64,000 nucleotides of DNA from Candidatus Bathyarchaeota archaeon (GTDB taxonomy: Archaea; Thermoproteota; Bathyarchaeia; Bathyarchaeales; Bathyarchaeaceae), in NCBI GenBank assembly GCA_963772765.1, contig CAVYYP010000004.1, positions 4,558 to 68,557 on the forward strand. Reading direction: 5' to 3'. Of the stretch, positions 1 through 64,000 are shown in pieces. The translations under genes and the position numbers were made by a program. The notes under the pieces were generated by a model. The model searched no databases, was not told the origin of the DNA, and was given only the letters and a program-made list of their open reading frames with translations. Numbering within the stretch: position 1 is the stretch's first letter; each line of letters starts with the position of its first letter.

Positions 1-296
1 AACGCAACATCATAGCTTTCACCAGAAACCACAGTATCTTCCTTGTCCAACAATCCGCCACCGCACCTGCAGAAACTTCTTATCTGCTGAATATATTGGC
101 GGTCATGAACCAATTCTAGGTCATTCATTTTGACTGGTTCTGGTTCAACAATGGAACAGTTTTCGTTTTCTAGGATTTTGCTTTTGTCTAGTTCTCTTAG
201 GATGACTCTGAGTCGCGAGGGGACTTCAGGATGTCGGGGTCCAGTTTTGTGGTTCAAGTATTTGTTAGAGTATATTATGGCTGTTTTTGGCATCAT
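1..296 (-). CDS. Histone deacetylase / AcuC-like (HDAC family) protein, N-terminal part; the gene runs off the left edge
   Basis: Hand translation of the minus strand from ATG at 296 gives MMPKTAIIYSNKYLNHKTGPRHPEVPSRLRVIL...LVHDRQYIQQIRSFCRCGGGLLDKEDTVVS. It contains the HPExPxR, VHxxxY and GGGxLDxDT blocks. It is absent from the ORF track because it is open-ended. Confidence 0.7.
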   Translation of the reverse strand, partial: MMPKTAIIYSNKYLNHKTGPRHPEVPSRLRVILRELDKSKILENENCSIVEPEPVKMNDLELVHDRQYIQQIRSFCRCGGGLLDKEDTVVSGESYDVA

Positions 297-384
297 TTTG
301 CGCCCCCAAACTAGAGGTCTTCACCGTCAGTCTATAGAATATATTTTTGTTAACTCTTGTAATTAATCATTGTCTGCAAAAAGG

Positions 385-885
385 TCAATCAATTATTACC
401 ACAGAAGAAACATCAGTCAACGACTCTAGGTAGATATCAAGTTTCTGAACTAGAAAATCAGTTGATGTGAGTTCTGGAAAGTAGAGTAGATGACTTTGGC
501 ATGTGTTTGTGCAATCTGAAGCTCCAAATCCGTTTACAGGAATTGTTGTGTCTGCGAGGGTTTTGAGGTAGCAGTTTATTGTGCATTCCAGTTTTTTGGT
601 TGTTTCAGCAGCCACTGTCTTCTCTATTGTGACGTTTTTGTTTGCCAGAAGATAGTCTATGTGCCAGAAGAGTTGTTTTTGTTTTCGTTGGTGCCTAGCT
701 AGTCTGTGTTTTAGGTTTGTTGACCCCTTGCCTAGTGCTGACCCTGTGTAGGTGTAGTAGCCTTTTGGAAATTTTTGTGTTCCAAGCCAGCCCACATTCA
801 GGACAGTTTCTTTGGATACATGTAAGAACAATATGTAGACACCAGTAGTTGAAAGCTCTGAATAACCACTAATGTCTGTTTTCAT
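385..885 (-). CDS. GIY-YIG-like endonuclease superfamily protein (DUF123-type)
   Basis: GVYILF...GYYTYTGSA...LKHRLARH...HWHIDYL pattern typical of archaeal DUF123/Uri-type proteins. Confidence 0.55.
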   Translation of the reverse strand: MKTDISGYSELSTTGVYILFLHVSKETVLNVGWLGTQKFPKGYYTYTGSALGKGSTNLKHRLARHQRKQKQLFWHIDYLLANKNVTIEKTVAAETTKKLECTINCYLKTLADTTIPVNGFGASDCTNTCQSHLLYFPELTSTDFLVQKLDIYLESLTDVSSVVIID

Positions 886-902
886 TTATGGTTAGCCGCC
901 GT

Positions 903-2054
903 CTAAGGTATGGTTTCGTTCCAATAGAATACTGTATCATAAAAGTCGGCTAGGTTAGCGTCTGTGTTTGGACTGCTGTAAACTATGTCTAAATCAAAGC
1001 CGTACTCGTCAATTAGCTTGTTTACGTCGGTCCAAATTTTTGGTATCCTTGAGTCTGTGTCTGGGCTCCATAGACCCCAAATTTTGTCGGTTGCTCTGCG
1101 GAATCCGAAACCAAAGTTTTCTGGAAGAACATAAACTGCGGTTGCTTTTGTGCTGTCATATTTGTCTGGGTTTTCGTTCATGTAGTCCCAGAAGTTTTCT
1201 AGAGCAGTAAAGTGTTCATCGGTCAGGATTCCATAGTCAGAGTAGTTTGTGGCTGGATGGTCAAAAATTACAGTGTATTTTGCCCCATTATGGTATGCAG
1301 TCAGAAGGTCTTGGTAGAGTTCGTTTCCGTGCACAAGGTAGGGTGGCTGGTTGTATGTCCATGTGACCATTGTGCCCCAGTCCTTGCTGTGAACGTTGGC
1401 GGCGCCTCTGCAAAGTGCAACGTTTAGTGGTCTGCTGTGGTTCCAAGCAAACTCTACTAGGACGGTGTCATATCCTGCCTCGTAGTCGTACCAGTAGAGT
1501 CCATAATCGGAAGTCATTACTGTTGTTTCTACACATTCTTCGGCATAAAGATAGTATTCTATGTGCCCGTTGAGCAAGTCCACAAACAGTTCAGCGGCTT
1601 CTGTCGGGTTTGATGCTTCTTTAACAAGCTGAAAAGAGCCCGAGTCCATCTGGTTGCCTCCTGGCTCATCCATTGTGTACACACCCAGAAACTTGTCGCC
1701 ATATTTTTCTTTGGCTTGAGCCATCCAGATGTGTGGATAATAGTTATAGCGCAAAATCCGTTCGGTTCTATTTGTCCCATCGTCTAAGTGGAAGGTTTCT
1801 TCTTCGTGCAAGGAAATGTAGAACACAACAAAATACAGTCCTGAATCATATACATAGTCGGCGACTTCGTTCAGGCTATCATAATCTAAGGCTATATCTA
1901 GTGAGTCTATGACGAAAAGGTTTGTGAAGCCTTTTACTCTGTCAACTAGGGCTTTGCATCCTTCAATGCTTGATTCGCTGAGGGCATATTCTACGCCTAC
2001 AAGAAAGTTTGGCTCTGAACTTTGATTGCTTGGAGCTGGATATGATGCTATCAA
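903..2054 (-). CDS. Hypothetical protein, probably exported (the true start may lie upstream of 2054)
   Basis: 383-aa ORF with no motif I can name. An in-frame hydrophobic, signal-peptide-like stretch continues upstream of the TTG at 2054 (see findings). Confidence 0.5.
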   Translation of the reverse strand: MIASYPAPSNQSSEPNFLVGVEYALSESSIEGCKALVDRVKGFTNLFVIDSLDIALDYDSLNEVADYVYDSGLYFVVFYISLHEEETFHLDDGTNRTERILRYNYYPHIWMAQAKEKYGDKFLGVYTMDEPGGNQMDSGSFQLVKEASNPTEAAELFVDLLNGHIEYYLYAEECVETTVMTSDYGLYWYDYEAGYDTVLVEFAWNHSRPLNVALCRGAANVHSKDWGTMVTWTYNQPPYLVHGNELYQDLLTAYHNGAKYTVIFDHPATNYSDYGILTDEHFTALENFWDYMNENPDKYDSTKATAVYVLPENFGFGFRRATDKIWGLWSPDTDSRIPKIWTDVNKLIDEYGFDLDIVYSSPNTDANLADFYDTVFYWNETIP

Positions 2055-2281
2055 AAATAGTGGTGAGATAATTAGGGCGATTAGAATGAAACAGAATAGA
2101 TAGTTGCTACCTTTCAGTGTTTTTCCTCTCCGTGCCGAAGTGTTTTACATATAGAATAAAGTTTCTAGGTTATAACATTAAAGATAAGAACTGTGCAGGA
2201 AAAGTAGGCTAAATTTCGGTTTTGTGGGACTCTAGAATACTTTTTAAGAGACACAAAGCATTACATCGTTGTCTAACACTG

Positions 2282-3478
2282 ATGGTGAGCAGAGGAGTGC
2301 GATATTCCAGCGTTTTCAAAGATGAAAGCAAACTGGATATCAACTATGTTCCCCAGCATCTGCTCCACAGAAAACTTCAACAAAATCTTTTGAACCAGTT
2401 TTTCCGTTTTGCCACAGAAAATCCTGGACAAATGACGCAGCGTGCACTGATTATGGGAAACATAGGAACAGGCAAAACAGTTCTTGCCCAGCGCTTTGGG
2501 CTAAACATAACAAAAGAGGCAAAAGAACGAAAAATCAACCTCAACTATGTCCACATAAACTGCAGAGAATGCAAAGGCAGCCTATTCATGATTCTCCAGC
2601 GCACCATCATGAAGTTTATTCCCAATTTTCCCAGACGCGGCTACTCCGCAGAGGAGCTTCTTCAGGCACTCATGCAGATACTTGACGAAAACGACGCATA
2701 TATGATATTGACCCTAGACGAGCTGGAGTCACTTGTTCAAAATGAGGGCTCAGATCCCCTCTATAATCTCTCCAGAATACAGGAAGACAGAATCAATACA
2801 CCAAAAAGGCTCTCGTTAATCTGTATTCTTCGTCACCCCGAGCATCTTGACAGCTTGGACCCAAGCACAAGAAGCACATTACAGCGCAACATAATACGGC
2901 TAGAGGATTACTCAGAGTCACAGCTAGAAGACATCCTAGATGACAGGGTGAATGTTGCATTTGTTGATGGGGCAGTGCCATCCCAAACACTGATGCTTAT
3001 TGCAGAGCTTGGAAAATCCGAGCGAGGAAACGCCAGATACTCCATCGAACTGTTGTGGCGAGCAGGCAAGTATGCGGATGCCTCAGAGATACGGGAAGTC
3101 ACGCCAGAGTGTGTCAGAAACGCGGTTGCCAGTGTTTATCCTGTTGTAAGAAAAGACATGCTTCCGGGACTTGGTCTGCACGAAAAATTGTTCCTCTTAA
3201 GCTTGGCACGGCATTTTAAGCAAACAGACTCTGCCTATGTTTCCATGGGCGACGCAGAAGAAACGTATGCTCTTGTCTGCGAAGAGTATAAGGAAAAAAG
3301 CAGGGGACATACCCAGCTGTGGAAGTATATTAAGGCGCTTTCTGCTGCAGGAATCATCGAAACAATGGTCTCTGGAGTCGGGCAAAGAGGAAAAACAACG
3401 CTGATTGGTTTGCCCCGTGTTCCAGCCGCTGACCTAGAACAGGAAATAGTCAAGATTTTGACTCGGGAATGCAGGTGA
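2282..3478 (+). CDS. cdc6: Orc1/Cdc6 replication initiator (AAA+ plus winged helix)
   Basis: Starts at ATG 2282 (MVSRGVRYSSVFKDESKLDINYVPQHLLHR). Walker A GNIGTGKT and Walker B LDELE are present. Length and C-terminal wH region fit Orc1/Cdc6. Confidence 0.9.
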   Translation: MVSRGVRYSSVFKDESKLDINYVPQHLLHRKLQQNLLNQFFRFATENPGQMTQRALIMGNIGTGKTVLAQRFGLNITKEAKERKINLNYVHINCRECKGSLFMILQRTIMKFIPNFPRRGYSAEELLQALMQILDENDAYMILTLDELESLVQNEGSDPLYNLSRIQEDRINTPKRLSLICILRHPEHLDSLDPSTRSTLQRNIIRLEDYSESQLEDILDDRVNVAFVDGAVPSQTLMLIAELGKSERGNARYSIELLWRAGKYADASEIREVTPECVRNAVASVYPVVRKDMLPGLGLHEKLFLLSLARHFKQTDSAYVSMGDAEETYALVCEEYKEKSRGHTQLWKYIKALSAAGIIETMVSGVGQRGKTTLIGLPRVPAADLEQEIVKILTRECR

Positions 3479-3750
3479 AATTGGTGTCAATAGAGGACGT
3501 TTTTTCTTCCAAAGGGCGCGTAAAAATTCTCAGAATCCTGTCCGAAATCGGGGAACTGAACATTTCGGAGATTGCCAGACGCGCAGGATTAAACTATGCC
3601 ACTACAAATCAACACCTCCAGATTTTGGAGAACTACAAGCTTGTTCGTCACAAGACGTTTGGCAGAATCCGAATCTTTCGATACAATGAAGAGAACCCCA
3701 GAGCCAGAATGATAAGGCAGCTCATGGAGTTCTGGGAAGAAACAAAATAA
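3469..3750 (+). CDS. ArsR-type winged-helix transcription regulator
   Basis: RVKILRILSEIGELNISEIARRAGLNYATTNQHLQILENYKLV is an HTH_5/ArsR-like signature. The gene overlaps the cdc6 stop by 10 nt. Confidence 0.65.
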   Translation: MQVKLVSIEDVFSSKGRVKILRILSEIGELNISEIARRAGLNYATTNQHLQILENYKLVRHKTFGRIRIFRYNEENPRARMIRQLMEFWEETK

Positions 3751-3787
3751 AACAAGAAACAACATAGAATTGTGTAGGTGAAGTGTC

Positions 3788-4231
3788 ATGTCGATGGTTG
3801 ATGTTACCTCGAAACCAGAAGTTTACAGGGAAGCAAAAGCAAAAGGCGCAATCAAACTAAAACCCGAAACAATAAACCGAATCAAACAAGGAAAAATCGC
3901 AAAAGGCGATCCCTTCGAAGTAGCTAAGGTCGCAGGAATTTTAGCAGCAAAAAACACGAGCTCCATGATTCCACTTTGCCATCCGTTACCGTTGACGGGT
4001 GTTAACATTGAACTCAGAACATTAAATGACTCTAAGGTAGAAGCCGAAGCTACCGTAAAGACAAGAGCACAAACAGGGGTAGAAATGGAGGCACTTGCCG
4101 CAGCAGCGATGGCACTGTTAACGGTGTGGGACATGACCAAGCAGTATGAAAAGGACGAAAACGGGCAGTATCCTAGCACCAGCATCCAAGACCTGCATGT
4201 GGTCAACAAGGTGAAGGAGAAAAAAGAATGA
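3788..4231 (+). CDS. moaC: Cyclic pyranopterin monophosphate synthase MoaC
   Basis: IPLCHPLPLTGV...KTRAQTGVEMEALAAAAMALLTVWDMTK are conserved MoaC blocks. Confidence 0.9.
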   Translation: MSMVDVTSKPEVYREAKAKGAIKLKPETINRIKQGKIAKGDPFEVAKVAGILAAKNTSSMIPLCHPLPLTGVNIELRTLNDSKVEAEATVKTRAQTGVEMEALAAAAMALLTVWDMTKQYEKDENGQYPSTSIQDLHVVNKVKEKKE

Positions 4232-4764
4232 GCGAATCAACAAATGAACACAAAAGCAAGGCTCCAAAGAAGCTCAATTTTCATGTCATAATATCAAGTT
4301 CGTCAAGGTATGATCAGTTCAAGAAAAGAGAGATGTTCACTGACCCGTCAGGCGATTTGATTGTTGAACTGATAAAGATTGCAGGTCATAGTGTAGTTTC
4401 GAAGGAGATTTTGCCTGATGACATGTTTCTTTTGGGGAAACATGTTGGAAATGCTATTGGCTCAGAGGATGTTGATGCAATTATCGTGAGTGGTGGAACT
4501 GGAGTCAGCATAACAGATGTTACAATTGAGACGTTAAGGCCAATGATGATTAAGACGCTGCCAGGGTTTGGCGAAATCTTCAGGAAGCTAAGTTATGACG
4601 AGATAGGTTCTGCAGCGATTATGACTCGGGCTTTGGCGGGTGTTGCTGATCAGGGAAAGGTGATTTTTTGTATTCCGGGCTCTCCTCAGGCTGTCAGATT
4701 GGTTATGACAAAGCTGATTCTTCCCGAGACGGGGCATATTGTTAAGCATGCTCGGGAAAAGTAG
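4228..4764 (+). CDS. moaB: Molybdenum cofactor biosynthesis protein MoaB/MogA family
   Basis: IIVSGGTGVSITDVT...LPGFGEIFR...FCIPGSPQAV is the MoCF_biosynth domain pattern. A 4-nt overlap with moaC suggests an operon. Confidence 0.8.
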   Translation: MSESTNEHKSKAPKKLNFHVIISSSSRYDQFKKREMFTDPSGDLIVELIKIAGHSVVSKEILPDDMFLLGKHVGNAIGSEDVDAIIVSGGTGVSITDVTIETLRPMMIKTLPGFGEIFRKLSYDEIGSAAIMTRALAGVADQGKVIFCIPGSPQAVRLVMTKLILPETGHIVKHAREK

Positions 4765-4842
4765 TGCCATTTTTTGACGTACAAATAGGTTAATATTGAA
4801 TAGTGACCAATCCGATTATCTTGTTTAAGGAAGAGAATAGTA

Positions 4843-5175
4843 ATGGAGTTTTGTCCTTCGTGCGGAAAACGGATGGTTCTCAGGAGAACCAAGGACGGTT
4901 CCGTTTTTGTTTGTACAGTGTGTAATTGTCAAAAGTCTACCAAAAAGTCTGCTGCGGTTAAGGCGGTTGTTCCGAAGAAGCCCAAGGAAACAATTGTTGT
5001 TATAGGAAAAGAGGATCAGCAGCTGAAGACTAATCCTACGGCTAATGTTTTGTGTCCAAAGTGTGGTAACAATTTGGCTTACACGTGGCAGGTGCAGACC
5101 CGTGCCGGCGATGAAGGAGCAACTCAGTTCTTTAGATGCACAAAATGCAGTCATACATTCCGTCTCTACACGTAA
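4843..5175 (+). CDS. tfs: Transcription factor S (TFS / RpoM-like)
   Basis: N-terminal Zn ribbon CPSC...CTVC. C-terminal TFIIS-type ribbon CPKC...QVQTRAGDEGATQFFRCTKCSHTF with the acidic DE loop. Confidence 0.85.
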   Translation: MEFCPSCGKRMVLRRTKDGSVFVCTVCNCQKSTKKSAAVKAVVPKKPKETIVVIGKEDQQLKTNPTANVLCPKCGNNLAYTWQVQTRAGDEGATQFFRCTKCSHTFRLYT

Positions 5176-5315
5176 AAAGCTGGACTTTACTTTCCATTAT
5201 TTGCATTGTGCGCGGTTTCTATTGTTGAATTGAGACTCGATGGTTGTTTTGGGTTAAAGGCTTAAAACTGAAAGTGAACATAAATTCTGTTTAGGAAAAA
5301 AGGTGTTGTTAGGCG

Positions 5316-5900
5316 TTGGGTAGTGCTCGTTCTGATAAACGTAAAAAAACTATTACCCGAACATTTCGCCTAAGACAGCAATGGGACACAATACTTCAGG
5401 ATGAGGCTTCAAGGCAGGGAGTCAGCGTTAACGTTCTACTCAACAAGATTCTTCGAAAATATTCTCTTTACTCCCGATGGACAGAAAGAAACAATGACGT
5501 CACGTTGTCACAGCCAACCCTAAGAGAGATACTAGGCACAACACAAGAGGAGCAGTTAGCCTCAGCAGGCACCAAAACAGGGGCATTGGATGCAATAAAT
5601 CTGGTGAACGCTATGGGCATGCCAATGGAGTATGACACATTCGTTTACTTGATCACAGAACATCTTGGAGGTCCAAACTTTGCCAGACTGTTTCATTGTT
5701 TCCATCACACCCATGGTAACAAGGACATATTCCACCTGCAGCATGATTTTGGACGAAAATGGAGCATCTTTCTCGAAAAATATGTCACATCCTTTATGCA
5801 CACCATAACAGACGCTGAAGCAAAAACAAGAACCTACGATTATGCAGTCACATTAGAGGTAACAAAACCCAGACCAAAACCTGCCTTAGAACAGGTTTAG
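5316..5900 (+). CDS. Hypothetical protein with a possible N-terminal ribbon-helix-helix
   Basis: TITRTFRLRQQWDTILQDEASRQGVSVNVLLNKILRKY resembles a CopG/RHH strand-helix-helix. The rest is unassigned. Confidence 0.4.
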   Translation: MGSARSDKRKKTITRTFRLRQQWDTILQDEASRQGVSVNVLLNKILRKYSLYSRWTERNNDVTLSQPTLREILGTTQEEQLASAGTKTGALDAINLVNAMGMPMEYDTFVYLITEHLGGPNFARLFHCFHHTHGNKDIFHLQHDFGRKWSIFLEKYVTSFMHTITDAEAKTRTYDYAVTLEVTKPRPKPALEQV

Positions 5901-6526
5901 TTTATTTTGTACTTTGTTAGCAGGTCAAAGATGATGCCCACTTTTTGCTGAATCTCAAGAGCATTGCTTACAACTACGCCTATTTGGTCTGCTATATCTT
6001 CGTAGTTTTTGATGTCTTCGGGAGTGAACATGTTTTCTCTGGGGTCATTAATTTGTATCAAGCCCAGAGTTTTGTCTGCTGAGCGTACTGGAATTAAGGC
6101 AACTGATTCGTAGCCGCTGTAGTGGCACATGTTTCGTGTTCTAGACTGCAGGTCTTTTTCTGTTGCGGACTTTAATAGCTGTGTTGTGCTGTTTGTCCAG
6201 AAGCTGCCTTTATCAGTAAAGTATGGAAGACTTGGGTCAACACGTCCTTTTAGGACGTTTCCGCACATGCATTCCAGAAGGGGGTTTCCGTCGTTGTCAA
6301 GAATAGGGTTGCCTTCATCGTCTTTTGCGCATAGACTGTTTTCTTTGAGTATGAAAAAGTCTGGGAATCCTGCATGCGCATAGTAAGGGTAGTCTCCGTC
6401 TTTTTGCAGTCTGATTCCGATGCTTTGGCATTTAGAGATGTCAGCGATCTCTTTCAAGATACCAGTTATTACTTGTCTTAGTGCAACAAAGTCTTGTGAA
6501 TTGTCTAACATCGCTTTGGACTCCAA
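5897..6526 (-). CDS. GAF domain protein
   Basis: QSIGIRL...YYAHAGF...YESVALIPVRSADKTLGLIQINDPRENMFTPEDI is a GAF-like sensor pattern. Confidence 0.6.
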   Translation of the reverse strand: MESKAMLDNSQDFVALRQVITGILKEIADISKCQSIGIRLQKDGDYPYYAHAGFPDFFILKENSLCAKDDEGNPILDNDGNPLLECMCGNVLKGRVDPSLPYFTDKGSFWTNSTTQLLKSATEKDLQSRTRNMCHYSGYESVALIPVRSADKTLGLIQINDPRENMFTPEDIKNYEDIADQIGVVVSNALEIQQKVGIIFDLLTKYKIN

Positions 6527-6663
6527 TAGACTTGTCTATTTCGGGGTATGCAGTAATAAAATTTGGTGTTTACATTTGAATACAGTGTGGTGCAGTGTAG
6601 ACGCTCATCTTAACTGTAATTCACCCAATAATATAGTATAGCATCAAAAAGGTAGTACATGCC

Positions 6664-6957
6664 ATGAGTAGCAAAATCGCAGAAGCAGAAAAGTCTCGTG
6701 ACGACAGTTCTTCAGAAGTATTGCTGGATTCAGCTGTTCCACAGGAAAATATGACAGTTTTTCAGATTTTCTTCTTGACAGAAAATGAAAATGACAACGT
6801 CGAGGTTCTAGAAACAAACATGATAGATTATGAGGAAATCAACCAGCGCCTAAACATGGGAGAATCGATATTTATCAAACATAAAACCAGAGACATCCTA
6901 GAACAAGATATAGAAACAAATAAAGAAAGCAAGCCATGGTATCTTAATCGTTGTTGA
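6664..6957 (+). CDS. Small acidic hypothetical protein
   Basis: ORF sits directly upstream of, and probably in an operon with, the ferredoxin gene. No recognisable motif. Confidence 0.35.
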   Translation: MSSKIAEAEKSRDDSSSEVLLDSAVPQENMTVFQIFFLTENENDNVEVLETNMIDYEEINQRLNMGESIFIKHKTRDILEQDIETNKESKPWYLNRC

Positions 6958-6961
6958 TACT

Positions 6962-7165
6962 ATGACTGTTGTTGTGAACTGGAACAGATGCAGCGGCAAG
7001 GGTACATGCTTGAATACATGCCCAGTTTCTGTTTTTGAACTTCAGGAAATCAAAGAGCATCCAGAAACACTCAAAGCAGTTGCTGCCAAGAAAGAAAATT
7101 GCATTTACTGTATGAAATGTGTACCAGTCTGTATCGAAGAAGCAATAACTGTTACAAGACAATAA
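6962..7165 (+). CDS. 4Fe-4S ferredoxin-type protein
   Basis: CSGKGTCLNTCP and CIYCMKCVPVC cluster motifs. Confidence 0.75.
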   Translation: MTVVVNWNRCSGKGTCLNTCPVSVFELQEIKEHPETLKAVAAKKENCIYCMKCVPVCIEEAITVTRQ

Positions 7166-7173
7166 GCCCTTGT

Positions 7174-7908
7174 TTAGCTTATGTAACGTGGCTTTTTTGG
7201 CTGAGTTGCTTCAGGGCTTCTTCTTTCCCTAATTTCCGCTAACTTCTTTTCGAGCTCGTCAGCTTGTTGTTCTAGCTCAGTTAAATCGAGCTTAAGGTCT
7301 AGAATCTTCATCAACGTGGCTAGGACGGCTTGAACTGTTCGGGGCTGAGGAACATCTAAGTATCGTATTTCGCCAAGAAGGCAGATGCCGTTCATCTTTC
7401 TTTCATGAGCTACCCCTACTAGAAGACCGTTTAGTCCATTGATTTTTCCTTCTCCACTTACTAGTGTGACTTGATGTTCTTTCAAAAAGTCCTTTAATTC
7501 GGGCTGGTTGACAACTCCAAAGACTCTGGGAGCAATGTCCTGAGGATTAGGAACAGCAGCAAAAGTGTACACTTGTTTTGTGCCAAATTTTCCTGCTACA
7601 TCCAGAACTTGGTTTGCAAGTTCATATATCCCGTTTATGGTTTGGGGCTGAATTTCGCCGCTACAAACTATCAGGTCGCCTTGTTCTCGTTTTTTGTAAC
7701 AGAATCTGTGCAGGTAGTGACTGATTTCACCTACACCATCTTTGAAGTATATGTCATTGCTGGGGCTACGAATCTCCGCAAACAGTTTTGCGCCTAACTG
7801 CTGAATCAGAAAGTCCGCTGACATTCTAGCCAGCATTCCCATGCCAGGCCAAGCAGCAATTAATGTTGGATTGTTAAGTGTGGGTTTTTCTGTAAAATGT
7901 AATTCCAT
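7174..7908 (-). CDS. PAC2-family (proteasome assembly chaperone-like) protein
   Basis: NPTLIAAWPGMGMLARMSADFLIQQLGA is the N-terminal PAC2 signature. The C-terminus looks coiled-coil. The likely start is the internal ATG (MELHFTEK); the ORF track extends to 8007. Confidence 0.5.
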   Translation of the reverse strand: MELHFTEKPTLNNPTLIAAWPGMGMLARMSADFLIQQLGAKLFAEIRSPSNDIYFKDGVGEISHYLHRFCYKKREQGDLIVCSGEIQPQTINGIYELANQVLDVAGKFGTKQVYTFAAVPNPQDIAPRVFGVVNQPELKDFLKEHQVTLVSGEGKINGLNGLLVGVAHERKMNGICLLGEIRYLDVPQPRTVQAVLATLMKILDLKLDLTELEQQADELEKKLAEIRERRSPEATQPKKPRYIS

Positions 7909-8055
7909 GTTCTCTGCACCTTCTATGTTGCAAAAAGTCTTCAATTTAATTTGATGAAATAAACTTATTAACTGTTCCTGAAGCGAGTTTGGCAGAGTTT
8001 TGTCCATTTTTAGTTACGGGTAATCCGTAATTGGTGTTCATAAACGATAATTAAT

Positions 8056-8910
8056 GTGATATTCTATGAGATAGCGGCGTTTCTATTGTCTAAATTCGTC
8101 TGTGTTCCCGAACAAGTAGCCGAAAGAAAGGTTATAGTGTACAAGCCACGTATTGGTCCGAAAGAAGTACGATCGATTGCTGAAAAAATGAAGATGAAGT
8201 TCTTCCATAAGATGATGTTCATTAAACCAAAACCGGAAGAGGTACATATCGCGGCTATAGACAGGTATTTTGAGCAGTATATTGTTGTGGATGGAGAATA
8301 CTGCATTGAATACTCCCAGAAATGGAGCCAAAACATCCAAGTCCCTGATACGATGACGGAACTAACATGCTACGAAGCAAAAATAAAGCCTGTCTCTCTG
8401 AAGGATTCTCTTGGAACTCCATGCAAAATAATGAAACTAACAGGAGAAGGTCGCCACAAATTTGAAGCTACGGCGCATCTTATCTTTGACGACAAATGGC
8501 AAGAAGTTGGGCTTGAAAAATTGCCGTTTGTTCCTTTTGAGGAGCAGCCAGAAAAGATTCTGAAAATGATTGCAAACAAAACAAAAGACGTCAATTCTAT
8601 TGCTGAGGGAAAGGAGATTGAGATTCTTAAATCAAAAATTGTCCAGAGACCAGAAGACATTCTTTGTGTCCATAATGAGTTGTTCAAAGTTTCTGACCGC
8701 GCAATAATCTACAAGCCAATGTATCAGATTACAATAAGGAACACAAAAACAGAAAAAGAAATCACAATAAAGATTGATGCCATAACAGGAAAAACAAAAC
8801 AACATCAAGTTTCAAAACCAGAGAAAAAGGTTGCTAAAGATAAGAAAAAGCAGTCCAAGAAACCTGCTGAGACAGTTCCAGACAAACAAGAAAAGGTAGA
8901 AGTGAAATAA
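8056..8910 (+). CDS. Hypothetical protein with a lysine-rich C-terminal tail
   Basis: 284-aa ORF with no confident motif. The KKVAKDKKKQSKKP tail is notable. Confidence 0.4.
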   Translation: MIFYEIAAFLLSKFVCVPEQVAERKVIVYKPRIGPKEVRSIAEKMKMKFFHKMMFIKPKPEEVHIAAIDRYFEQYIVVDGEYCIEYSQKWSQNIQVPDTMTELTCYEAKIKPVSLKDSLGTPCKIMKLTGEGRHKFEATAHLIFDDKWQEVGLEKLPFVPFEEQPEKILKMIANKTKDVNSIAEGKEIEILKSKIVQRPEDILCVHNELFKVSDRAIIYKPMYQITIRNTKTEKEITIKIDAITGKTKQHQVSKPEKKVAKDKKKQSKKPAETVPDKQEKVEVK

Positions 8911-9019
8911 TTTTTTTGATGCCGAAGAAGTAGCTAGTGCTTCGACATCTACGTTCTTCTAGTTTTTGTTGATTTGTAAGATTTGGAAGCTTAAAAAGGC
9001 TGAATCTACAAAAAGTTAG

Positions 9020-9442
9020 TTGAATGGGGACTGTTGTGTGTTTTTGAGTTTGCAGCGTAGTCATGTTGAGTTGCTAAAGCAGGAGGCACAGAGGGTTTTT
9101 CCTGTTGAGGCTTGTGCGATTCTTTTTGGTCGCTTGTCAGAAAATGAGGCTGTTGTAGAAAAGGTTGAGATTGCGCAAAATAGGTTGCGTTCCATTACAC
9201 GGTTTGAGGTTGACCCATCTAAGGTTGCAATGTCGATTGTTGAGGCAGAAAAGGAGGGTCTTGAGTTTGTTGGTTTGTTTCATTCCCATCCTGCGCCGGC
9301 TGTGCCTTCTGAGATTGACAGGAAATTTATGCGATTGTGGGATGACACCGTCTGGCTTATTCTGTCTTCAACTGAGAACAGGCTAGATGCATTTCAGCTA
9401 GTAGACGAAAAAATGAGGCAAGTAGCTATAAGAATCAAATAA
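9020..9442 (+). CDS. JAMM/MPN+ metalloprotease (Mov34 family)
   Basis: EACAILFG...GLFHSHPAPAVPSEID matches the Ex(n)HxHx(n)SxxD JAMM motif. The start is uncertain (TTG 9020 or TTG about 9044). Confidence 0.75.
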   Translation: MNGDCCVFLSLQRSHVELLKQEAQRVFPVEACAILFGRLSENEAVVEKVEIAQNRLRSITRFEVDPSKVAMSIVEAEKEGLEFVGLFHSHPAPAVPSEIDRKFMRLWDDTVWLILSSTENRLDAFQLVDEKMRQVAIRIK

Positions 9443-9468
9443 CAAAGAGATAGTAGGAGACTGAAATT

Positions 9469-10690
9469 TTGTCATTTTCAATTAATGTAGTTATTGTTGG
9501 TAATGGCGTTGCGGGCGTGACATTTGCTAGGACAATAAAGGAGAAAAATCCAAACACAAAGGTTTCGATTTACACAGACGAGAACATCAATTATTATCCT
9601 CGTCCCAGATTGTATGAAATTTTGTCAGGCAAATCAGACCCAGAAGACATTGTTGTGTTCTCAGAGGAATGGTACAAAAAAACAGGGAATCACCGTTCAT
9701 CTAGACAAGAAAGCAGTAAGGATTGATACAGAACAAAAGAAACTGATATTAGATGACAAAACAGAGGTCAGCTACGATAAGCTAGTTTTAGCAAATGGCG
9801 CATACTGTTTTGTTCCACCAACAAAGGGTTCAGAAAAAAAAGGAACTTTCACCCTGCGCAACATCAAAGACGCCATAACGATAAGAGAATATGCAAAAAA
9901 CACAAAGAAAGTCATCATTATAGGCGGCGGACTTCTTGGCTTAGAATTTGCGTTCTCTCTAAGAAAACTTGGACAACAAGTAACAGTTATAGAACTTTCT
10001 CAGAGGCTGCTACCCAGACAGCTGGACAGTGATGGAGCAACAATCTTAAAAGAGCGAATTGAAGCCCTTGACATAAACATTGTTTTAGGAGCCAAAACCT
10101 CCGAAATACTAGGAAAAGAAAACGTTTCAGGAATCTTGCTTGAGAGCGGCAAAACAATCCAAGGAGACCTTGTTTTGATATCTGCAGGAATACGCTGCAA
10201 TATTGAATTAGCAAACAAGTCAGGAATAAACGTCAACAGGGGAGTAATTGTCGATAATCACCTGAAAACCAGTGCCGACAACATATACGCTATTGGAGAC
10301 ATAGCAGAATTCAACGGAACAGTATACGGAATAATTCCAGCTGCTGTAGAGCAGGCAAAAGATGCAGCCGAAAACATACTAACAGACAAAATAAGCTACA
10401 AAGGCACAGTTCCAACTAACACACTAAAAGTCATGGGAATAGACCTCACATCCGTTGGACTCGTAAACCCAGAAGACACAAAATATGAAGAAATCAAAGA
10501 AACAGACAAGAGAAAGGGCATCTACAAAAAACTGGTTCTAAACAAAGGAAAAATTGTAGGCGCAATAATTCTGGGAGAAACAAAACCAGTGCATTCAATA
10601 AAGCGGCTTATTGCTCAAGAAACAGACATAACCAAATACAAAAACTCTATCCTGAAAGACGATTTTGACTACAAAAGAATAACTGCTTAA
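9469..10690 (+). CDS. NAD(P)/FAD-dependent pyridine-nucleotide-disulfide oxidoreductase, split by a 1-nt frameshift as assembled
   Basis: The N-terminal VVIVGNGVAGV (FAD GxGxxG) is in ORF 9469-9726. IIIGGGLLGLEF (NAD GxGxxG) and AIGDIAEF are in ORF 9614-10690. The frames join at the A7 run 9676-9682. Confidence 0.75.
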
Positions 10691-10766
10691 CGTGACATCG
10701 CCATCCCACATGAAAGCTCATCCCGTCACGCCAATGCAGCTACATTTGCAAAAAATGGGCTAAATT

Positions 10767-11721
10767 CTAAGTTTCTTCAGCGTCCTCGACGCCTTTTTCT
10801 GTGATTTTGAAGCGTACATTTTTCTTCGGGCAGGTAAGGTGAATCGATAATGGTGGCTATTCGGGTTCCTTTTCCGCCTTTTCTGAGGTAAACTCGGTGT
10901 GTGGATGCGTGTGCCATGACGTTTCCGCCTGCTGGCTTGTTTGGGTCTCCGAAGAATGCTGTTGGATTAGCCTGAACTTGGTTGGTTATGACGACTGATA
11001 TGTTGTATGCTTCTGTTAGTCTTAGGAGTTTGTGGAGTTGGCTGTTTAGTTTTTGTTGTCGTTCTGAGAGGTTTTCTCTTCCGATATATTCGCCTCTGAA
11101 GTGTCCTATCATTGAGTCTACTACTATGAGTTTGACGTTGTTTTCTGGGCAGAATTTGAAGAGGTGCTCTGTTAGGAGTTCTTGGTGGCTGCTGTTATAT
11201 GCTCGGGCTAGGAAAATGTTTTCTAGGGTGTCGTGTGGGTCAAGTCCAAGTGATTCTGCGATTTGGAAGACGCGTTCGGGTATAAATGTTCCTTCTGTGT
11301 CTATGTAGACAACTTTTCCGCTTAATCCGCCCTGTTCTTCTGGAAGCTGGACTCTGACACAGAGTGAGAGGCATATCTGGGTTTTACCTACTCCGTATTC
11401 GCCTATGAGTTCGGTCATGGCTTGGGTTTCGATTCCGCCGCCCATGAGTGCGTTCAGGTTTTCTGAGCCCGTGGTGCATCTTAGCATGTCTTGGCGTTTT
11501 TTCCACAGGTCTTCTGCGGTCATGAAGTCTATTCCGAGTTTTTCTCTTGCGGCTGAGACAATGTTCAGGACGGTGTTAAAGCCGATTCCTGTTTTTTCGG
11601 CTATTTCTTTTGGAGGTGTTACCGAGAGGGTTTCGGCTGTTGTGAAGCCCGAATTTTTCAGCTTGGTTGCTGTGGCGGGTCCAACGCCGGGAAGGTTTTT
11701 TAGATCATATTCTTCTGACAC
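10767..11721 (-). CDS. radA: DNA repair and recombination protein RadA (3' end read through a 1-nt frameshift)
   Basis: HhH LPGVGPATATKL, Walker A GEYGVGKTQ and Walker B LIVVDS are present. The canonical C-terminus KNVRFKITEKGVEDAEET* sits in another frame after about 10825. Confidence 0.9.
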
Positions 11722-11901
11722 AAATTTTCACCATTGTCAACTTTTCGTTACTTGTTTGGTTACGAGTTCTTGTTGAGCGGTTTTAAGGCATGTGCCGCAA
11801 CGTATCTTTGCATAGAGGGGAGAGGTAGATGAAAGTAATCAACATCGAGAATGTGGAGAACAAAAGAAAGCGCTATTTAGCTGCAAAAGTTCACATGTTC
11901 A

Positions 11902-12005
11902 TGCTTCATATTTTGAGCTTATTAGGAGCCTAATAGCAGTACATTGTTGAAAAATAGTCTTTTTCAGAAAACTGCAGCGCAGCACACTTTCAAAAAAATG
12001 TTCGC
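11902..12005. repeat. MITE-like intergenic repeat, copy A (contains palindrome TATTAGGAGCCTAATA)
   Basis: Aligns over about 105 nt with 33957-34061. Its right 35 nt recur at 58877-58911. Confidence 0.7.
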
Positions 12006-12056
12006 AAGACAATATTATAACAGTGAAATCTGCCTGAAAAACAATAAAAAAGAGGG

Positions 12057-12206
12057 CTATTCGCGTTTTGCCCAGAGTTCTTTCTTTAGCATATCTCTTA
12101 CTGCGGCTCGGATAGCGGCGCTTCTGCTTGGATACATTCCTGATCGCACAAGCTCATCAAGCCCAGTCAAGTAGGCTTCTGGAAGAAGAACAGTTACTAG
12201 CTTCAT
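12057..12206 (-). CDS. Ribbon-helix-helix (CopG family) small DNA-binding protein, 49 aa
   Basis: Hand translation gives MKLVTVLLPEAYLTGLDELVRSGMYPSRSAAIRAAVRDMLKKELWAKRE*, a typical RHH strand-helix-helix. It is below the ORF-track size cut-off. Confidence 0.6.
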   Translation of the reverse strand: MKLVTVLLPEAYLTGLDELVRSGMYPSRSAAIRAAVRDMLKKELWAKRE

Positions 12207-12328
12207 TTATGAATCAACCTTCTGCACCTGCATGTTATAACCCAAATATGCAGCAATACCCTTAATAGAGTTTCCTTGTCGATTCTACTACAAATTTTAG
12301 GTTTGTCACATTTCAGATAACAGATGTA

Positions 12329-12448
12329 TTAGTTTTTGCTGTCCTGCGGTCTTTGGCGATAGCGCATCAGAACCACAAACGAGCCGAGTAATATGAGCAC
12401 TGCCAACAGGATAGTTGTTGAGCTGAATTCTGGAATCATTATTAACAT
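12329..12448 (-). other. Orphan mini-ORF encoding only a PEF-CTERM-like sorting signal (39 aa)
   Basis: MLIMIPEFSSTTILLAVLILLGSFVVLMRYRQRPQDSKN* has PEF, a TM helix and a basic cluster, with no upstream cargo domain. Confidence 0.35.
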
Positions 12449-12540
12449 TAACTGAAAACTACTATAGAAAATATAATCCAAAAATCTAGAACATCATCCA
12501 AAAGGCAAAAACAGGGCAAAACAGAAAAAAGCAGCCATTG

Positions 12541-13375
12541 TCAGGCTTTTTCATCTTTTATGCTGCGGATAATCGTTGGCGTCGTAATGTCTATTCCATG
12601 CTTTTTACAGGCATCTAAAACTGCATGTTTTATGTTTGCATCTATCTGCGGCAGACGCTTTATGTCATTAACAAAAACGTACAATGAGTATTCGGCAGCA
12701 AAGTTTCCAAAATCTGTAATCCAAACATACGGCTTTGGCTCATTCAAAACATCTTTTTGCTGAATCATCTTGTTTGCCGCTTCCAGCATCGCAGCTTCTA
12801 CATGTTCTGCAGGAACTTCATAACTTTCAGTTATAGAGCACCTTCTCCGGACAGTAGACTTTTTTCCATAGTTATCTATCTCTGCCTTCAACAGTTCTTG
12901 ATTGGGAATAGAAACCAGAACATTGTCCAGAGTCCGCATTTTAGTGTAGATGAGTTCGATGGCTTCAACATCCGCAAACTTGTCCATTAAAAAATATGCG
13001 GTCTCCAACCTTGAAGGGGCGGCTGGTCATAACAATCAAGCCAGCAATGGTGTTTCCAAGAGTGTTGATTGCGGCAAAACCGATTATAGTTCCGCCAAGA
13101 ACAGTTAGCAGCCCAGAAACTTCGCCCAAAGTTATTCCAAACTGCGCCAAAATAATAGAGAACACTGCCACAAAAATGAGCCACTTAAACAGTCGATTCA
13201 ACGTGTAGGCGGCATGCTGCTCTAGCCTGTTTTGTCCTCTAAGAGACCTTATTTCGCGGGCAACAAGCTTGATGATAATGTAACCAACAACAATAGTTAG
13301 AACAGAGAACACGACATTGTCAAGATTCTCTAGAGCCCACTGACCAAGGGTGTTAAGAAAGTCTAATGGATTCAC
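12541..13375 (-). CDS. MscS-family mechanosensitive channel, split by a 1-nt frameshift as assembled
   Basis: The TM3/pore part ...GNTIAGLIVMTSRPFKVGDRI is in ORF 12965-13375. The beta-domain ...VEAIELIYTKMRTLDNVLVSIPNQELL is in ORF 12541-13008. The frames join at the A6 run 12989-12994. Confidence 0.75.
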
Positions 13376-13482
13376 TCTAAAGAAGCCCCCCGCTTTGAAA
13401 ATACGTTAGACTACAATGTTTAAAAGCATTGTCACAACGCATAATCAATATACAGAAAACAAGACTGATAGGTGAACAAAAA

Positions 13483-14442
13483 ATGATGGTCTACAGCATA
13501 CCCCTGCTGGCAATATCATTACTGCTCATCATGCTAATCAGCGACCGAATCATACGATACGTCCTAATCATATCCAGAGCCATCGGACTATCTGAAATGG
13601 CTGCAGGCTTCATCCTCCTTTCTATTATCACTTCGCTCCCAGAACTTTCAGTATCCATAGTCGCATCTCTCGGCGGCGAAGGCGGACTCTCCGTAGGAAA
13701 CGTCCTAGGCTCAAACGTAGCCAATCTAACCATAGTCCTCGGACTAGCAATACTACTCGCAAGAAAAACAATCACACTAAAAGGACAATCAAACAAAGAA
13801 CTCGTACAATTCCTGTTCATCTCATCAATAATACCCCTGTTCATAGTCCAACGAGGCAGTTTAGGTCCAGTCCTTGGAATCGTGCTACTGATACTATTCG
13901 CATATTTCGGGGTCACAATCTCACGAAAAACAGAAAATACAGCACCCACAAATGAAACCCCAACACCAAACAAAAAAGAAAACTTTGCAGCAGTAAGCAT
14001 CAAATTCATTGCAGGCGTTGCGCTGATAATTCTATTTTCCAAGTTTGCCGTTGACAGCTCGGTAGAAATTGCAGACGCTATAGGATTGCCTTCATCAATA
14101 ATCGGCGCAACAATCATCGGACTGGGAACATCATTGCCCGAACTGGCAACAACCATCCAAGCCCTAAAACAGGGACTGGTCAGCATGGCTCTCGGAAACC
14201 TGCTTGGAAGCTGCATCACAAACATCACCCTCATCCTCGGAGTATCCTCACTGCTCTCATTCTCTGAAGTCAACATAGTAGCAGTGCAAAGCATAATGTT
14301 CTACGTGCTAGTTTCATCACTAAGCGTCTGGTACATGGTAGGAGCCGCAGAACGGCTAACCAAAAAATCAGCCATATTCCTGTGCATGATATACGTCGTC
14401 TTTATCCTGCAGCAAGTAGGAGTGTCAGTACTCATCTTCTAA
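13483..14442 (+). CDS. Na+/Ca2+ exchanger (CaCA / YrbG-like) membrane protein
   Basis: Two alpha-repeat motifs: SLPELSVSIVA...GNVLGSNVANL and GTSLPELATTI...GNLLGSCITNI. The likely start is MMVYSIPLL. Confidence 0.8.
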   Translation: MMVYSIPLLAISLLLIMLISDRIIRYVLIISRAIGLSEMAAGFILLSIITSLPELSVSIVASLGGEGGLSVGNVLGSNVANLTIVLGLAILLARKTITLKGQSNKELVQFLFISSIIPLFIVQRGSLGPVLGIVLLILFAYFGVTISRKTENTAPTNETPTPNKKENFAAVSIKFIAGVALIILFSKFAVDSSVEIADAIGLPSSIIGATIIGLGTSLPELATTIQALKQGLVSMALGNLLGSCITNITLILGVSSLLSFSEVNIVAVQSIMFYVLVSSLSVWYMVGAAERLTKKSAIFLCMIYVVFILQQVGVSVLIF

Positions 14443-14501
14443 ATCCAACGTCAGAAAAATTAAAAGATACACTAACATCTTACAATACGCTGAGAAACAA
14501 A

Positions 14502-15344
14502 ATGCTAGCAACCTTCCAAGGCATAATACAGAACCCGGTCCTAATTCTGCAAATAGTCGCAACCATACTAGGCGCATTTCTAGTCGTCAGCATCTTCAAC
14601 ATCCTAATCAACAGACTAGAAAAAAGAGGCGACCTACAGAAAGACAAACTAGTCTACATGAAAAGATTCTTTCAAATAATCATCTACCTCGTCGCCCTCA
14701 TGCTAATTCTTGGATTATTAAACCAAGACATAACCGCAGCAATTGCAGGCCTTGGAATAGGCGCACTCGTAATCGGCTTTGGCCTTCAAGATATAATCGA
14801 AAACTGGGTCTCAGGCGTACTACTGATCTCGGGCAAAATCTATTCTATCGGCGACGTCATCAAAGTCGGCGACCTAACAGGCACAGTCACTGACATCGCA
14901 CTTAGAACAACCAAACTAAAAACCTACGACAGAAACGAGATAATCATCCCAAACTCTTTGCTCATGAAAGAAAAAATAATCAACCTTACAGGCGGCACAC
15001 ATGAATCAGTGGCAGCAATAACATTCTCCGTAGACTACACAATAGATACAGAAAAAGTCAAATCCATAATAGAAACCATCCTCAAAAGCCACAAATCAGT
15101 TATTGTGAGCCAAAAAAAGAAAAGAGAAATAAGATTCATTTTCCGAAACAGCGAATGGACAAACAACATCGAAACCCTGTTTTGGATAAACGACCCATCA
15201 AATGAAGAGTTCATCAAATCCAATATTTCGGAACTGGTCCAAGAAGAATTCAAGAAAGAAAAGATCTTGCCGCCTATTCCTTCTCTGCTGAGAAAAGATT
15301 ACATGGTACAGCAAAAAGCATCTAAAGAACAGGAATCAGGATAA
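14502..15344 (+). CDS. MscS-family mechanosensitive channel
   Basis: GFGLQDIIENWVSGVLLISGKIYSIGDVIKVGDLTGTVTDIALRTTKLKTYDRNEIIIPNS. The likely start is MLATFQG. Confidence 0.8.
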   Translation: MLATFQGIIQNPVLILQIVATILGAFLVVSIFNILINRLEKRGDLQKDKLVYMKRFFQIIIYLVALMLILGLLNQDITAAIAGLGIGALVIGFGLQDIIENWVSGVLLISGKIYSIGDVIKVGDLTGTVTDIALRTTKLKTYDRNEIIIPNSLLMKEKIINLTGGTHESVAAITFSVDYTIDTEKVKSIIETILKSHKSVIVSQKKKREIRFIFRNSEWTNNIETLFWINDPSNEEFIKSNISELVQEEFKKEKILPPIPSLLRKDYMVQQKASKEQESG

Positions 15345-15354
15345 AGCCTAGAGG

Positions 15355-15465
15355 CTATGTCCTTGATGTACGGTTATAGTGGCAGCTTGGACACGAAAAG
15401 AAGACTTGTTTTTTGCCTTTCAGTTTTCTGGTAACCATTTCGGTTTCGCATCTTGGACATTTCAT
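15355..15465 (-). CDS. Small zinc-ribbon protein, 36 aa (tentative)
   Basis: Hand translation gives MKCPRCETEMVTRKLKGKKQVFFSCPSCHYNRTSRT*, with CPxC...CPxC. Confidence 0.3.
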   Translation of the reverse strand: MKCPRCETEMVTRKLKGKKQVFFSCPSCHYNRTSRT

Positions 15466-15694
15466 ATCAATGCAATCCTCAGATCAACAATTTATGTTTT
15501 CTCTAAGCAATCCATCTTTGAACATAGACGTGGAATATATTTGTTTCACCCTGCCAACGGAGAGAGACGTGAAAGCACAACAATAACATGATTTAATCCA
15601 AATATAGTATAAATGGTTGAAAACAAATCAACAACAAAAAATGAACAATAGATTTTTTTCAAATCGATAATATGACATAAAAAAGAGCCTTAAG

Positions 15695-15859
15695 TACAAA
15701 AGCTTATATTTTGAACGCCTAGAACATATTATTTTGTTGATGAGTACTGGTTGTTTCAAGCTACTAGAATTAGCTCATTACACAGTAATAACTTGGTTTA
15801 AGGGGGAAATCAAGAATTTCACATCAAGCACACTACAAAAAACGTGCCAGCTTAAATAA
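15695..15859 (+). promoter_or_regulatory. Conserved TATA-plus-leader module, copy c1, with possible leaderless sORF 15740-15859 (MSTGCFKLLELAHYTVITWFKGEIKNFTSSTLQKTCQLK*)
   Basis: TTATATTTT lies at 15704-15712. The 5' block GTTGATGAGTACTGGTTGTTTC is nearly identical in c2 (37532) and c3 (48530, minus strand). Confidence 0.55.
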
Positions 15860-16315
15860 TCGTCAAGTATTTTCTATGGCTACCCCAAACCTTAGCAATA
15901 ACTGTAGTTAGGCTTCGAGTTGGATACACAAGAAGAAGGGACTGAAAAGGCTCACTCAACCGATGAAACGTAATCCTAACTGTAGTTTTAGGAAATGTTT
16001 CATTCGCTCATCAACAACTGTTGGGTAAGAGCCTCAGTAAACCCTTCATTCTCAGCGTTAATGAATTTATGGTAATACAGAAGCATGCGTTAAAAAAATT
16101 TGTTACAAAAACCATAACAATAAAGATTAGACTAACAACAGCAAACAGGATTTTGGACTGGACATCATTCTTATAAGCGCCCGTCAGAATGTAAATACCA
16201 GTGCTTTAGTTAAATCGGTCACATAGTATGCGTAAGATCTGCATTTATACCGCTAAAAAGCATACCAAAAAATGACTGATATAAGCAACTTTGCAAAAAA
16301 TCAGGTTGAGTAAAC

Positions 16316-16825
16316 GTGAACTCTGTAGCTGAAGAAGTGAGAATTAGATTACCCAAGATATTAGCTAACCTAGTTATTGCTCTGATCTTCTTCGGAATGA
16401 GCTACATAATTGTATGGACCTTGAGCACGGTTAGCACAGAAATTGTCTATATACTTCAGATAGGCTTTCTGATCGCTGCCGGAATTTTTTTGGTTCGAAC
16501 GCTATTGGATGTTCTGGTCATAATTGATAGGGCAACAAAACTGTTTTTGAGACGGCTTGGCATACAAGAGGGATGGTCTAGACAACGGGTATTCAAGGAC
16601 ACAATCTACATAGTTGCCATCCTTTTAGTGGCTGCCGCAACAATTCCACTCTTTAGCAGAATGCCAGCGTATGAACCGTTATTTCAGCAAATTATGACAT
16701 ATTCAGCTTTTGGATTGATTCTAGTTTTCGTGTATGACATAGCAAGAACATTCTATAGATTTACAGAAAAAGAGGCAAACTTGGTTGCAGACCGAATTTC
16801 GCACTCTAAACGAGTCAGAGGATAA
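16316..16825 (+). CDS. Hypothetical integral membrane protein (about 4 TM helices)
   Basis: GTG start and hydrophobic helices. It lies 5 nt upstream of the KamA-like gene, suggesting an operon. Confidence 0.5.
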   Translation: MNSVAEEVRIRLPKILANLVIALIFFGMSYIIVWTLSTVSTEIVYILQIGFLIAAGIFLVRTLLDVLVIIDRATKLFLRRLGIQEGWSRQRVFKDTIYIVAILLVAAATIPLFSRMPAYEPLFQQIMTYSAFGLILVFVYDIARTFYRFTEKEANLVADRISHSKRVRG

Positions 16826-16830
16826 TATAA

Positions 16831-17952
16831 ATGGAAAATAGTATCTGCACAGTTGAACAACTCAAAAAAATTACAGACCTGTCTCCTAAGGAAGAAAAGA
16901 AACTAAAACAGATTATCAAGAAACATCCGATGCGTGTTACCCCATATTACATGTCTTTGATAGACTGGACTAACCCGTCAGACCCAATCAAAAAGATGTC
17001 TATACCATCAATGAAAGAGTTTGACCTTAAAGGATCATATGACACAAGCGGAGAATCCGAAAACACCAAAATGCCTGGGCTTCAACACAAATATTCAGAA
17101 ACAGCACTGATTTTGGCTACGAACAAGTGCGCGATGTACTGTAGGCATTGCTTCAGAAAAAGACTTGTTGGATTGCAAACTAAAGAGGTAGTAGAGCGCT
17201 TCGAGGACGCTGCAAAATACATTAAACAACATGAGCACATCAACAATGTTCTGATCACTGGCGGCGACCCTCTTGTTCTTCCCAACAAGGTTGTTGAAAA
17301 GTTTCTTTCAATATTGTCAGAAAATCCTAAAATAAAGTTCATAAGATTTGGCAGCAGAGCCCCAGTAACTTGGCCTTCACGTTTCGAAGACAAGGAGCTC
17401 TTAAGAATTTTCGCCAAGTATTCGCGTCCAGACAGACGAATATATGTTGTCACACAGTTTAACCATCCAAAAGAAATAACAAGGCAGACAATCAAGGCTG
17501 TAGATAATTTGCTAAAGGCAGGAGTTATTGTAAACAACCAAGCAGTCCTGCTAAAAGGCGTAAACGATGACCCACATGTATTGGCAAAGCTTTTGAACAA
17601 TCTGGTTAGCATTGGCGTTAATCCGTACTATGTTTTCCAGTGCCGACCAGTTAAGAGGGTGAAAAGCAATTTTCAGGTGCCCCTCTGTAAAGCCACAGAA
17701 ATTGTTGAAGAAGCAAAGGCTCACTGCAACGGTCACAGTAAACGGTTCAGGTTTATTATGTCTCACAAAACAGGCAAAATAGAAATTCTGGGAATACAGG
17801 ATGACGAAATTTACTTCAAATATCATCAGGCAAAAAACAGAAAGAAAATCGGAAAGATATTCACAAGACCAGTTGACAAAAACGCTGGTTGGCTAGAGGA
17901 TTTCAAATCCAGTCCAGTTCAGCTTCTTGATGCTTCTCCCTATTTGTTGTAG
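16831..17952 (+). CDS. KamA-family radical SAM aminomutase (lysine 2,3-aminomutase-like)
   Basis: CAMYCRHCFRKR (CxxxCxxC), VLITGGDPL, NNQAVLLKGVND and PYYVFQCRP are KamA family blocks. Confidence 0.8.
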   Translation: MENSICTVEQLKKITDLSPKEEKKLKQIIKKHPMRVTPYYMSLIDWTNPSDPIKKMSIPSMKEFDLKGSYDTSGESENTKMPGLQHKYSETALILATNKCAMYCRHCFRKRLVGLQTKEVVERFEDAAKYIKQHEHINNVLITGGDPLVLPNKVVEKFLSILSENPKIKFIRFGSRAPVTWPSRFEDKELLRIFAKYSRPDRRIYVVTQFNHPKEITRQTIKAVDNLLKAGVIVNNQAVLLKGVNDDPHVLAKLLNNLVSIGVNPYYVFQCRPVKRVKSNFQVPLCKATEIVEEAKAHCNGHSKRFRFIMSHKTGKIEILGIQDDEIYFKYHQAKNRKKIGKIFTRPVDKNAGWLEDFKSSPVQLLDASPYLL

Positions 17953-18290
17953 TATTCGTCTTCGGCTTTTGTGTAGATTTCTAGTGCCTTCACTGGACCG
18001 TCTATTACCCGTGCAGTATGAGGGATTTTGGCGGGAACAAACATGCAGTCTTTCTGTTTCAGAATTTGGTTATGGTCATCAAACAAGAACTCTATTGTGC
18101 CCTCTAAAACAACGACCAGATGCTCCACAGGATGTTCATGCAAAGGAATATTGACGTCTTGATTTTTTAGTTCAAAGTAGTTCATTGTTAAATCGTTTCC
18201 GTGAACAAGGCGAACAAGAACGTCTTTGTAGAGTTCTTTGGATGCTAAAGAATCCAAGTTGAACGGAATCATAGGAGTCACTTCAAGCAT
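17940..18290 (-). CDS. Cupin domain protein
   Basis: HEHPVEHLVVVLEGTIEF...VPAKIPHTA is a cupin_2 two-motif pattern. Confidence 0.65.
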   Translation of the reverse strand: MLEVTPMIPFNLDSLASKELYKDVLVRLVHGNDLTMNYFELKNQDVNIPLHEHPVEHLVVVLEGTIEFLFDDHNQILKQKDCMFVPAKIPHTARVIDGPVKALEIYTKAEDEYYNK

Positions 18291-18480
18291 AAATGGAGGC
18301 TTTGTTTATGTGTGTTACGTCTTTGCGTATGTTTTGTTTTTTCCGTTAAGTCCTTGTCAAAAGTTTATTTGTTCACATTTTTTGACAAAATTCTGTTCAA
18401 GGAGCCCATAAGTCAATTTGAGAGTTTAAACTAAAATCAAAAACTTTAAATCTTAAATCAATACTTTAAAAAAGTCAATT

Positions 18481-18582
18481 GGATGGTTGGGACTCGGAGA
18501 ACCACCCCCATTCTCTCTTCGCCAAGAGATTTACCCGCTCTGTGGGCGAACTGCGTGCAATGCGACGTGCTCCCAACCATTT
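18481..18582 (+). ncRNA. Candidate structured RNA (four-way junction), copy 1 of a two-member family; function unknown
   Basis: G+C-rich island with a 10-bp closing helix (18483-18492 / 18571-18580) and three hairpins. TATA-like TTTAAATC lies at 18445-18452 and U-runs follow. It is homologous to the reverse complement of 39209-39322. Confidence 0.6.
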
Positions 18583-18667
18583 CAAGCAATTTTTGAAGAA
18601 AATATCGGAAAGTTTATTTTGTTTAAGATTTGTTTTCCCGTACACAACGTGTCCGCTAAAAAATGTG

Positions 18668-19615
18668 ATGTCCTTCATGATTTACGATAACTGCAATCGT
18701 CCTGTTCTCAATCTGAGAATTTCTGTAACCCAAAAATGTGACAAACATTGCCCTTACTGCCACAGGGAAGGCGAAAGAGAACCCACAACGCTCATGACAG
18801 TAAAAGAGATTCTTCGCATAGTCAGGATAGCAATCAGTCTAGGAATCTCCAGAGTTAAACTCACAGGAGGAGAACCACTTCTTCGCAAAGAAATCGTTGA
18901 AATTGTCAAAGGAATAACTGCCCTAGAGGGCTTGACCGACCTGTCAATGACCACTAACGGCACCCACCTAAAAGGATTGGCAAAAGACTTGAAGGTTGCG
19001 GGACTGGAAAGAGTAAACGTGAGCCTTCCTACGTTAGACCATAAGGTGTACAGTGAAGTCATGGGAGGCAATCTGCAGGATGCTCTTGATGGCATTAAAG
19101 CTGCCGTAGATGCCGGACTAAAGCCAGTGAAGGTGAACATGCTGCTTCTCAAAGAGATAAATGACCAAGAAGTGGAAAAGATGATGCATTTTGCCGCGCA
19201 GACAGGAACAATTTTGCAGATGATTGAATTGGAACCAATTAATCTTGGTAAAGGATACTATGAGAGCCATCATCTTAGCCTAGACAAGGTTGAAGACAAA
19301 CTGGAAAAGGTGGCTGTGGAAAAACGGGTTCGAAAGTTTATGCAAAAAAGACGGGTATATACTTTGCCTGATGTGAAGGTTGAGCTTATTCGTCCAATAG
19401 AGAATACAGAGTTTTGTGCCAGCTGCACACGCATTCGTGTAACTAGCGATGGAAAAATTAAGCCATGTCTTATGAGATCAGATAATTTGGTGGATTTTCT
19501 CACGCCCATGCGAAACGGAGCAGACGACAAAAAAATTTCGGAAATATTTATTGAAGCTGTGAAAAAGCGTGAACCATACTATAAAGTTGCAAAGGCATCT
19601 AAAACTGAAACTTGA
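18668..19615 (+). CDS. moaA: GTP 3',8-cyclase MoaA (radical SAM)
   Basis: LRISVTQKCDKHCPYCH (CxxxCxxC), KLTGGEPLLR and the C-terminal CASCTRIRVTSDGKIKPCL. The likely start is ATG 18668; the ORF track start at 18479 covers the RNA element. Confidence 0.85.
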   Translation: MSFMIYDNCNRPVLNLRISVTQKCDKHCPYCHREGEREPTTLMTVKEILRIVRIAISLGISRVKLTGGEPLLRKEIVEIVKGITALEGLTDLSMTTNGTHLKGLAKDLKVAGLERVNVSLPTLDHKVYSEVMGGNLQDALDGIKAAVDAGLKPVKVNMLLLKEINDQEVEKMMHFAAQTGTILQMIELEPINLGKGYYESHHLSLDKVEDKLEKVAVEKRVRKFMQKRRVYTLPDVKVELIRPIENTEFCASCTRIRVTSDGKIKPCLMRSDNLVDFLTPMRNGADDKKISEIFIEAVKKREPYYKVAKASKTET

Positions 19616-19703
19616 CCCAGACAGGTTTTTGTACGTGTTTTGATTCAGACAGATAATTGTTTTTAACATACCCAGCATCTGTATTTTGTGAGGAAATCGT
19701 TTG

Positions 19704-20855
19704 ATGTCAACTTCAGGTTCTAAGTGGAAATTTGCGTTTACACTAATTCTTGTCATCTTTGTCCTAAACACTGGAGTGCTGCTTGTTGCCTTTATTAATC
19801 AACAAAACATGCTTGAGTCAATCCAGACAACATTAAATGAACAGAAGACTGAACTTCAGGACCTTCAGAATCAGCTTGAAATTTTTGATGTACTAGAGGC
19901 TAGTGGAGTGACGCCTTGGCCTACAATTTATAATCAGCTTAAGGATTCGGTTGTTCTTATCCAAACCGACTTGGGGCTAGGCTCTGGATTTGTTTATGAC
20001 AAGCAGGGGCACATTGTTACTAATCATCATGTAATTGAGGATGCAGAAACTATTCAGGTCACGTTCTTGGATGGAAACATTACCTCGGCAACAATTGTTG
20101 GGATGGATATCTACAGCGACTTGGCAGTTATCAAGGTAGACCCGAAAGTTACTACAGTGAATCCTGTGGTGCTTGGCTCTTCTTCTGACCTAGCTGTGGG
20201 TGAACCTGTTGCCGCTATGGGCAATCCGTTTGGTCTTAGCGACACATTAACTGTTGGCATAGTTTCCTCTCTTCAGAGAACACTAGACGCCACCGGCGGA
20301 TACGTGATCATAGACATTATCCAGATTGATGCAGCAGTGAATCCAGGAAATTCTGGCGGTCCATTAGTCAACATCAAGGGTCAGGTTGTGGGCGTAAACT
20401 CTGCCATACAATCAGAAACGGGCTTGTTTACTGGAATAGGTTTTGCCATTCCATCAGACACTGTCAAACGTGAAATCGATGACCTAATAGAAAACGGAGA
20501 ATACAGGCATCCGTGGCTGGGAATCTCGGCATTTGAAGTGGACATAGCGCTTGCGGATGCAATTGGCTTGGAGAAGCCTCAAGGTCTTCTTGTAGTTAAT
20601 GTGACGTCTGGAAGTCCAGCAGACCAAGCAGGACTAAGAGGCGGAGACGAAGTTACCATTATTGATGGTCTAGAATTCAATCTTGGCGGAGACGTTATAA
20701 CAGAAGTTGATGGTGTTCCTGTGATTACGATGGCTGATCTGGCAGTGTACCTGGAACGAAACACCAAACCCGGAGATTCTATTGAATTGGGAGTTATCAG
20801 GGACGGTCAGCAACTCATGTTAGTTGTAAAGTTGGGTGAAAGACCCCTACCATAA
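19704..20855 (+). CDS. HtrA/DegP-family serine protease with PDZ domain, membrane-anchored
   Basis: IVTNHHVI (His), the DLAVIKV region (Asp) and GNSGGPLVN (Ser), with an N-terminal TM helix and a C-terminal PDZ. Confidence 0.85.
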   Translation: MSTSGSKWKFAFTLILVIFVLNTGVLLVAFINQQNMLESIQTTLNEQKTELQDLQNQLEIFDVLEASGVTPWPTIYNQLKDSVVLIQTDLGLGSGFVYDKQGHIVTNHHVIEDAETIQVTFLDGNITSATIVGMDIYSDLAVIKVDPKVTTVNPVVLGSSSDLAVGEPVAAMGNPFGLSDTLTVGIVSSLQRTLDATGGYVIIDIIQIDAAVNPGNSGGPLVNIKGQVVGVNSAIQSETGLFTGIGFAIPSDTVKREIDDLIENGEYRHPWLGISAFEVDIALADAIGLEKPQGLLVVNVTSGSPADQAGLRGGDEVTIIDGLEFNLGGDVITEVDGVPVITMADLAVYLERNTKPGDSIELGVIRDGQQLMLVVKLGERPLP

Positions 20856-20889
20856 AATGGTGAGTTGATTATAATTAGTTGTTTTCAGT

Positions 20890-21219
20890 TTAGAATAGGG
20901 TTTTTTGGGGACTTTTTTTGCCTTCCAGACATTGTGGGCATACACATTGAAAGGGAAGGTTTTTTGTTTCACAGAAGTCAGCATATTTGCATTCGGAACA
21001 TGGGAAGTCTTTGTTGCAGATTGAACAGTTTTGCATGAACTGGATTTCATCATTCAGAATGCTTGCGATAACATCGATGGCTTCTTCGATTTTGTCAAAA
21101 TTTTTTATGCTGAAAAGTCCTTTTTCGCGGTTGTATTCTAAGCCAAGTCTCATTAATCGAATAAATTTGTCGCGTTCAACTCGCGGAAGAACAAATCCTT
21201 TCTTATTCAGAGTCACCAT
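20890..21219 (-). CDS. Hypothetical Cys-rich (probable Zn-binding) protein downstream of the RFC genes
   Basis: The C-terminus CSICNKDFPCSECKYADFCETKNLPFQCVCPQC carries 9 Cys. The gene starts 15 nt after the rfcL stop on the same strand. Confidence 0.5.
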   Translation of the reverse strand: MVTLNKKGFVLPRVERDKFIRLMRLGLEYNREKGLFSIKNFDKIEEAIDVIASILNDEIQFMQNCSICNKDFPCSECKYADFCETKNLPFQCVCPQCLEGKKSPQKTLF

Positions 21220-21234
21220 TTTTTTATCACTTCA

Positions 21235-22464
21235 TTATAACGCGTTCATCTTTAGCAGAAAGTCTACTTCAGAAGGTTCCAGCTTGAGCCAAGAAACAAT
21301 TGGATTTGATTTTTGTTTCTTCAAAATTATTTTAATAAATGGAATGATGTCTGTTTTTGCAGTGTTTCGGGAAACATGGCATTTTAGGGCAATTTTTGCA
21401 CAAATATCTTCAAGTTGTGTTCGTTTGCCTTTTGTCCAAAAAAGCTTCATTATTCTCATTGGGGGATAGATGAAGTCAAACGGTTTGAACGATTTTGGGG
21501 AAACTGTGGTTGCTTCAGCGAGAAGATTGAAGAAATAGCGTAAAAGGTGCCAGTTTTCAGTTCCTACTCTGCCCCTGAATACGTCTGCTCTAGAAACAAG
21601 GTCATATGCATGGGCTAAATCCATTGAATCAGGGTATCGAAGAGGAAGGTTATCGCTAACTGATAGCAGAAAGTCGTCATAATTTACGCTTGAACGACTG
21701 ATTACCATTGCCGATTCTTTTGTTGATTGGGCTGAAAATACGCCTTTAAGGGTGTCATACATTCCGATGTCTTTGTTTCTGACTGTTAGAAATGCCGTGT
21801 CTTGAAGTTTTAGGAACCGTTTTCCTTCTGCTATGCTCTGTAAATCGTTTATTGCTGAACGCATATCTCCTAGACTGTTCTGAGCGATTCTTTCAAGAGC
21901 CTCAAACTCTGGCTGGATGTTTTCGGCAGCACAAATTTTTTTCAAGGTAGTAATTATCAAAGGTATCCGAACTTGATGAAAGCGTATCATCTTGCAAACT
22001 TTTTTCAGGGGTCTTAGTTTTTTGTTGTCAGTGTCGTTAGCAGCCATTACAACTGGAATAAGCGATTCTTTGACGATATTAATTATGGCTTTTATGCCTC
22101 CGCGGTCTTGTTGACCGAAGACGCCATCAACTTCATCCATAAACAGGATGTTTCCTTTGCGTTCAGTAGAGAAGGTGTCCAATGCGACAAAGGAGGTGGC
22201 AGGTTTTCCAATTTTGTTGATTGCTTTTTCTGTTCGAGTGTCGCTGGCGTTCATTTCGATAATTGTAAAGTTGAACTGGTTTGAGGCTGCATTAACTAAA
22301 GCGGTTTTTCCTACACCTGCAGGTCCATAAAGCAAAACTGCCTTCTTTTTGCGCTTTTTGTTCTGTAACCAGTTAATGAATTCAGTTTTTGCGAGCTCGT
22401 TGCCTACAACATCTGAAATCTTTTTTGGGCGATACTTTTCTACCCATAAAAGATCAGTCTTCAA
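21235..22464 (-). CDS. rfcL: Replication factor C large subunit
   Basis: LWVEKYRPKKISDVVGN and Walker A LLYGPAGVGKTA, with an AAA+ clamp-loader layout. Confidence 0.85.
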   Translation of the reverse strand: MKTDLLWVEKYRPKKISDVVGNELAKTEFINWLQNKKRKKKAVLLYGPAGVGKTALVNAASNQFNFTIIEMNASDTRTEKAINKIGKPATSFVALDTFSTERKGNILFMDEVDGVFGQQDRGGIKAIINIVKESLIPVVMAANDTDNKKLRPLKKVCKMIRFHQVRIPLIITTLKKICAAENIQPEFEALERIAQNSLGDMRSAINDLQSIAEGKRFLKLQDTAFLTVRNKDIGMYDTLKGVFSAQSTKESAMVISRSSVNYDDFLLSVSDNLPLRYPDSMDLAHAYDLVSRADVFRGRVGTENWHLLRYFFNLLAEATTVSPKSFKPFDFIYPPMRIMKLFWTKGKRTQLEDICAKIALKCHVSRNTAKTDIIPFIKIILKKQKSNPIVSWLKLEPSEVDFLLKMNAL

Positions 22465-22477
22465 TTACGTTCCCCTT

Positions 22478-23455
22478 TTAGTTTCCAAACTTTGAGAATT
22501 GAGCAAGTAATGCGCTCAGTTGTATGTCGCTGTTTGCGCCTTGTGTCAGGCGGTAATCATATTCTCCGATGATGTCTGTTAGTTCCGCTTTTTGGCTGTC
22601 AGAGAGATGAGGAACTTTGATTAGTTCTCTTTGCATTTGGCGGACTATTTCTGATCCTGAAAAACCGTACTGTCCGATTAGGTCATACATCATTTTTCGT
22701 GCTTCTACAAAGTTGCCGCTGAGCGCTTTGTTAAGCATCATTTGCACCTGTCTTGGGCTTGCTTCACCAAACACTTGAAGAACAGTTTCCTCGTCTATGA
22801 CGTCTTTCTGGTACGCGGCGGTGGTTTGTAATGCGTTGATTGCATGCCGTAAGTCCCCTTCAGAGTAGTCTACAATTCTTTCTGCGGCTTCATCCAACAA
22901 TTTTAGATGTTCTTTGCTTGCAATTTTCTTGAGGTGTTCTACCATTGCAGTTTTGTCTAGTTTTGAAAAACGAAATATGGCACAGCGACTTTGAATTGGT
23001 TCTATAATCTTGTTGGAATAGTTACAAATCAGGATGAATCGACTTGTTCGAGAACTGGTTTCCATTATTCTTCTAAGTGCAGTTTGTGCAGGTCCAGTCA
23101 TTTGGTCGCTTTCATCCAGTATTATGAGAGAAAATGGTGCGTCTCCAAAACCGGTTCGAGCGTAACGCGAGAAATCTTTGATTCGGTCTCGTACCGTGTT
23201 GATTCCGCGTTCATCAGATGCGTTCAATTCTAGTGTAAATGATTTCCATTTTTCTCCATACAGTTCGCGGGCAATACACAGGGCAACAGTTGTTTTTCCA
23301 GTTCCAGGTATTCCTGCTAAAAGTAGATGTGGCATTGAGTGTGGATTTTTTAGAAAAGCTTTCAGGCTTGCCACAACATTATTGAGATCAACAATTTCAT
23401 CAAGTGTCTTTGGGCGATATTTTTCAACCCACATAATATCCTCATTGACAGACAT
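22478..23455 (-). CDS. rfcS: Replication factor C small subunit
   Basis: MWVEKYRPKTLDEIV, GIPGTGKTT, ILDESD and the SRC motif (QSRCAIFRF). The likely start is MSVNEDIMW. Confidence 0.9.
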   Translation of the reverse strand: MSVNEDIMWVEKYRPKTLDEIVDLNNVVASLKAFLKNPHSMPHLLLAGIPGTGKTTVALCIARELYGEKWKSFTLELNASDERGINTVRDRIKDFSRYARTGFGDAPFSLIILDESDQMTGPAQTALRRIMETSSRTSRFILICNYSNKIIEPIQSRCAIFRFSKLDKTAMVEHLKKIASKEHLKLLDEAAERIVDYSEGDLRHAINALQTTAAYQKDVIDEETVLQVFGEASPRQVQMMLNKALSGNFVEARKMMYDLIGQYGFSGSEIVRQMQRELIKVPHLSDSQKAELTDIIGEYDYRLTQGANSDIQLSALLAQFSKFGN

Positions 23456-23601
23456 AACTAATGCTCCAGTAACCGTGGACAAGTAACGTGCCATTTAACT
23501 ATAAAGTGTTTTTCTATACGCGCTCTCAATAACGGTACAACCTTGAAATAGATAGAAACAATCATTCTCCGAAAGATTTTCTGTTTCCAGATATCATTTT
23601 T

Positions 23602-24153
23602 TTATTTTGCGAAGCCGTAGGTTCCAACTTTTTTGTTTAGGTTCCAGTATTCACCGAGGTTGTAAACAAATGGGTCAGCTTTAGTGAAATCAATATGACC
23701 ATTTTTATCCAGAACTACCTCGTCAACATGGACTTGAACAATTTCTCCGATAAATAGGTCATGTGCACCCAACGAAACAATCTCTTTTAGTTTGCATTCT
23801 AGGTTTACTGGACACTCTTGAATAAGTGGCGCTTTGACTATGTCCGCTTTTTCTGCAGTTAACCCAGTTTTGGCGAATTTGTCTACTTTTTTCCCTGATT
23901 TCATCCCGCAATAGTCGCTTTCTTTGATAATTTTTGTTGAAGGAATGTTTACAACAAATTCTTTGGTTTCCGAAATCAAGCCATGCGAATATCTTGACGG
24001 TCTGATACCTAATCCTACCATTGGCGGCTCAGAGCACACTGTTCCAGCCCACGCCAAAGTGATAATGTTAGGTTTTCCCATCGAATCTACACATGTTACA
24101 AGAACAACTGGGCACGTAAACAACGCAGTATAAGGACTCTGTTTAACTTTCAT
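23602..24153 (-). CDS. Flavin reductase-like (flavoredoxin) FMN-binding split-barrel protein
   Basis: CPVVLVTCVDSMGKPNIITLAWAGTVCSEPPMVGLGIRPSRYSHGLI matches the Flavin_Reduct family pattern. Confidence 0.6.
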   Translation of the reverse strand: MKVKQSPYTALFTCPVVLVTCVDSMGKPNIITLAWAGTVCSEPPMVGLGIRPSRYSHGLISETKEFVVNIPSTKIIKESDYCGMKSGKKVDKFAKTGLTAEKADIVKAPLIQECPVNLECKLKEIVSLGAHDLFIGEIVQVHVDEVVLDKNGHIDFTKADPFVYNLGEYWNLNKKVGTYGFAK

Positions 24154-24377
24154 AAAACATCCCATAACAATGATACCCAAATACCCAAATTAAACATTTA
24201 GACAGCTAACCACAAAATAGCCAAACTACATTATAACCCAACTGTTAACGGCTAAATTTAGTCCTAAAAGTTGAAAAAATCGACGGGTTATCCATGATTG
24301 TTTTGTAATTTTTCGTTTAATTATAGTTTTATACCTGTCTGCCACATTGTTGTTGGGGCGGAACCTCTGCCAAAGGA

Positions 24378-24959
24378 ATGTTGAGATTGTCCACTGACCC
24401 TGTGAAAGCCATTAAAGACGCTGATTTCGTCTTTGAAAACATGCCTGTTAAGGTAGTGGCAAACAGGAACAGCCCCGAAATTGAGCTTCCCGGAATAAAA
24501 GTTGGACCTTTCAAAGAGGGAAAAGAGTATGAGGTCAGATTGTGGATTGCAACCGAACTGAAAAAGGCGGGAATAGCTCGTATCCGCATGGAAGACCCCC
24601 TCACTTTGATGATGTTAAACAAGATTCACTGGAAAGAACGCGTTCAAACTTCCCAGAAACTCACATCTCTTCCCGAAAACTTTTATCCTAAACTTCGACG
24701 TTTTCTCCAAGACCTAAATGATGAAGCCATAAAGAAGCCAGAGAAAAGAAGCGATGTTGACAAGGCAATAAACTTGTCTAAGGACATAATCAGGATGAGG
24801 TTGAAAAAGATAATTTCTTTGGCTTCTTCAGGAGATAAAACCTCAGAGATCCGTCATGGCTTAACAAAAGAAGAAACTGATGTTTATGGTAGTTTGCACA
24901 AGATTATTAGTGAGTGGCATGATGAGATTCTGAAAACGCAGGGAGAAGAAAGAACATGA
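24378..24959 (+). CDS. GINS complex subunit
   Basis: Size, position immediately upstream of mcm (ATGA overlap) and the EVRLWIATELKKAGIARI block fit archaeal GINS. Confidence 0.55.
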   Translation: MLRLSTDPVKAIKDADFVFENMPVKVVANRNSPEIELPGIKVGPFKEGKEYEVRLWIATELKKAGIARIRMEDPLTLMMLNKIHWKERVQTSQKLTSLPENFYPKLRRFLQDLNDEAIKKPEKRSDVDKAINLSKDIIRMRLKKIISLASSGDKTSEIRHGLTKEETDVYGSLHKIISEWHDEILKTQGEERT

Positions 24960-26992
24960 CCGAAGAATCTTTGACAGCAGATCCTGAAACTCTTTTTCTG
25001 GATTTTTTCAAGAATGAAAAATACCGTGAACGACTCTCTGTTATGGCAATTTCTGGACAAAAATCGTTCACTGTAGACTTTGAGGAGCTCCTGGCGTCTG
25101 AACCTAAACTTGCCCAGCAGCTAATGGACAAACCCGACGAGTTCCTAGAATATGCAAACCGAGCAGCAAAAGCACAACTGCAAATAGAGGAAACAGAATA
25201 CTCCGAAGAAATCCAGAACGTCACAGTTCGGTTCCGTGGACTACCTGAAGCCACGCCTTTGCGAATTCTGGGCTCAAAACATATCGGAAAACTTGTCATG
25301 CTAGAGGGCATTGTTGTGCGCGCCAGCCCCGCCCGACCAATGGTCATGGAAGCAGCATTTAAATGCAAATGGTGTGGTGCAATGTCTAATGTTACTCAAT
25401 CGGGTCCATTTTTGACAGCACCACCTGCGTGTAGTGCGCCTGAGTGTAGAAGAAAAAGTTCTTTTGATTTTATCCAAGAAGAGTCCACATTTATTGATAC
25501 TCAGGATGTTCGTATTCAGGAGCGCCCAGAGGATCTTCCTCCGGGTCAGCTTCCAAGATGGCTAGATATCAAACTTCTTGAAAGAGACCTTGTAGATTCT
25601 GCAAGACCAGGAGATCATGTTGCTGTTGTTGGAGTTACGCGTGCGGTTGCGGCGCGGCTTCCTAAGGTTGGGCAGCTTCGTTCATTCAGGTTGCATCTGG
25701 ACACTAACCATATTGATGTGGAAAGTAAAGAGCCAGAGAAGGTTCTTATTTCTCCAGAAGAGGAAAAACAGATTCTTGAACTGTCAAAGGATCCTGAAAT
25801 TCATAATAAGATTATTCATTCTTTGGCGCCGTCCGTGTATGGATATGAGCACATCAAAGAGGCTATCATGTATCTTCTCTTTGGTGGAACCGCAAAACAT
25901 TTTCCAGATATCACTATCCGTGGAAATCTTAACGTTCTGATGCTGGGAGATCCCGGAACAGCCAAATCTCAGCTACTTCAGTACGTGTCTAAGATTGCGC
26001 CTCGTGGCTTGTATACTTCTGGTCGTGGAACCACTGCTGCAGGATTGACTGCTGCTGTTCTTCGTGACAAGGCAGGCGGCATGACTCTTGAAGCCGGAGC
26101 ACTCGTATTAGCTGATCAGGGTGTGGCTGCCATAGACGAGATGGACAAGATGCGAACAGAAGACCGAGTAGCCATTCACGAGGTAATGGAGCAGCATACT
26201 GTTTCGATAGCTAAGGGTGGTATCGTAGCAACTTTGAATGCCAGAACATCTATTTTGGCTGCGGCTAACCCAACACTGGGCAGATATGACCCATACAGGA
26301 CAGTTGGGGAGAATATTTCGCTTCCAGTTACTATCCTTTCAAGGTTTGACCTGATTTTCGTTTTAAGGGATGTTCCTGAAAGGACCAAAGACGAACTGAT
26401 GACTGAACACATCCTTGACCTTCACAGGCGAGGAATAGTTCCAACTGAAGCTCCTATAGAGGCTGATCTTTTCCGAAAATATGTCAGCTACGCCAAGAAT
26501 GTGAAACCGCAGCTTACAAGGGAGGCTTTGGATTCTTTGAAGGAGTTTTATTTGCGTATGCGTTCTGCCAGCGAGACTGAGGGTACTCCTGTTGCTATTA
26601 CTGCTCGTCAGTTGGAGTCTTTGGTTCGTTTGGCTGAGGCTAGGGCTCGTGTTGCTCTTAGGGAGAACGTTACTCTTGAGGATGCGGAGCGGGCTGTTGA
26701 GATTATGAAGATTTCTCTGGAGCAGGTTGGAATTGACATGTCGTCTCAGAAATTTGATATTGACATCATTATGACAGGCAAGCCCAAGAGTTTGCGTGAC
26801 AGGCTCTCCATAATCTTGGGAGTCATTACCAGTATGGAAAAGGAGACGGGAATGGTAGACAAAGAGCGACTAGTGGAGAGGTTGCAAACAGAGTATGACA
26901 TACTTGCTGGAGAGGCAGAGCGTCTTATTGGGCAGATGCTAAAAGAGGGAACACTTTTTGCGCCACGGGACGGTTTCCTAAAGAAGACATGA
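24956..26992 (+). CDS. mcm: Minichromosome maintenance helicase MCM
   Basis: Zn motif CKWC...C..PEC, Walker A GDPGTAKSQ, Walker B AAIDEMDKM and arginine finger SRFDLIF. Confidence 0.95.
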   Translation: MTEESLTADPETLFLDFFKNEKYRERLSVMAISGQKSFTVDFEELLASEPKLAQQLMDKPDEFLEYANRAAKAQLQIEETEYSEEIQNVTVRFRGLPEATPLRILGSKHIGKLVMLEGIVVRASPARPMVMEAAFKCKWCGAMSNVTQSGPFLTAPPACSAPECRRKSSFDFIQEESTFIDTQDVRIQERPEDLPPGQLPRWLDIKLLERDLVDSARPGDHVAVVGVTRAVAARLPKVGQLRSFRLHLDTNHIDVESKEPEKVLISPEEEKQILELSKDPEIHNKIIHSLAPSVYGYEHIKEAIMYLLFGGTAKHFPDITIRGNLNVLMLGDPGTAKSQLLQYVSKIAPRGLYTSGRGTTAAGLTAAVLRDKAGGMTLEAGALVLADQGVAAIDEMDKMRTEDRVAIHEVMEQHTVSIAKGGIVATLNARTSILAAANPTLGRYDPYRTVGENISLPVTILSRFDLIFVLRDVPERTKDELMTEHILDLHRRGIVPTEAPIEADLFRKYVSYAKNVKPQLTREALDSLKEFYLRMRSASETEGTPVAITARQLESLVRLAEARARVALRENVTLEDAERAVEIMKISLEQVGIDMSSQKFDIDIIMTGKPKSLRDRLSIILGVITSMEKETGMVDKERLVERLQTEYDILAGEAERLIGQMLKEGTLFAPRDGFLKKT

Positions 26993-27009
26993 GCTAAAGG
27001 GCAACTACA

Positions 27010-29244
27010 TTGAAGATTGAAACGCTACCACTGCAAGATTCTGTAAAACAGGTATTAACAAACCAGGGGATGGTTGACCTGTATCCGCCACAGGAAGAAG
27101 CAATCCATGCAGGTGCCTTGGAAGGAAAAAATCTTGTTTTGGCCAGTCCCACTGCCTCGGGCAAGACGCTTGTTGCAGAGCTTTGTGCGCTTAAGCATGT
27201 GCTGGAGCGTGATGGCAAGGTTCTGTATTTGTCTCCTTTGCGGGCTTTGGCTAGTGAAAAGTTTGAGGAATTCCAGAAATACACAAAAATACGCAAAGCG
27301 AACGGTAGACGAGTTAGTGTTGGCGTTAGCACAGGAGACTATGACAGCAGTGACCCGTGGATGGGAAAACATGACATCATAATTACCACGAACGAGAAAG
27401 CTGACTCATTATTGAGACATAGGGCAAAATGGGTTAACGATGTTTCATTGGTGGTTGCGGATGAGGTGCATCTTCTTAATGATGCTGACCGTGGACCAAC
27501 TCTTGAGGTTGTGTTGGCGCGTCTTATGCAGGTTAATCCTGATGTGCAGCTTCTGGTTTTGAGTGCGACAATAAAGAATGTTGGCGAGCTTGCGGAGTGG
27601 CTTAAGGCAATCTCTGTTACAACAGAATGGAGACCAGTAACCCTAAGAGAGGGCGTAATAGTTCATGATGAAATCCTCTTCAAGGACGGCGGCACACTTG
27701 AAATAGAAAACAGCGCCAAAGACCCAACATTAAACATGGCAGTCTACACAGTAAAATCAGGAAGCCAAGCATTAGCGTTTGCAGGAACCAGAAGAAACTC
27801 GATAAGTTTGGCAAAGAAAGTCTCAACGAAGATTAAGCCGCTGCTTTCTAAGCCTATGAAGCGTTCGTTGAAGCAGTTGTCTGAGCAGATTCTTGCAACA
27901 GGGGAGCGTACAAGGCTTGGCGAGCAGCTGGCAGAGGTTGTTAGTGGCGGTGCAGCTTTTCATCATGCAGGGCTAAGTGGCGGTCACAGAAAGATTGTTG
28001 AGGATTCGTTCAGGGATGGCAGAATCAAGGTTTTGACCGCAACTCCGACATTGGCGATTGGAATGAATCTTCCAGCCAGAGTGGTCATCATCAACGAGTA
28101 CAGAAGGTATGAGTCTGGTTATGGCTATTATCCGATTCCTGTTCTTGAGTATAAGCAGATGGCAGGACGCGCAGGAAGACCTCGGTACGATAAGGTTGGC
28201 GATGCCATACTGGTAGCCAAGACCGAGGATGAACGGGACTATTTGATGGACAACTATATTCTTGCTGAAACAGAAAAAATATGGTCCAAGCTGGCTGTTG
28301 AGCGGATACTTAGGTCTCATGTTTTGGCTACTGTTGCCTCAGATTTTGCTCACACAGAACAGGGAATCTACGACTTTTTCGGAAAAACATTCTATGCATA
28401 CCAGTATGACCCTCGGGCAATAAAGGGAGTTATACAGAAAAGCTTGGGCTTCCTTTTCACAGAAAAAATGATTGAACCAGTTGGAAATAAGATTGAAGCC
28501 ACACGGTTTGGGCGAAGAGTCTCTGAACTCTACATCGACCCCCTAACTGGAGTTACCATAAGAGATGGTCTTACAAACCGTGCAAGCCACCTAACTGACA
28601 TCAGTTTTCTTCAGATGATCGCCAGAACACCTGACATGTTCCCCAAGCTACGTCCATACTCCAATGAAATGGACAACCTGCAGTTCTTTATTGAGGACCA
28701 TCAGGACGAGTTCATGTTTGACCTTCCCGACCCGTGGATAGACAGAATAGCGTTTGAAGAGTTTCTTGGAGAAGCAAAAATGGCTTGGGTGCTCAAATCG
28801 TGGATGGACGAAACCAGCGAGGATCATATGATTGAAAAGTTCAGGGTTCAGCCCGGAGACCTTTACCGCCTTATTTCTACAGCTAAGTGGCTTGTCCATG
28901 CATCACATGAGCTGGCTTCATTGTTTAAGCACAAGGATTTGCTGCAGAATTTGGCTAGGCTGACAGTTAGGATAGAGAAGGGAGTTAAGCCTGAGTTGCT
29001 TCCGTTGGCTTCGCTTAAGGGTGTTGGAAGAGCCCGTGCCCGTATACTTTTTGATTCTGGACTCAGAAGTGTTGATGACCTGAAACGGGCGCCGCTTCCG
29101 AAGTTGACAGGGTTGCCGTTGATTGGTCCAAGGTTGGCTCAGAAGATTAAGGAGCAGGTAGGCGGCTACGTCAAGGAGCAGGAGTGGCAGAGCCTGAAAA
29201 AGAGGAAGGATACGGAGAAGCAGAGGGCTCTTACAGACTTTTAA
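27010..29244 (+). CDS. hel308: Hel308/Ski2-type DNA helicase
   Basis: ASPTASGKT, DEVH, SAT and the QMAGRAGRP motifs, plus the C-terminal HhH-like domain LKGVGRARA. Confidence 0.85.
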   Translation: MKIETLPLQDSVKQVLTNQGMVDLYPPQEEAIHAGALEGKNLVLASPTASGKTLVAELCALKHVLERDGKVLYLSPLRALASEKFEEFQKYTKIRKANGRRVSVGVSTGDYDSSDPWMGKHDIIITTNEKADSLLRHRAKWVNDVSLVVADEVHLLNDADRGPTLEVVLARLMQVNPDVQLLVLSATIKNVGELAEWLKAISVTTEWRPVTLREGVIVHDEILFKDGGTLEIENSAKDPTLNMAVYTVKSGSQALAFAGTRRNSISLAKKVSTKIKPLLSKPMKRSLKQLSEQILATGERTRLGEQLAEVVSGGAAFHHAGLSGGHRKIVEDSFRDGRIKVLTATPTLAIGMNLPARVVIINEYRRYESGYGYYPIPVLEYKQMAGRAGRPRYDKVGDAILVAKTEDERDYLMDNYILAETEKIWSKLAVERILRSHVLATVASDFAHTEQGIYDFFGKTFYAYQYDPRAIKGVIQKSLGFLFTEKMIEPVGNKIEATRFGRRVSELYIDPLTGVTIRDGLTNRASHLTDISFLQMIARTPDMFPKLRPYSNEMDNLQFFIEDHQDEFMFDLPDPWIDRIAFEEFLGEAKMAWVLKSWMDETSEDHMIEKFRVQPGDLYRLISTAKWLVHASHELASLFKHKDLLQNLARLTVRIEKGVKPELLPLASLKGVGRARARILFDSGLRSVDDLKRAPLPKLTGLPLIGPRLAQKIKEQVGGYVKEQEWQSLKKRKDTEKQRALTDF

Positions 29245-29367
29245 TCTGATTTAGCAACTGGTCAAGTTTTCTTGACTACTGTTGGTCAAGGTTTCTTTAC
29301 AAAAACCCTTTTCATTAATTCTAAACAGGTAAATTAGCAGCAAATAGTAACCACGAGCAGAACTAAC

Positions 29368-30996
29368 ATGAAAAACAATGTAATCATGTGGGCTTTGGTC
29401 TTGTTTCTTGTGTTCATAATACTGGTGCCTGTGGCTTTGGCGACTGAGCAAACTGTGGATGAAGTGCCTTATGGTGTGCACATTTTAGAGGATGGTTCTG
29501 TTGACCCTGCTGATTCTCCGATTAGCATGGAGGGGGATGTTTACACTTTAACTGGTGACATTAAGTTTTCTATTGTTATTGAGAAGGATAACATAACAGT
29601 TGACGGCGCAGGGTATACCCTGTTTGGCAGGGTGGGACAGTATAATGGCGGCGTTGCGTTAGATTATAGGCATGGCGTAACTGTCAAAAACCTTGTTGTA
29701 AGAGACACTTACCGTGGCTTTGACCTAACATTTGCCGACGACAACACCATTGTTGGAAACACTGTAATTAACTCTGCAAAAGCCATCTACTTCTGGTGGT
29801 CATGGAGAAACAACGTCACCAACAACACGATTACAAAAGCAGAATATGCAATCGAGTTTTTCTTGTCTCCAAACTACTGGTCCCAAGATAACATCGTCAC
29901 AAAGAATGTGGTAACAGATTCTGAAATAGGAATCAGCCTGATGGAATCAAACAACACCTTCGCTGACAACACCATAAGCACTTCGAATATAGGCGTTTCC
30001 GTTTCCGGTTACCAGAACGTGTTCCGAAACAACACAATCAACAGTGAAGGAATCGGCTTCAGAGACACAGGCTTCAATAACATTGTTGACGAGACAAATC
30101 TGGTTAACGGCAAACCAATAATTTACTGGATACGTCAACAAGACAAAACCGTACCCTCAAGTGCAGGTCAGGTGTTCCTCTCTAATTGTAAAAACGTGAC
30201 CGCCCAGAACCTGAATGTAACTGGAATTACTTTGTCATCATCAACTGATTGCATGATTGTCGGAAACACGATAATTGATGGAAGGTCGGGCATTCAGATG
30301 ATTGATTCTTCAAACAATTTCGTTGCTGGCAATATAGTTGTTGATGGCTGGTTTGGTCTTGAAGTCACCAGCTGTGAGAACAACGAAATCGTTGGAAACA
30401 GTTTTAGCAATAATAGCTACTATGGTGTTTTGCTCACTAAATCACACTACAATATCATCAAGCAGAATGTTGTGGCAGATAATGGGTTTGGAAATGAGTT
30501 CGAGTCTATTCCTTTTGAGGACTATTATGGTGATGTCTTTGGGGTCAAACTCTTGCATTCATGCAACAACCTTTTTGTCGAAAACAATGTAACAGGCAAC
30601 AACCAGTATGGTATACGGGTTCTTGGTACACAGCACGACAATGTGATTTACTGTAACAACTTCATTGACAACAAGGTGACGGGTCTTCAGGTTTCCATGC
30701 TTGGAGCATCAGCAAACACAATTGCCAACCATAGCATATGGGACAACGGAACAGTCGGCAACTACTGGAGCGACTACCTGACCAGATATCCCAATGCCTC
30801 TGAAATGGACAACACAGGAGTAGGAGACACGCCATTTTACATTAACCCAAACAACATCGACAACTATCCACTGATGGAACCAGCCAAAATCCCAGAATTT
30901 CCCACATGGATTATACTACCAATATTCGTGAGTGCAACATTATCTGGTTTAGTTGCCAAAAAGAAGCTGACTTCACATTCAAAAGGGCAAGGCTAG
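29368..30996 (+). CDS. Secreted right-handed beta-helix (NosD/PbH1-repeat) protein with PEF-CTERM-like anchor
   Basis: Signal peptide, many NxxxxN PbH1-type repeats, GNYWSDY...GVGDTPF...DNYPL, and the C-terminus IPEFPTWIILPIFVSATLSGLVAKKK. Confidence 0.7.
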   Translation: MKNNVIMWALVLFLVFIILVPVALATEQTVDEVPYGVHILEDGSVDPADSPISMEGDVYTLTGDIKFSIVIEKDNITVDGAGYTLFGRVGQYNGGVALDYRHGVTVKNLVVRDTYRGFDLTFADDNTIVGNTVINSAKAIYFWWSWRNNVTNNTITKAEYAIEFFLSPNYWSQDNIVTKNVVTDSEIGISLMESNNTFADNTISTSNIGVSVSGYQNVFRNNTINSEGIGFRDTGFNNIVDETNLVNGKPIIYWIRQQDKTVPSSAGQVFLSNCKNVTAQNLNVTGITLSSSTDCMIVGNTIIDGRSGIQMIDSSNNFVAGNIVVDGWFGLEVTSCENNEIVGNSFSNNSYYGVLLTKSHYNIIKQNVVADNGFGNEFESIPFEDYYGDVFGVKLLHSCNNLFVENNVTGNNQYGIRVLGTQHDNVIYCNNFIDNKVTGLQVSMLGASANTIANHSIWDNGTVGNYWSDYLTRYPNASEMDNTGVGDTPFYINPNNIDNYPLMEPAKIPEFPTWIILPIFVSATLSGLVAKKKLTSHSKGQG

Positions 30997-32363
30997 TCTT
31001 GTAGTCCTCGTGCCTTTCTTTCCTTTAGTGTTTTTTGTATTACTAGCTCAACTTGTTTGGGGGCAGTACCCAGATAGTTTTGTGGATTCGTTACGTTCTC
31101 GATTTCTTCTTTTGATAGCAGTTTTGTGACTGTGTTGTTTTCTGCTAGGGCATCTTTGAATGGGCGTTCTTCGTTGTGGCTTTTTATTGCCATTTCACGG
31201 ACAAGCTCGTGGGCTTTTTGCCGTCCCAGTCCCTTCTTTGCTAGGTCAAGCATGACTGCTTCGGACATCATTCGTCCCTGTGTTATGTCCATATTTTTTC
31301 TCATCCGCTCTTCATCAACATGCAATCCCTTCAAAACACGAATCATCAGTATCATCATGTAATCGATTAGAATGCACTCTTCAGGAATCACAAACCGCTC
31401 ACATGAAGACTGTGTCAGGTCACGTTCATGCCAAGTAATAATATTCTCCAGCGCAGGCGAAATAAGACCTCTCATCACTTTTGCCAATCCGCAGATTCTT
31501 TCACTAATCATAGGATTGCGCTTATGGGGCATTGTGGAGCTTCCAACCTGCTTTTTCTGCTCAAAAGCCTCAAACGCTTCCGCAATCTCTGGTCTCTGCA
31601 GTTCCCGAACTTCTGATGCCATGTTTTCTAGTGTGCAGGCAAGCATAACCAAAACAGAGGTTAATTCGGCGTAGCGGTCTCTTTGAACAATCTGAGTAGA
31701 AATGTCCGATGCCTGTATTCCTAGTCTTTTCATAACAAGCTTCTGTATTTCAAGAGCCTTTGGTCCCAAACCAGCCTGCGTTCCAACTGCGCCACTCATC
31801 TTACCGACCAATAATCGTTGTTTGCAGTCATTTAGTCGCTGTATATGTCTTGCAACTTCTCTTGTCCAAACTGCAACCTTGAAACCAAAAGTTGTCGGCA
31901 ATGCATGTTGTCCGTGGCTTCTTCCCATGGTTATAGTCATTTTGTGCATTTCTGCCCTAGACAAAAGAACAGCTTCTAGCTCGTTTAGTCGCCCTTCGAT
32001 GATGTTTACGGCTTCTTTTAGCTGCAGAGTCGTTGCGGTGTCTAGCATGTCTGAGCTTGTTGCCCCCAAGTGGACGTATTGTCCTGCTGAGCCGCTGACT
32101 TCGGCTAGTGCCCTGACCAGTGCCATGACGTCGTGTCGGATTTCGTTTTCGATTTCTTTTACTCTTTTTAGTTTGACGCATTTTGTGTTTGCTTTTCGTA
32201 TGATTCGGCTGGCAGATATTTCTGGGATGTTGCCTACTTGACTGTGCGCCCAAGCCAGTGCTGCCTCTACGTCAAGCATTTTTTGTAGTCTGTTTTCTTC
32301 GTCAAAGATTTGTCTCATTTCAGGCGAGCCATAACGGCCTGTGTCAATTGGAAGAATAGGCAA
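30993..32363 (-). CDS. purB: Adenylosuccinate lyase
   Basis: GATSSDMLDT and the signature GSSTMPHKRNP, at a typical PurB length. Confidence 0.9.
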   Translation of the reverse strand: MPILPIDTGRYGSPEMRQIFDEENRLQKMLDVEAALAWAHSQVGNIPEISASRIIRKANTKCVKLKRVKEIENEIRHDVMALVRALAEVSGSAGQYVHLGATSSDMLDTATTLQLKEAVNIIEGRLNELEAVLLSRAEMHKMTITMGRSHGQHALPTTFGFKVAVWTREVARHIQRLNDCKQRLLVGKMSGAVGTQAGLGPKALEIQKLVMKRLGIQASDISTQIVQRDRYAELTSVLVMLACTLENMASEVRELQRPEIAEAFEAFEQKKQVGSSTMPHKRNPMISERICGLAKVMRGLISPALENIITWHERDLTQSSCERFVIPEECILIDYMMILMIRVLKGLHVDEERMRKNMDITQGRMMSEAVMLDLAKKGLGRQKAHELVREMAIKSHNEERPFKDALAENNTVTKLLSKEEIENVTNPQNYLGTAPKQVELVIQKTLKERKARGLQD

Positions 32364-32455
32364 ACTTGTGTCCTCCGGAAACGATACATTAATGATTGAA
32401 CTAACCTTTACCAGTTTCGCCTAAAAATTATACGATAACTGGAGGGGCACAATCG

Positions 32456-33922
32456 ATGGGAGCACTAGTTGCAGCTGTTAGCAAGAAGAAACAAAACATC
32501 ATACCCACAGTAGCTACGATGCAACAGGAGCTGGCGCATAGGGGAAATGATGGCTATGGAATATCAACCTACAACATCATAAACAGTGGTCATACACTGG
32601 AAAAACTCGACACAAACATTGATGCGTCTGTTGCTTTGGGTCACAACCTATCATATATTCTGCCAAAAGACATGCAGCAGCCAGTTCAGGGCAACAACTT
32701 CACAGCAGTGTTCGAAGGCAGATTCTATCCATCTCCGAATCCTCCCGAAATGTCTGAAGCACAACAAACCGTGAAACTCCTTAAGGCTAATCCACTACAA
32801 AACATTGACAGTATTCTCCAAAAAAGGGAAGGCTCCTACGTTTTCGCCATCGCACAACAAAACAGAATAGTTGCAGGCAGGGACTTCTTTGGAGCCACAC
32901 CACTCTACTACGGAGAAAACGAAACATTTTGTGCAGTTGCTTCTGAACAAAAAGCCCTCTGGAAGATCGGAATAACAGAAACATATTCGTTTCCCCCAGG
33001 ACAACTAGGGATAATCACTGAGCGTGGCTTTTCTTTTCACCCAGTCAAAGAACTTAGGTCTCCGCCTAAAGAAAAGATTAACATAGAGACAGCAACACGT
33101 GCTTTGCAGCTTCTGCTTTTGGATGCAACCCGTAAACAGGTTTCAGATATTGAATCTGCGGCTGTAGCCTTTTCTGGGGGCGTAGACAGCAGCGTTGTTG
33201 CGGCGCTGGCAAAGCATGTGGGAATAGATGTTCAGCTAATCTCGGTTGGACTTGAAGATCAGAAAGAGGTGATGTTTACTGAAGAGGCTGCAGAGGCGCT
33301 GGATTTGCCAATTCATGTCCAGACATACAAACTAGATGAGCTGGAAGAAACCTTGACTAAGGTGCTTTGGCTAACTGAAGAAACCAACCCAGTAAACGCC
33401 TGCATAGCTGTTCCATTCTTTTGGCTGGCAGAAACAGCAAAAAAACTGGGGCACCCAATCCTGATGGCTGGACAGGGAGCCGACGAACTCTTCGGAGGAT
33501 ACCAAAGATACCTCACAGAATACCAAAAAGATGGCGTAGAAGCGGTAGAGCAGAGAATGTTTTTTGACGTCAAAAACGCGTACAGCGCAAACTTTCAAAG
33601 AGACAACCAAGTCTGCTCATACCACAAAATAGAGCTCAGGCTACCATTCATTGACAGGTCAGTCGTAGACTTTGCCTTACGGCTGCCTTTCCGCTTCAAA
33701 ATCAACTCAACAGAAGACAAGCTACGAAAACATATCCTACGAAAAGTTGCACAAGACATAGACATTCCCAGCCTAATGGCAAACAAACCCAAAAAAGCAG
33801 TCCAATACACAACAGGAGTAACAAAAGCACTCCAACAACTTGCAAAAAACAACAACCAAACACTACGAGAATACATCAAACAAAAATACAACACAGTCTA
33901 CCCAACACAAGACAGCAACTAA
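32456..33922 (+). CDS. Asparagine synthase (AsnB)-like PP-loop protein lacking the N-terminal catalytic Cys
   Basis: PP-loop AFSGGVDSS and the GQGADELFGGY block. The N-terminus is MGALVAAV instead of MCG. The SD-like GGAGGGG 8 nt upstream supports this start. Confidence 0.7.
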   Translation: MGALVAAVSKKKQNIIPTVATMQQELAHRGNDGYGISTYNIINSGHTLEKLDTNIDASVALGHNLSYILPKDMQQPVQGNNFTAVFEGRFYPSPNPPEMSEAQQTVKLLKANPLQNIDSILQKREGSYVFAIAQQNRIVAGRDFFGATPLYYGENETFCAVASEQKALWKIGITETYSFPPGQLGIITERGFSFHPVKELRSPPKEKINIETATRALQLLLLDATRKQVSDIESAAVAFSGGVDSSVVAALAKHVGIDVQLISVGLEDQKEVMFTEEAAEALDLPIHVQTYKLDELEETLTKVLWLTEETNPVNACIAVPFFWLAETAKKLGHPILMAGQGADELFGGYQRYLTEYQKDGVEAVEQRMFFDVKNAYSANFQRDNQVCSYHKIELRLPFIDRSVVDFALRLPFRFKINSTEDKLRKHILRKVAQDIDIPSLMANKPKKAVQYTTGVTKALQQLAKNNNQTLREYIKQKYNTVYPTQDSN

Positions 33923-33956
33923 AACAAAGCTCAAACCGCAAAAATTCACACTTATG

Positions 33957-34061
33957 TGCTTCATATTTGGAGACTATTAGGATCCTAATAGCAGTTCATT
34001 GTTGAAAAATAGCTTTTTTCAGGAATTTGCAACGCTGCACACTTTTCCGAAAAATATTCAC
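33957..34061. repeat. MITE-like intergenic repeat, copy B (contains perfect palindrome TATTAGGATCCTAATA)
   Basis: Aligns with 11902-12005 along its full length. Confidence 0.7.
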
Positions 34062-34109
34062 AGCTACATAGTAGAACAGAATGGTTAGAAGCTGGCTGGT
34101 GTTATGGCG

Positions 34110-34496
34110 CTATTTTTTTACTACAAGCACGTCGCAGTTTGCTTTGGTGACTACCTGTTTTGAGACGCTTCCCATGATGAATGCTGCTGCGCTGCCTAAT
34201 CCTCTGCTGCCAACGACTATTAGGTCAACTTTTTCTTGGTCTGCAGTTTCAACCAATGCTCGTGAAGGATTGGAGCCAAGAATAGATGACAGTTCGCAGT
34301 CGATTTGTTCTTCGTCCAGAAGCTGCTGTGCTTTCATCTGAATTTTGGAGGCATCATCTTCTTTGCCCTGCTTGTAGACAGTTATGACCTTTACGTGTCC
34401 AGAGAACTTTTTTGCGATGCTGATTGCTTCCACCAGTGCCCATGTAGAATAATCGGAGCCGTCCAAGCCTACTAGAATTTTCATTTTTTCTTTCAT
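34110..34496 (-). CDS. Universal stress protein (UspA family)
   Basis: KILVGLDGS...DLIVVGSRGLG...GSVS..V...CDVLVV matches the Usp pattern. Confidence 0.85.
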   Translation of the reverse strand: MKEKMKILVGLDGSDYSTWALVEAISIAKKFSGHVKVITVYKQGKEDDASKIQMKAQQLLDEEQIDCELSSILGSNPSRALVETADQEKVDLIVVGSRGLGSAAAFIMGSVSKQVVTKANCDVLVVKK

Positions 34497-34567
34497 CAGT
34501 TTAACCCCACAACTTACTCATACTGTATGCTGAGATTGTTATTAACCATGTAGACCGTAACCATGTT

Positions 34568-35782
34568 TTAATTTTTTCCATCGTCCTTGGCATCCATAAG
34601 CCCAGGATTCCTCTTTATGCCCCTAGCCAAGACAGGCGGAAGAATAAGAGTCGTAATCAGGCTCATCGACACCAGCGCCGAAAAGATTTCAGGAGAAATC
34701 AAGCCATACTGAATAGCTATCAACGCAATTACCAGCTCAGCGGCACCTCGGGAGTTCATTCCCCAGCCCACATAATAGAGTTGCTTCCAACTTAAACTAG
34801 AAACTGGCTTGACAATCAAAGTTCCCACAATCTTTCCTATTGACGCAATCAGCACAGTGACGACTACCATGGGTATGTTAGCAAGAAATGTGTTAATGTC
34901 AAATGTCAGTCCAACATTCACAAAGAAGAACGGAACAACAAAGCCCATCGCAATAAGCTTGATAACATTCAGCAGCTCTGTTCTGCGCTTCTGGCTAATC
35001 TTTCTCATAGAAGCCTGCAACAGAAAACCACCAAGAATGGCACCAATCAGGTAGCCCACATTCAAGGACTCCGATAGCGCTGCAAGAACTAGTATGAAAA
35101 TAAGCACAATAGAGAACAATCCAGTTCCTTCATCTTCTTGCCTTTTGTCTAGATGCTGCAAAACTTTCGAAATTATCTTAAACGCAATAAAAGCAATCGC
35201 CAAAAATGCAATCATTTCTAGAGGAACCGCTGCCAAATCCATTAGGCTTCCGCCTTTTGCCAAAATTACGACCAAAGCCAAGAACAATACCTCGAAGATG
35301 TCGTCTATTGCGCCTGCGGCAAGCATTATTGCTCCGAGTCTGGTGTTTAGGACGTTGAAGTCCATGAGCACTTTGACGTTTGTTCCTTCGGATGTGACCA
35401 TTAGTGCGCCGCCAAAAATTATTCCTGCCATGGAGCCGTATTCGGGGAAGAATGTTGTTATAAACACAAAACCAAGAGCAAACGGAATTAGAGCAGAGCA
35501 GATTGATATCAGGATTGAGTCGCGTGAAGTTTCTTTTATTTTTTCGATTTCGATTTCTAGTCCTGCCAAGAACAGGAGAAGAAGTATTCCAAGTGTTGCC
35601 AAGAAGTCGATTATTACAAGTGCTGAGCCTTCGCCAAAAAGTGTCTCTTTGATGATTGGAATTCCAAACATTAGACCAGCAAGAATTTGACCAACAACAG
35701 AGGGCAAGCCAATTCTTTTGAACATCTCTCCGAGAATGAATGCGGCGATTAAAATGATTGGTACAATTGCTAATATTTCCAC
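34568..35782 (-). CDS. Cation:proton antiporter (CPA2 / Na+-H+ exchanger family)
   Basis: Polytopic protein of about 12 TM helices with the N-terminal block LPSVVGQILAGLMFG. Confidence 0.8.
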   Translation of the reverse strand: MEILAIVPIILIAAFILGEMFKRIGLPSVVGQILAGLMFGIPIIKETLFGEGSALVIIDFLATLGILLLLFLAGLEIEIEKIKETSRDSILISICSALIPFALGFVFITTFFPEYGSMAGIIFGGALMVTSEGTNVKVLMDFNVLNTRLGAIMLAAGAIDDIFEVLFLALVVILAKGGSLMDLAAVPLEMIAFLAIAFIAFKIISKVLQHLDKRQEDEGTGLFSIVLIFILVLAALSESLNVGYLIGAILGGFLLQASMRKISQKRRTELLNVIKLIAMGFVVPFFFVNVGLTFDINTFLANIPMVVVTVLIASIGKIVGTLIVKPVSSLSWKQLYYVGWGMNSRGAAELVIALIAIQYGLISPEIFSALVSMSLITTLILPPVLARGIKRNPGLMDAKDDGKN

Positions 35783-35961
35783 TTTTTATTCACCAATATT
35801 TCCACTTTGTGAGATGTTTGTTTCTCCTTGGTGCACATTTTGAAGTCGTGTTTTATGGTCGAAGGTAAGGCATGTGATTTAAGTTTTTCGTATAACTATT
35901 TATGTGAGAATCAACCGATTAAACAAAACTAAAACAATTTAAATTAGCTGGGTAGAATGAC

Positions 35962-37023
35962 ATGTCTGAGACACGAAAAATCCAAAAAATCGGCAACACA
36001 CTTTACATCTCCATTCCAAAATTATGGACAACTGATCTGAACCTAAAACATGGAGAAAAAATCACCCTAGTCCCACACCAAGATGGTTCAATCTCAATTT
36101 ACCCAAAAACAGAAGATACACACCAAAGAGAAATAACACTGAACATAACAAGCAAAAGTTCAACACAATCTCTCAAACGAGGAATAATCGCAGCATATCT
36201 AGACGGCTTTGACAAAATTGAACTTAAAACAGAAACAGCATTAACTGAAGAACAGCATGAATACATCCGAGACACCATCAATTGTCTTTTTGGTTTGGAA
36301 CTGATCGAAGTAACAGGAAACAGAATAGTGATTGTGTGTTTACTCAAACAAACAATGCCCGTCAACAAGGCAATAACTCGAATCCACAACGTAATCCTGT
36401 CAATGTTTGATGACACAATTTCTGCCATCGAAACACAGAACATCGACCTAATCAAGGGCTTAACTCGAAGAACACGAGACATCAAAAGACTATTCTTGGT
36501 CACAAACCGCCTTCTCAGAAGCGCCATACTATTTCCAACACCATCCCAAAATGACGGTATCACATTGATAGATTGTGTAGACTATCTGCAAATTCTCCAT
36601 GCAACATCAGAAGTAACTAGTAACCTAAACAAACTCGGAGAAACAATCAACTCACTAATCGATTCAAAGCTGCCTTCACCTATCCTGAAAAATCTTATTG
36701 AAACCAGCACCACAATCAAGCAAATGTATGACAGCTCCATTCAAGCACTTCTATCAAAAGACATACCCTTAGCAAACAAAATATTGGATACCTCGCTTGA
36801 CCTCGAAAAACTGTGGAACCTTTGCCTAAAAGCAAATAAAGAATCAAAAATTTCCAGCGTAACACTAGCAGACCTACGCTTAATTATCGACAGCCTTGAA
36901 CAAACAAAAAAGCACACCCACGAAATAGCCAACATCTCAATTGACCGTGCCGAAGCAGTCAACGCAAGAACATTCCCACGAGACCCCACTGCAAGCATCG
37001 CAAAAAAGAAACAAAAACCATAG
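35962..37023 (+). CDS. AbrB/SpoVT-PhoU fusion (phosphate uptake regulator-like)
   Basis: N-terminal KIQKIGNTLYISIPKLW (SpoVT-AbrB) followed by two PhoU-like helical repeats. Confidence 0.65.
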   Translation: MSETRKIQKIGNTLYISIPKLWTTDLNLKHGEKITLVPHQDGSISIYPKTEDTHQREITLNITSKSSTQSLKRGIIAAYLDGFDKIELKTETALTEEQHEYIRDTINCLFGLELIEVTGNRIVIVCLLKQTMPVNKAITRIHNVILSMFDDTISAIETQNIDLIKGLTRRTRDIKRLFLVTNRLLRSAILFPTPSQNDGITLIDCVDYLQILHATSEVTSNLNKLGETINSLIDSKLPSPILKNLIETSTTIKQMYDSSIQALLSKDIPLANKILDTSLDLEKLWNLCLKANKESKISSVTLADLRLIIDSLEQTKKHTHEIANISIDRAEAVNARTFPRDPTASIAKKKQKP

Positions 37024-37032
37024 AACAAAATG

Positions 37033-37314
37033 CTAGACATTTATTGTAATAAGATGCTTCTTCTGAATGTGCTTATGTCCACAGGCGCACTCAAAACCAA
37101 CTATCTTGTCTCCCTTGATTACAGTCTTCCATTTCTTTGAACCGCATTGACTATGCTGTTTGTGAATTCTCCACAACGTTTCAGCCTCAGACTTCTTCAG
37201 GGGAACAACACGTTTTGCAGATAACAAAAACCATGCAATAGCAAAACCCAAACTAAGCCATATAGCAGGTATCAACACGCCAGAACTAAGCAGTGCTTCC
37301 AAGATTTGACTCAT
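37033..37314 (-). CDS. Hypothetical small membrane protein with a Cys/His cluster
   Basis: One N-terminal TM helix and the C-terminal HSQCGS...FECACGHKH. Confidence 0.4.
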   Translation of the reverse strand: MSQILEALLSSGVLIPAIWLSLGFAIAWFLLSAKRVVPLKKSEAETLWRIHKQHSQCGSKKWKTVIKGDKIVGFECACGHKHIQKKHLITINV

Positions 37315-37494
37315 ACCAAAAGCTTCGGAAAAATCTAATTTAAGTCGTATGAATCAGAAATATGGACAAACCCACACTAAAAAGCAGCCTTTTGATGAAT
37401 CGTTCACAAATCATTCTATGAATTAAAATAACAACACATTGTTGAACAAATAGACTGTTCTCAGAAATCGTACAACTTTAAGGCGAAAAAAGTG

Positions 37495-37746
37495 CAAAAC
37501 CTTATATTTTGAACGCTCAAAACATACTCCCGTTGATGAGTACAGGTCGTTTCAATCTTCTATCTCAGTCAACAAAATTGACTGAGATTCAAGGGATGAC
37601 TCAAAGATTTCAACCGCTATCTGGTGTATACCAAAGTCGGTTCCAGCAAATGCAATTGGTATAGCTGTTGTAGCTGCATGCATCATCGGTGCAGTAGCCT
37701 ACATCGCACTCAGAAGAAGAAAATAACTCTCTTCTTCCCCTTTTTT
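37495..37746 (+). pseudogene. Ghost gene: TATA-plus-leader module c2 (sORF 37536-37664) fused to the last ~45 codons and terminator of a deleted beta-propeller-type paralogue
   Basis: TTATATTTT lies at 37502-37510. The frame 37586-37726 ends ...AIGIAVVAACIIGAVAYIALRRRK*. The following TAACTCTCTTCTTCCCCTTTTTT matches the 3' end of the gene ending at 45737. Confidence 0.6.
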
Positions 37747-37863
37747 GTGAAAACAACAACTATTCTGCAATTGTATATGAAAACTATTTTTTGCGAAACA
37801 GCGTTATAATGAATTATTTTATAAGGATAAAATCTAGTTATTTAGTTAATAAATTTCGTCGGG

Positions 37864-38358
37864 GTGGGAATAAAGTTGAAAACATATGGTTTTATTGTAT
37901 TGAATTTTGAAAAGTTTTGGAAAAGGCTCTGTAGTCAAAACAGGGCAGGCAAAACCAATCACTCTTTTGTTCGCAGAGGTGTGGCTGGACCAAAAAACAC
38001 TACAAAACTATTCTTTTACGTAACATATCCACAAAAGAGTATCCAAGGGTGTGCGGATTTCGTTGAACGTATCAATGGAGATGCCAGGGAATTGTGGAAA
38101 ACTTTTGGACACGAATCTCTCCTAAACACATATGAAGAATATCAAGAGTTTCTGCAGGGCAGAACAAAATCCACATTCATCAGATTCAAAAACCTCAAAG
38201 AATTCTCAAATCCGGTGTCAACAGACGTATGGCAAAAAATTATCGGAAAAAAGAGAATGCCACAAATAGGCACATATATAACAGAAAAAATGGCACACCA
38301 ACTTTTAGTAGAGGGCGGTGTAAAGCCTGGACCTAATTTGGCTCAAAAGAGTTTGTGA
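37864..38358 (+). CDS. Hypothetical protein, possibly ASCH/PUA-like fold
   Basis: ORF only. A weak resemblance to ASCH-type proteins is recalled from memory. Confidence 0.3.
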   Translation: MGIKLKTYGFIVLNFEKFWKRLCSQNRAGKTNHSFVRRGVAGPKNTTKLFFYVTYPQKSIQGCADFVERINGDARELWKTFGHESLLNTYEEYQEFLQGRTKSTFIRFKNLKEFSNPVSTDVWQKIIGKKRMPQIGTYITEKMAHQLLVEGGVKPGPNLAQKSL

Positions 38359-38440
38359 CAGCCAGATGGCTTGGAGAAAACACAACATATACTGCGCTAG
38401 CCTGTAGCGGTTGAAATGCAACAGTTGTTTCTGGTAAGAA

Positions 38441-38815
38441 ATGTATAAAGGCGTCTGGGAGTTACTGTATGTTGAAGTGTTTAATGTGACGCGTGTCAGA
38501 GTTCAGAAGATTGAATCCGTCAAAGACCCTGAAGGCAACCTTGGCAAACGTATCGAACTAATCGAGGACCGGGTTATTCCCAGATTTGCCGTTAGACCCG
38601 CAACAGAAGAAGCAAGGATGGTTCAAGAAGTCATGAAAAGCTTACAGCAGCAGCTTCCAGTTCTTGCGACACAAACTACCCAGTTTGCTCTTCCAAAAAT
38701 GATCTTGTTTCTGACCGAGAGCGAATATGAACGGCTTGGAATAAATTTTGATGTAAACCAGATCTACGAACTGGAGCTTTTTGGTCAGTCCATAAGCTTC
38801 AAAAAAGCAACTTAG
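38441..38815 (+). CDS. Hypothetical protein
   Basis: ORF with no assignable motif. The start may be the internal GTG (VTRVRVQK). Confidence 0.4.
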   Translation: MYKGVWELLYVEVFNVTRVRVQKIESVKDPEGNLGKRIELIEDRVIPRFAVRPATEEARMVQEVMKSLQQQLPVLATQTTQFALPKMILFLTESEYERLGINFDVNQIYELELFGQSISFKKAT

Positions 38816-38889
38816 CTGAGCACATGTTTTTGCGTGCAGTTTTCATTTTTTAGGTAGTTTGTTGTTAGTTTCATTTGGTTGAGTAGAGC

Positions 38890-39171
38890 ATGCAAACTGG
38901 GGCTCACGTTTTTGTCAGCGGCAGAGTTCAAGGCGTATTTTTCAGGGTAGAGACCAGACGTGAAGCCATTAAACGAGATGTTGTGGGCTGGGTTCAAAAC
39001 ACATCTGATGGTAGAGTTGAAGCGGTTTTTGAGGGCGAAAAAGAAGACGTGGAAGAAATGGTTGATTTCTGTAGACGTGGACCGCCTAGTGCTCATGTTA
39101 CGGATGTGGATGTGCAATGGGGCAACTATTCGGGTTCATTTGAGGGTTTTAGAATTCGTTATACTGACTGA
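38890..39171 (+). CDS. acyP: Acylphosphatase
   Basis: VSGRVQGVFFR...GWVQNTSDGRVEAVFEG...RGPPSAHV is the canonical acylphosphatase signature. Confidence 0.9.
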   Translation: MQTGAHVFVSGRVQGVFFRVETRREAIKRDVVGWVQNTSDGRVEAVFEGEKEDVEEMVDFCRRGPPSAHVTDVDVQWGNYSGSFEGFRIRYTD

Positions 39172-39208
39172 TAGATTGTTCCTAGTTGTCTAAACTGTTA
39201 AGTTAAAA

Positions 39209-39322
39209 GGAGGATGGGGGACTTGGCGCATGCGCGCGTATGCACCGTCGATCGCTCAAGGAGAGGGTAATCTCTTGGCGAATGGAGAACAGGGGTATTT
39301 TCTCGGTGTCCCCTCACCATCC
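39209..39322 (-). ncRNA. Candidate structured RNA (four-way junction), copy 2 of the two-member family
   Basis: G+C-rich island between convergent genes. TTTATAT on the minus strand (39350-39356) lies about 28 nt upstream, and a U4 run follows. Helices GGGGAC/GUCCCC, GAGAA/UUCUC and GGUGCAU/AUGCGCC are present. Confidence 0.6.
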
Positions 39323-39453
39323 ATCAAAATCGACAAAAAGCATACTAGGATATAAACTTATTGTAATTGGAATCCGTATTTTCTGTTTTTGACACACACT
39401 TTTTCTTAACATATTGTTGTTTTTTGCGTTGTTTGTGTTTATTTTTGTTGTTT

Positions 39454-39975
39454 TTAGTTGGGTTGTTGACTGTTGATGTTTTCGCGTTTTTCTTTTTCTT
39501 GTTTTATCGCTGACACGTATTCTGTGAATGTGAGGTCGTGTATGCTTGGATAGTTTTTGATTGTGTATCTGACTTTGTTGAAGAGTTTTTTCATTATCTG
39601 TATCTCTATTATTTTTGAGCCTGTTCCGAAGATGTTCTCGAGAGCTTTTGAGAAGTCTTCAATTCTGCATGGTATGTCTTGGGCATCTATTTTGAACGTT
39701 TTCTCAAGATAGGTGTATATTACCTGTTTTGCTGATTCCCCGATTAGTGAGAGTCCTTCGTCTATTGCTTCTAGAAGGATTTTTTCGAATTTTGCTGGTT
39801 TTTTGTTTGTGCTGTGATTTGTGTCCTTTTGTGGTTTGAAGATTGTTGCTATTTTGTGCGGTAGTTGTGTTGTCTTTGTTGGGTTTGTGCGTAGGTACGT
39901 TTTGTATAAGTACCAGTTTGTTGTGAATGTTGGTGTGTCTTTTTCTTGTTCTGTTGTACTGTTGTTTTGTTCCAT
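39454..39975 (-). CDS. Hypothetical protein (low-complexity T/N/K-rich N-terminus, conserved-looking C-terminal helical domain)
   Basis: ORF. The C-terminal ILLEAIDEGLSLIGESAKQVIYTYLEKTFKI... resembles small archaeal regulator-like proteins (from memory, unverified). Confidence 0.4.
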   Translation of the reverse strand: MEQNNSTTEQEKDTPTFTTNWYLYKTYLRTNPTKTTQLPHKIATIFKPQKDTNHSTNKKPAKFEKILLEAIDEGLSLIGESAKQVIYTYLEKTFKIDAQDIPCRIEDFSKALENIFGTGSKIIEIQIMKKLFNKVRYTIKNYPSIHDLTFTEYVSAIKQEKEKRENINSQQPN

Positions 39976-40153
39976 TGTTCTACCCTAAAACATATAGCAT
40001 ATCTTATCACTTAATATACCATATTTCATTGTGGAATATACTACAAAAACAGAAATATGTACATAAAAGTACATATCATAAACCACGGAAAACAGCAAGA
40101 ATACCCTAAAATAAGGGAAATTATATCTAAACCAACCCAAAGGAGCAACAAAC

Positions 40154-40948
40154 TTGCCAACAATACTAGTAACCAACGACGACGGAATCAAGTCCATCGG
40201 ATTATCAGTCCTCACAAAGCAGCTAAAAAAACTGGGAGATGTAATAGTTGTCACCCCAGGTGACGAGAGAAGTGGTGTGGGCAAATCTATCAGCATAGGT
40301 CAGGTTAACGTATCTGAAGTTGATTTTGATGAAGGAATTAAGGCGTATGCTACGACTGGTACTCCTGCGGATTCGTTTTTGTTGGCTGTTAACAAGATTC
40401 TGAAATGTATGCCAGATTTGCTCGTGTCTGGGATTAATATTGGTCCAAACTTGGGTATAGATGACCTGTTGACTTCGGGTACTATCGGGGCGGCTTTTGA
40501 GGCTGCTATTCGTCATGTGCCTGCTGTTGCGGTTTCGTATTGTGTGTCTGAGATTAATGATAAGACATACGGGAAGGATACTATTCCTGTGGATGATTTG
40601 GAGTTAGCGGCGTCTATGGGCTATAAGGCTGCCAAGTTTGTGTTAGAGCAGGGGATGCCGTCTGATGTGGACATTGTTTCGATCAATGTACCTGAGGGCG
40701 CTGACCATGAGAATGTGCAGCTTACGAGTTTGTGTTATGATGGTTATGGTGACATTCACACAGAAGTTGAGGATGGTTACGTGATCAAGAGCTGGGCGCT
40801 ACGGCACTATCCGGATGGCGTTCATGGAACCGATATTCATGCAATCAAGACTGGGAACTGTATTTCTGTAACTCCTATCAAGTTGGGCTTTCTTCACAAC
40901 ACAGAAGTGATGAAGGATATGCTCGGTTCGTTGTCGGACGGCAGCTAG
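40154..40948 (+). CDS. surE: 5'/3'-nucleotidase SurE
   Basis: ILVTNDDGIKSIGL and GINIGPNLG are SurE signatures. TTG start. Confidence 0.85.
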   Translation: MPTILVTNDDGIKSIGLSVLTKQLKKLGDVIVVTPGDERSGVGKSISIGQVNVSEVDFDEGIKAYATTGTPADSFLLAVNKILKCMPDLLVSGINIGPNLGIDDLLTSGTIGAAFEAAIRHVPAVAVSYCVSEINDKTYGKDTIPVDDLELAASMGYKAAKFVLEQGMPSDVDIVSINVPEGADHENVQLTSLCYDGYGDIHTEVEDGYVIKSWALRHYPDGVHGTDIHAIKTGNCISVTPIKLGFLHNTEVMKDMLGSLSDGS

Positions 40949-40957
40949 TTCCTGTTT

Positions 40958-42214
40958 CTAGTTTTTTGTGTCAGAGCGTTTTTGGTTATGATATATCTGT
41001 AGAGTTTGTTCTCCGACCTGTTTCCATGTGAAATATTTTAGCACTCTTTTGCGCCCATTTTTGCCCCAAGTTTTTGCCCTTTCTGGGTCTTTGAGCACTT
41101 CGTTTACTCCCCATGCTATGTCTGCAGCGTTTTCGCCGTTTACATGGATTCCGTTTTGGTCTGGTCCCGCGTTTATGACCTGTTCTCTGAAGCCTACTAC
41201 GCCCCGTGCTCCCACTACGATCGGTTTTTCCATTGACATTGCTTCTAGGCTGACGATTCCAAAAGGCTCGTACACTGACGGAAAAATGCAGACATCAGAT
41301 GCGGCATAGTGAAGGATTCTTTCTTCTTCGGGTACAAAATCGAAACGGCATATGACGTTGTTTTTTATTCCCAGTCGGTTCGCTGTTTCGTCGATGTCGT
41401 TTTGTTCCTCTCCCTTGCCTAGGATTACGAGTTTTGTGTTGGGGTGCTCTTTTAGAATGGTTGGCATTGCCTGAATCAGGTTTCTTACGCCTTTAACCCA
41501 TGTTAGCCGTCCTAAGAAGAAAAGCATTTTTTCGTTGTCTTTTATGCCATATTTTTTGCGGATTTTTTGTGCATCCTCTTTTGTGTACTTGGCTGGGTTA
41601 TAACGTTCTGGGTCTACGCCGTTCCAGACTACGCTTATTTTTTCTGCAGGCCAACCATGTTTTATGAGGTCTTCGCGCATTGCGTGGCTCACGGTTATTA
41701 TGCGGTCTGCTGCAGTTGCCGTTGATGTTTCTAGGTGAGACACTACTGCGGAGCCTTGTCCGCCGCTTCTTCCAAATTCTGTGCTGTGGACATGAAATAC
41801 TACCGGAATGTCTGTTTCGTTTTTGATTATTATCCCCGCTATGCCGCTTAGCCAGTCATGAACTGCCACAACATCAAATTTGTAGCCTTCTTTTTTGATT
41901 AAACTGTTGACATATTTTGCTGCACTTAGAATGTTGTAGATGAATATATCGTTGAATAGGCGGATGTTGGCGCCCCATTTTTGCAGGTCTTCGGTGACAA
42001 AAATTGGAAAAACGTTACTTGCATCAACAACGATGGGTCTGTGAACCTCTACACCATTCATTATTTCTCTTGTTTTAAGATTTCCAGAATTAAGTGTAAA
42101 CACTGTAACGTCATGTCCCACCTCAATAAACTCTCGGGTTATGTATTCTGCATAAGTGCCTAAGCCACCCACAAGTTTCGGTGGATATTCCCAAACAAAA
42201 AAACAGATTCTCAA
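40958..42214 (-). CDS. GT4-family glycosyltransferase (glycogen synthase-like)
   Basis: N-terminal EYPPKLVGGLGTY and the C-terminal E-x7-E region PSVYEPFGIVSLEAM. Confidence 0.75.
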   Translation of the reverse strand: MRICFFVWEYPPKLVGGLGTYAEYITREFIEVGHDVTVFTLNSGNLKTREIMNGVEVHRPIVVDASNVFPIFVTEDLQKWGANIRLFNDIFIYNILSAAKYVNSLIKKEGYKFDVVAVHDWLSGIAGIIIKNETDIPVVFHVHSTEFGRSGGQGSAVVSHLETSTATAADRIITVSHAMREDLIKHGWPAEKISVVWNGVDPERYNPAKYTKEDAQKIRKKYGIKDNEKMLFFLGRLTWVKGVRNLIQAMPTILKEHPNTKLVILGKGEEQNDIDETANRLGIKNNVICRFDFVPEEERILHYAASDVCIFPSVYEPFGIVSLEAMSMEKPIVVGARGVVGFREQVINAGPDQNGIHVNGENAADIAWGVNEVLKDPERAKTWGKNGRKRVLKYFTWKQVGEQTLQIYHNQKRSDTKN

Positions 42215-42336
42215 ACAAAAAACCTCTACAGATAGTTAGGCACGGAATCTAATATTGTTTGTCTGCTCATATATTAAGTAAATCAAGTTTCTGTTGGGGT
42301 TACGATAGTCCTTGCACTGAAATGCTTGATCTTTGG

Positions 42337-42774
42337 TTAGGATAAAGCGATTATTATTCCACCTGTTGCTATAAGAGCTACGCCTAGCACCGTGGGTAAT
42401 GTGAGTTTTTCACCCAAAAAAATGGCAGCAAAGATAATTGCAAATATTATGCTGAGCTTGTCGATGGGTACTACTTGAGAAACTTTTCCGTATTCCAGAG
42501 CCAAAAAGTAGAATATCCATGATGAAGCACCAGCTAAGCCCCCAATGAGTATGAAAAACAGAGCTTTTGAATCAAGAGTGGTTACTGTGTTCATTCTCCC
42601 TGTTACTACCATTAGAACAACGATTGCTCCAAACATTACTCCTGCTCGAACTCCAGTAGCAGTTATGGAATCCACATCTTGAAGACCAATTTTTGCAAAT
42701 ATTGCCACAAGGGCGGCAGTTATCGCAGAAAGTAGAGCATATATTAACCATTGCATACTCATTTTCATCATCAT
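42337..42774 (-). CDS. EamA-domain (DMT superfamily) small transporter
   Basis: 145 aa with 4-5 TM helices and a single EamA-like repeat. Confidence 0.6.
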   Translation of the reverse strand: MMMKMSMQWLIYALLSAITAALVAIFAKIGLQDVDSITATGVRAGVMFGAIVVLMVVTGRMNTVTTLDSKALFFILIGGLAGASSWIFYFLALEYGKVSQVVPIDKLSIIFAIIFAAIFLGEKLTLPTVLGVALIATGGIIIALS

Positions 42775-42880
42775 CCTGATAATTACTTATGATTGAGAGT
42801 TAAATTTTTCCTTGTCGCAGAATTTGGAGTTTTGGCATCTTAGTTGTATTTGGTTCTATTGTTTGCAGTTGTAATTTGTT

Positions 42881-43600
42881 CTATTTGATGGCAACTAGCA
42901 CTTTAAACCATTTAAAACCATGTAAGGGGCGGACAGTAACTTTACTGAATTTTGCTTTAGTGCATAAATCGCTCCACTGTTTGAAGCTGATGCAGTATTC
43001 GCCGTCATTTAAGATGTGCTTCTTGCCGTTATCGTACATCCTGCTGAATGCTTCTGGTCCTCCTTCAGTTAAAGCGAGAACATATTCTTCCTTTAGCCAC
43101 TCAAGCAATCTTAACAACCGATTTGGGTCAGTAATCTTTCCAGTTGTATCCATATCTATGTCTCCGAGAACAAATCTACCGCCAAGTTTCAAGATATCAT
43201 GAATCTTTTCGATTGTAGGCAATTTGTTCTTCAGATGATGCAATGTAACTGTGGAAGCAACAACATCAAACGAATTTTCCTCAAAAATTAGGTCTGCTGC
43301 ATCTTCAAGTTTAGTGGCAATCCTATCCGACAGACCTAGTTTCACAATTTTATCCCTAAATATTGAGAGCATTTCTTGCGAACTATCAATACCCATAATA
43401 GAGCAGTCTGCTTTTTTCAGAAACTTTAAAGATAGCAGTCCAGTCCCGCATCCGATGTCAAGCACCTTTTGTCCTTTTTTCACATCGGACAGCTCAACAA
43501 CAAGGTTTAGCAGTTGATGATGTCTATCAATTTTGCCCAGCGTATTATCGTATTCATTTGCCCAATCTTTGAACCAGTCACTTGTATTTTGGTTTTGCAT
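42881..43600 (-). CDS. Class I SAM-dependent methyltransferase
   Basis: Motif I VLDIGCGTGLL and a post-I acidic residue. Confidence 0.75.
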   Translation of the reverse strand: MQNQNTSDWFKDWANEYDNTLGKIDRHHQLLNLVVELSDVKKGQKVLDIGCGTGLLSLKFLKKADCSIMGIDSSQEMLSIFRDKIVKLGLSDRIATKLEDAADLIFEENSFDVVASTVTLHHLKNKLPTIEKIHDILKLGGRFVLGDIDMDTTGKITDPNRLLRLLEWLKEEYVLALTEGGPEAFSRMYDNGKKHILNDGEYCISFKQWSDLCTKAKFSKVTVRPLHGFKWFKVLVAIK

Positions 43601-43762
43601 TTTTTAACACTACAGTTTGTAATTGATCTCGAAAGTATTGAGGTTCTAAAAGACAATTTGAATATAAAAATGTCATTCATGAATACAAACTTTGAAAAAT
43701 AAAGAAAGATTGGGAAACCTGTGTTTCCCCAAGATTGGGATAAATAATCCGGTTGTTTGGGT

Positions 43763-43945
43763 TTACTCGATGACTTGAATTGCGCCTTCTGGGCATTGCA
43801 TTTCGCATGCTCTACAGACGAGACAGTCCTCAATGTTTACGGCAACAGACTTTCCGTCTTTCATTTCGTAAACACCTACAGGGCAAGTGTCAACGCATGT
43901 TTCGCATCCAGTGCATTTATCAAGATCGATTTTGATTTCAACCAT
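43763..43945 (-). CDS. 2x[4Fe-4S] ferredoxin
   Basis: CTGCETCVDTCP and CLVCRACEMQCP. Confidence 0.85.
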   Translation of the reverse strand: MVEIKIDLDKCTGCETCVDTCPVGVYEMKDGKSVAVNIEDCLVCRACEMQCPEGAIQVIE

Positions 43946-44019
43946 TAGATACTCAACTCCACTTTTAGATTTTAATCAAAATAAAGCAACCAAATAAAAA
44001 CGTTTCCAAAAAAGGGAAA

Positions 44020-45516
44020 CTAATCGCGGATTCTGAGAAGAACTCCGTCGATTGTTGCTTCAGCTTCATGAATTCGGTTTTCGTAATCTTCCAGAAGCTT
44101 TCCGTATGCTCCTTTGGAGATTTCTCCACGCTGGTATCGTGCTTTTACGCGTATAACATCCTTTTGTGCACCTTCAAGCTTTGCTTCAGCCACTTCGATT
44201 TCTCTCAGCAGACTAGCATATTTTGAGCCGCCAGACCTTATTGACTCGCTGATAGTGGAAAGATTTCTGGAGATTGCAGAAAGGCGTCCGTCAAGCATTC
44301 TTTTTCGGACTTTGTATCTGCGTCTTGAAACTTTTCCTTTTTGTAGCCTTTCTTCTAGTGCTTCAAGTTCTGAGCGAACTGTTTCTTTTTCTTCGTATGT
44401 GTCAACGAAAGTTTTGAGGTCTTTTGATGGGACCTGAACTGTTGTTGAGACAGAGGCTACTTTTGGTCCACCCCAGAAACAGTACACTACGGTTCCTACA
44501 ATGGCGAGAAGCCCAACCCAGATGGTGGGATAGAAGCTTCCCCAGAATACGAGATACTTGTAGTCTACAGTAAAGCTTAGGTTCTGTTCTGATGTTACGT
44601 CAGAGAATTCAAAATTCAGAGTCTGCTGCATATCAGATTCTGTGACACTCGCTGATGTTGGACTTGAAGATTGCAGCTCAGAGCCTTTGGGAATTGTCAC
44701 TGAGGTCATTAATTTGCCGATTGTAAAATTGAAGTTTTCGTAGAAAGTGAACTGGATAGTGTAGTCGACTCCATTTTGTTGGCTAACTACTTGGTCCCAA
44801 GGCAGGTAATAGTCTACGTAAATGGTTTCAAATTCTCCTGATGGAACCTCTGACCTAAAGGTTACGTTCATTATACCATTTTCTACGGATGATGCAATTG
44901 TGCCCATCTCGTCACGCACCATAAAGTCATAGGCTGCCTCTGGGACACCAAATGTTATTTCGCTTGCTCTAAATCCAGTGTTTGTGATAAGGTAACTATT
45001 AGTTACAAACAGGTTTCCAGTCTGATCCAGTATCATTTTTCGTTCGACTTTGGTGAACTCAAGTATGACTGTTGGGCGCTCAAATTGAGTAAAGGTGTAA
45101 GCTTGAGACAACTCTATATCGTATAGTTGATCGATAGAGTCGTCCGTTGAATTGTAAAGGTATATGCTGGCGAGTGTGGTTGGGTTAATTCCTTCGGCAT
45201 AGATTTCTGTGCCATCTAATTCAAGGTCGACAACATGAATGCCCGCTTCAAGATACAAGGTTTTGTTATCTGAAACCACAACATATTCGTTGTTTGCGTT
45301 ATAGAGTCCACCAGCATCAACTGTGTACGTTCCGGGAGTTGTGATGTTTACTTCCACTCCTATCTGCAGATAGTTGTAGTATCCATCGTCGTTAGTGTCT
45401 ATGCCTTCGTCTGTTACTGTTCCAGTGAGACTCGACAAATTCTCGTCTTGAGCATAAACAGGAGCAAACTGTGCCATGAAAATCAATAAAGTTGAGATGA
45501 TAAACAGAGAAACCAT
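44020..45516 (-). CDS. Hypothetical surface protein: signal peptide, extracellular domains, one TM helix and a cytoplasmic coiled-coil with a SHOCT-like end
   Basis: The likely start is MVSLFIISTLLIFMAQFAPVYAQ. TM helix FYPTIWVGLLAIVGTVVYCFW. The C-terminus is ...RYQRGEISKGAYGKLLEDY. Confidence 0.5.
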   Translation of the reverse strand: MVSLFIISTLLIFMAQFAPVYAQDENLSSLTGTVTDEGIDTNDDGYYNYLQIGVEVNITTPGTYTVDAGGLYNANNEYVVVSDNKTLYLEAGIHVVDLELDGTEIYAEGINPTTLASIYLYNSTDDSIDQLYDIELSQAYTFTQFERPTVILEFTKVERKMILDQTGNLFVTNSYLITNTGFRASEITFGVPEAAYDFMVRDEMGTIASSVENGIMNVTFRSEVPSGEFETIYVDYYLPWDQVVSQQNGVDYTIQFTFYENFNFTIGKLMTSVTIPKGSELQSSSPTSASVTESDMQQTLNFEFSDVTSEQNLSFTVDYKYLVFWGSFYPTIWVGLLAIVGTVVYCFWGGPKVASVSTTVQVPSKDLKTFVDTYEEKETVRSELEALEERLQKGKVSRRRYKVRKRMLDGRLSAISRNLSTISESIRSGGSKYASLLREIEVAEAKLEGAQKDVIRVKARYQRGEISKGAYGKLLEDYENRIHEAEATIDGVLLRIRD

Positions 45517-45736
45517 AGTTTTTGTCACAAATTTTTTGTGGCTGCCAATATTCTTCACATGAAACACCATCAGGAAATGATTCTTTTTGTGTTGGCGTAA
45601 GTATCGTAGATTACCTTTATTTACTTTTGCCAGAAAGACAAAAACCAATACTTAAACGGTAATGGCTAATCTAAAAAGAAATCTACAAAATGTCTGTAAA
45701 GAAGTTTTTAGAGACAAAAAAGAGGGAAGAAGAGAG

Positions 45737-48314
45737 TTATTTTCTTCTTCTAAGTGCTAGATATGTGACTACTGCTATGATTGCAACTGCAATGACAGCG
45801 ATTATGATTGCCATGTCTGTGCTGATCAGTGGGTCTTCGGGTTGTAGTTGTCCGGATGCTGTTGCGGCTGAGCCTATAGAAACTGCGGTTGCTGCTGCTG
45901 AGCTGCCATATGATTTGTCACCTGCGAAGGATGCAATTATTTTGTACACTCCTTCGTTTTCGGGTGTCCATGCCTTGCTGAATGTTCCGTAGTATCCGTC
46001 TGTTGTGACTGTGCCGATGTCGATGTATTCGCCGCTTTCAGAGACTGCCGTCAAAGTTACTGGAACACCTGTTATGATTTGGTCGCCCCAAATTCCGTCG
46101 ATTGGCCTTTGTAGGTGTAGGTATTCCATTTGTGTGGTCATTGATGCTTCAGTTACGCATGGTGTGCCTTCTTGTGCTGGCGATGCGTCTAGGACTGTGC
46201 CTTTTATCAGGACTTCTGTTCCTAGAGGTACAGTGTTTTCTGGTCCTGTAACTGTGGTTTCGCTTTTGCCCATTCCGAAGACGTACATGTATCCGTCATA
46301 GCGTGAAGATGCTGTAAGGTAGCCGTCTGCCATGCCGCCTGGGACCATGAATCCTGTGATGTTCCATACGCCCTTGCCAGTATATGCGTCGATGCAGTGG
46401 AGTCCCCAACCTCTGGTGATTGGCTGTGTTTCTGTGTGTTCAGTGTTATACATGTAGAGTTTTCCGTCAGCTATTACACCGCCAGCATTAAACGAGTATG
46501 TTGGTTCGCCTTCAGGATTAACGTATGGCGTTTCATAGACGCTGTCTGCGGGCGCTTCATATTTCCACGCTATTTTACCTGTATTCCAGTCAAAGGCGTA
46601 GATTCCAGAGTATGCTTCTCTGAAGATCAGACCGTAAGCTGATTGTATGGCGTATGCTCCGAAGCTGGGTGCGTCCCATGGGTAGTCCATTTGTTCGCTC
46701 TTCCATGCTTCGTTTCCGGTACGAAGATCCCATGCCCAGAAGTCTCCATCCTTCATCAGGTACAGCAACTTTTCCATGATCTGCAACTGATACGGCTGTG
46801 CTGTAGTATCGTTCATTAACGTCTTTGGTCCAAAGAACATCGCCGGTTGTCACGTCGACAGCGGTCATGCTTATTCCAACCCATTCAGCTCCTGTTTCCA
46901 GGTCGTTGATGGCATCTATTTGCACGGATACCATTGACTCAAAATCTTGCACTGAACCTAAACTGCTAAGAGGCCAAGTTATGTTGCTGACAACACGATC
47001 AGCGAAGTTGGCAGTGTTACCGTTTATTGTCCATTTGATCAGGCGATAGTTAGGGTTGAAGAAGTCGCCGAGGTTCTGTACGCTGTAGACATATGGATCA
47101 GAATATAGTGTTCCGTCCATTGCAGGTACTTCGAGGGCTAATGTTCCGTCAAATGGGTCCCATTTTCTCAAAGTGCCACTGGTTATGCCTACGAGATATG
47201 CACCAGTTCCGAATTGTTCGATTGCTCCGGGTACTTCGCCGTGACCTTGCTCAAGATGTACTGCGCTTGGTACAACAGATGTGGTTATTTCAAACACTCC
47301 AAAGATCAGCGTGGTTGTTGTTTGTGCTTGTTGTTCCCAGTATAGTTCTCCTGTTCGTAGGTCGTAGCATTGCCACATGGTTGCTTCTGTTCCATCCAGA
47401 AGTGCCTTTGTGACGGTTCCGTAACATCTTCCATTAAAGATTATGCTAGGAGTGATGCTACCACCAAAACCGCCACCACCAAGCAATGAGAATGTTCCCC
47501 AGTCGCTTCCTACCAGACCTGCTAGGGATCGTGGTTCTTTCCAGACTACGTGTGAGGTTTCTGGTGCTTGGACATATGGAGTGAAGTCGTAGTTGCTCCT
47601 GTAAATGTTTGTGTTTGCTGGCCAGCCTGCGCCTCCGCCAATCCCCGTGTAGGGGTACCATCCTGAAATTGTTGCCCATTCTCTGTGTTCTGGTGAAATT
47701 GGTCGTGTCCAGTAGTCTGTTGGTAGTCCTAGGTCAGGCCAAGAATATACTATGTCTTCCTGTACTGTGAGTTCTTGCCAGTTTGTGGAACTTGGTTCAT
47801 AGTAAACTGATTTGGTGAAGCTTGTGATTTGGTCGGCTGATTGGGAGAAAACTGCGCCTTCGTGTGTTGTGTAGTTTCCTGCTGGGAAGAAGCCGCCTGG
47901 GAACTCGAATTTGAGTCGCCATATGCCGACTTGGTCTGCGGTGTATTCGAACCATGCTGTTGTGTCAGCGCGATATGAATCCATTGTTAGTGGGATTTCG
48001 GTTCCGTCAGGTTTTTGGATTGTGACTTTATAGTCGCTCATGTATCGGCTTACATGTATTGAGGGCGTAAGCCACATGTTAACCAAGAAAACCTGTCCCA
48101 ATCCTACTGGGTTGGGTCTGAAGCTAAGGTAAGCAGACGTGGGAAGTGTTACGTCGGGGGTGACGCCTGCAGGTATTGTTGTATATGAACCGCCTTCTTG
48201 CAGATTCCCGTATTCTTGAGCTTGTATAGGCACCAATAGCATAAATGCAGATGTTGCCAAAAGAGCAATTACAACAATTGCCGTTAATTGGGTTTTATTT
48301 ACTAAACTTTTCAT
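45737..48314 (-). CDS. Secreted PQQ-like beta-propeller repeat protein with a C-terminal TM anchor, split by a 1-nt frameshift as assembled
   Basis: Signal peptide MKSLVNKTQLTAIVVIALLATSAFML. Repeats of the type ..DG.L.A.D..TG...W. ORFs 46590-48314 and 45737-46840 join near 46760 (..VADHGKVAV|LMKDGDFWAWDLRTGNEAWK). The protein ends ...YLALRRRK. Confidence 0.65.
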
Positions 48315-48415
48315 TTTTTGTTCTCCTTTTTCTTTCTTTTTGTTGACTTCTGGTCGCCTTCAGCGAAAAAAAAACAAGACTGACAGTAGATAGTGAATAG
48401 AAGCCGTTGAACCAG

Positions 48416-48565
48416 TTAATGAAGCTGGCAAGTGTACGCAATGCTCTGCGTAGGATTATCTTTGATCTCCCCCTGACTCAATTTGTGTTAAATGAGACTA
48501 TAGGCTGAAAAACAACCAGTACTCATCAACGGGAGTATGTTTTGCGCGTTCAAAATATAAGGTTT
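48416..48565 (-). promoter_or_regulatory. Conserved TATA-plus-leader module, copy c3, heading the ~235-nt 5' leader of the beta-propeller gene
   Basis: TTATATTTT lies on the minus strand at 48552-48560, followed by GTTGATGAGTACTGGTTGTTT. The sORF MSTGCFSAYSLI* is at 48488-48526. A U9 run (48366-48374) precedes the RBS AAGGAG. Confidence 0.55.
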
Positions 48566-48675
48566 TGCACCTTTTTGCCATTTTATGTGTTACAGAAACA
48601 TAGAAAAGTGGCGTAATGTGCATGGTATCATCGGCTCAGAAATAGGGCTTTGTTTAGAATGGATGCGATGAAATT

Positions 48676-49092
48676 TTGGATGCTGTTGGGGTTGTTGTGG
48701 GGATAGTTACTAAAGGTAACAAGTTTTTGGTTGAACGGCGAAGATGGGATGAAGCTGTTGACCCGGGTATTGTTTGTTTGCCTGCGGGTCATGTTGATCC
48801 AGATGAAGGCTTAGAGGATGCATTGAAGCGAGAGATGCTAGAGGAGCTGGGCATAAAGGTTAAGGTGATACAGTTTGTGTGTAAGAATTTTTATGTTGCA
48901 AGTAATGGTGAGAAGCAGCATGCATACTGTTATCGTATTGTTGATTATGAGGGTGAGCCTGTTTGCAAAGAGGCTGAGGAGATTTTCTGGGAAGATGACA
49001 TCAACAACATGAGCCTTGATGTTGACAAGAAGACGCTTGAAAAAATGAGAAAAGTTCAAAGCAGCAGCGATGGGGTATACAAAACTGGATAA
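48676..49092 (+). CDS. NUDIX hydrolase
   Basis: Nudix box GHVDPDEGLEDALKREMLEELGI. Confidence 0.8.
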   Translation: MDAVGVVVGIVTKGNKFLVERRRWDEAVDPGIVCLPAGHVDPDEGLEDALKREMLEELGIKVKVIQFVCKNFYVASNGEKQHAYCYRIVDYEGEPVCKEAEEIFWEDDINNMSLDVDKKTLEKMRKVQSSSDGVYKTG

Positions 49093-49642
49093 CTGTAAAA
49101 TCATAGAAGAACTGGCTGAGCGATTAGGGCAAAAGTTGGAGATTGTTGAGGCTAATGCCGCTGTTGTTGTGTTGTTAAGAATATTGAATCGGGAAATTCA
49201 GGTTCTGTTTGTGAAGAGGGCAGAGTATCCCGCTGATACGTGGTCGGGACAGGTTGCGTTGCCTGGGGGTAAAAGAGAGCCAAAGGACAAAAATTTGAAG
49301 GCAACTGTTGTTAGGGAAACTCTGGAGGAGACAGGAATAAATCTTCTTGGGGGTTGCCAGTTTCTGGGAATAATGGAGCCTGTCAGGTCGGTAAGGAAGC
49401 CTGAACTGAAAGTTCTGCCTTTTGTTGTCCTGCAAGAAGAGCCGCAGACAATAAATTTGAACAGAGAATTGACAGATTGTTTCTGGGAGCCGCTAAAAGA
49501 GCTTGACAAACATAAAAGAGATGTCAAACTGAGTTTTGGAGAGTTTACTGCCTACACTGTAGATGGTCAGGTTATTTGGGGATTGACATTCAACATTCTG
49601 CACAATCTATTATCAATTCTAGAAGCCATCAACAAAGAATGA
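49070..49642 (+). CDS. NUDIX hydrolase (CoA pyrophosphatase-like)
   Basis: Nudix box LPGGKREPKDKNLKATVVRETLEETGI. Confidence 0.75.
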   Translation: MGYTKLDNCKIIEELAERLGQKLEIVEANAAVVVLLRILNREIQVLFVKRAEYPADTWSGQVALPGGKREPKDKNLKATVVRETLEETGINLLGGCQFLGIMEPVRSVRKPELKVLPFVVLQEEPQTINLNRELTDCFWEPLKELDKHKRDVKLSFGEFTAYTVDGQVIWGLTFNILHNLLSILEAINKE

Positions 49643-49661
49643 ACCATTCTGCTTAGAGTAA

Positions 49662-50759
49662 TTATTTGACGCTGTTAGTGGCTGCAGAAACTCGTCTTAG
49701 GCACTCAAGCGCATTTTCGTATGTTGGATAAGATTTTAGTCCGCATTCGGGTCCAGCGTATAATATTCTGTCTTCGCCGAACCGCTCAATAAGAGTTGTC
49801 AGCCGCTTTGTCATTGTTTTTGTTGTGTCCAGAAAACTTTGTGGGTCAACTGTCTTGTTTTTGATTTGTGTCCATGTGTCAGCAATTTTCTCGTTAATGT
49901 CAGATTCTCCAAGCTGCGGCGAGTCTGCTTCAAGTTTTTGTTTGATTAATGCGTCAAAGTCGTTTACTGTTATGCTGGCTTTCAGGAACTTGTCTTTCGA
50001 AGCTAATAGTTCTCCAGTTTTTTTCATCTGTGTGATTGGGTCGTCAACGTGTGAGTCAATTGTGTCCAAGGATTTTATGTCCCAGAAAAGTGGATTTGCT
50101 GTGCTGTGAAGGTGCAGCATTGTTTGTGCATTTTTTGATTTGACTGTTTGAAAAATTGTTTCCCAAGCATTCTGAAGATTTTCTCGTCCTTCAGAGCCAA
50201 AGTCGATTAAGGGGTCATCCAGTAGACCAAAAAGGGGTTCATCAACAGAAACTAGACTTGTTTTTCCTTGATTGTTGCTGAAAAGGCTTGTTTCCAAGAT
50301 TTGAGAGATTATGTTTCCGAGTCTGCCAAAGATTCTTTCGTCCTTGTATGGGAAAAAAGAGGAAAGCGTGTATGGTCCAGTTACACATATTCTGGCTTCA
50401 AATGGTTCGCCTTTTTTTTCTTGAATTTGTTGCGAGTTTTTTTCTAGAGCTAGAACTTCTGGAATCTGGCTTGTTCCAGACTTGAGGGAAAGAGCATCTG
50501 TTTCAATGTAGCCTGCATCAAGTTTTTCGATGCCGTCCATTATTGAAAGAAACATTTCGCTCATGTCTCTGAACTGAGGATAATTTGGAACGTCAATCCC
50601 TGCACCGATTTTGTCAAGAAAGTTTTCAACTATGTTTTTCTCGAAATATTCTGCCGATTCATCATTCTGGTTAAGCCCGAAACGCTGGGCGCCTTCTAGA
50701 AACCTTGAAGAATCACCAAGAAATGGAAAACTGCCAGAGTCACACGACTTTATCATCAA
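49662..50759 (-). CDS. Cobalamin-independent methionine synthase-like (MetE C-terminal domain family) protein
   Basis: ICVTGPYTL, the HLHS block and C-terminal YAGPECGLK (Zn-ligand Cys context). Confidence 0.55.
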   Translation of the reverse strand: MMIKSCDSGSFPFLGDSSRFLEGAQRFGLNQNDESAEYFEKNIVENFLDKIGAGIDVPNYPQFRDMSEMFLSIMDGIEKLDAGYIETDALSLKSGTSQIPEVLALEKNSQQIQEKKGEPFEARICVTGPYTLSSFFPYKDERIFGRLGNIISQILETSLFSNNQGKTSLVSVDEPLFGLLDDPLIDFGSEGRENLQNAWETIFQTVKSKNAQTMLHLHSTANPLFWDIKSLDTIDSHVDDPITQMKKTGELLASKDKFLKASITVNDFDALIKQKLEADSPQLGESDINEKIADTWTQIKNKTVDPQSFLDTTKTMTKRLTTLIERFGEDRILYAGPECGLKSYPTYENALECLRRVSAATNSVK

Positions 50760-50783
50760 ACGTTCTCCCTTATGCTGCTTGTT

Positions 50784-51773
50784 TTATTCTGTTTTAAAGT
50801 GTTCCCATCCTTGGGCATCCACGGAGACTTCAGGTCCATCATGTTCTACTACAATTTTCTGTTCTTTTGTTGCATACCCAATCTTTGTCAATGTTCCGCC
50901 TACATTGTTTACAGCATCTTTTGCTTTCTGCCAAAGGTCTGGACTAACGGTTACGATTAGCTCGTATTCTTCTCCACCATACAAAGCCAATTCAGACGGG
51001 TCCAAATTGTGAAGCTCTGCGAATTGTTCAGCCTCAGGAGCCACTGGAAGACAATCAATATGAAAGCCCACGTTGTTTGCTTTGGAAAGTTCATGAAGAC
51101 TCCACGCTAAGCCGTCGCTGGAGTCAATGGAAGCTGTTGCTGAATGAGACTGTGCTAATGCAATTCCTTCTTTTACTCTTGCTTTGGGCATCAAAACAGA
51201 GTCCAAAAGAACTTGCCTAGACTTTGGACCAGAAAGATTGTTCATTAGGATTTTTAGTCCAGCAGCTGTTTTTCCAAAAGAACCAGTTACAGCAAGATAG
51301 TCTCCAGCTTTTGCGCCAGTTCGCTTAATCAAATCAGTTTTTTTGCAGGTTCCAAGTGCGGCGCAGCTGATTATGAGGTCGGGTGCCTCGTTTGTGTCGC
51401 CGCCCAGAACATAGGTGTCGTATTCTCGGGCGCCTGCATTTAGTCCCTTGCCGATTTGCAGTATGTCTGTCTCGGGTAGGCTCGGCGGTACTCCAATGGA
51501 AGCTAGCAAAACGAGAGGCGTTGCGCCTTTTGCCGCCAAATCGCTTAGATTCATTATTACTGCTTTTCGAGCTGCCTGCCAGATAGTCATGCCTTTTGGA
51601 ACGTCTGTTTTTCCTACAAGCATGTCCACATTGATTACTGCAGCGTTGTTGTTTCCGATGTCTAGTGCTGAGGCATCGTCTCCGAAGGGGAGGGGCATGT
51701 TGGGCATCGGGTCCAGGGTGTCTAGGATAAGTTTTATGATTTTTCTTTCGCCTAGGTCTTTGGCTGAACTCAA
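50784..51773 (-). CDS. thiL: Thiamine-monophosphate kinase (AIR synthase-related family)
   Basis: ERKIIKLI...FGDDASALDIG...VDMLVGKTDVP...NLSDLAAKGATP matches the ThiL pattern. Confidence 0.65.
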   Translation of the reverse strand: MSSAKDLGERKIIKLILDTLDPMPNMPLPFGDDASALDIGNNNAAVINVDMLVGKTDVPKGMTIWQAARKAVIMNLSDLAAKGATPLVLLASIGVPPSLPETDILQIGKGLNAGAREYDTYVLGGDTNEAPDLIISCAALGTCKKTDLIKRTGAKAGDYLAVTGSFGKTAAGLKILMNNLSGPKSRQVLLDSVLMPKARVKEGIALAQSHSATASIDSSDGLAWSLHELSKANNVGFHIDCLPVAPEAEQFAELHNLDPSELALYGGEEYELIVTVSPDLWQKAKDAVNNVGGTLTKIGYATKEQKIVVEHDGPEVSVDAQGWEHFKTE

Positions 51774-52014
51774 ATGGGATACCTCTCTAGCATATTCTGT
51801 TTGTTGATTGTCTTAAGAATAGCTGTAATTGATTGTCTATAGATTCTGAAAAAACCTTTTATAGATTATTGGATGCTGACAATAGCAGAAATTATGTCAA
51901 AAAGTCAAAGAGATGAGTGATGTTGACAGGTTCTGTTGTTGAAGCAACCAGTTTTAAACAAAATTATATATCTGCTAAAGGCATACATGCAACAATAATT
52001 GGAGAGATGAGCGC

Positions 52015-53697
52015 TTGAAAGTAAACAAAGCTTTGATTTTAGTTGCCTTGAGTTTGTTGGCTTTATGTGCAGTTAATACTCAGATGGTATTTTCTCAAGA
52101 AACTACAGCAATTTACATTTTAGAGGACGGAACTCTTTATCCTGAATCTGCAAATGGAACAGTTATTGAGCAAAACGGAAACGTGTACACGCTTCTGACT
52201 GACATTCCAGAGATTTCATTTGTAATTCAGCGCTCAAATGTAGTGCTTGATGGCGCAGGCTATTCGATTTCAGGAGACAGCGAAATCGGAATTGACATAT
52301 CAGATTTGACTGGGGTGACTGTCAAGAACCTCAACATAGTCGGACCATACATGAATGGCATCTACATGGTAGGGTCATCGGGCACCACAATTGCAAACAA
52401 CAGCATAAGCGGAAACGGTTGGGGTCTATTCATTTACAATTCTTCCCAGAACACCCTTACTGGAAACAACATCGTAAACAACAACATTGGAATCGACCTA
52501 GAAACATCAAGAAACAACGTTTTCAGGGACAACAACCTCGACAACACGCAGAACTTGGCAGTGTTCGGGGACACACTTGCGGAATTTGCTCTAGACTTGG
52601 ACACATCAAACACTGTTAACGACAAGACAATCTACTATCTAGTGAACAAAAATGATCTTGTAATTAGCCCGACCACATATCCTGATGTGGGAATTCTTGC
52701 GCTTGTAGACTGTGATAACATAACAGTTCAAAATCTCGAACTGACAAACAACGGTCAGGGCTTGATGGTTGCGTTCTCAACAAGCTCAAAAATACTGGGT
52801 AACACAATAACTGACAATCATCATGGCATAGTGCTGTTTGGTTCTTCAGATATTGAGGTTTCAAATAACATACTTACAGCAAATTATAGGGCAATGCAAA
52901 TTAGCAGGGCATCAAAGAACAACAGAGTAAACAACAATAACATAACAAACAATGAGCAGGGCATTCTTCTATTCGACTCTTCGGTGAACACGTTTGTCGG
53001 CAATACTGTCCAAGACAACAAGATGGGAATCGGCTTCAATAAAGCATCAAACAACATGATATACGGAAACTACTTCGTCGACAACACAGACTATCAGGTT
53101 TATGACGCAGGCATAGACTCCACAGACATAACAAACTCAACAAACTACTGGAACTTTGATTACCCCATCGGCGGCAACTACTGGAGCGACTACAAGGGAG
53201 TTGACTTCAAGAGTGGAGCAGACCAAAACGAGGACGGTAGCGACGGCATAGGTGACACACCTTACGTGATTAACTCAAAGAACAAAGATCAGTATCCGCT
53301 ACTGCCATACGGAAGCTCCTTTGGTATAGCCATTGATTCTCCTGAAGGAAAAACATACTACAGCACCTCTGTCACATTGACATACCAAGTGACAAACCCA
53401 GATGCAACAGTAAGCTACAGCCTAGACGGACAAGCAAACGTAACAATCACAGGAGCCACAACATTGTCAGACCTTTCTGAGGGCGCACACACACTCAAAG
53501 TGTATGCAAAAGACACAGACGGAACAGAAGCATCCGACACAGTTTACTTTGCCACCACAGAAGAACAGCCACAGGAACCATCATCAGGAAACAGCGAAAC
53601 AGGCGATGACACCCAAATACTGGTAATTGTAGTTGGAATTGCAGTAATTGCAGCAGTAATACTAGGCATCATCTATTTCTTGAAAGTAAAGAAATAA
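52015..53697 (+). CDS. Secreted right-handed beta-helix (NosD/PbH1-repeat) protein with a C-terminal TM anchor; paralogue of 29368-30996
   Basis: Signal peptide, PbH1-type repeats, GGNYWSDY...DGIGDTPY...DQYPL, and the end ILVIVVGIAVIAAVILGIIYFLKVKK. Confidence 0.7.
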   Translation: MKVNKALILVALSLLALCAVNTQMVFSQETTAIYILEDGTLYPESANGTVIEQNGNVYTLLTDIPEISFVIQRSNVVLDGAGYSISGDSEIGIDISDLTGVTVKNLNIVGPYMNGIYMVGSSGTTIANNSISGNGWGLFIYNSSQNTLTGNNIVNNNIGIDLETSRNNVFRDNNLDNTQNLAVFGDTLAEFALDLDTSNTVNDKTIYYLVNKNDLVISPTTYPDVGILALVDCDNITVQNLELTNNGQGLMVAFSTSSKILGNTITDNHHGIVLFGSSDIEVSNNILTANYRAMQISRASKNNRVNNNNITNNEQGILLFDSSVNTFVGNTVQDNKMGIGFNKASNNMIYGNYFVDNTDYQVYDAGIDSTDITNSTNYWNFDYPIGGNYWSDYKGVDFKSGADQNEDGSDGIGDTPYVINSKNKDQYPLLPYGSSFGIAIDSPEGKTYYSTSVTLTYQVTNPDATVSYSLDGQANVTITGATTLSDLSEGAHTLKVYAKDTDGTEASDTVYFATTEEQPQEPSSGNSETGDDTQILVIVVGIAVIAAVILGIIYFLKVKK

Positions 53698-53847
53698 ACA
53701 GACAAGGACTTGTAGAATGCTAACATCGGGCGGCTACAAGTACCGTTTTTACTTTTTTATAATTATTAATTAGCAGTTACTAAGATGTCTCTTTATTCGT
53801 TGTTCCCGAATGTCTTAAAAATATGTTTTATGCTCAGTTCATTATGT

Positions 53848-53924
53848 GCCTCGGTGGCTCAGCCCGGTAGAGCGGCAGCCTCGTAAGTTGTTGGTCGCGG
53901 GTTCAAACCCCGCCCGGGGCTCCA
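53848..53924 (+). tRNA. tRNA-Thr (anticodon CGU), CCA encoded
   Basis: Hand-folded cloverleaf: acceptor GCCUCGG/CCGGGGC, D arm GCUC..GAGC, anticodon loop CUCGUAA, T arm GCGGG-UUCAAAC-CCCGC. A TATA-like TTAAAAATAT lies about 27 nt upstream. Confidence 0.9.
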
Positions 53925-54015
53925 TCCTTTTCATGGTGTACGTTTTTGTTTGGTTCATAAAAATTATATATTGTATAGTAAGATATTATATTGGTGGGTT
54001 TTGGAGGAGTTAGCC

Positions 54016-54885
54016 ATGGCTGAAAAGAAGTTTATCGCAATATGCTTAGTTTGCATCATCCTTGTGACGGGACTTGTTGGAGTAACAATGTTGCTCAACC
54101 AGAAAGAGGACGAAATCAAAATCAAAACAGAACAGTTCATTGAAATGGAAGACCAAAAGAACTCATTGGAAACCCAGCTTGCAAGCAGCCAGACAGAGAA
54201 CTCCATGCTCAACAGCGAAGTTGACAGTTTAGAAAGCCATGTTTTAGACCTCGAAACAGAGAAAAGTTTGCTGGAAAATGAAAAGACTACACTAGAAACT
54301 GAGGTTTCATCGTTGCAGAACGAGAAGTCGGGTTTGGAGATGCAGGTTTCTGGTCTTGAGTCTGAGGTGTCTGGGCTTGAGGATGATGTGGCTGTTTTGG
54401 GTGCTCAGGTTTTGAGTCTTCAGGGTGACATTTCTGACCTACAGGATGAGGTGGTCGAGAAGTATAATTTGGGCTATTCTGAGGGAGAGTTTGTGGGCTA
54501 CGAGACGGGCTATGATTTGGGATATGATGAGGGCTATAGCAGTGGTGTTAAGTTTATGACAGAAAATGGAGTGTATCTGGTAGACCCGACGTATTATGAG
54601 GCTCTTGCTTTCATAAATTCTGACAATACAAACTTGAATCCGTATACGCAGTATTATGTTTGCTACGATTTTACAGCAGATTTTATTGGGAATGCTCTTC
54701 AGGCAGGTTACAGGTGCGGATTTGTTTACATCGAATTCTCTGACAGCGCCCATGCAATCGCCTGTTTTGATACTACTGATAATGGTTTGATTTATGTTGA
54801 GCCTCAGACTGATGAGATTGTTTCTGTGGCGGTTGGGCAACAGTATAGCGGCTACACAATTGTGGATATGGGAATAATCTGGTAG
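54016..54885 (+). CDS. Membrane-anchored coiled-coil protein with a C-terminal transglutaminase-like (Cys-His-Asp) domain
   Basis: TM helix FIAICLVCIILVTGLVGV. Perfect heptads VSGLESE/VSGLEDD/VAVLGAQ/VLSLQGD/ISDLQDE. C-terminus YVCYDFTADF...AHAIACF...YVEPQTDE. Confidence 0.5.
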   Translation: MAEKKFIAICLVCIILVTGLVGVTMLLNQKEDEIKIKTEQFIEMEDQKNSLETQLASSQTENSMLNSEVDSLESHVLDLETEKSLLENEKTTLETEVSSLQNEKSGLEMQVSGLESEVSGLEDDVAVLGAQVLSLQGDISDLQDEVVEKYNLGYSEGEFVGYETGYDLGYDEGYSSGVKFMTENGVYLVDPTYYEALAFINSDNTNLNPYTQYYVCYDFTADFIGNALQAGYRCGFVYIEFSDSAHAIACFDTTDNGLIYVEPQTDEIVSVAVGQQYSGYTIVDMGIIW

Positions 54886-54888
54886 CGT

Positions 54889-55362
54889 CTATTGTGTTAG
54901 TGTTTTTTTGATGGGGTCTTCGGGTTTGTCTTTGATTGTGCTGTGAACGATGAAGGTTTCTGTTTCTTTTACTCCGTTTAGGTCATGGATTTTTTTGACT
55001 AGGTCGGTTAGTTCTTTGTTGTCTTTGACCAGTACTTTTGCTATGCTGTCGTATTTGCCAAAGATTCTTTGAAATTCTGCTACCTGTGGAATGTTTTTGA
55101 TTATTTCTTCTGTTTCTTTTCTTAGGTCGTTTCTGGGGTCTTCTCGCATCAAAATGTAGGCTTGAATGGATAGTCCGAGGATTTCGGGTTCCATTTTTGG
55201 GTAGAAGGAGATTATTAGTCCGGATTGTTGCATTTGTTCAATTTTTTTTGCGACTGTTTGTCTTGTGACGCCTATGTCTTCTGCTATTTTGAGGATTGGG
55301 CGTTGTCCTTTTTCTAGCAGGTTTAGCAGTATCTTTTTTTCCAGATCTTTGACAATTAACAT
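54889..55362 (-). CDS. Lrp/AsnC family transcription regulator
   Basis: The HTH LKIAEDIGVTRQTVAKKIEQMQQSGLI plus a C-terminal RAM-like domain. Confidence 0.85.
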   Translation of the reverse strand: MLIVKDLEKKILLNLLEKGQRPILKIAEDIGVTRQTVAKKIEQMQQSGLIISFYPKMEPEILGLSIQAYILMREDPRNDLRKETEEIIKNIPQVAEFQRIFGKYDSIAKVLVKDNKELTDLVKKIHDLNGVKETETFIVHSTIKDKPEDPIKKTLTQ

Positions 55363-55441
55363 TTTGTTAACGTAACCTTTAAAAATGTTGCCAGTTTTTA
55401 AACTTTTCTAATAACAGTTAAACATCTAGTAAAAGTGAATT

Positions 55442-57322
55442 ATGATGAACTCATATATTGAAGCATTACGACCAAAATTAAGCCGATCAGACTATGAAAA
55501 ATTGATTGCAATATCCATTCCGAAGGTGCACGAGTTTATTGCCAAATCGGCTGACCTCTGCAACGCTGAACATGTTTTTATTTGCAGTGATTCTCCAGAA
55601 GATAAGGAGCATATCAGGCAGCAGGCGATGGCAAGCAAAGAAGAAACCCCACTGAACATTGAGGGGCATACGGTTCATTTTGATGGTTTCTATGATCAGG
55701 GACGTGACAGGAAAGCCACAAAGTATCTTGTTCCCAAGAGGGTGTTTCTTAGCAAGGCGCTTAATCAGATTGACAGGCAGGAAGGACTGGCTGAAGTAAA
55801 AAGTATACTTAGAGATTCGATGACTGGGCGCACGATGATTGCGCGGTTTCTTTCGTTGGGTCCTACGGATTCTGTTTTTACGATTCTGGGCGTACAGTGC
55901 ACCGATTCTTGGTATGTTGCACACTCTGAAGACCTGTTGTATCGGTCTGGTTACAATGTTTTTACCAAGTCCGGTTCGGATACAGAGTTTCTGCGGGTTT
56001 TGCATTCTGCAGGAAAATTGACAGATAGCATGGTGAGTGCGGAGCATGATAAGAAGAAGATTTACATTGATTTTATGGACAAGACGATTTACAGCGTTAA
56101 TACGCAGTATGCGGGTAACTCGATTGGTTTTAAGAAGCTGGCTTTTCGTTTGGCTATTCGTAAGGCGAACACTGAGGGCTGGCTCGCAGAGCACATGATG
56201 CTTATGGGCGTTCATGGTCCAAAGGGGCGTAAGACGTATTTTGCTGGTGCGTTTCCGAGTGCTTGTGGTAAGACTTCTACGGCTATGCTGCCTGGCGAGA
56301 CGATTCTGGGCGATGACATTGCGTATATCCGTGAGATTGACGGCGTTGCTAGGGCAGTGAATGTTGAGGCAGGAATTTTTGGCATCATAAAGGACGTGAA
56401 TCCTGTAGATGATACTACGATTTGGAGTGTTCTTCATAATCCTGGCGAAATCATCTTTTCCAATGTGTTGGTTAAGGATGGTAATCCGTATTGGCTGGGA
56501 ATGGGCACTGAGCTTCCGAAGGAGGGCATCAATTTTTCTGGTGAGTGGCATGAGGGCAAGAAGGATAAGTCGGGTAAGGAGATTTCTGCTGCTCATAAGA
56601 ATGCGCGTTATGCTGTTAGGTTAAGTTTTTTGGCGAATTGTGATCCTGAGCTGGAGAATCCGAATGGTGTTGAGCTTAGGGGCATCATGTATGGTGGCAG
56701 GGATGCTAAGGCGTATGTTCCTGTTCAGCAGAGCTTTGATTGGGACCATGGCATCGTAGCTTATGGTGCATCATTGGAGACGGAGACGACGTTTGCTACT
56801 GTAGGCAAAGAGGGCGTTCCCGAGATTAACATGATGAGTATACAGGACTTCATTTCGATTCCGTTGGGAAAGAATGTTCGTAACAATCTGGATTTCGGAA
56901 AGAAGATGGAGAATCCTCCTATTGTTTTTGGTGTTAACTATTTCCTGAAGGACGTGAGCGGCAACTATCTGAATGATCCTAAGGACAAGCAGGTTTGGGT
57001 GAAATGGATGGAGCTAAGGGTTCACGATGAGGTGGATGCAATAGAGACGCCTACGGGCTATGTTCCGAAGTATGAGGATTTGCGTAAGTTGTTCAAGCAG
57101 GTGCGTGGCGTTGACTACAGTAAAGAGGACTACGACAAGCAGTTTACGATTAGAGTGAATGAGAATCTGGCGAAGATAAAGCGTGTGCGCCAGTTCTACA
57201 AGAAGAAGGTCACCTACACTCCTGAGCCAGTGTTTTGGGTGCTAAACCAGCAGTACGAACGGCTACTTGATGCAAAGGAAAAGTTTGGCGACTACATTCA
57301 GCCCGAAAAGTTTCTAGAATAA
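55442..57322 (+). CDS. pck: Phosphoenolpyruvate carboxykinase (GTP)
   Basis: Kinase-1a P-loop FPSACGKTS, the YAGNSIGFKK-type region, and a length of about 620 aa. Confidence 0.9.
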   Translation: MMNSYIEALRPKLSRSDYEKLIAISIPKVHEFIAKSADLCNAEHVFICSDSPEDKEHIRQQAMASKEETPLNIEGHTVHFDGFYDQGRDRKATKYLVPKRVFLSKALNQIDRQEGLAEVKSILRDSMTGRTMIARFLSLGPTDSVFTILGVQCTDSWYVAHSEDLLYRSGYNVFTKSGSDTEFLRVLHSAGKLTDSMVSAEHDKKKIYIDFMDKTIYSVNTQYAGNSIGFKKLAFRLAIRKANTEGWLAEHMMLMGVHGPKGRKTYFAGAFPSACGKTSTAMLPGETILGDDIAYIREIDGVARAVNVEAGIFGIIKDVNPVDDTTIWSVLHNPGEIIFSNVLVKDGNPYWLGMGTELPKEGINFSGEWHEGKKDKSGKEISAAHKNARYAVRLSFLANCDPELENPNGVELRGIMYGGRDAKAYVPVQQSFDWDHGIVAYGASLETETTFATVGKEGVPEINMMSIQDFISIPLGKNVRNNLDFGKKMENPPIVFGVNYFLKDVSGNYLNDPKDKQVWVKWMELRVHDEVDAIETPTGYVPKYEDLRKLFKQVRGVDYSKEDYDKQFTIRVNENLAKIKRVRQFYKKKVTYTPEPVFWVLNQQYERLLDAKEKFGDYIQPEKFLE

Positions 57323-57434
57323 ACCCGAGTAGCAGGCAATTTTTTTCTCTGCCTAGCCTATTTTTTGATTTCAGAAACGGAAAATCTATAACCGAGACTT
57401 TATAAGAAAATAACCTAACCTATCCGGTCTACAC

Positions 57435-57511
57435 GCCTCGGTGGCTCAGCCCGGTAGAGCGGCAGCCTTGTAAGCTGTTGGTCGCGGGATCAAATCCCGC
57501 CCGAGGCTCCA
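57435..57511 (+). tRNA. tRNA-Thr (anticodon UGU), CCA encoded
   Basis: Cloverleaf: acceptor GCCUCGG/CCGAGGC, anticodon loop CUUGUAA, T arm GCGGG-AUCAAAU-CCCGC. A TATA-like CTTTATAAG lies about 28 nt upstream. Confidence 0.9.
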
Positions 57512-57550
57512 TCTTTTAAAAAACACAAATAATTATAGGTTAAATTTTAA

Positions 57551-57644
57551 CCTTCTCTCTTCTGATGTCGTGTCTTGTTTTCTCCTGTCCTATCTTTTCC
57601 TCTCTTCTCTTATGGACTCCTCCTCTCTACTCCTCTCCTCTCAC
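57551..57644 (+). repeat. Polypyrimidine (CT-rich) tract of about 94 nt immediately downstream of tRNA-Thr(UGU)
   Basis: ccttctctcttc...tcctctcttctctt...ctcctcctctctactcctctcctctcac. Almost only C/T on the plus strand. Confidence 0.7.
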
Positions 57645-57680
57645 AAAAAACATAAAACTAGAAATAATCTATTACAATTT

Positions 57681-58292
57681 ATGCAAAATATCGATGCTAG
57701 CATAATTTTACCTATTGTTACAGCTTCTCTTGCACTTGCTGGTGTTATAATCGGTTCAATTTTAACATATTTCGTAGAACGTTGGAGAAATAATCAAAAA
57801 AAAGTTATGGATGGAATAGCATTCTATCGAAGTAACTTACCGCATATATTACCTATCATGAACTCCATGTCAAAATTGGAATCCACTCAGCTCACTCTCT
57901 CAATCGCTCTTGATAATATTATTGAAGGGCAACGGGGTTTTCCTGTAATGCACAATGGAATGGAATATCTTAAACAAGATGAACTGCGAGACTTGATTAA
58001 ATCAGAATCTAAAAAACTGCAAATATTGTCCAATACGGGATGGTTGTCAATTTTTCCTGAAATTCTTTCCATTCCAATAACGGAAATATGGGCTCAAATG
58101 TTTGGAATATCTCAAGCCGATTGGCTTGGAAAGCCAGAAGAATCAAAGGAAAAACTCGAAAAAGCTTCATTATCCTTCAGAAAATATCGTCTTACAATGA
58201 AAAAAGTCTTGGGTTTGATAGAAGCATATATGGAAATTAGTAAAGATTTCCCAATCAAGCTTCAATCAGTAAAAGAAGTGTTAGAAGATTGA
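57681..58292 (+). CDS. Hypothetical protein with an N-terminal TM anchor
   Basis: The likely start is ATG 57681 (MQNIDASIILPIVTASLALAGVIIGSIL). No motif recognised. The region is AT-rich. Confidence 0.4.
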   Translation: MQNIDASIILPIVTASLALAGVIIGSILTYFVERWRNNQKKVMDGIAFYRSNLPHILPIMNSMSKLESTQLTLSIALDNIIEGQRGFPVMHNGMEYLKQDELRDLIKSESKKLQILSNTGWLSIFPEILSIPITEIWAQMFGISQADWLGKPEESKEKLEKASLSFRKYRLTMKKVLGLIEAYMEISKDFPIKLQSVKEVLED

Positions 58293-58438
58293 TTTAGAGT
58301 TGGAATTCTTGGATTCCAATTTTTTCGTTCATTCCGTAAGTATTTAGCCAACAATAGAGCTTCTTCATTAATCAAAGTGTGAAGTGTTTGTCTTTTACCA
58401 TGCTTTATTCTAGGATTCTCAACTTTTCGATTGAACAT
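58262..58438 (-). CDS. Hypothetical small basic protein, 58 aa (tentative)
   Basis: Hand translation gives MFNRKVENPRIKHGKRQTLHTLINEEALLLAKYLRNERKNWNPRIPTLNQSSNTSFTD*. Below the ORF-track cut-off. Confidence 0.25.
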   Translation of the reverse strand: MFNRKVENPRIKHGKRQTLHTLINEEALLLAKYLRNERKNWNPRIPTLNQSSNTSFTD

Positions 58439-58451
58439 GTTGTTTAATACT

Positions 58452-58794
58452 TCAGTTAAACAGATTTATTTTTTGAGTTGTTTGTATCTTGAATCTGATG
58501 TTTTGTTTTAAATTGCTCTTATACAATCTACTTCCATATAACTGCATGAATCGTTTGTAGCTTTCGCTCTTCTCCAATTGTTTAAGAGTTTTAGATTTAT
58601 TGATAATTGGCTTTTCTGGATGTTTCTTTAAAATCTTGTAAATGGTGGGTCTTGAAATTCCTGTTTTGCGTGATGCTTTGCTTAAATTTTTTCAGCGCCC
58701 TTTGAGACTCCCCCCTTTGAACACGTTCGATAGTTTCATAACCACCGAACCTTACGAATTTGGCTAATGTTGATGTTCGAATTGTCATGTACAC
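58452..58794 (-). CDS. Small HTH protein (resolvase/Hin-type HTH-like), split by a 1-nt frameshift as assembled
   Basis: Frame 1 reads ...ETIERVQRGESQRALKK. After the T6 run 58687-58692 the +1 frame continues NLSKASRKTGISRPTIYKILKKHPEKP... Confidence 0.4.
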
Positions 58795-58876
58795 ACACTT
58801 GGGCAGGCAGACAATTTGGCAAAATTTTTTTTCATATATGATGCCTTGTCACATTGCCCATGTAAAATATCACTTT

Positions 58877-58911
58877 CTGCAGCGCAGCATACTTTCATGA
58901 AAAATGTTCAC
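58877..58911. repeat. Partial copy (right arm) of the MITE-like repeat
   Basis: CTGCAGCGCAGCATACTTTCATGAAAAATGTTCAC compares with 11971-12005 CTGCAGCGCAGCACACTTTCAAAAAAATGTTCGC. Confidence 0.6.
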
Positions 58912-58944
58912 ATGGTCAATAGTATCTTTTTTCGGAAAAAACAC

Positions 58945-59637
58945 CTATTTTTGGGCTACAACCATCGCATGCGCCTTATCAAAGGGCTCTAAACCAACAA
59001 TCTGGCTTACTGCAAAGCCTCTGCTCTGCAAAACAGACACTTCTTTCTTGAACACAACCGCTGGCTCTTTTGTCACATCTATGCTCTGAGCCTTAATCGC
59101 CAACAGCACCCAGCCACCATCTTCCAGAAACATGTCTGCATTATTTGCCAAAAGACGAGCCTGCTCAGGCTGAGCAACATCACAATAGAGACTGTTAACC
59201 CGCTCTACCAAACGGGAATATGTTTCTGGCAAACGTGCGTCAGCCAAGATGGGTGACATGTTGTAGCGGAATGAAACAACGTTGTTGACAAGCTCTCTCA
59301 GCGAGCGAGAGGCAAACTCGACACAGTACACGTGTCCTTCTTCGCCCACAATGTCTGAAACATGGCTCGCGGTCGTTCCTGAGGCTGCACCCAAGTACAG
59401 AACCTTGCTGTTTGGACCTATGGGCACAATGTTTAGTCCATTGAGTATGGCTGCTGCAATCTTGCTTCTGTAAGGATCCCAGAGTCTGTACTCGTTGCCT
59501 TCAAAGCTGACAAGCCGTTCTCCATATACTGATTTTCCTGAAACCAAATTTTTGGTTGCCAGCTTGCGGGAGCCATCCTCTAGTGTAATCCAGTAGATTT
59601 CTGGAAAACTGGAGTGTGGTTTAACGTTTATTGCCAC
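58945..59637 (-). CDS. flpA: Fibrillarin-like rRNA/tRNA 2'-O-methyltransferase
   Basis: YRLWDPYRSKIAAAI...VLYLGAASGTTASHVSDIV...DVAQPEQA. The probable GTG start at 59637 overlaps the nop5 stop. The ORF-track N-terminal extension lies inside nop5. Confidence 0.9.
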   Translation of the reverse strand: MAINVKPHSSFPEIYWITLEDGSRKLATKNLVSGKSVYGERLVSFEGNEYRLWDPYRSKIAAAILNGLNIVPIGPNSKVLYLGAASGTTASHVSDIVGEEGHVYCVEFASRSLRELVNNVVSFRYNMSPILADARLPETYSRLVERVNSLYCDVAQPEQARLLANNADMFLEDGGWVLLAIKAQSIDVTKEPAVVFKKEVSVLQSRGFAVSQIVGLEPFDKAHAMVVAQK

Positions 59638-60883
59638 GTTTCTTTCTCCGAGGCTTATTTCTTCTATGGTCCATTCTGCTTTGTGTCCTCTTTGATGGCG
59701 GCGGAGGTGGCGGAGCCGTTGCATACCTTTCATAGATTTCTTCAACTCTCTTGTCCAAGTCAGCTTTAAGTTCATCTCCAGCATATTCGCCGCCAAACGC
59801 ATCAACACGAGCAGCAATCGTCAATTTTCCTGCCAATGCACGAGCAATCTTTCCCCTCTGCCAACGCTTCGCATCATGAATAAGCGGATGCTGAAAAATT
59901 ATACCATGTTTAGGTGGACGAGCCTTAGTTTTCAATGACCTGAAAAGAGCCTTTTCTGCTCCCAGAATCTGCATTGTGCTTGCAGGCAATTTGGCTAAAT
60001 TCAAAAGACCCCCGGCAATGGCAATCAGACGAGCCCCCAAGAGAGAACCTCCAATAGCTTTGGTGTTCGGAGCCACCTCATCCATAACAGTATCTACGTA
60101 CTTCTCTAAGGACTGGCGTAGACTATACAATTCTAGAACATTTCTACACATGTCCTGAATCTTAGCTAGATCATCATCGCTTATGTCTGCGCCCATGGAT
60201 TCGCTGGCTACCTCTGCGATTGTTTTTGATTTGACCTTGGGAAGCCCTTCAACCTCTAGGCTTTCAACAGTGAAGTTTTCTCTTTTTCCCAAAACAACCA
60301 CGAGACGCGCATAGGTTTCGTGCTTGTCAACTATACGGTCCAACTCTGGAAAATGAAGTCCATACCATTCTCGTATTCTGCCCATGAAAAGGTTCAATGA
60401 CTTGTCCATGTCATCAACTGATAAGACTGCCTGAGCTGCTAACAGATCTCTTTTTTCTATAGTTTTTTTCACTTTCATTTTGGCAAGTTCAAGTGACACA
60501 TTATGAAGATGAGCACGAAGCTGCGTCGGCTTTTCCACAAACCCTAGTTCTAGAGCAAACTTTGCCAAGTTTTCGCGAAACAGTTTACCTGCCTCAGAAG
60601 ACATGTCTACAGTGGCTTCGACACTCAGGGTTTCGCCAACATTTCTGGAGAGTTCCTGATTTTCAAAAACAAAACTCGTGTAACCTTTAGCCTGCAGCTT
60701 ATCCACAAGCTCTGAAACTTCGTCAAGCAGCGTTCCCTCTTCCAGCTTTTTTAGCCGCTCTGCTGTCTCAACTGGGTCTTTGGGAAAGAACACCTTTTCC
60801 ACTACTGCATTATCTTCGCCAAAACCAAAGACGCCCATTACAGATTCTACAATTGTAGCTTTCACACTTTTCCCATCCAACAT
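59621..60883 (-). CDS. nop5: Nop5 (Nop56/58) C/D box sRNP core protein
   Basis: NOSIC/Nop domain blocks REWYGLHFPEL, LLGARLIAIAGGL..LAKLPASTMQILGAEKALFR, and a basic KKR tail. It sits upstream of fibrillarin as in the classic operon. Confidence 0.9.
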   Translation of the reverse strand: MLDGKSVKATIVESVMGVFGFGEDNAVVEKVFFPKDPVETAERLKKLEEGTLLDEVSELVDKLQAKGYTSFVFENQELSRNVGETLSVEATVDMSSEAGKLFRENLAKFALELGFVEKPTQLRAHLHNVSLELAKMKVKKTIEKRDLLAAQAVLSVDDMDKSLNLFMGRIREWYGLHFPELDRIVDKHETYARLVVVLGKRENFTVESLEVEGLPKVKSKTIAEVASESMGADISDDDLAKIQDMCRNVLELYSLRQSLEKYVDTVMDEVAPNTKAIGGSLLGARLIAIAGGLLNLAKLPASTMQILGAEKALFRSLKTKARPPKHGIIFQHPLIHDAKRWQRGKIARALAGKLTIAARVDAFGGEYAGDELKADLDKRVEEIYERYATAPPPPPPSKRTQSRMDHRRNKPRRKKRGNKR

Positions 60884-60955
60884 TAATCATATTAGAGTAT
60901 GCTTCCTAACCTTTATCTTTGCAGTGGATAACTTTTACTGCAAGAGGAACAGCAC

Positions 60956-61870
60956 ATGAAGAACCGAAATGCCACAGAGATAATGGGACTAAAACTATCA
61001 AACCCAACCATGCTCGCAGCAGGAATTCTAGGATACACAGGACTATCAATGAAAAGCGTAATAGAAGCAGGCGCAGGAGCCGTAGTAACAAAATCGATGG
61101 GACAAGAACCCAGAACAGGCTACCTAAACCCAACCATAGTACAAACAAGCTGTGGACTACTAAATGCAATGGGCTTACCAAACCCCGGAATCAGCCACTT
61201 CAAAGAAGAAATGAAACAACTAAAACAGCTAGAAGCACCAACAATCTTTAGCATCTACGGATTTTCCCCAGAAGACTTTACTAACGTCGCAAAAACCGCC
61301 GAGAACATGGGTGCAGATGCAATCGAACTGAATGTTTCATGTCCTCATGTGAAAAAAGCTGGAGCACAGGTCGGCTCAGACCCTCTTTTGCTAACAGATA
61401 TTGTAACGGCTGTAAAGATGCAGGTAACAAAACCAGTGATTGTAAAATTGACACCCAACGTGACTGACATAACAGAAATTGCAAAAGCCGCAGAAAAAGC
61501 AGGAGCGGACGCATTAACAGCAATAAACACGGTCAGAGGAATGGCAATAGACACCGAAACAGGAATGCCCATACTGGCCAACAAGTTTGGCGGACTCTCA
61601 GGACCAGCCATAAAACCAATCGCCATAAGATGCGTCTACGACATTTACAGCGCAGTAGACATTCCAGTTATTGGTTGCGGCGGAGTAACCTGCTGGCAAG
61701 ACGCTGTAGAATTCATTCAAGCGGGCGCTTGTGCGGTTCAAATCGGAACAGCCGTAGCATTCAAAGGATTAAATGTATTCGGTTCTGTTGTAAGTGGCAT
61801 CGAAAAATATCTTGAACGAAAACAAATAGAGAACATCAAAGAACTTGTTGGTGTAGCTCACAAAAACTAA
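60956..61870 (+). CDS. pyrD: Dihydroorotate dehydrogenase (class 1, PyrD catalytic subunit)
   Basis: [39 protein letters not shown] and IGCGGV are PyrD blocks. Confidence 0.9.
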
Positions 61871-62009
61871 AATTTTGTCAGCAAAACGTATATATGATTC
61901 AAATATTGACTGTTTTCTATTGTTAGAATATTCTTTTTTTGGTAATAATATTCAGTTCTGAATAGAGCTTTTTATTCACTTTCTACAAGCGTATATCTTA
62001 GGTCTTACG

Positions 62010-62702
62010 ATGATAGAACATAAAGGCATAGAAGACACACTAGTAATAGTCGCTACACTAAACGAAGAAGCTGGACTCGGTCCAACTTTATCAGAAGTAA
62101 ACGACACTCTAGACAATCCACCCTGTTTAGTTGTTGACGGAAGAAGCACAGACCGCACAATCGAAATTGCCCAAGAGCTCGGTGCAGAAACTCTACTCCA
62201 GAAAGGCTTGGGAAAGGGCGACGCAATAGCAACAGCCCTAAGCCACACCAAGGGACTGAACGTAAAGTATGTCGCATTTATTGACGCTGATTTCACATAC
62301 CCCGCAAAGTACCTGTCAAAAATGGTTAAAATTCTTGAAGAAAACCCAGAAATTGGAATGGTTGGCGGAAACAGACTAAACAAGGAACTGAAAATGGACG
62401 TAATGCCTAACGTGTTTCACATCGGAAACAAGTTTCTATCATTTACGCACGGACTGCTAAATCGTGTCAACATGGACGACCCACTTACAGGCTTAAGAGT
62501 AGTCCGAAAAGAAATCGTCAGCAGCTGGAAACCAAAATCCAAAGGATTTGACATCGAAGTCGAACTAAATCGCCTCGTAGAAAAAAGCGGCTACAGCATA
62601 GCAGAAATTCCAATAGAATACAGGGCAAGACTTGGAGAAAAGGAGTTAGGCCCCAGACATGGTTTCACTATATTCAAAAGAATACTAACAGAAACCATCT
62701 AA
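62010..62702 (+). CDS. GT2-family glycosyltransferase (dolichyl-phosphate sugar synthase-like)
   Basis: VIVATLNEE...VVDGRSTDRT...FIDAD DxD-type motif, at about 230 aa. Confidence 0.75.
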   Translation: MIEHKGIEDTLVIVATLNEEAGLGPTLSEVNDTLDNPPCLVVDGRSTDRTIEIAQELGAETLLQKGLGKGDAIATALSHTKGLNVKYVAFIDADFTYPAKYLSKMVKILEENPEIGMVGGNRLNKELKMDVMPNVFHIGNKFLSFTHGLLNRVNMDDPLTGLRVVRKEIVSSWKPKSKGFDIEVELNRLVEKSGYSIAEIPIEYRARLGEKELGPRHGFTIFKRILTETI

Positions 62703-62710
62703 ACCCATTC

Positions 62711-63877
62711 TTACTGGTCGGTTCTGTAAGCATTAACAGACTCTGCTAGCTCTGCCACTTCCTTGGAATGAGCAAACAAAGAACACGGCGTACCTTCATT
62801 TTCAAGTAGAGACTCATTTTCACGAATCTTAGTAAAGAGTTGGCTAGCAAAACCTTCCCGCAATGTTGCAGTTTTGAGGTTATGTGTAGCTACATTAGAA
62901 ACAGGACAAGCCGTCAAATCTCCGGAAGGCGTAACATGAGCAAAACCTCTGCCAGCAGAAACACAGCCTCCAAATAGTTCCTCATCGCCAGGAGAATGAA
63001 CCACATAGATCGGCTTTGTATTCCGATAATTTAACACCTGTGACCGAAACACCTTACGCTCCTGTTCTGTAAGCATAAGACCATGATCACTTTGCGAAAG
63101 AACATCATTGTCGGTTTTTTCTGGTCCTGACACGACGGGAATGTATTCGATAAAGAGCACCACACGCAAACCCTGAGCAATCAAGCTATCAATGCACTCA
63201 TTATTCATCCAGTACTTGTAATTTAGACGCGTGATAGTCGCAGAAATGCCGTTGGGCGTTCCAATCTCGCTAAGCCACCTAAGCGTATGTATCGCCTTGC
63301 TGTAAACGCCATCACCTCTTCGCATGTCTGTTGCATCTTTGCCTCCCTCGACACTGACAACTATTGCAGTATTGGACAGCCTTTTTAGCCGCTCAAAATC
63401 GCGCTCCTTGATTGCTGTTCCGTTACTGAATATTATGAAACATCTATCCCTGAACTTTTCGCAAATATCAAGCAACTTGGGAAAAAGAAACGGCTCACCA
63501 CCAGCTAAAAAGAAACCGAACACACCCAACTCGCTAGCTTCAGAAATTATCCGCGTCCATCCTTCCCAATCAAGCTGCGGCTTTTCATTCCTTTGCCCAC
63601 CTTTGCTGCAGGTAATGCCTGAAACAGCGGCAAAACATCCTGAACAACTAAGATTACAATGCTTCGTAATGCTAAGAATCAATGCTGGAGGAACCTTCAA
63701 GCCTTCTTTTTCATGTTTTTTTCGAAGTTGTCCTGTTTTGGTGTATGCGCGAAGAAGCGAGCCTACTGACAGCAGATATCTGGGGTGGCGTATTGCCCAG
63801 GGTAAAAATAGACGATAAAATGCTGGTCCAAAGTCGGTTTTGTATATGCCATGGGTCAGGAACTGCATCTGTTTCAC
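62711..63877 (-). CDS. Radical SAM protein with a SPASM/twitch-like C-terminal Cys cluster
   Basis: TKHCNLSCSGCF (CxxxCxxC), FLAGGEPF, and the C-terminal GGCVSAGRGFAHVTPSGDLTACP...GTPCS. Confidence 0.75.
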   Translation of the reverse strand: MKQMQFLTHGIYKTDFGPAFYRLFLPWAIRHPRYLLSVGSLLRAYTKTGQLRKKHEKEGLKVPPALILSITKHCNLSCSGCFAAVSGITCSKGGQRNEKPQLDWEGWTRIISEASELGVFGFFLAGGEPFLFPKLLDICEKFRDRCFIIFSNGTAIKERDFERLKRLSNTAIVVSVEGGKDATDMRRGDGVYSKAIHTLRWLSEIGTPNGISATITRLNYKYWMNNECIDSLIAQGLRVVLFIEYIPVVSGPEKTDNDVLSQSDHGLMLTEQERKVFRSQVLNYRNTKPIYVVHSPGDEELFGGCVSAGRGFAHVTPSGDLTACPVSNVATHNLKTATLREGFASQLFTKIRENESLLENEGTPCSLFAHSKEVAELAESVNAYRTDQ

Positions 63878-64000
63878 TTGTGCCGATACATTGAATGCTG
63901 TAGATATAAAATTGTTGTCTCATTTTTGGTAAACTCTGTTTCTTGGAATATTGCGTGACATATTTAATAGGCATCAACGCCTAAAGAGAACAGAAAACCA

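Follow-up and report, generated by a model that had tools for sequence, protein, structure and literature searches.

The window analysed in this study is a stretch of 64,000 nt from the genome of a Candidatus Bathyarchaeota archaeon. The organism is related to Candidatus Bathyarchaeum; its SurE was 75-77% identical to the proteins of Bathyarchaeum MAGs, its MoaA was 78% identical to a Candidatus Bathyarchaeota protein and 80% identical to one from a Bathyarchaeia MAG, and an arcadin-1 gene was present in the window. Two homologous elements, copy 1 and copy 2, were located and their features are listed in Table 1. Copy 1 lies in front of moaA, the ATG of which (18668) is 86 nt after position 18582. 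Copy 2 is flanked by the acylphosphatase gene and surE; no gene follows it on its own strand, and it converges on the acylphosphatase gene.

Table 1. Features of the two RNA loci; positions are those of the window.
Feature	Position	Strand	Sequence or basis
Inserted block with copy 1, about 250-260 nt	~18345-18605	+	Filled (window, L042) against empty (L043, L001, L004, L005) sites
Putative BRE/TATA-like promoter of copy 1, AAAACTTTAAATCT	18440-18453; TATA (TTTAAAT) 18445-18451	+	Read; aligned with copy 2 promoter AATAAGTTTATATCC
RNA copy 1, diverged paralogue, predicted four-way junction	18478-18585	+	MFE fold; covariance-model matches
Copy 1 P1	18481-18492/18571-18582	+	Core AUGGUUGGGA (18483-18492) with UCCCAACCAU (18571-18580)
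Copy 1 H1, GGAGAA[CCACCCCCA]UUCUCU	18496-18516	+	
Copy 1 H2, UUCGCC-A-AGAG[AUUUACCCG]CUCU-GUG-GGCGAA	18518-18550	+	
Copy 1 H3, short hairpin	18552-18569	+	
T5 run, likely archaeal termination signal of copy 1	18590-18594	+	Read from sequence
Putative moaA own promoter block, GGAAAGTTTATTTT ... GTTTTCCCGTACACAACG	18607-18650	+	Conserved in all moaA orthologues, RNA present or absent
moaA (GTP 3',8-cyclase), neighbour outside the RNA unit	18668-19615	+	Pfam Radical_SAM and Mob_synth_C
Acylphosphatase gene, convergent with copy 2, one border of the conserved site	38890-39171	+	Pfam PF00708; synteny
RNA copy 2, conserved ancestral gene, 5'-GAUGGAUGGUGAGGGGAC ... GUCCCCCAUCCUCCUUUU-3'	39205-39325	-	MFE fold; covariance model
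Putative BRE/TATA promoter of copy 2, CAATAAGTTTATATC	39363-39349; TATA 39356-39350	-	Read from sequence
ORF173, clade-specific protein, between RNA gene and surE in most species	39454-39975	-	Gene neighbourhood
surE, other border of the conserved site	40154-40948	+	PF01975 in orthologous loci

Copy 1 coincided with a G+C-rich island at 18481-18582 (55% G+C against 40-42% in the background). Unguided folding by RNAfold brought copy 1 into a four-way junction (-36 kcal/mol, z -2.2), and the fold of its antisense strand was unremarkable (z -0.7). The reverse complement of 39205-39325, which is copy 2, was folded into a four-way junction with P1 and the loops AAAAUACCCCUG in H1, AUUACC in H2 and ACGCGCGC in H3 (-44.4 kcal/mol, z -4.35), and none of 200 shuffled sequences was as stable. 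The two copies were 59% identical. The 14-mer TTCGCCAAGAGATT occurred exactly twice in the window, once per copy, and nhmmer and two covariance models found these two homologues only over the whole 64 kb, with scores of 142.9 bits for copy 2 and of 40.6 bits (model R1) and 68 bits (model R2) for copy 1. The first-pass annotation, made on copy 1, had given sequences for the four helices and positions for P1 and the TATA box, and had described the G+C-rich stretch in an AT-rich spacer, the four-way junction, the U-runs behind it, and a homologous copy on the reverse strand near 39209-39322 that shares the identical 14-mer. All of these descriptions agreed with the window, and MFE folding led back to the junction for the two copies as well as for orthologues.

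A near-consensus BRE/TATA element, CAATAAsTTTATATT, preceded the first base by 31-33 nt in the two window copies and likewise in each of the 14 genome orthologues described below. Counted from the initial T of the TATA box, the structure began 33 nt further on in copy 1 and 31 nt further on in copy 2, the form CAATAA[C/G]TTTATATT stood at equal distance in all 14 orthologues, and the fixed distance was kept in about 20 homologues, in line with the earlier proposal that the RNA has its own TATA box. T-runs were located 3' of both window copies; in copy 1 there is also a T3 run (18580-18582), and the T5 run of Table 1 is the first long T-run. A stand-alone archaeal sRNA gene is expected to have a BRE/TATA of its own at about -26 and an oligo-U terminator; at the level of sequence the conserved promoter and the T-runs agree with this, and from the same source we infer the transcript, its ends and its abundance. 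The copy 1 transcript would likely run from 18478 to about 18585, slightly longer than the first-pass annotation had it. The RNA promoter was near the archaeal consensus, like those of the two tRNA-Thr genes of the window. The best explanation of copies 1 and 2 is that they are paralogues, each a gene for a small RNA that stands alone and measures about 108-122 nt.

For the phylogenetic spread of the RNA, surE loci were fetched from the genome collection and searched by nhmmer and then by covariance model R1. Full-length homologues of copy 2 were detected in 14 species-level genomes of the Bathyarchaeum clade (loci L044, L046-L054, L057, L061, L074 and L088), with scores of 110-152 bits on the sense strand against at most 27 bits on the antisense strand. 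One of them, L047, is the complete genome of Bathyarchaeum tardum, the cultivated representative, and there the RNA gene occupies 9693-9814 of the minus strand. Five fetched metagenome contigs (L130-L134) shared the acylphosphatase-RNA-surE synteny. Each locus in the 14 genomes and five contigs held one copy-2 orthologue, without exception in minus orientation, with the acylphosphatase gene (+) on one side and surE (+) on the other. In 11 of the 14 genomes the RNA was separated from surE by an ORF of 150-215 aa that is specific to the clade and corresponds to ORF173 of the window. In Bathyarchaeia with SurE 49-64% identical to that of the window, no RNA was found in any acylphosphatase-surE locus searched, and the gap between the two genes was mostly 60-160 nt. 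Model R2, in which copy 1 was included, added no homologue from 772 kb of loci of Bathyarchaeia and outgroups. In viral contigs two core patterns matched at chance level only, and a metagenome scan with the core GCCAAGAGAN{0,2}TTACCCNCTC, which is too strict and would miss orthologues reading GAGAC[C/A]TACCC, returned same-species copies (L034/L038 and L035/L037) and about 30 chance matches. These comparisons showed copy 2 to be the ancestral gene in the clade around Candidatus Bathyarchaeum and to be under strong constraint. The RNA family has so far been found only in the Bathyarchaeum group of sediment archaea; since the genome DNA searched for it comprised the neighbourhoods of moaA and surE, its true range may be larger, and the divergence of copy 1 points the same way.

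The 19 distinct copy-2-type sequences had a mean identity of 86% and a minimum of 74%, loops and junctions included, and the loops and junctions were conserved as much as the stems, whereas the SurE proteins of the same clade were 63-77% identical to that of the window. In a 23-sequence alignment that was fitted to the covariance model and hence leans towards the structure, standard pairs made up 96.9% of the pair cells compared with 43-57% when the 3' partners were slid by 1-3 columns, 14 of the 35 pairs were invariant, and only 3 of the 35 were changed on both sides (22 distinct sequences). Covariation was sparse because the orthologues are so similar, and with so few pairs changed on both sides the predicted fold is supported chiefly by thermodynamics and by what the two paralogues show when compared. 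The stronger comparative support for the predicted fold is the pair of paralogues. In the inner part of P1, GGGGAC/GUCCCC of copy 2 corresponds to UUGGGA/UCCCAA of copy 1, and 4 of the 6 pairs were changed on both sides. H3 was a hairpin in each copy, different in sequence and with compensatory changes. In H2, the 5' strand UUCGCCAAGAG was invariant and the 3' strand read CUCU-C-CUUG-A-GCGA in copy 2 and CUCU-GUG-GGCGAA in copy 1, with a third arrangement in L054 and L057. A register shift of P1 (GGUGG/CCACC), with both strands changed, was observed in L047 and L061. The RNA strand was fixed by 32 G.U cells of the model-fitted alignment, which would be A.C on the opposite strand. The P1 changes between the two copies that the first-pass annotation had read as compensatory are real. 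That covariation among orthologues is thin, and that most of the compensatory evidence comes from the paralogues, lay beyond the view of the first-pass annotation.

Independent MFE folds recovered the same junction in 6 of 7 further sequences (5 of 6 orthologues and the L042 form of copy 1), and the fold of L057 kept P1 and H1 only; the z-scores of the seven ranged from -2.0 to -4.2. Some further motifs were considered by reading and rejected. A K-turn in the UGA bulge of P1 and a BHB splicing motif were both dismissed, as the opposite strand has neither GA nor a second bulge. A pairing of the conserved 5' flank CGCUC with GAGCG of H2 was also rejected, one side being changed without compensation in L061 and L047.

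As to function, we favour, with a little less than even confidence, the reading of a stable RNA that works in trans in the form of a folded particle, a protein-binding or self-associating RNA of the RNP type. The loops of H1 (AAAAUACCCCUA) and H2 (A[C/U]NUACC) were both C-rich with UACCC in each, and the copy 1 loops kept ACCCC and UACC[C/A]. The self-complementary GCGCGC was present in the H3 apical loop of 17 of the 19 distinct copy-2-type sequences and survived where the neighbouring stem was remodelled (AUCUGCGCGCAA in L054, AAAAGCGCGCAA in L057 and AUAUGCGCGCAA in L131); copy 1 had no conserved GCGCGC loop in H3, and the perfect palindrome was missing in L133 too. The predicted H3 loop exposes a self-complementary hexamer at its apex, as kissing loops do. 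The DIS of HIV-1 is a retroviral dimerisation loop, AAGCGCGCA, in which the same hexamer is likewise flanked by A/U; the analogy is mechanistic only, with no homology, and is drawn for an H3 loop read from the sequence. The long P1 seals both RNA ends. Together, the twin loops, the GCGCGC loop, the sealed ends and the near-consensus promoter suggested that the RNA may be stable, probably abundant, and act as a folded particle. Working in trans, it would most likely be a protein-binding scaffold or decoy and not a linear antisense RNA. The C-rich apical loops of H1 and H2 with their UACCC core could be two equivalent binding sites, and the self-complementary loop of H3 could mediate loop-loop dimerisation. 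A bolder version, in which the RNA would be the core of a new, abundant and essential-like RNP of the Bathyarchaeum lineage, with a GCGCGC kissing dimer, twin UACCC loops that bind a partner, and copy-1-type variants spread more widely in Bathyarchaeia, is possible but doubtful. Against the best explanation stand the thin covariation, the lack of GCGCGC in copy 1 and its possible decay, the equal fit of the C-rich loops to a base-pairing sRNA, and the adjacent ORF173, in which no RNA-binding fold is recognisable and which three species do not have beside the RNA.

A trans-acting base-pairing sRNA, the C-rich loops of which (UACCCC and UACCC) would pair with G-rich mRNA stretches, is unlikely but has to be weighed seriously, given the putative promoter and terminator of its own, the restriction to one lineage, and the conserved single-stranded C-rich loops. 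Such pairing of C-rich loops has its models in Methanosarcina sRNA154, with its loops, and in staphylococcal RsaE/RNAIII, where the loops read UCCC. Independent transcription, here predicted, restriction to a genus or family, and conserved sequence and apical loops are likenesses between sRNA154 and the RNA; the latter differs in having no target complementarity found, a compact and end-closed four-way junction, and conservation of the whole molecule. Such conservation, covering stems and junctions too, is unusual for a seed-driven sRNA. Moreover, a search of the window and of 16 related loci, about 20 kb of each genome, gave no complementary site that recurs, and no GGGG-type motif was found upstream of start codons in the genome of the window. 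The best complement, 13 nt at 13830-13842, is antisense to a Na/Ca-exchanger gene and at chance level, and an 11-nt complement at 13611, also antisense to a Na/Ca-exchanger gene, was of chance frequency.

The history of the two sites bears on another reading. Copy 1 was present only in the species of the window (L034 and L038) and in L042, a strain whose MoaA is 94% identical, and it was absent from relatives with MoaA identities of 93% (L043), 88% (L001-L003) and 77-80% (L004-L007). The cupin-moaA spacer of all relatives shares GGAAAAGTTTAT[T/C]TT ... GTTTTC[C/T]C[A/G]TACA[C/T]AACG, equivalent to 18607-18650 of the window, and this segment downstream of the RNA is the predicted BRE/TATA and initiation region of moaA. 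From the alignment of filled with empty sites and the relatives without the RNA, it follows that the block with copy 1 was inserted recently and that the moaA promoter downstream of it is intact; the moaA TATA core AAAGTTTATTT was duplicated at the insertion edges (18360-18370 and 18609-18619). Between two strains copy 1 diverged by 3.9%, no slower than the whole spacer (1.2-7.5%), and it may therefore be decaying. It is too divergent from copy 2 for a recent duplicate, and an import from elsewhere is suggested. The copy flagged in the first-pass annotation is the derived insertion and copy 2 the conserved syntenic member, which went beyond what that annotation could see.

Both sites are insertions relative to outgroups, and the RNA could accordingly be read as part of a small accessory or mobile module which inserts into intergenic promoter regions, for example as a partner of ORF173 or as an antitoxin- or guide-like RNA. 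The filled and empty sites of copy 1 among strains with 93-94% identical MoaA, the duplicated TATA core and the divergence suggesting import fit such a module, as do the occupation of the otherwise 60-160-nt acylphosphatase-surE spacer by copy 2 with or without ORF173, and the equal clade specificity of ORF173. We nevertheless consider the module quite improbable. No transposase, integrase or reverse transcriptase was found nearby and no terminal inverted repeats around the unit; each locus had a single copy, about 770 kb of related DNA contained no others, and viral contigs gave no true matches. The position was stable across at least 19 species or contigs, and three species keep the RNA without ORF173. 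ORF173 itself was without a match in Pfam, NCBIfam and PHROG. Its family is confined to the clade and comprises 222 clusters when proteins are grouped at 90% identity, and ORF173 has a conserved FTTNWYLYKTYL motif. Its AlphaFold model was moderate, with a pLDDT of 64 overall and about 90 in the helical C-terminal domain, the closest solved structure to which is the uncharacterised and hence uninformative PH0832 (2p9x). ORF173 was rejected as an RNA-binding partner, as it has no recognisable RNA-binding fold and is missing beside the RNA in those three species.

Known RNA families were compared by means of Rfam 15 (4227 families); the whole window was scanned at the gathering score, and four members of the family at E<=10. 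At the gathering threshold only the two tRNA-Thr genes (RF00005) were found in the window, in agreement with ARAGORN. At E<=10 both window copies and two orthologues gave only chance fragment matches on the element, the models including RF01055, tRNA, 5S and the riboswitches and ribozymes with four-way junctions, and neither window copy had a snoRNA-type match. No relevant literature on small or structured RNAs of Bathyarchaeia was found. The predicted RNA family is new relative to Rfam 15, in keeping with the earlier remark that no recognised RNA class fits. The aptamers of the yybP-ykoY Mn2+ and czcD NiCo riboswitches are four-helix junctions of similar size. The RNA differs from these in having no Rfam match (RF00080 and RF02683), no expression platform and no downstream gene, copy 2 being convergent with its neighbour, and its conserved nucleotides lie in apical loops, while those of the riboswitches lie in internal loops near the junction.

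A highly divergent form of a known housekeeping RNA (tRNA-like, 5S rRNA or guide sRNA) is very improbable. In favour of it, the gene is about 120 nt long, unlinked, single-copy and provided with a strong promoter, like crenarchaeal 5S genes; the topology is cloverleaf-like with four arms round a junction, paired ends and a short U-rich trailer; and the 3' end CCAUCCUCCUUUU is similar to CCA-UCCUUUU, with which both tRNA-Thr genes of the window end. However, the four members had no match to any Rfam family at E<=10, 5S rRNA (RF00001) included, and the junction is four-way and not three-way as in 5S rRNA. ARAGORN found the two tRNA-Thr genes only, and neither it nor RF00005 called a tRNA on the RNA. 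By reading, no GTTCRANYC-type T-loop or D-loop signature, loop C, loop E, CUGA or 3' ACA was recognised, and UGAUGG at the 5' end is one base off a C box. Compared with tRNA, the RNA is 120 nt long, has no D-, anticodon- or T-loop signatures, and has junction spacers of 2-5 nt. In most Bathyarchaeia the same site is empty of the RNA gene, which is therefore not universal. Judged by Rfam, ARAGORN, the junction type and the missing signatures, the 5S and tRNA-like readings were rejected.

That the locus encodes no functional RNA, and is a DNA-level element or a short protein gene conserved for other reasons, is hardly credible. Annotated ORFs do run across the gene. On its antisense strand there is the spurious ORF MRAYAPSIAQGEG.SLGEWRIGVFSLRPLTIHQERQK, with one example in the protein collection, and a profile of the spurious antisense peptides led to 28 'hypothetical proteins', all of which are translations of copy-2-type genes; a 378-aa extended MoaA has also been annotated. 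However, single-base indels among orthologues in the H1 loop, the H2 loop and P1 break the frames, and the open frames across the gene change in frame and strand from species to species; the RNA gene is therefore not coding, as had been concluded before from the two copies. The conserved promoter on one strand, and helices kept by G.U pairs and compensatory changes, also argue against this reading. Taken with the predicted folds, these comparisons showed a real, strand-specific, promoter-bearing, non-coding structured gene family.

A cis-regulatory leader of moaA, of the Moco (RF01055) or another riboswitch type, is scarcely tenable and was excluded by the comparative data, since the sole likeness is the position of copy 1 on the same strand 86 nt upstream, whereas RF01055 and all other riboswitch models gave no match, the RNA is followed by the conserved BRE/TATA of moaA before the start codon is reached, the leaders of moaA orthologues at 77-93% identity are free of the RNA, and the conserved copy 2 is far from Moco genes and has no gene downstream. 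On these comparative grounds copy 1 was shown to be without a regulatory link to moaA, and the preference of the first-pass annotation for a stand-alone RNA over a Moco-type leader was vindicated.

Bathyarchaeia are among the most abundant archaea of anoxic sediments, and to our knowledge almost nothing is known about their non-coding RNAs. The importance of the RNA is qualified by its narrow distribution so far. Public data carry the RNA gene under wrong labels, 'hypothetical proteins' in one case and an N-terminally extended MoaA in the other, which a covariance model would correct. As the gene is carried by Bathyarchaeum tardum (L047), the cultivated representative of the lineage, the lead is a testable one. 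The RNA is more conserved than the neighbouring protein genes, has a near-consensus promoter and belongs to no described family, and it therefore provides a concrete lead to new RNA biology.

The RNA gene is mis-annotated as protein in public gene calls (P0001, P0121-P0149). P0001 is a 378-aa 'MoaA', in which residues 1-63 are copy 1, the diverged RNA paralogue upstream of moaA, in translation. In addition, 28 'hypothetical proteins' of 39-78 aa were found to be genes of the copy 2 type, the conserved ancestral form, translated antisense.

The block inserted upstream of moaA was marked at its left edge by a 9-nt perfect inverted repeat (TTGTCAAAA/TTTTGACAA), which flanks a second moaA TATA core (AAAGTTTATTT). 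This second core looks like a duplicated promoter that is now orphaned. Closer to copy 1, a local repeat (AAGTCAATTTGAGAGTT / AAGTCAATTGGATGGTT) with a spacing of 62 nt was detected, and a tandem pair of 21 nt lies directly upstream of the RNA. Small duplications seem to have given rise to the region immediately 5' of copy 1, including the TATA box. Shortly before moaA, a radical-SAM protein gene and a divergently transcribed cupin gene were present in conserved synteny.

Table. Coordinates of the features described (window positions unless stated)
Feature	Position	Strand
Na/Ca-exchanger gene	13429-14442	+
11-nt complementary site	13611-13621	-
13-nt complementary site	13830-13842	-
Radical-SAM protein gene	16831-17952	+
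Inverted repeat, 9 nt	18354-18388	
Second moaA TATA core	18360-18370	
Local repeat	18410-18488	
Tandem pair	18425-18466	
Public gene call	18479-19615	
moaA TATA core	18609-18619	
Arcadin-1 gene	38441-38815	+
Acylphosphatase-surE spacer comparison, window	39171-39205	
Acylphosphatase-surE spacer comparison, B. tardum (L047)	7843-9693	
ORF173	39454-39975	-
tRNA-Thr genes (CGU, UGU), n=2, CCA ends encoded	53848-53924, 57435-57511	+

Two stretches of copy 2, its H1 loop and its 3' tail, have complementary sites of 13 nt and 11 nt, both antisense to the Na/Ca-exchanger gene; these sites were judged to be chance matches and rejected as pairing targets. Both tRNA-Thr genes are followed by UC(C)UUUU, similar to the 3' end of the new RNA (CCAUCCUCCUUUU), a likeness that may merely reflect a common terminator context.

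The arcadin-1 gene, whose product belongs to the crenactin-associated cytoskeleton, is located two genes from copy 2. ORF173, the protein gene between copy 2 and surE, represents a clade-specific family of 222 clusters (grouped at 90% identity), and adjoins the RNA gene in most species. Its product carries FTTNWYLYKTYL as an invariant motif at the N-terminus, together with a helical domain of ~95 aa and a linker that is basic and of low complexity. No match was obtained in Pfam, NCBIfam or PHROG, and the closest structural neighbour was the uncharacterised PH0832 (2p9x).

The spacer between the acylphosphatase gene and surE varies strongly, as a hot spot of change. It is just 60-160 nt in most of the distant relatives, contains an additional TusA gene in a metagenome contig with a copy-2-type gene (L134), and extends to ~1.9 kb in Bathyarchaeum tardum, where it encodes, among other things, a 233-aa protein with tandem coiled-coil repeats (ERDEYIKSQVAVIGEREEYIQAQDAVIA).

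Follow-up and report, generated by a model that had tools for sequence, protein, structure and literature searches.

Structured RNA families specific to archaea are few. In mycobacteria, the 6C/B11 RNA pairs with mRNAs through its C-rich loops, and the C-rich loop motifs of UCCC-motif small RNAs such as RsaE and RoxS of Firmicutes reportedly pair with G-rich ribosome-binding regions. Among archaea, the Methanosarcina mazei small RNAs sRNA41, sRNA154 and sRNA162 are lineage-restricted, independently transcribed RNAs with conserved loops, known through transcriptomics and genetics. A 6C RNA is defined by two hairpins, each with a run of at least six Cs in its loop (PMC1950547).

Here we analyse a window of 64,000 nucleotides (the whole stretch of Bathyarchaeota DNA under study) and describe what is very probably a genuine, independent structured RNA gene. 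The MFE fold predicted for its RNA has a closing helix, P1, and three hairpins, H1, H2 and H3, which together make a four-way junction. With 6C RNA (RF01066, Actinobacteria) it shares the character of a free-standing small RNA with two conserved hairpins that carry C-rich loops. However, 6C loops have at least six Cs, whereas the loops here read ACCC(C), with three to five: CCCC in H1 (CCCCC in copy 1, a second member of the family in the window) and CCC in H2. The stems of 6C covary, whereas those of H1 and H2 here are invariant; 6C is bacterial and has neither a closing helix nor a four-way junction, whereas the Bathyarchaeia RNA is archaeal, and the Rfam 6C model did not match it.

RsaE and RoxS likewise differ from the Bathyarchaeia RNA in architecture and domain of life, with no sequence or model match between them, and many genes of this genome appear to be leaderless or to have sites of the GGAG type, to which ACCC is not complementary. 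The M. mazei small RNAs have no homology to the Bathyarchaeia RNA, which is known from sequence alone; the extreme conservation of its whole hairpins is unusual for archaeal trans-acting small RNAs. In outline the RNA also resembles the tRNA cloverleaf, with a terminal helix, three hairpins, a four-way junction, short linkers and an H2 loop of usually 7 nt, and the tRNA-Thr genes of the window have a similar promoter and T-run layout. Its arms, however, are much longer than those of tRNA (about 13 bp in P1 and about 11 bp in H2), and H3 is dispensable.

A conserved locus between converging genes

The gene lies in a spacer flanked by two protein-coding genes:

39209-39322, minus strand: small RNA gene, copy 2, the ancestral conserved locus of the family (sequence, fold, covariance model, orthologues)
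38890-39171, plus strand: acyP, encoding acylphosphatase (Pfam Acylphosphatase, E = 5e-26)
39454-39975, minus strand: Bathyarchaeia-specific open reading frame of 173 aa, on the upstream side of the RNA and in the same orientation

Positions 39209-39322 comprise 114 nt, and their reverse complement is identical with the sequence quoted in the preliminary description; the whole gene is ~115 nt long, and the primary transcript probably starts 1-4 nt upstream of 39322, around 39323-39326. The G+C content of the element is 56%, against 42% for the window. As the preliminary description had it, acyP and the 173-aa frame converge on the spacer, and no gene lies downstream of copy 2 on the RNA strand. 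The convergence of acyP with the RNA recurs in every copy-2-type locus.

Orthologues of the RNA occupy the same spacer in every related Bathyarchaeia locus that we fetched, giving 14 distinct sequences. In a set of eight contigs chosen through homologues of the 173-aa protein, the gene block SurE <- (TusA ->) 173-aa -> spacer <- AcyP <- Arcadin-1 is present in 8/8, and so is the RNA within the spacer. Measured against the window, the RNA keeps 82-93% nucleotide identity and the adjacent coding sequences about 61-76% (173-aa gene, 61-67%; acyP, 66-68%; arcadin-1, 70-76%). The divergence of the RNA among loci is consistent with vertical descent under selection.

The 173-aa protein has no Pfam match and no PDB sequence match. 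Its homologues form 105 clusters at about 50% identity, from sources naming Bathyarchaeota or Bathyarchaeum, and its AlphaFold model is partly confident, with a C-terminal helical domain like that of PH0832 (PDB 2p9x), an uncharacterised Pyrococcus protein. One locus, L022, lacks the 173-aa gene and keeps the RNA with its promoter, the RNA there being divergent from SurE; the RNA is therefore not the 3′ UTR of the 173-aa gene. We rejected a functional tie between the RNA and the protein on the grounds of the missing Pfam and PDB matches, the uninformative helical fold and the absence of the gene in L022.

Relatives were sought by scanning for an exact pattern in one genome per GTDB species. 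This gave two true matches, both in Bathyarchaeia metagenome-assembled genomes (L006, L008), and six chance matches in bacteria. A metagenome scan added L022, L076 and L087, and L024, as well as near-identical copies of the two RNA genes of the window (L063, L075; L064, L073) and the more divergent L055. Because these scans needed exact matches, the census is biased to close relatives and gives a minimum taxonomic range; so far, the family appears in Bathyarchaeia alone, with its members on Bathyarchaeia-type contigs (the L055 lineage, described below, left aside). The metagenome scan otherwise matched tandem repeats unrelated to the family and a coding motif of MoaB/MogA. We considered a link to MoaB/MogA and dismissed it as coincidence: the pattern had hit the coding motif SPRDxTPE in unrelated organisms, always with a 2-nt gap, which never occurs in the family.

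Predicted fold and distribution of constraint

The predicted helices of copy 2 are as follows:

39308-39322, minus strand: P1 5′ strand, GGAUGGUGAGGGGAC, partner of 39222-39209 (MFE; three pairs changed on both sides; paralogue types differ with pairing kept)
39209-39222, minus strand: P1 3′ strand, GUCCCCCAUCCUCC (MFE, family alignment)
39285-39304, minus strand: H1, GAGAA-AAUACCCCUG-UUCUC, invariant stem and invariant ACCC in the loop (MFE and alignment)
39252-39282, minus strand: H2, with an almost invariant 5′ arm UUCGCCAAGAGA, the loop UUACCC and a paralogue-variable 3′ arm UCUCCUUGAGCGA (MFE and alignment)
39225-39246, minus strand: H3, GGUGCAU-ACGCGCGC-AUGCGCC, a variable hairpin with one U.G pair (MFE)

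On the minus strand, 39325-39205 has an MFE of -44.4 kcal/mol; 200 dinucleotide shuffles averaged -30.3 +/- 3.4 (z = -4.15), and none of them was as good (0/200). This fold places all three hairpins at the positions named in the preliminary description, with the pairing proposed there. The closing helix is upheld as well, in a different register: in place of GGAUG/CAUCC with a 4-nt bulge, both MFE and relatives favour GGA/UCC, GGUG/CAUC and GGGGAC/GUCCCC separated by 1-nt bulges. H2 pairs as UCGC-CAAG-AGA / UCU-CUUG-GCGA with two 1-nt bulges. The ensemble leaves the bases of the H1 loop mostly unpaired, at probabilities of about 0.6-0.9, and the H2 loop is also predicted to be largely unpaired. 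H3 is short in copy 1 and absent in L055, and the junction linkers measure 3, 2, 5 and 2 nt. Covariance models score copy 2 at 143 bits (R1) and 141 bits (R2).

Separate folding of 19 sequences from three diverged types (copy 1, copy 2 and L055) returned the same architecture, and RNAalifold recovered the same four helices from a model-based alignment of 17 sequences. Standard pairs make up 95.6% of pair cells, a share that drops to 40-56% after displacement of the 3′ partners by 1-3 columns. P1 contains three pairs with changes on both sides, mainly derived from paralogues and read from an alignment that was itself fitted to the model. In H3, the pair at alignment columns 89-107 runs through the series U.G / C-G / U-A, and other pairs alternate between G-C and G.U. 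The covariation term of RNAalifold is about 0, and because the H1 and H2 stems never vary, covariation neither supports nor refutes them. The fold is thus supported by thermodynamics, by an architecture that has outlasted the divergence of P1 and H3 in sequence, and by half-compensatory changes; strong covariation is not among its supports.

Constraint is concentrated in two hairpins. Positions invariant in all three types number 34/53 in H1 and H2, compared with 9/65 in P1, H3 and the linkers. In P1 and H3 the pairing is kept and the sequence is not. The H2 5′ arm and loop form an invariant string, UUCGCCAAGAGA-(1-3 nt)-UACCC, which is identical in copy 1, copy 2 and L055, whereas the 3′ arm differs and pairs differently; within the loop UUACCC of copy 2, the UACCC part is the invariant one. 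H1 and H2 both show YACCC loops; the C-rich loops first noticed in the two copies of the window contain the invariant ACCC and UACCC. The four junction linkers have no invariant position across all types except one U before H2, and this lack of conservation argues against a ligand pocket.

Putative transcription signals and strand

Three elements flank the gene on its own strand:

39350-39360, minus strand: BRE/TATA-like box AAGTTTATAT, with TTTATAT at 39356-39350 and 27 nt to G39322
39326-39339, minus strand: GCTTTTTGTCGATTTT, a conserved T-rich tract downstream of the TATA box and ahead of the start
39190-39208, minus strand: putative termination region, UUUU at 39208-39205 directly after P1, then AAYUYUNGUUUA, semi-conserved in relatives

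All orthologues share the box CAATAA(C/G)TTTATAT (CAATAAC/GTTTATAT; AAG/CTTTATAT), and the gap from the box to GGAYGG is 27-29 nt, a layout found alike in orthologues, copy 1 and L055. The spacing of about 28 nt originally given for both copies compares with 27 nt for copy 2 and 29 nt for copy 1. All orthologues also have the T-rich tract, as GCTTTTTGTCGC or GCTTTTTTGACGC and then TTGATGGATGG, at fixed spacing. It looks like a promoter-proximal element and may double as a terminator of the upstream 173-aa gene. At the other end, oligo-T is the termination signal of archaeal RNA polymerase; because the polymerase ends at such runs, we assign the termination region to the UUUU after the 3′ end, which had been pointed out before, and to the sequence beyond it. 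A scan for sigma-70 promoters and intrinsic terminators, signals that do not apply to archaea, was uninformative.

The window offers an internal comparison in its tRNA-Thr(UGU) gene, which has a similar box, ACTTTATAA-N29, 29 nt 5′ of the mature end, and T-runs after the 3′ end. The signals generic to archaeal small RNA genes, a BRE/TATA ~25-30 nt upstream and oligo-T, are present and conserved in all three types of the family, and from them we infer transcription, strand and RNA ends. Pairing by itself discriminates weakly between strands, with 95.6% standard cells in the sense and 91.8% in the antisense direction and an antisense MFE that is often as good or lower. The shuffling z-scores favour the minus strand (-4.15, against -2.60 for the plus strand), and so do the conserved G.U pairs at alignment columns 12-121 and 89-107, which turn into A.C mismatches when read on the opposite strand; the strand specificity first noted for the U:G pair of H3 holds at columns 89-107. 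The assignment to the minus strand rests mainly on the orientation of promoter and terminator.

Copy 1 and a third type

A second member of the family lies elsewhere in the window:

18481-18583 (approximate), plus strand: copy 1 (nhmmer E = 2e-6; covariance model 66 bits)

Its existence, claimed in the preliminary description, is borne out by the nhmmer match (E = 2e-6) and the covariance-model score of 66 bits. As also claimed there, the architecture is the same as in copy 2, and so is the H1/H2 core; P1 and H3 are different. A CTTTAAAT box at 18444-18451 precedes it by 29 nt, and five Ts follow at 18590-18594 (a T5 run). Run over the 64 kb with filters off, the covariance model found these two copies, at 141 and 66 bits, and the next match scored 10 bits (E = 1.4). 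We found no extra copies in the window and none elsewhere in ~275 kb of related DNA from 20 related loci.

Downstream of copy 1, ~85 nt away and on the same strand, lies moaA, whose own conserved promoter GGAAAAGTTTATYTT sits between copy 1 and the start codon. The cupin-moaA spacers of five related loci, one of them from the assembly of L006, hold no RNA. Because the moaA promoter follows copy 1 and the orthologous spacers are free of RNA, copy 1 is a lineage-specific duplicate and not a moaA leader. The two-copy family initially proposed is in effect one conserved locus with sporadic lineage-specific paralogues.

L055 represents a third, more divergent type, in which H3 is missing and both loops are kept. 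Copy 1 and L055 are each divergent from their upstream genes, and for that reason are not the 3′ UTR of any gene; neither has a convergent gene nearby, and both have the same core and promoter layout. The contexts of L022, copy 1 and L055, the conserved promoter and the absence of a downstream gene at copy 2 all agree with the original view of a free-standing RNA that is not a 5′ leader.

Known families and coding potential

No known family accounts for the element, as had been expected. Scanning the whole window with cmscan against Rfam 15 (4227 covariance models) at the gathering threshold returned two tRNA-Thr genes only, and local Rfam scans of 39100-39500 and 18380-18700 at E <= 10 returned only low-complexity noise outside the element. 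ARAGORN found no tRNA or tmRNA there; the Rfam tRNA model was silent, and the RNA has no GTTCRANYC-type T-loop, no D-loop consensus and no U33. There is no match to the 5S rRNA model RF00001 even at E <= 10, and the fold has a four-way, not a three-way, junction. Neither copy matches the Moco riboswitch or other riboswitch models. The 5′ end UUGAUGG is close to a C box; CUGA and tandem G.A pairs are both missing from the RNA. Inspection of the sequence found no C/D box, no H/ACA box and none of the K-turn or Sm-site features that would back the earlier suggestion of an association with L7Ae or Sm-like proteins.

Among orthologues, 1-nt indels fall in loops and bulges, which excludes a reading frame. 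Gene callers translate the RNA, yielding a 378-aa 'MoaA' extended N-terminally across copy 1, a 91-aa open reading frame over the RNA in L103 and 40-50-aa frames in the window. A full-text literature search found no report of Bathyarchaeia small RNAs, and the core sequence was not in the papers searched. Together, these results suggest a new RNA family, of the free-standing small regulatory or structural kind.

Possible modes of action

Stated in full, the explanation that we tentatively favour is a free-standing, trans-acting small RNA with C-rich loop pairing. The RNA would be a non-coding transcript of ~115 nt from the minus strand, made from its own archaeal BRE/TATA promoter and ending at T-runs. 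P1 and the dispensable H3 would serve as a scaffold that clamps the four-way junction and presents the invariant H1 and H2, and we infer that the RNA works in trans by way of this H1-H2 module. The YACCC loops may base-pair with target RNAs at G-rich sites (GGGU/GGGG), by the kind of mechanism seen in 6C and, reportedly, in RsaE/RoxS. On present analysis, loop-mediated base pairing specifically would be the most likely mode, with somewhat under an even chance of being the right one. Near start codons, the loop-complementary words GGGTA/GGGGT were observed 9 times, compared with about 5 expected, a weak enrichment in loci that are not independent of one another. The GGGUAG in the leader of the 173-aa gene, complementary to the H2 loop, is not conserved in relatives, and we rejected pairing between the two on that ground. 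The invariant seed is short, consisting of ACCC or UACCC.

Because whole hairpins, and not loops alone, are invariant, a protein-binding role is nearly as likely as loop pairing, although it still seems doubtful. The RNA would then serve a ribonucleoprotein as its RNA subunit or scaffold, or would act as a decoy, with H1 and H2 (GAGA-loop-YACCC-UCUC) read sequence-specifically by a protein, possibly a dimer, and held by P1 and H3. H1 and H2 are alike in stem sequence and loop motif, and they are invariant in their entirety, stems included, over three types whose P1 and H3 have fully diverged; such whole-stem invariance suits recognition by a protein at least as well as it suits seed pairing. 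The stable-RNA-like promoter and the very high nucleotide conservation also fit. However, UACCC is placed differently in the two loops, so that the two sites are not equivalent, and the sequence, which lacks tandem G.A, shows neither a K-turn nor C/D or H/ACA boxes. The only constant lineage-specific neighbour that could supply a partner, the 173-aa protein, has an uninformative PH0832-like helical-bundle fold, and its gene is missing in L022, where the RNA is still there. A further reading, which we consider rather unlikely, would make the RNA an essential part of a Bathyarchaeia ribonucleoprotein not recognised before, or else a sensor or catalytic RNA that acts in trans, with H1-H2 as an active or recognition centre and not an antisense seed.

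The remaining alternatives tie the element to its neighbours or to DNA. A relation to acyP, as a cis-antisense partner whose transcript overlaps that of acyP, each regulating the other, or as the acyP 3′ UTR or terminator on the plus strand, is possible because the convergent arrangement is universal at copy-2-type loci, but we judge it improbable. The acyP transcript meets its first T4 only within the element (TATTTTCTC, antisense to H1), with no T-run ahead of the RNA gene, and may continue into it; the plus strand folds well too (z = -2.6). The BRE/TATA box and its spacing nevertheless indicate the minus strand, the conserved G.U pairs would become A.C mismatches on the plus strand, and adjacency is weak evidence because the synteny block is conserved as a whole. 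Copy 1 and L055 retain the core and the promoter layout with no close convergent gene, and their contexts show that the module would work without a convergent neighbour. A cis-regulatory element of an mRNA, whether a leader or riboswitch (such as a sensor of molybdenum cofactor for moaA) or the 3′ UTR of the 173-aa gene, is very improbable and already largely refuted. Its appeal lies in copy 1 being ~85 nt upstream of moaA and copy 2 being downstream of the 173-aa gene, in each case on the same strand. Yet copy 2 faces the 3′ end of acyP with no downstream gene on its own strand, the moaA promoter GGAAAAGTTTATYTT intervenes at copy 1, five related moaA loci are without the RNA, and L022 keeps the RNA without the 173-aa gene; riboswitch models, including Moco, are unmatched, and the junction nucleotides are not conserved. 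There is equally little to commend an element acting as DNA, be it a mobile element of the miniature inverted-repeat type or a group of palindromes bound by proteins. P1 does resemble terminal inverted repeats, and copy 1 is inserted at a site that is empty in related genomes, with CAATT on both sides. Against this, each related locus has one syntenic copy, 82-93% identical where neighbouring coding sequences reach 61-75%; the window has two copies in 64 kb, and some 275 kb of related DNA holds no further ones; the promoter keeps a fixed distance; and the G.U pairs and half-compensatory changes are signals at the RNA level. A mobile-element or viral origin was rejected in view of the few copies, their synteny at related loci and the absence of copies on viral contigs.

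Implications

Bathyarchaeia are among the most abundant archaea of anoxic sediments, and to our knowledge their RNA biology is almost uncharted. An RNA conserved more tightly than the proteins encoded beside it, with a stable-RNA promoter and a compact, invariant two-hairpin core, usually has a function important to the cell. The covariance model of the family would permit a census over archaeal genomes, define a target for experiments in the new Bathyarchaeia enrichment cultures and keep gene callers from translating the RNA. Were the RNA to prove a ribonucleoprotein component, a sensor or a catalytic RNA, it would represent a new functional class of archaeal RNA.

Sequence resemblances and protein calls

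Read with a 2-nt gap, the 18-nt exact-match pattern used to scan for the small RNA family coincides with the coding sequence of the conserved MoaB/MogA motif GTG(F/L)SPRDxTPE, and the metagenome scan returned such matches from several unrelated organisms (L010, L030, L036, L038 and L041, among other loci). The gap never occurs in members of the RNA family, and we take the overlap to be chance, curious as it is given that copy 1 adjoins moaA. Tandem repeats of ~100-180 bp containing TTCGCCAAGAGATATACCC, on Ga0307507/15/18 contigs (L013, L021, L042, L061, L065, L067, L079 and L085), are unrelated to the family; their flanks look like repetitive eukaryote-type or other satellite sequence. The small RNA's 3′ end, CCAUCCUCCUUUU, is similar to the trailers of two tRNA genes in the window, CCAUCCUUUUC and CCAUCUUUUAAAA:

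53848-53924 and 57435-57511, plus strand: tRNA-Thr (CGU and UGU), two genes with encoded CCA

Gene callers translate the small RNA. The longest moaA ORF of the window (18479-19615, plus strand) begins at a TTG within copy 1 and encodes 378 aa, a length that recurs in a public call (protein P0106); the proteins of the relatives are ~312 aa long. In the related locus L103, the annotation has a 91-aa ORF (10485-10760) running over the RNA, and the real acyP is left uncalled.

Spacers and flanking sequences

Where the cupin-moaA spacer is without the RNA, its plus strand has a AAAGTTTATGTAGG box ~130 nt 5′ of the moaA promoter; behind the box come a short stretch able to form a hairpin and then a T-run:

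L105 ~9860-9935, plus strand: AAAGTTTATGTAGG box region
L106 ~9840-9935, plus strand: AAAGTTTATGTAGG box region
L107 ~4590-4660, plus strand: AAAGTTTATGTAGG box region

Judged from sequence, the box and hairpin-capable stretch may be a distal promoter or form a further small transcription unit.

Around copy 2, a TusA gene lies between SurE and the 173-aa gene in most related loci (L008, L091 and L093-L095 compared); it is absent there from the window (39976-40153), from L098-L103 and from L022, which also lacks the 173-aa gene. Conservation between genomes is striking in the region 5′ of the 173-aa gene, which has equivalents in L008 and L091-L103:

Window 39976-40070, minus strand: conserved block, ACATATATCG-TTTT-GTAA-ATAT ... 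GTATATTAAGTAATAAGATA-AATATGTGTT-GGGTAGAACAATG

By its appearance this block looks like a promoter with a short leader, possibly a site where a regulator binds.
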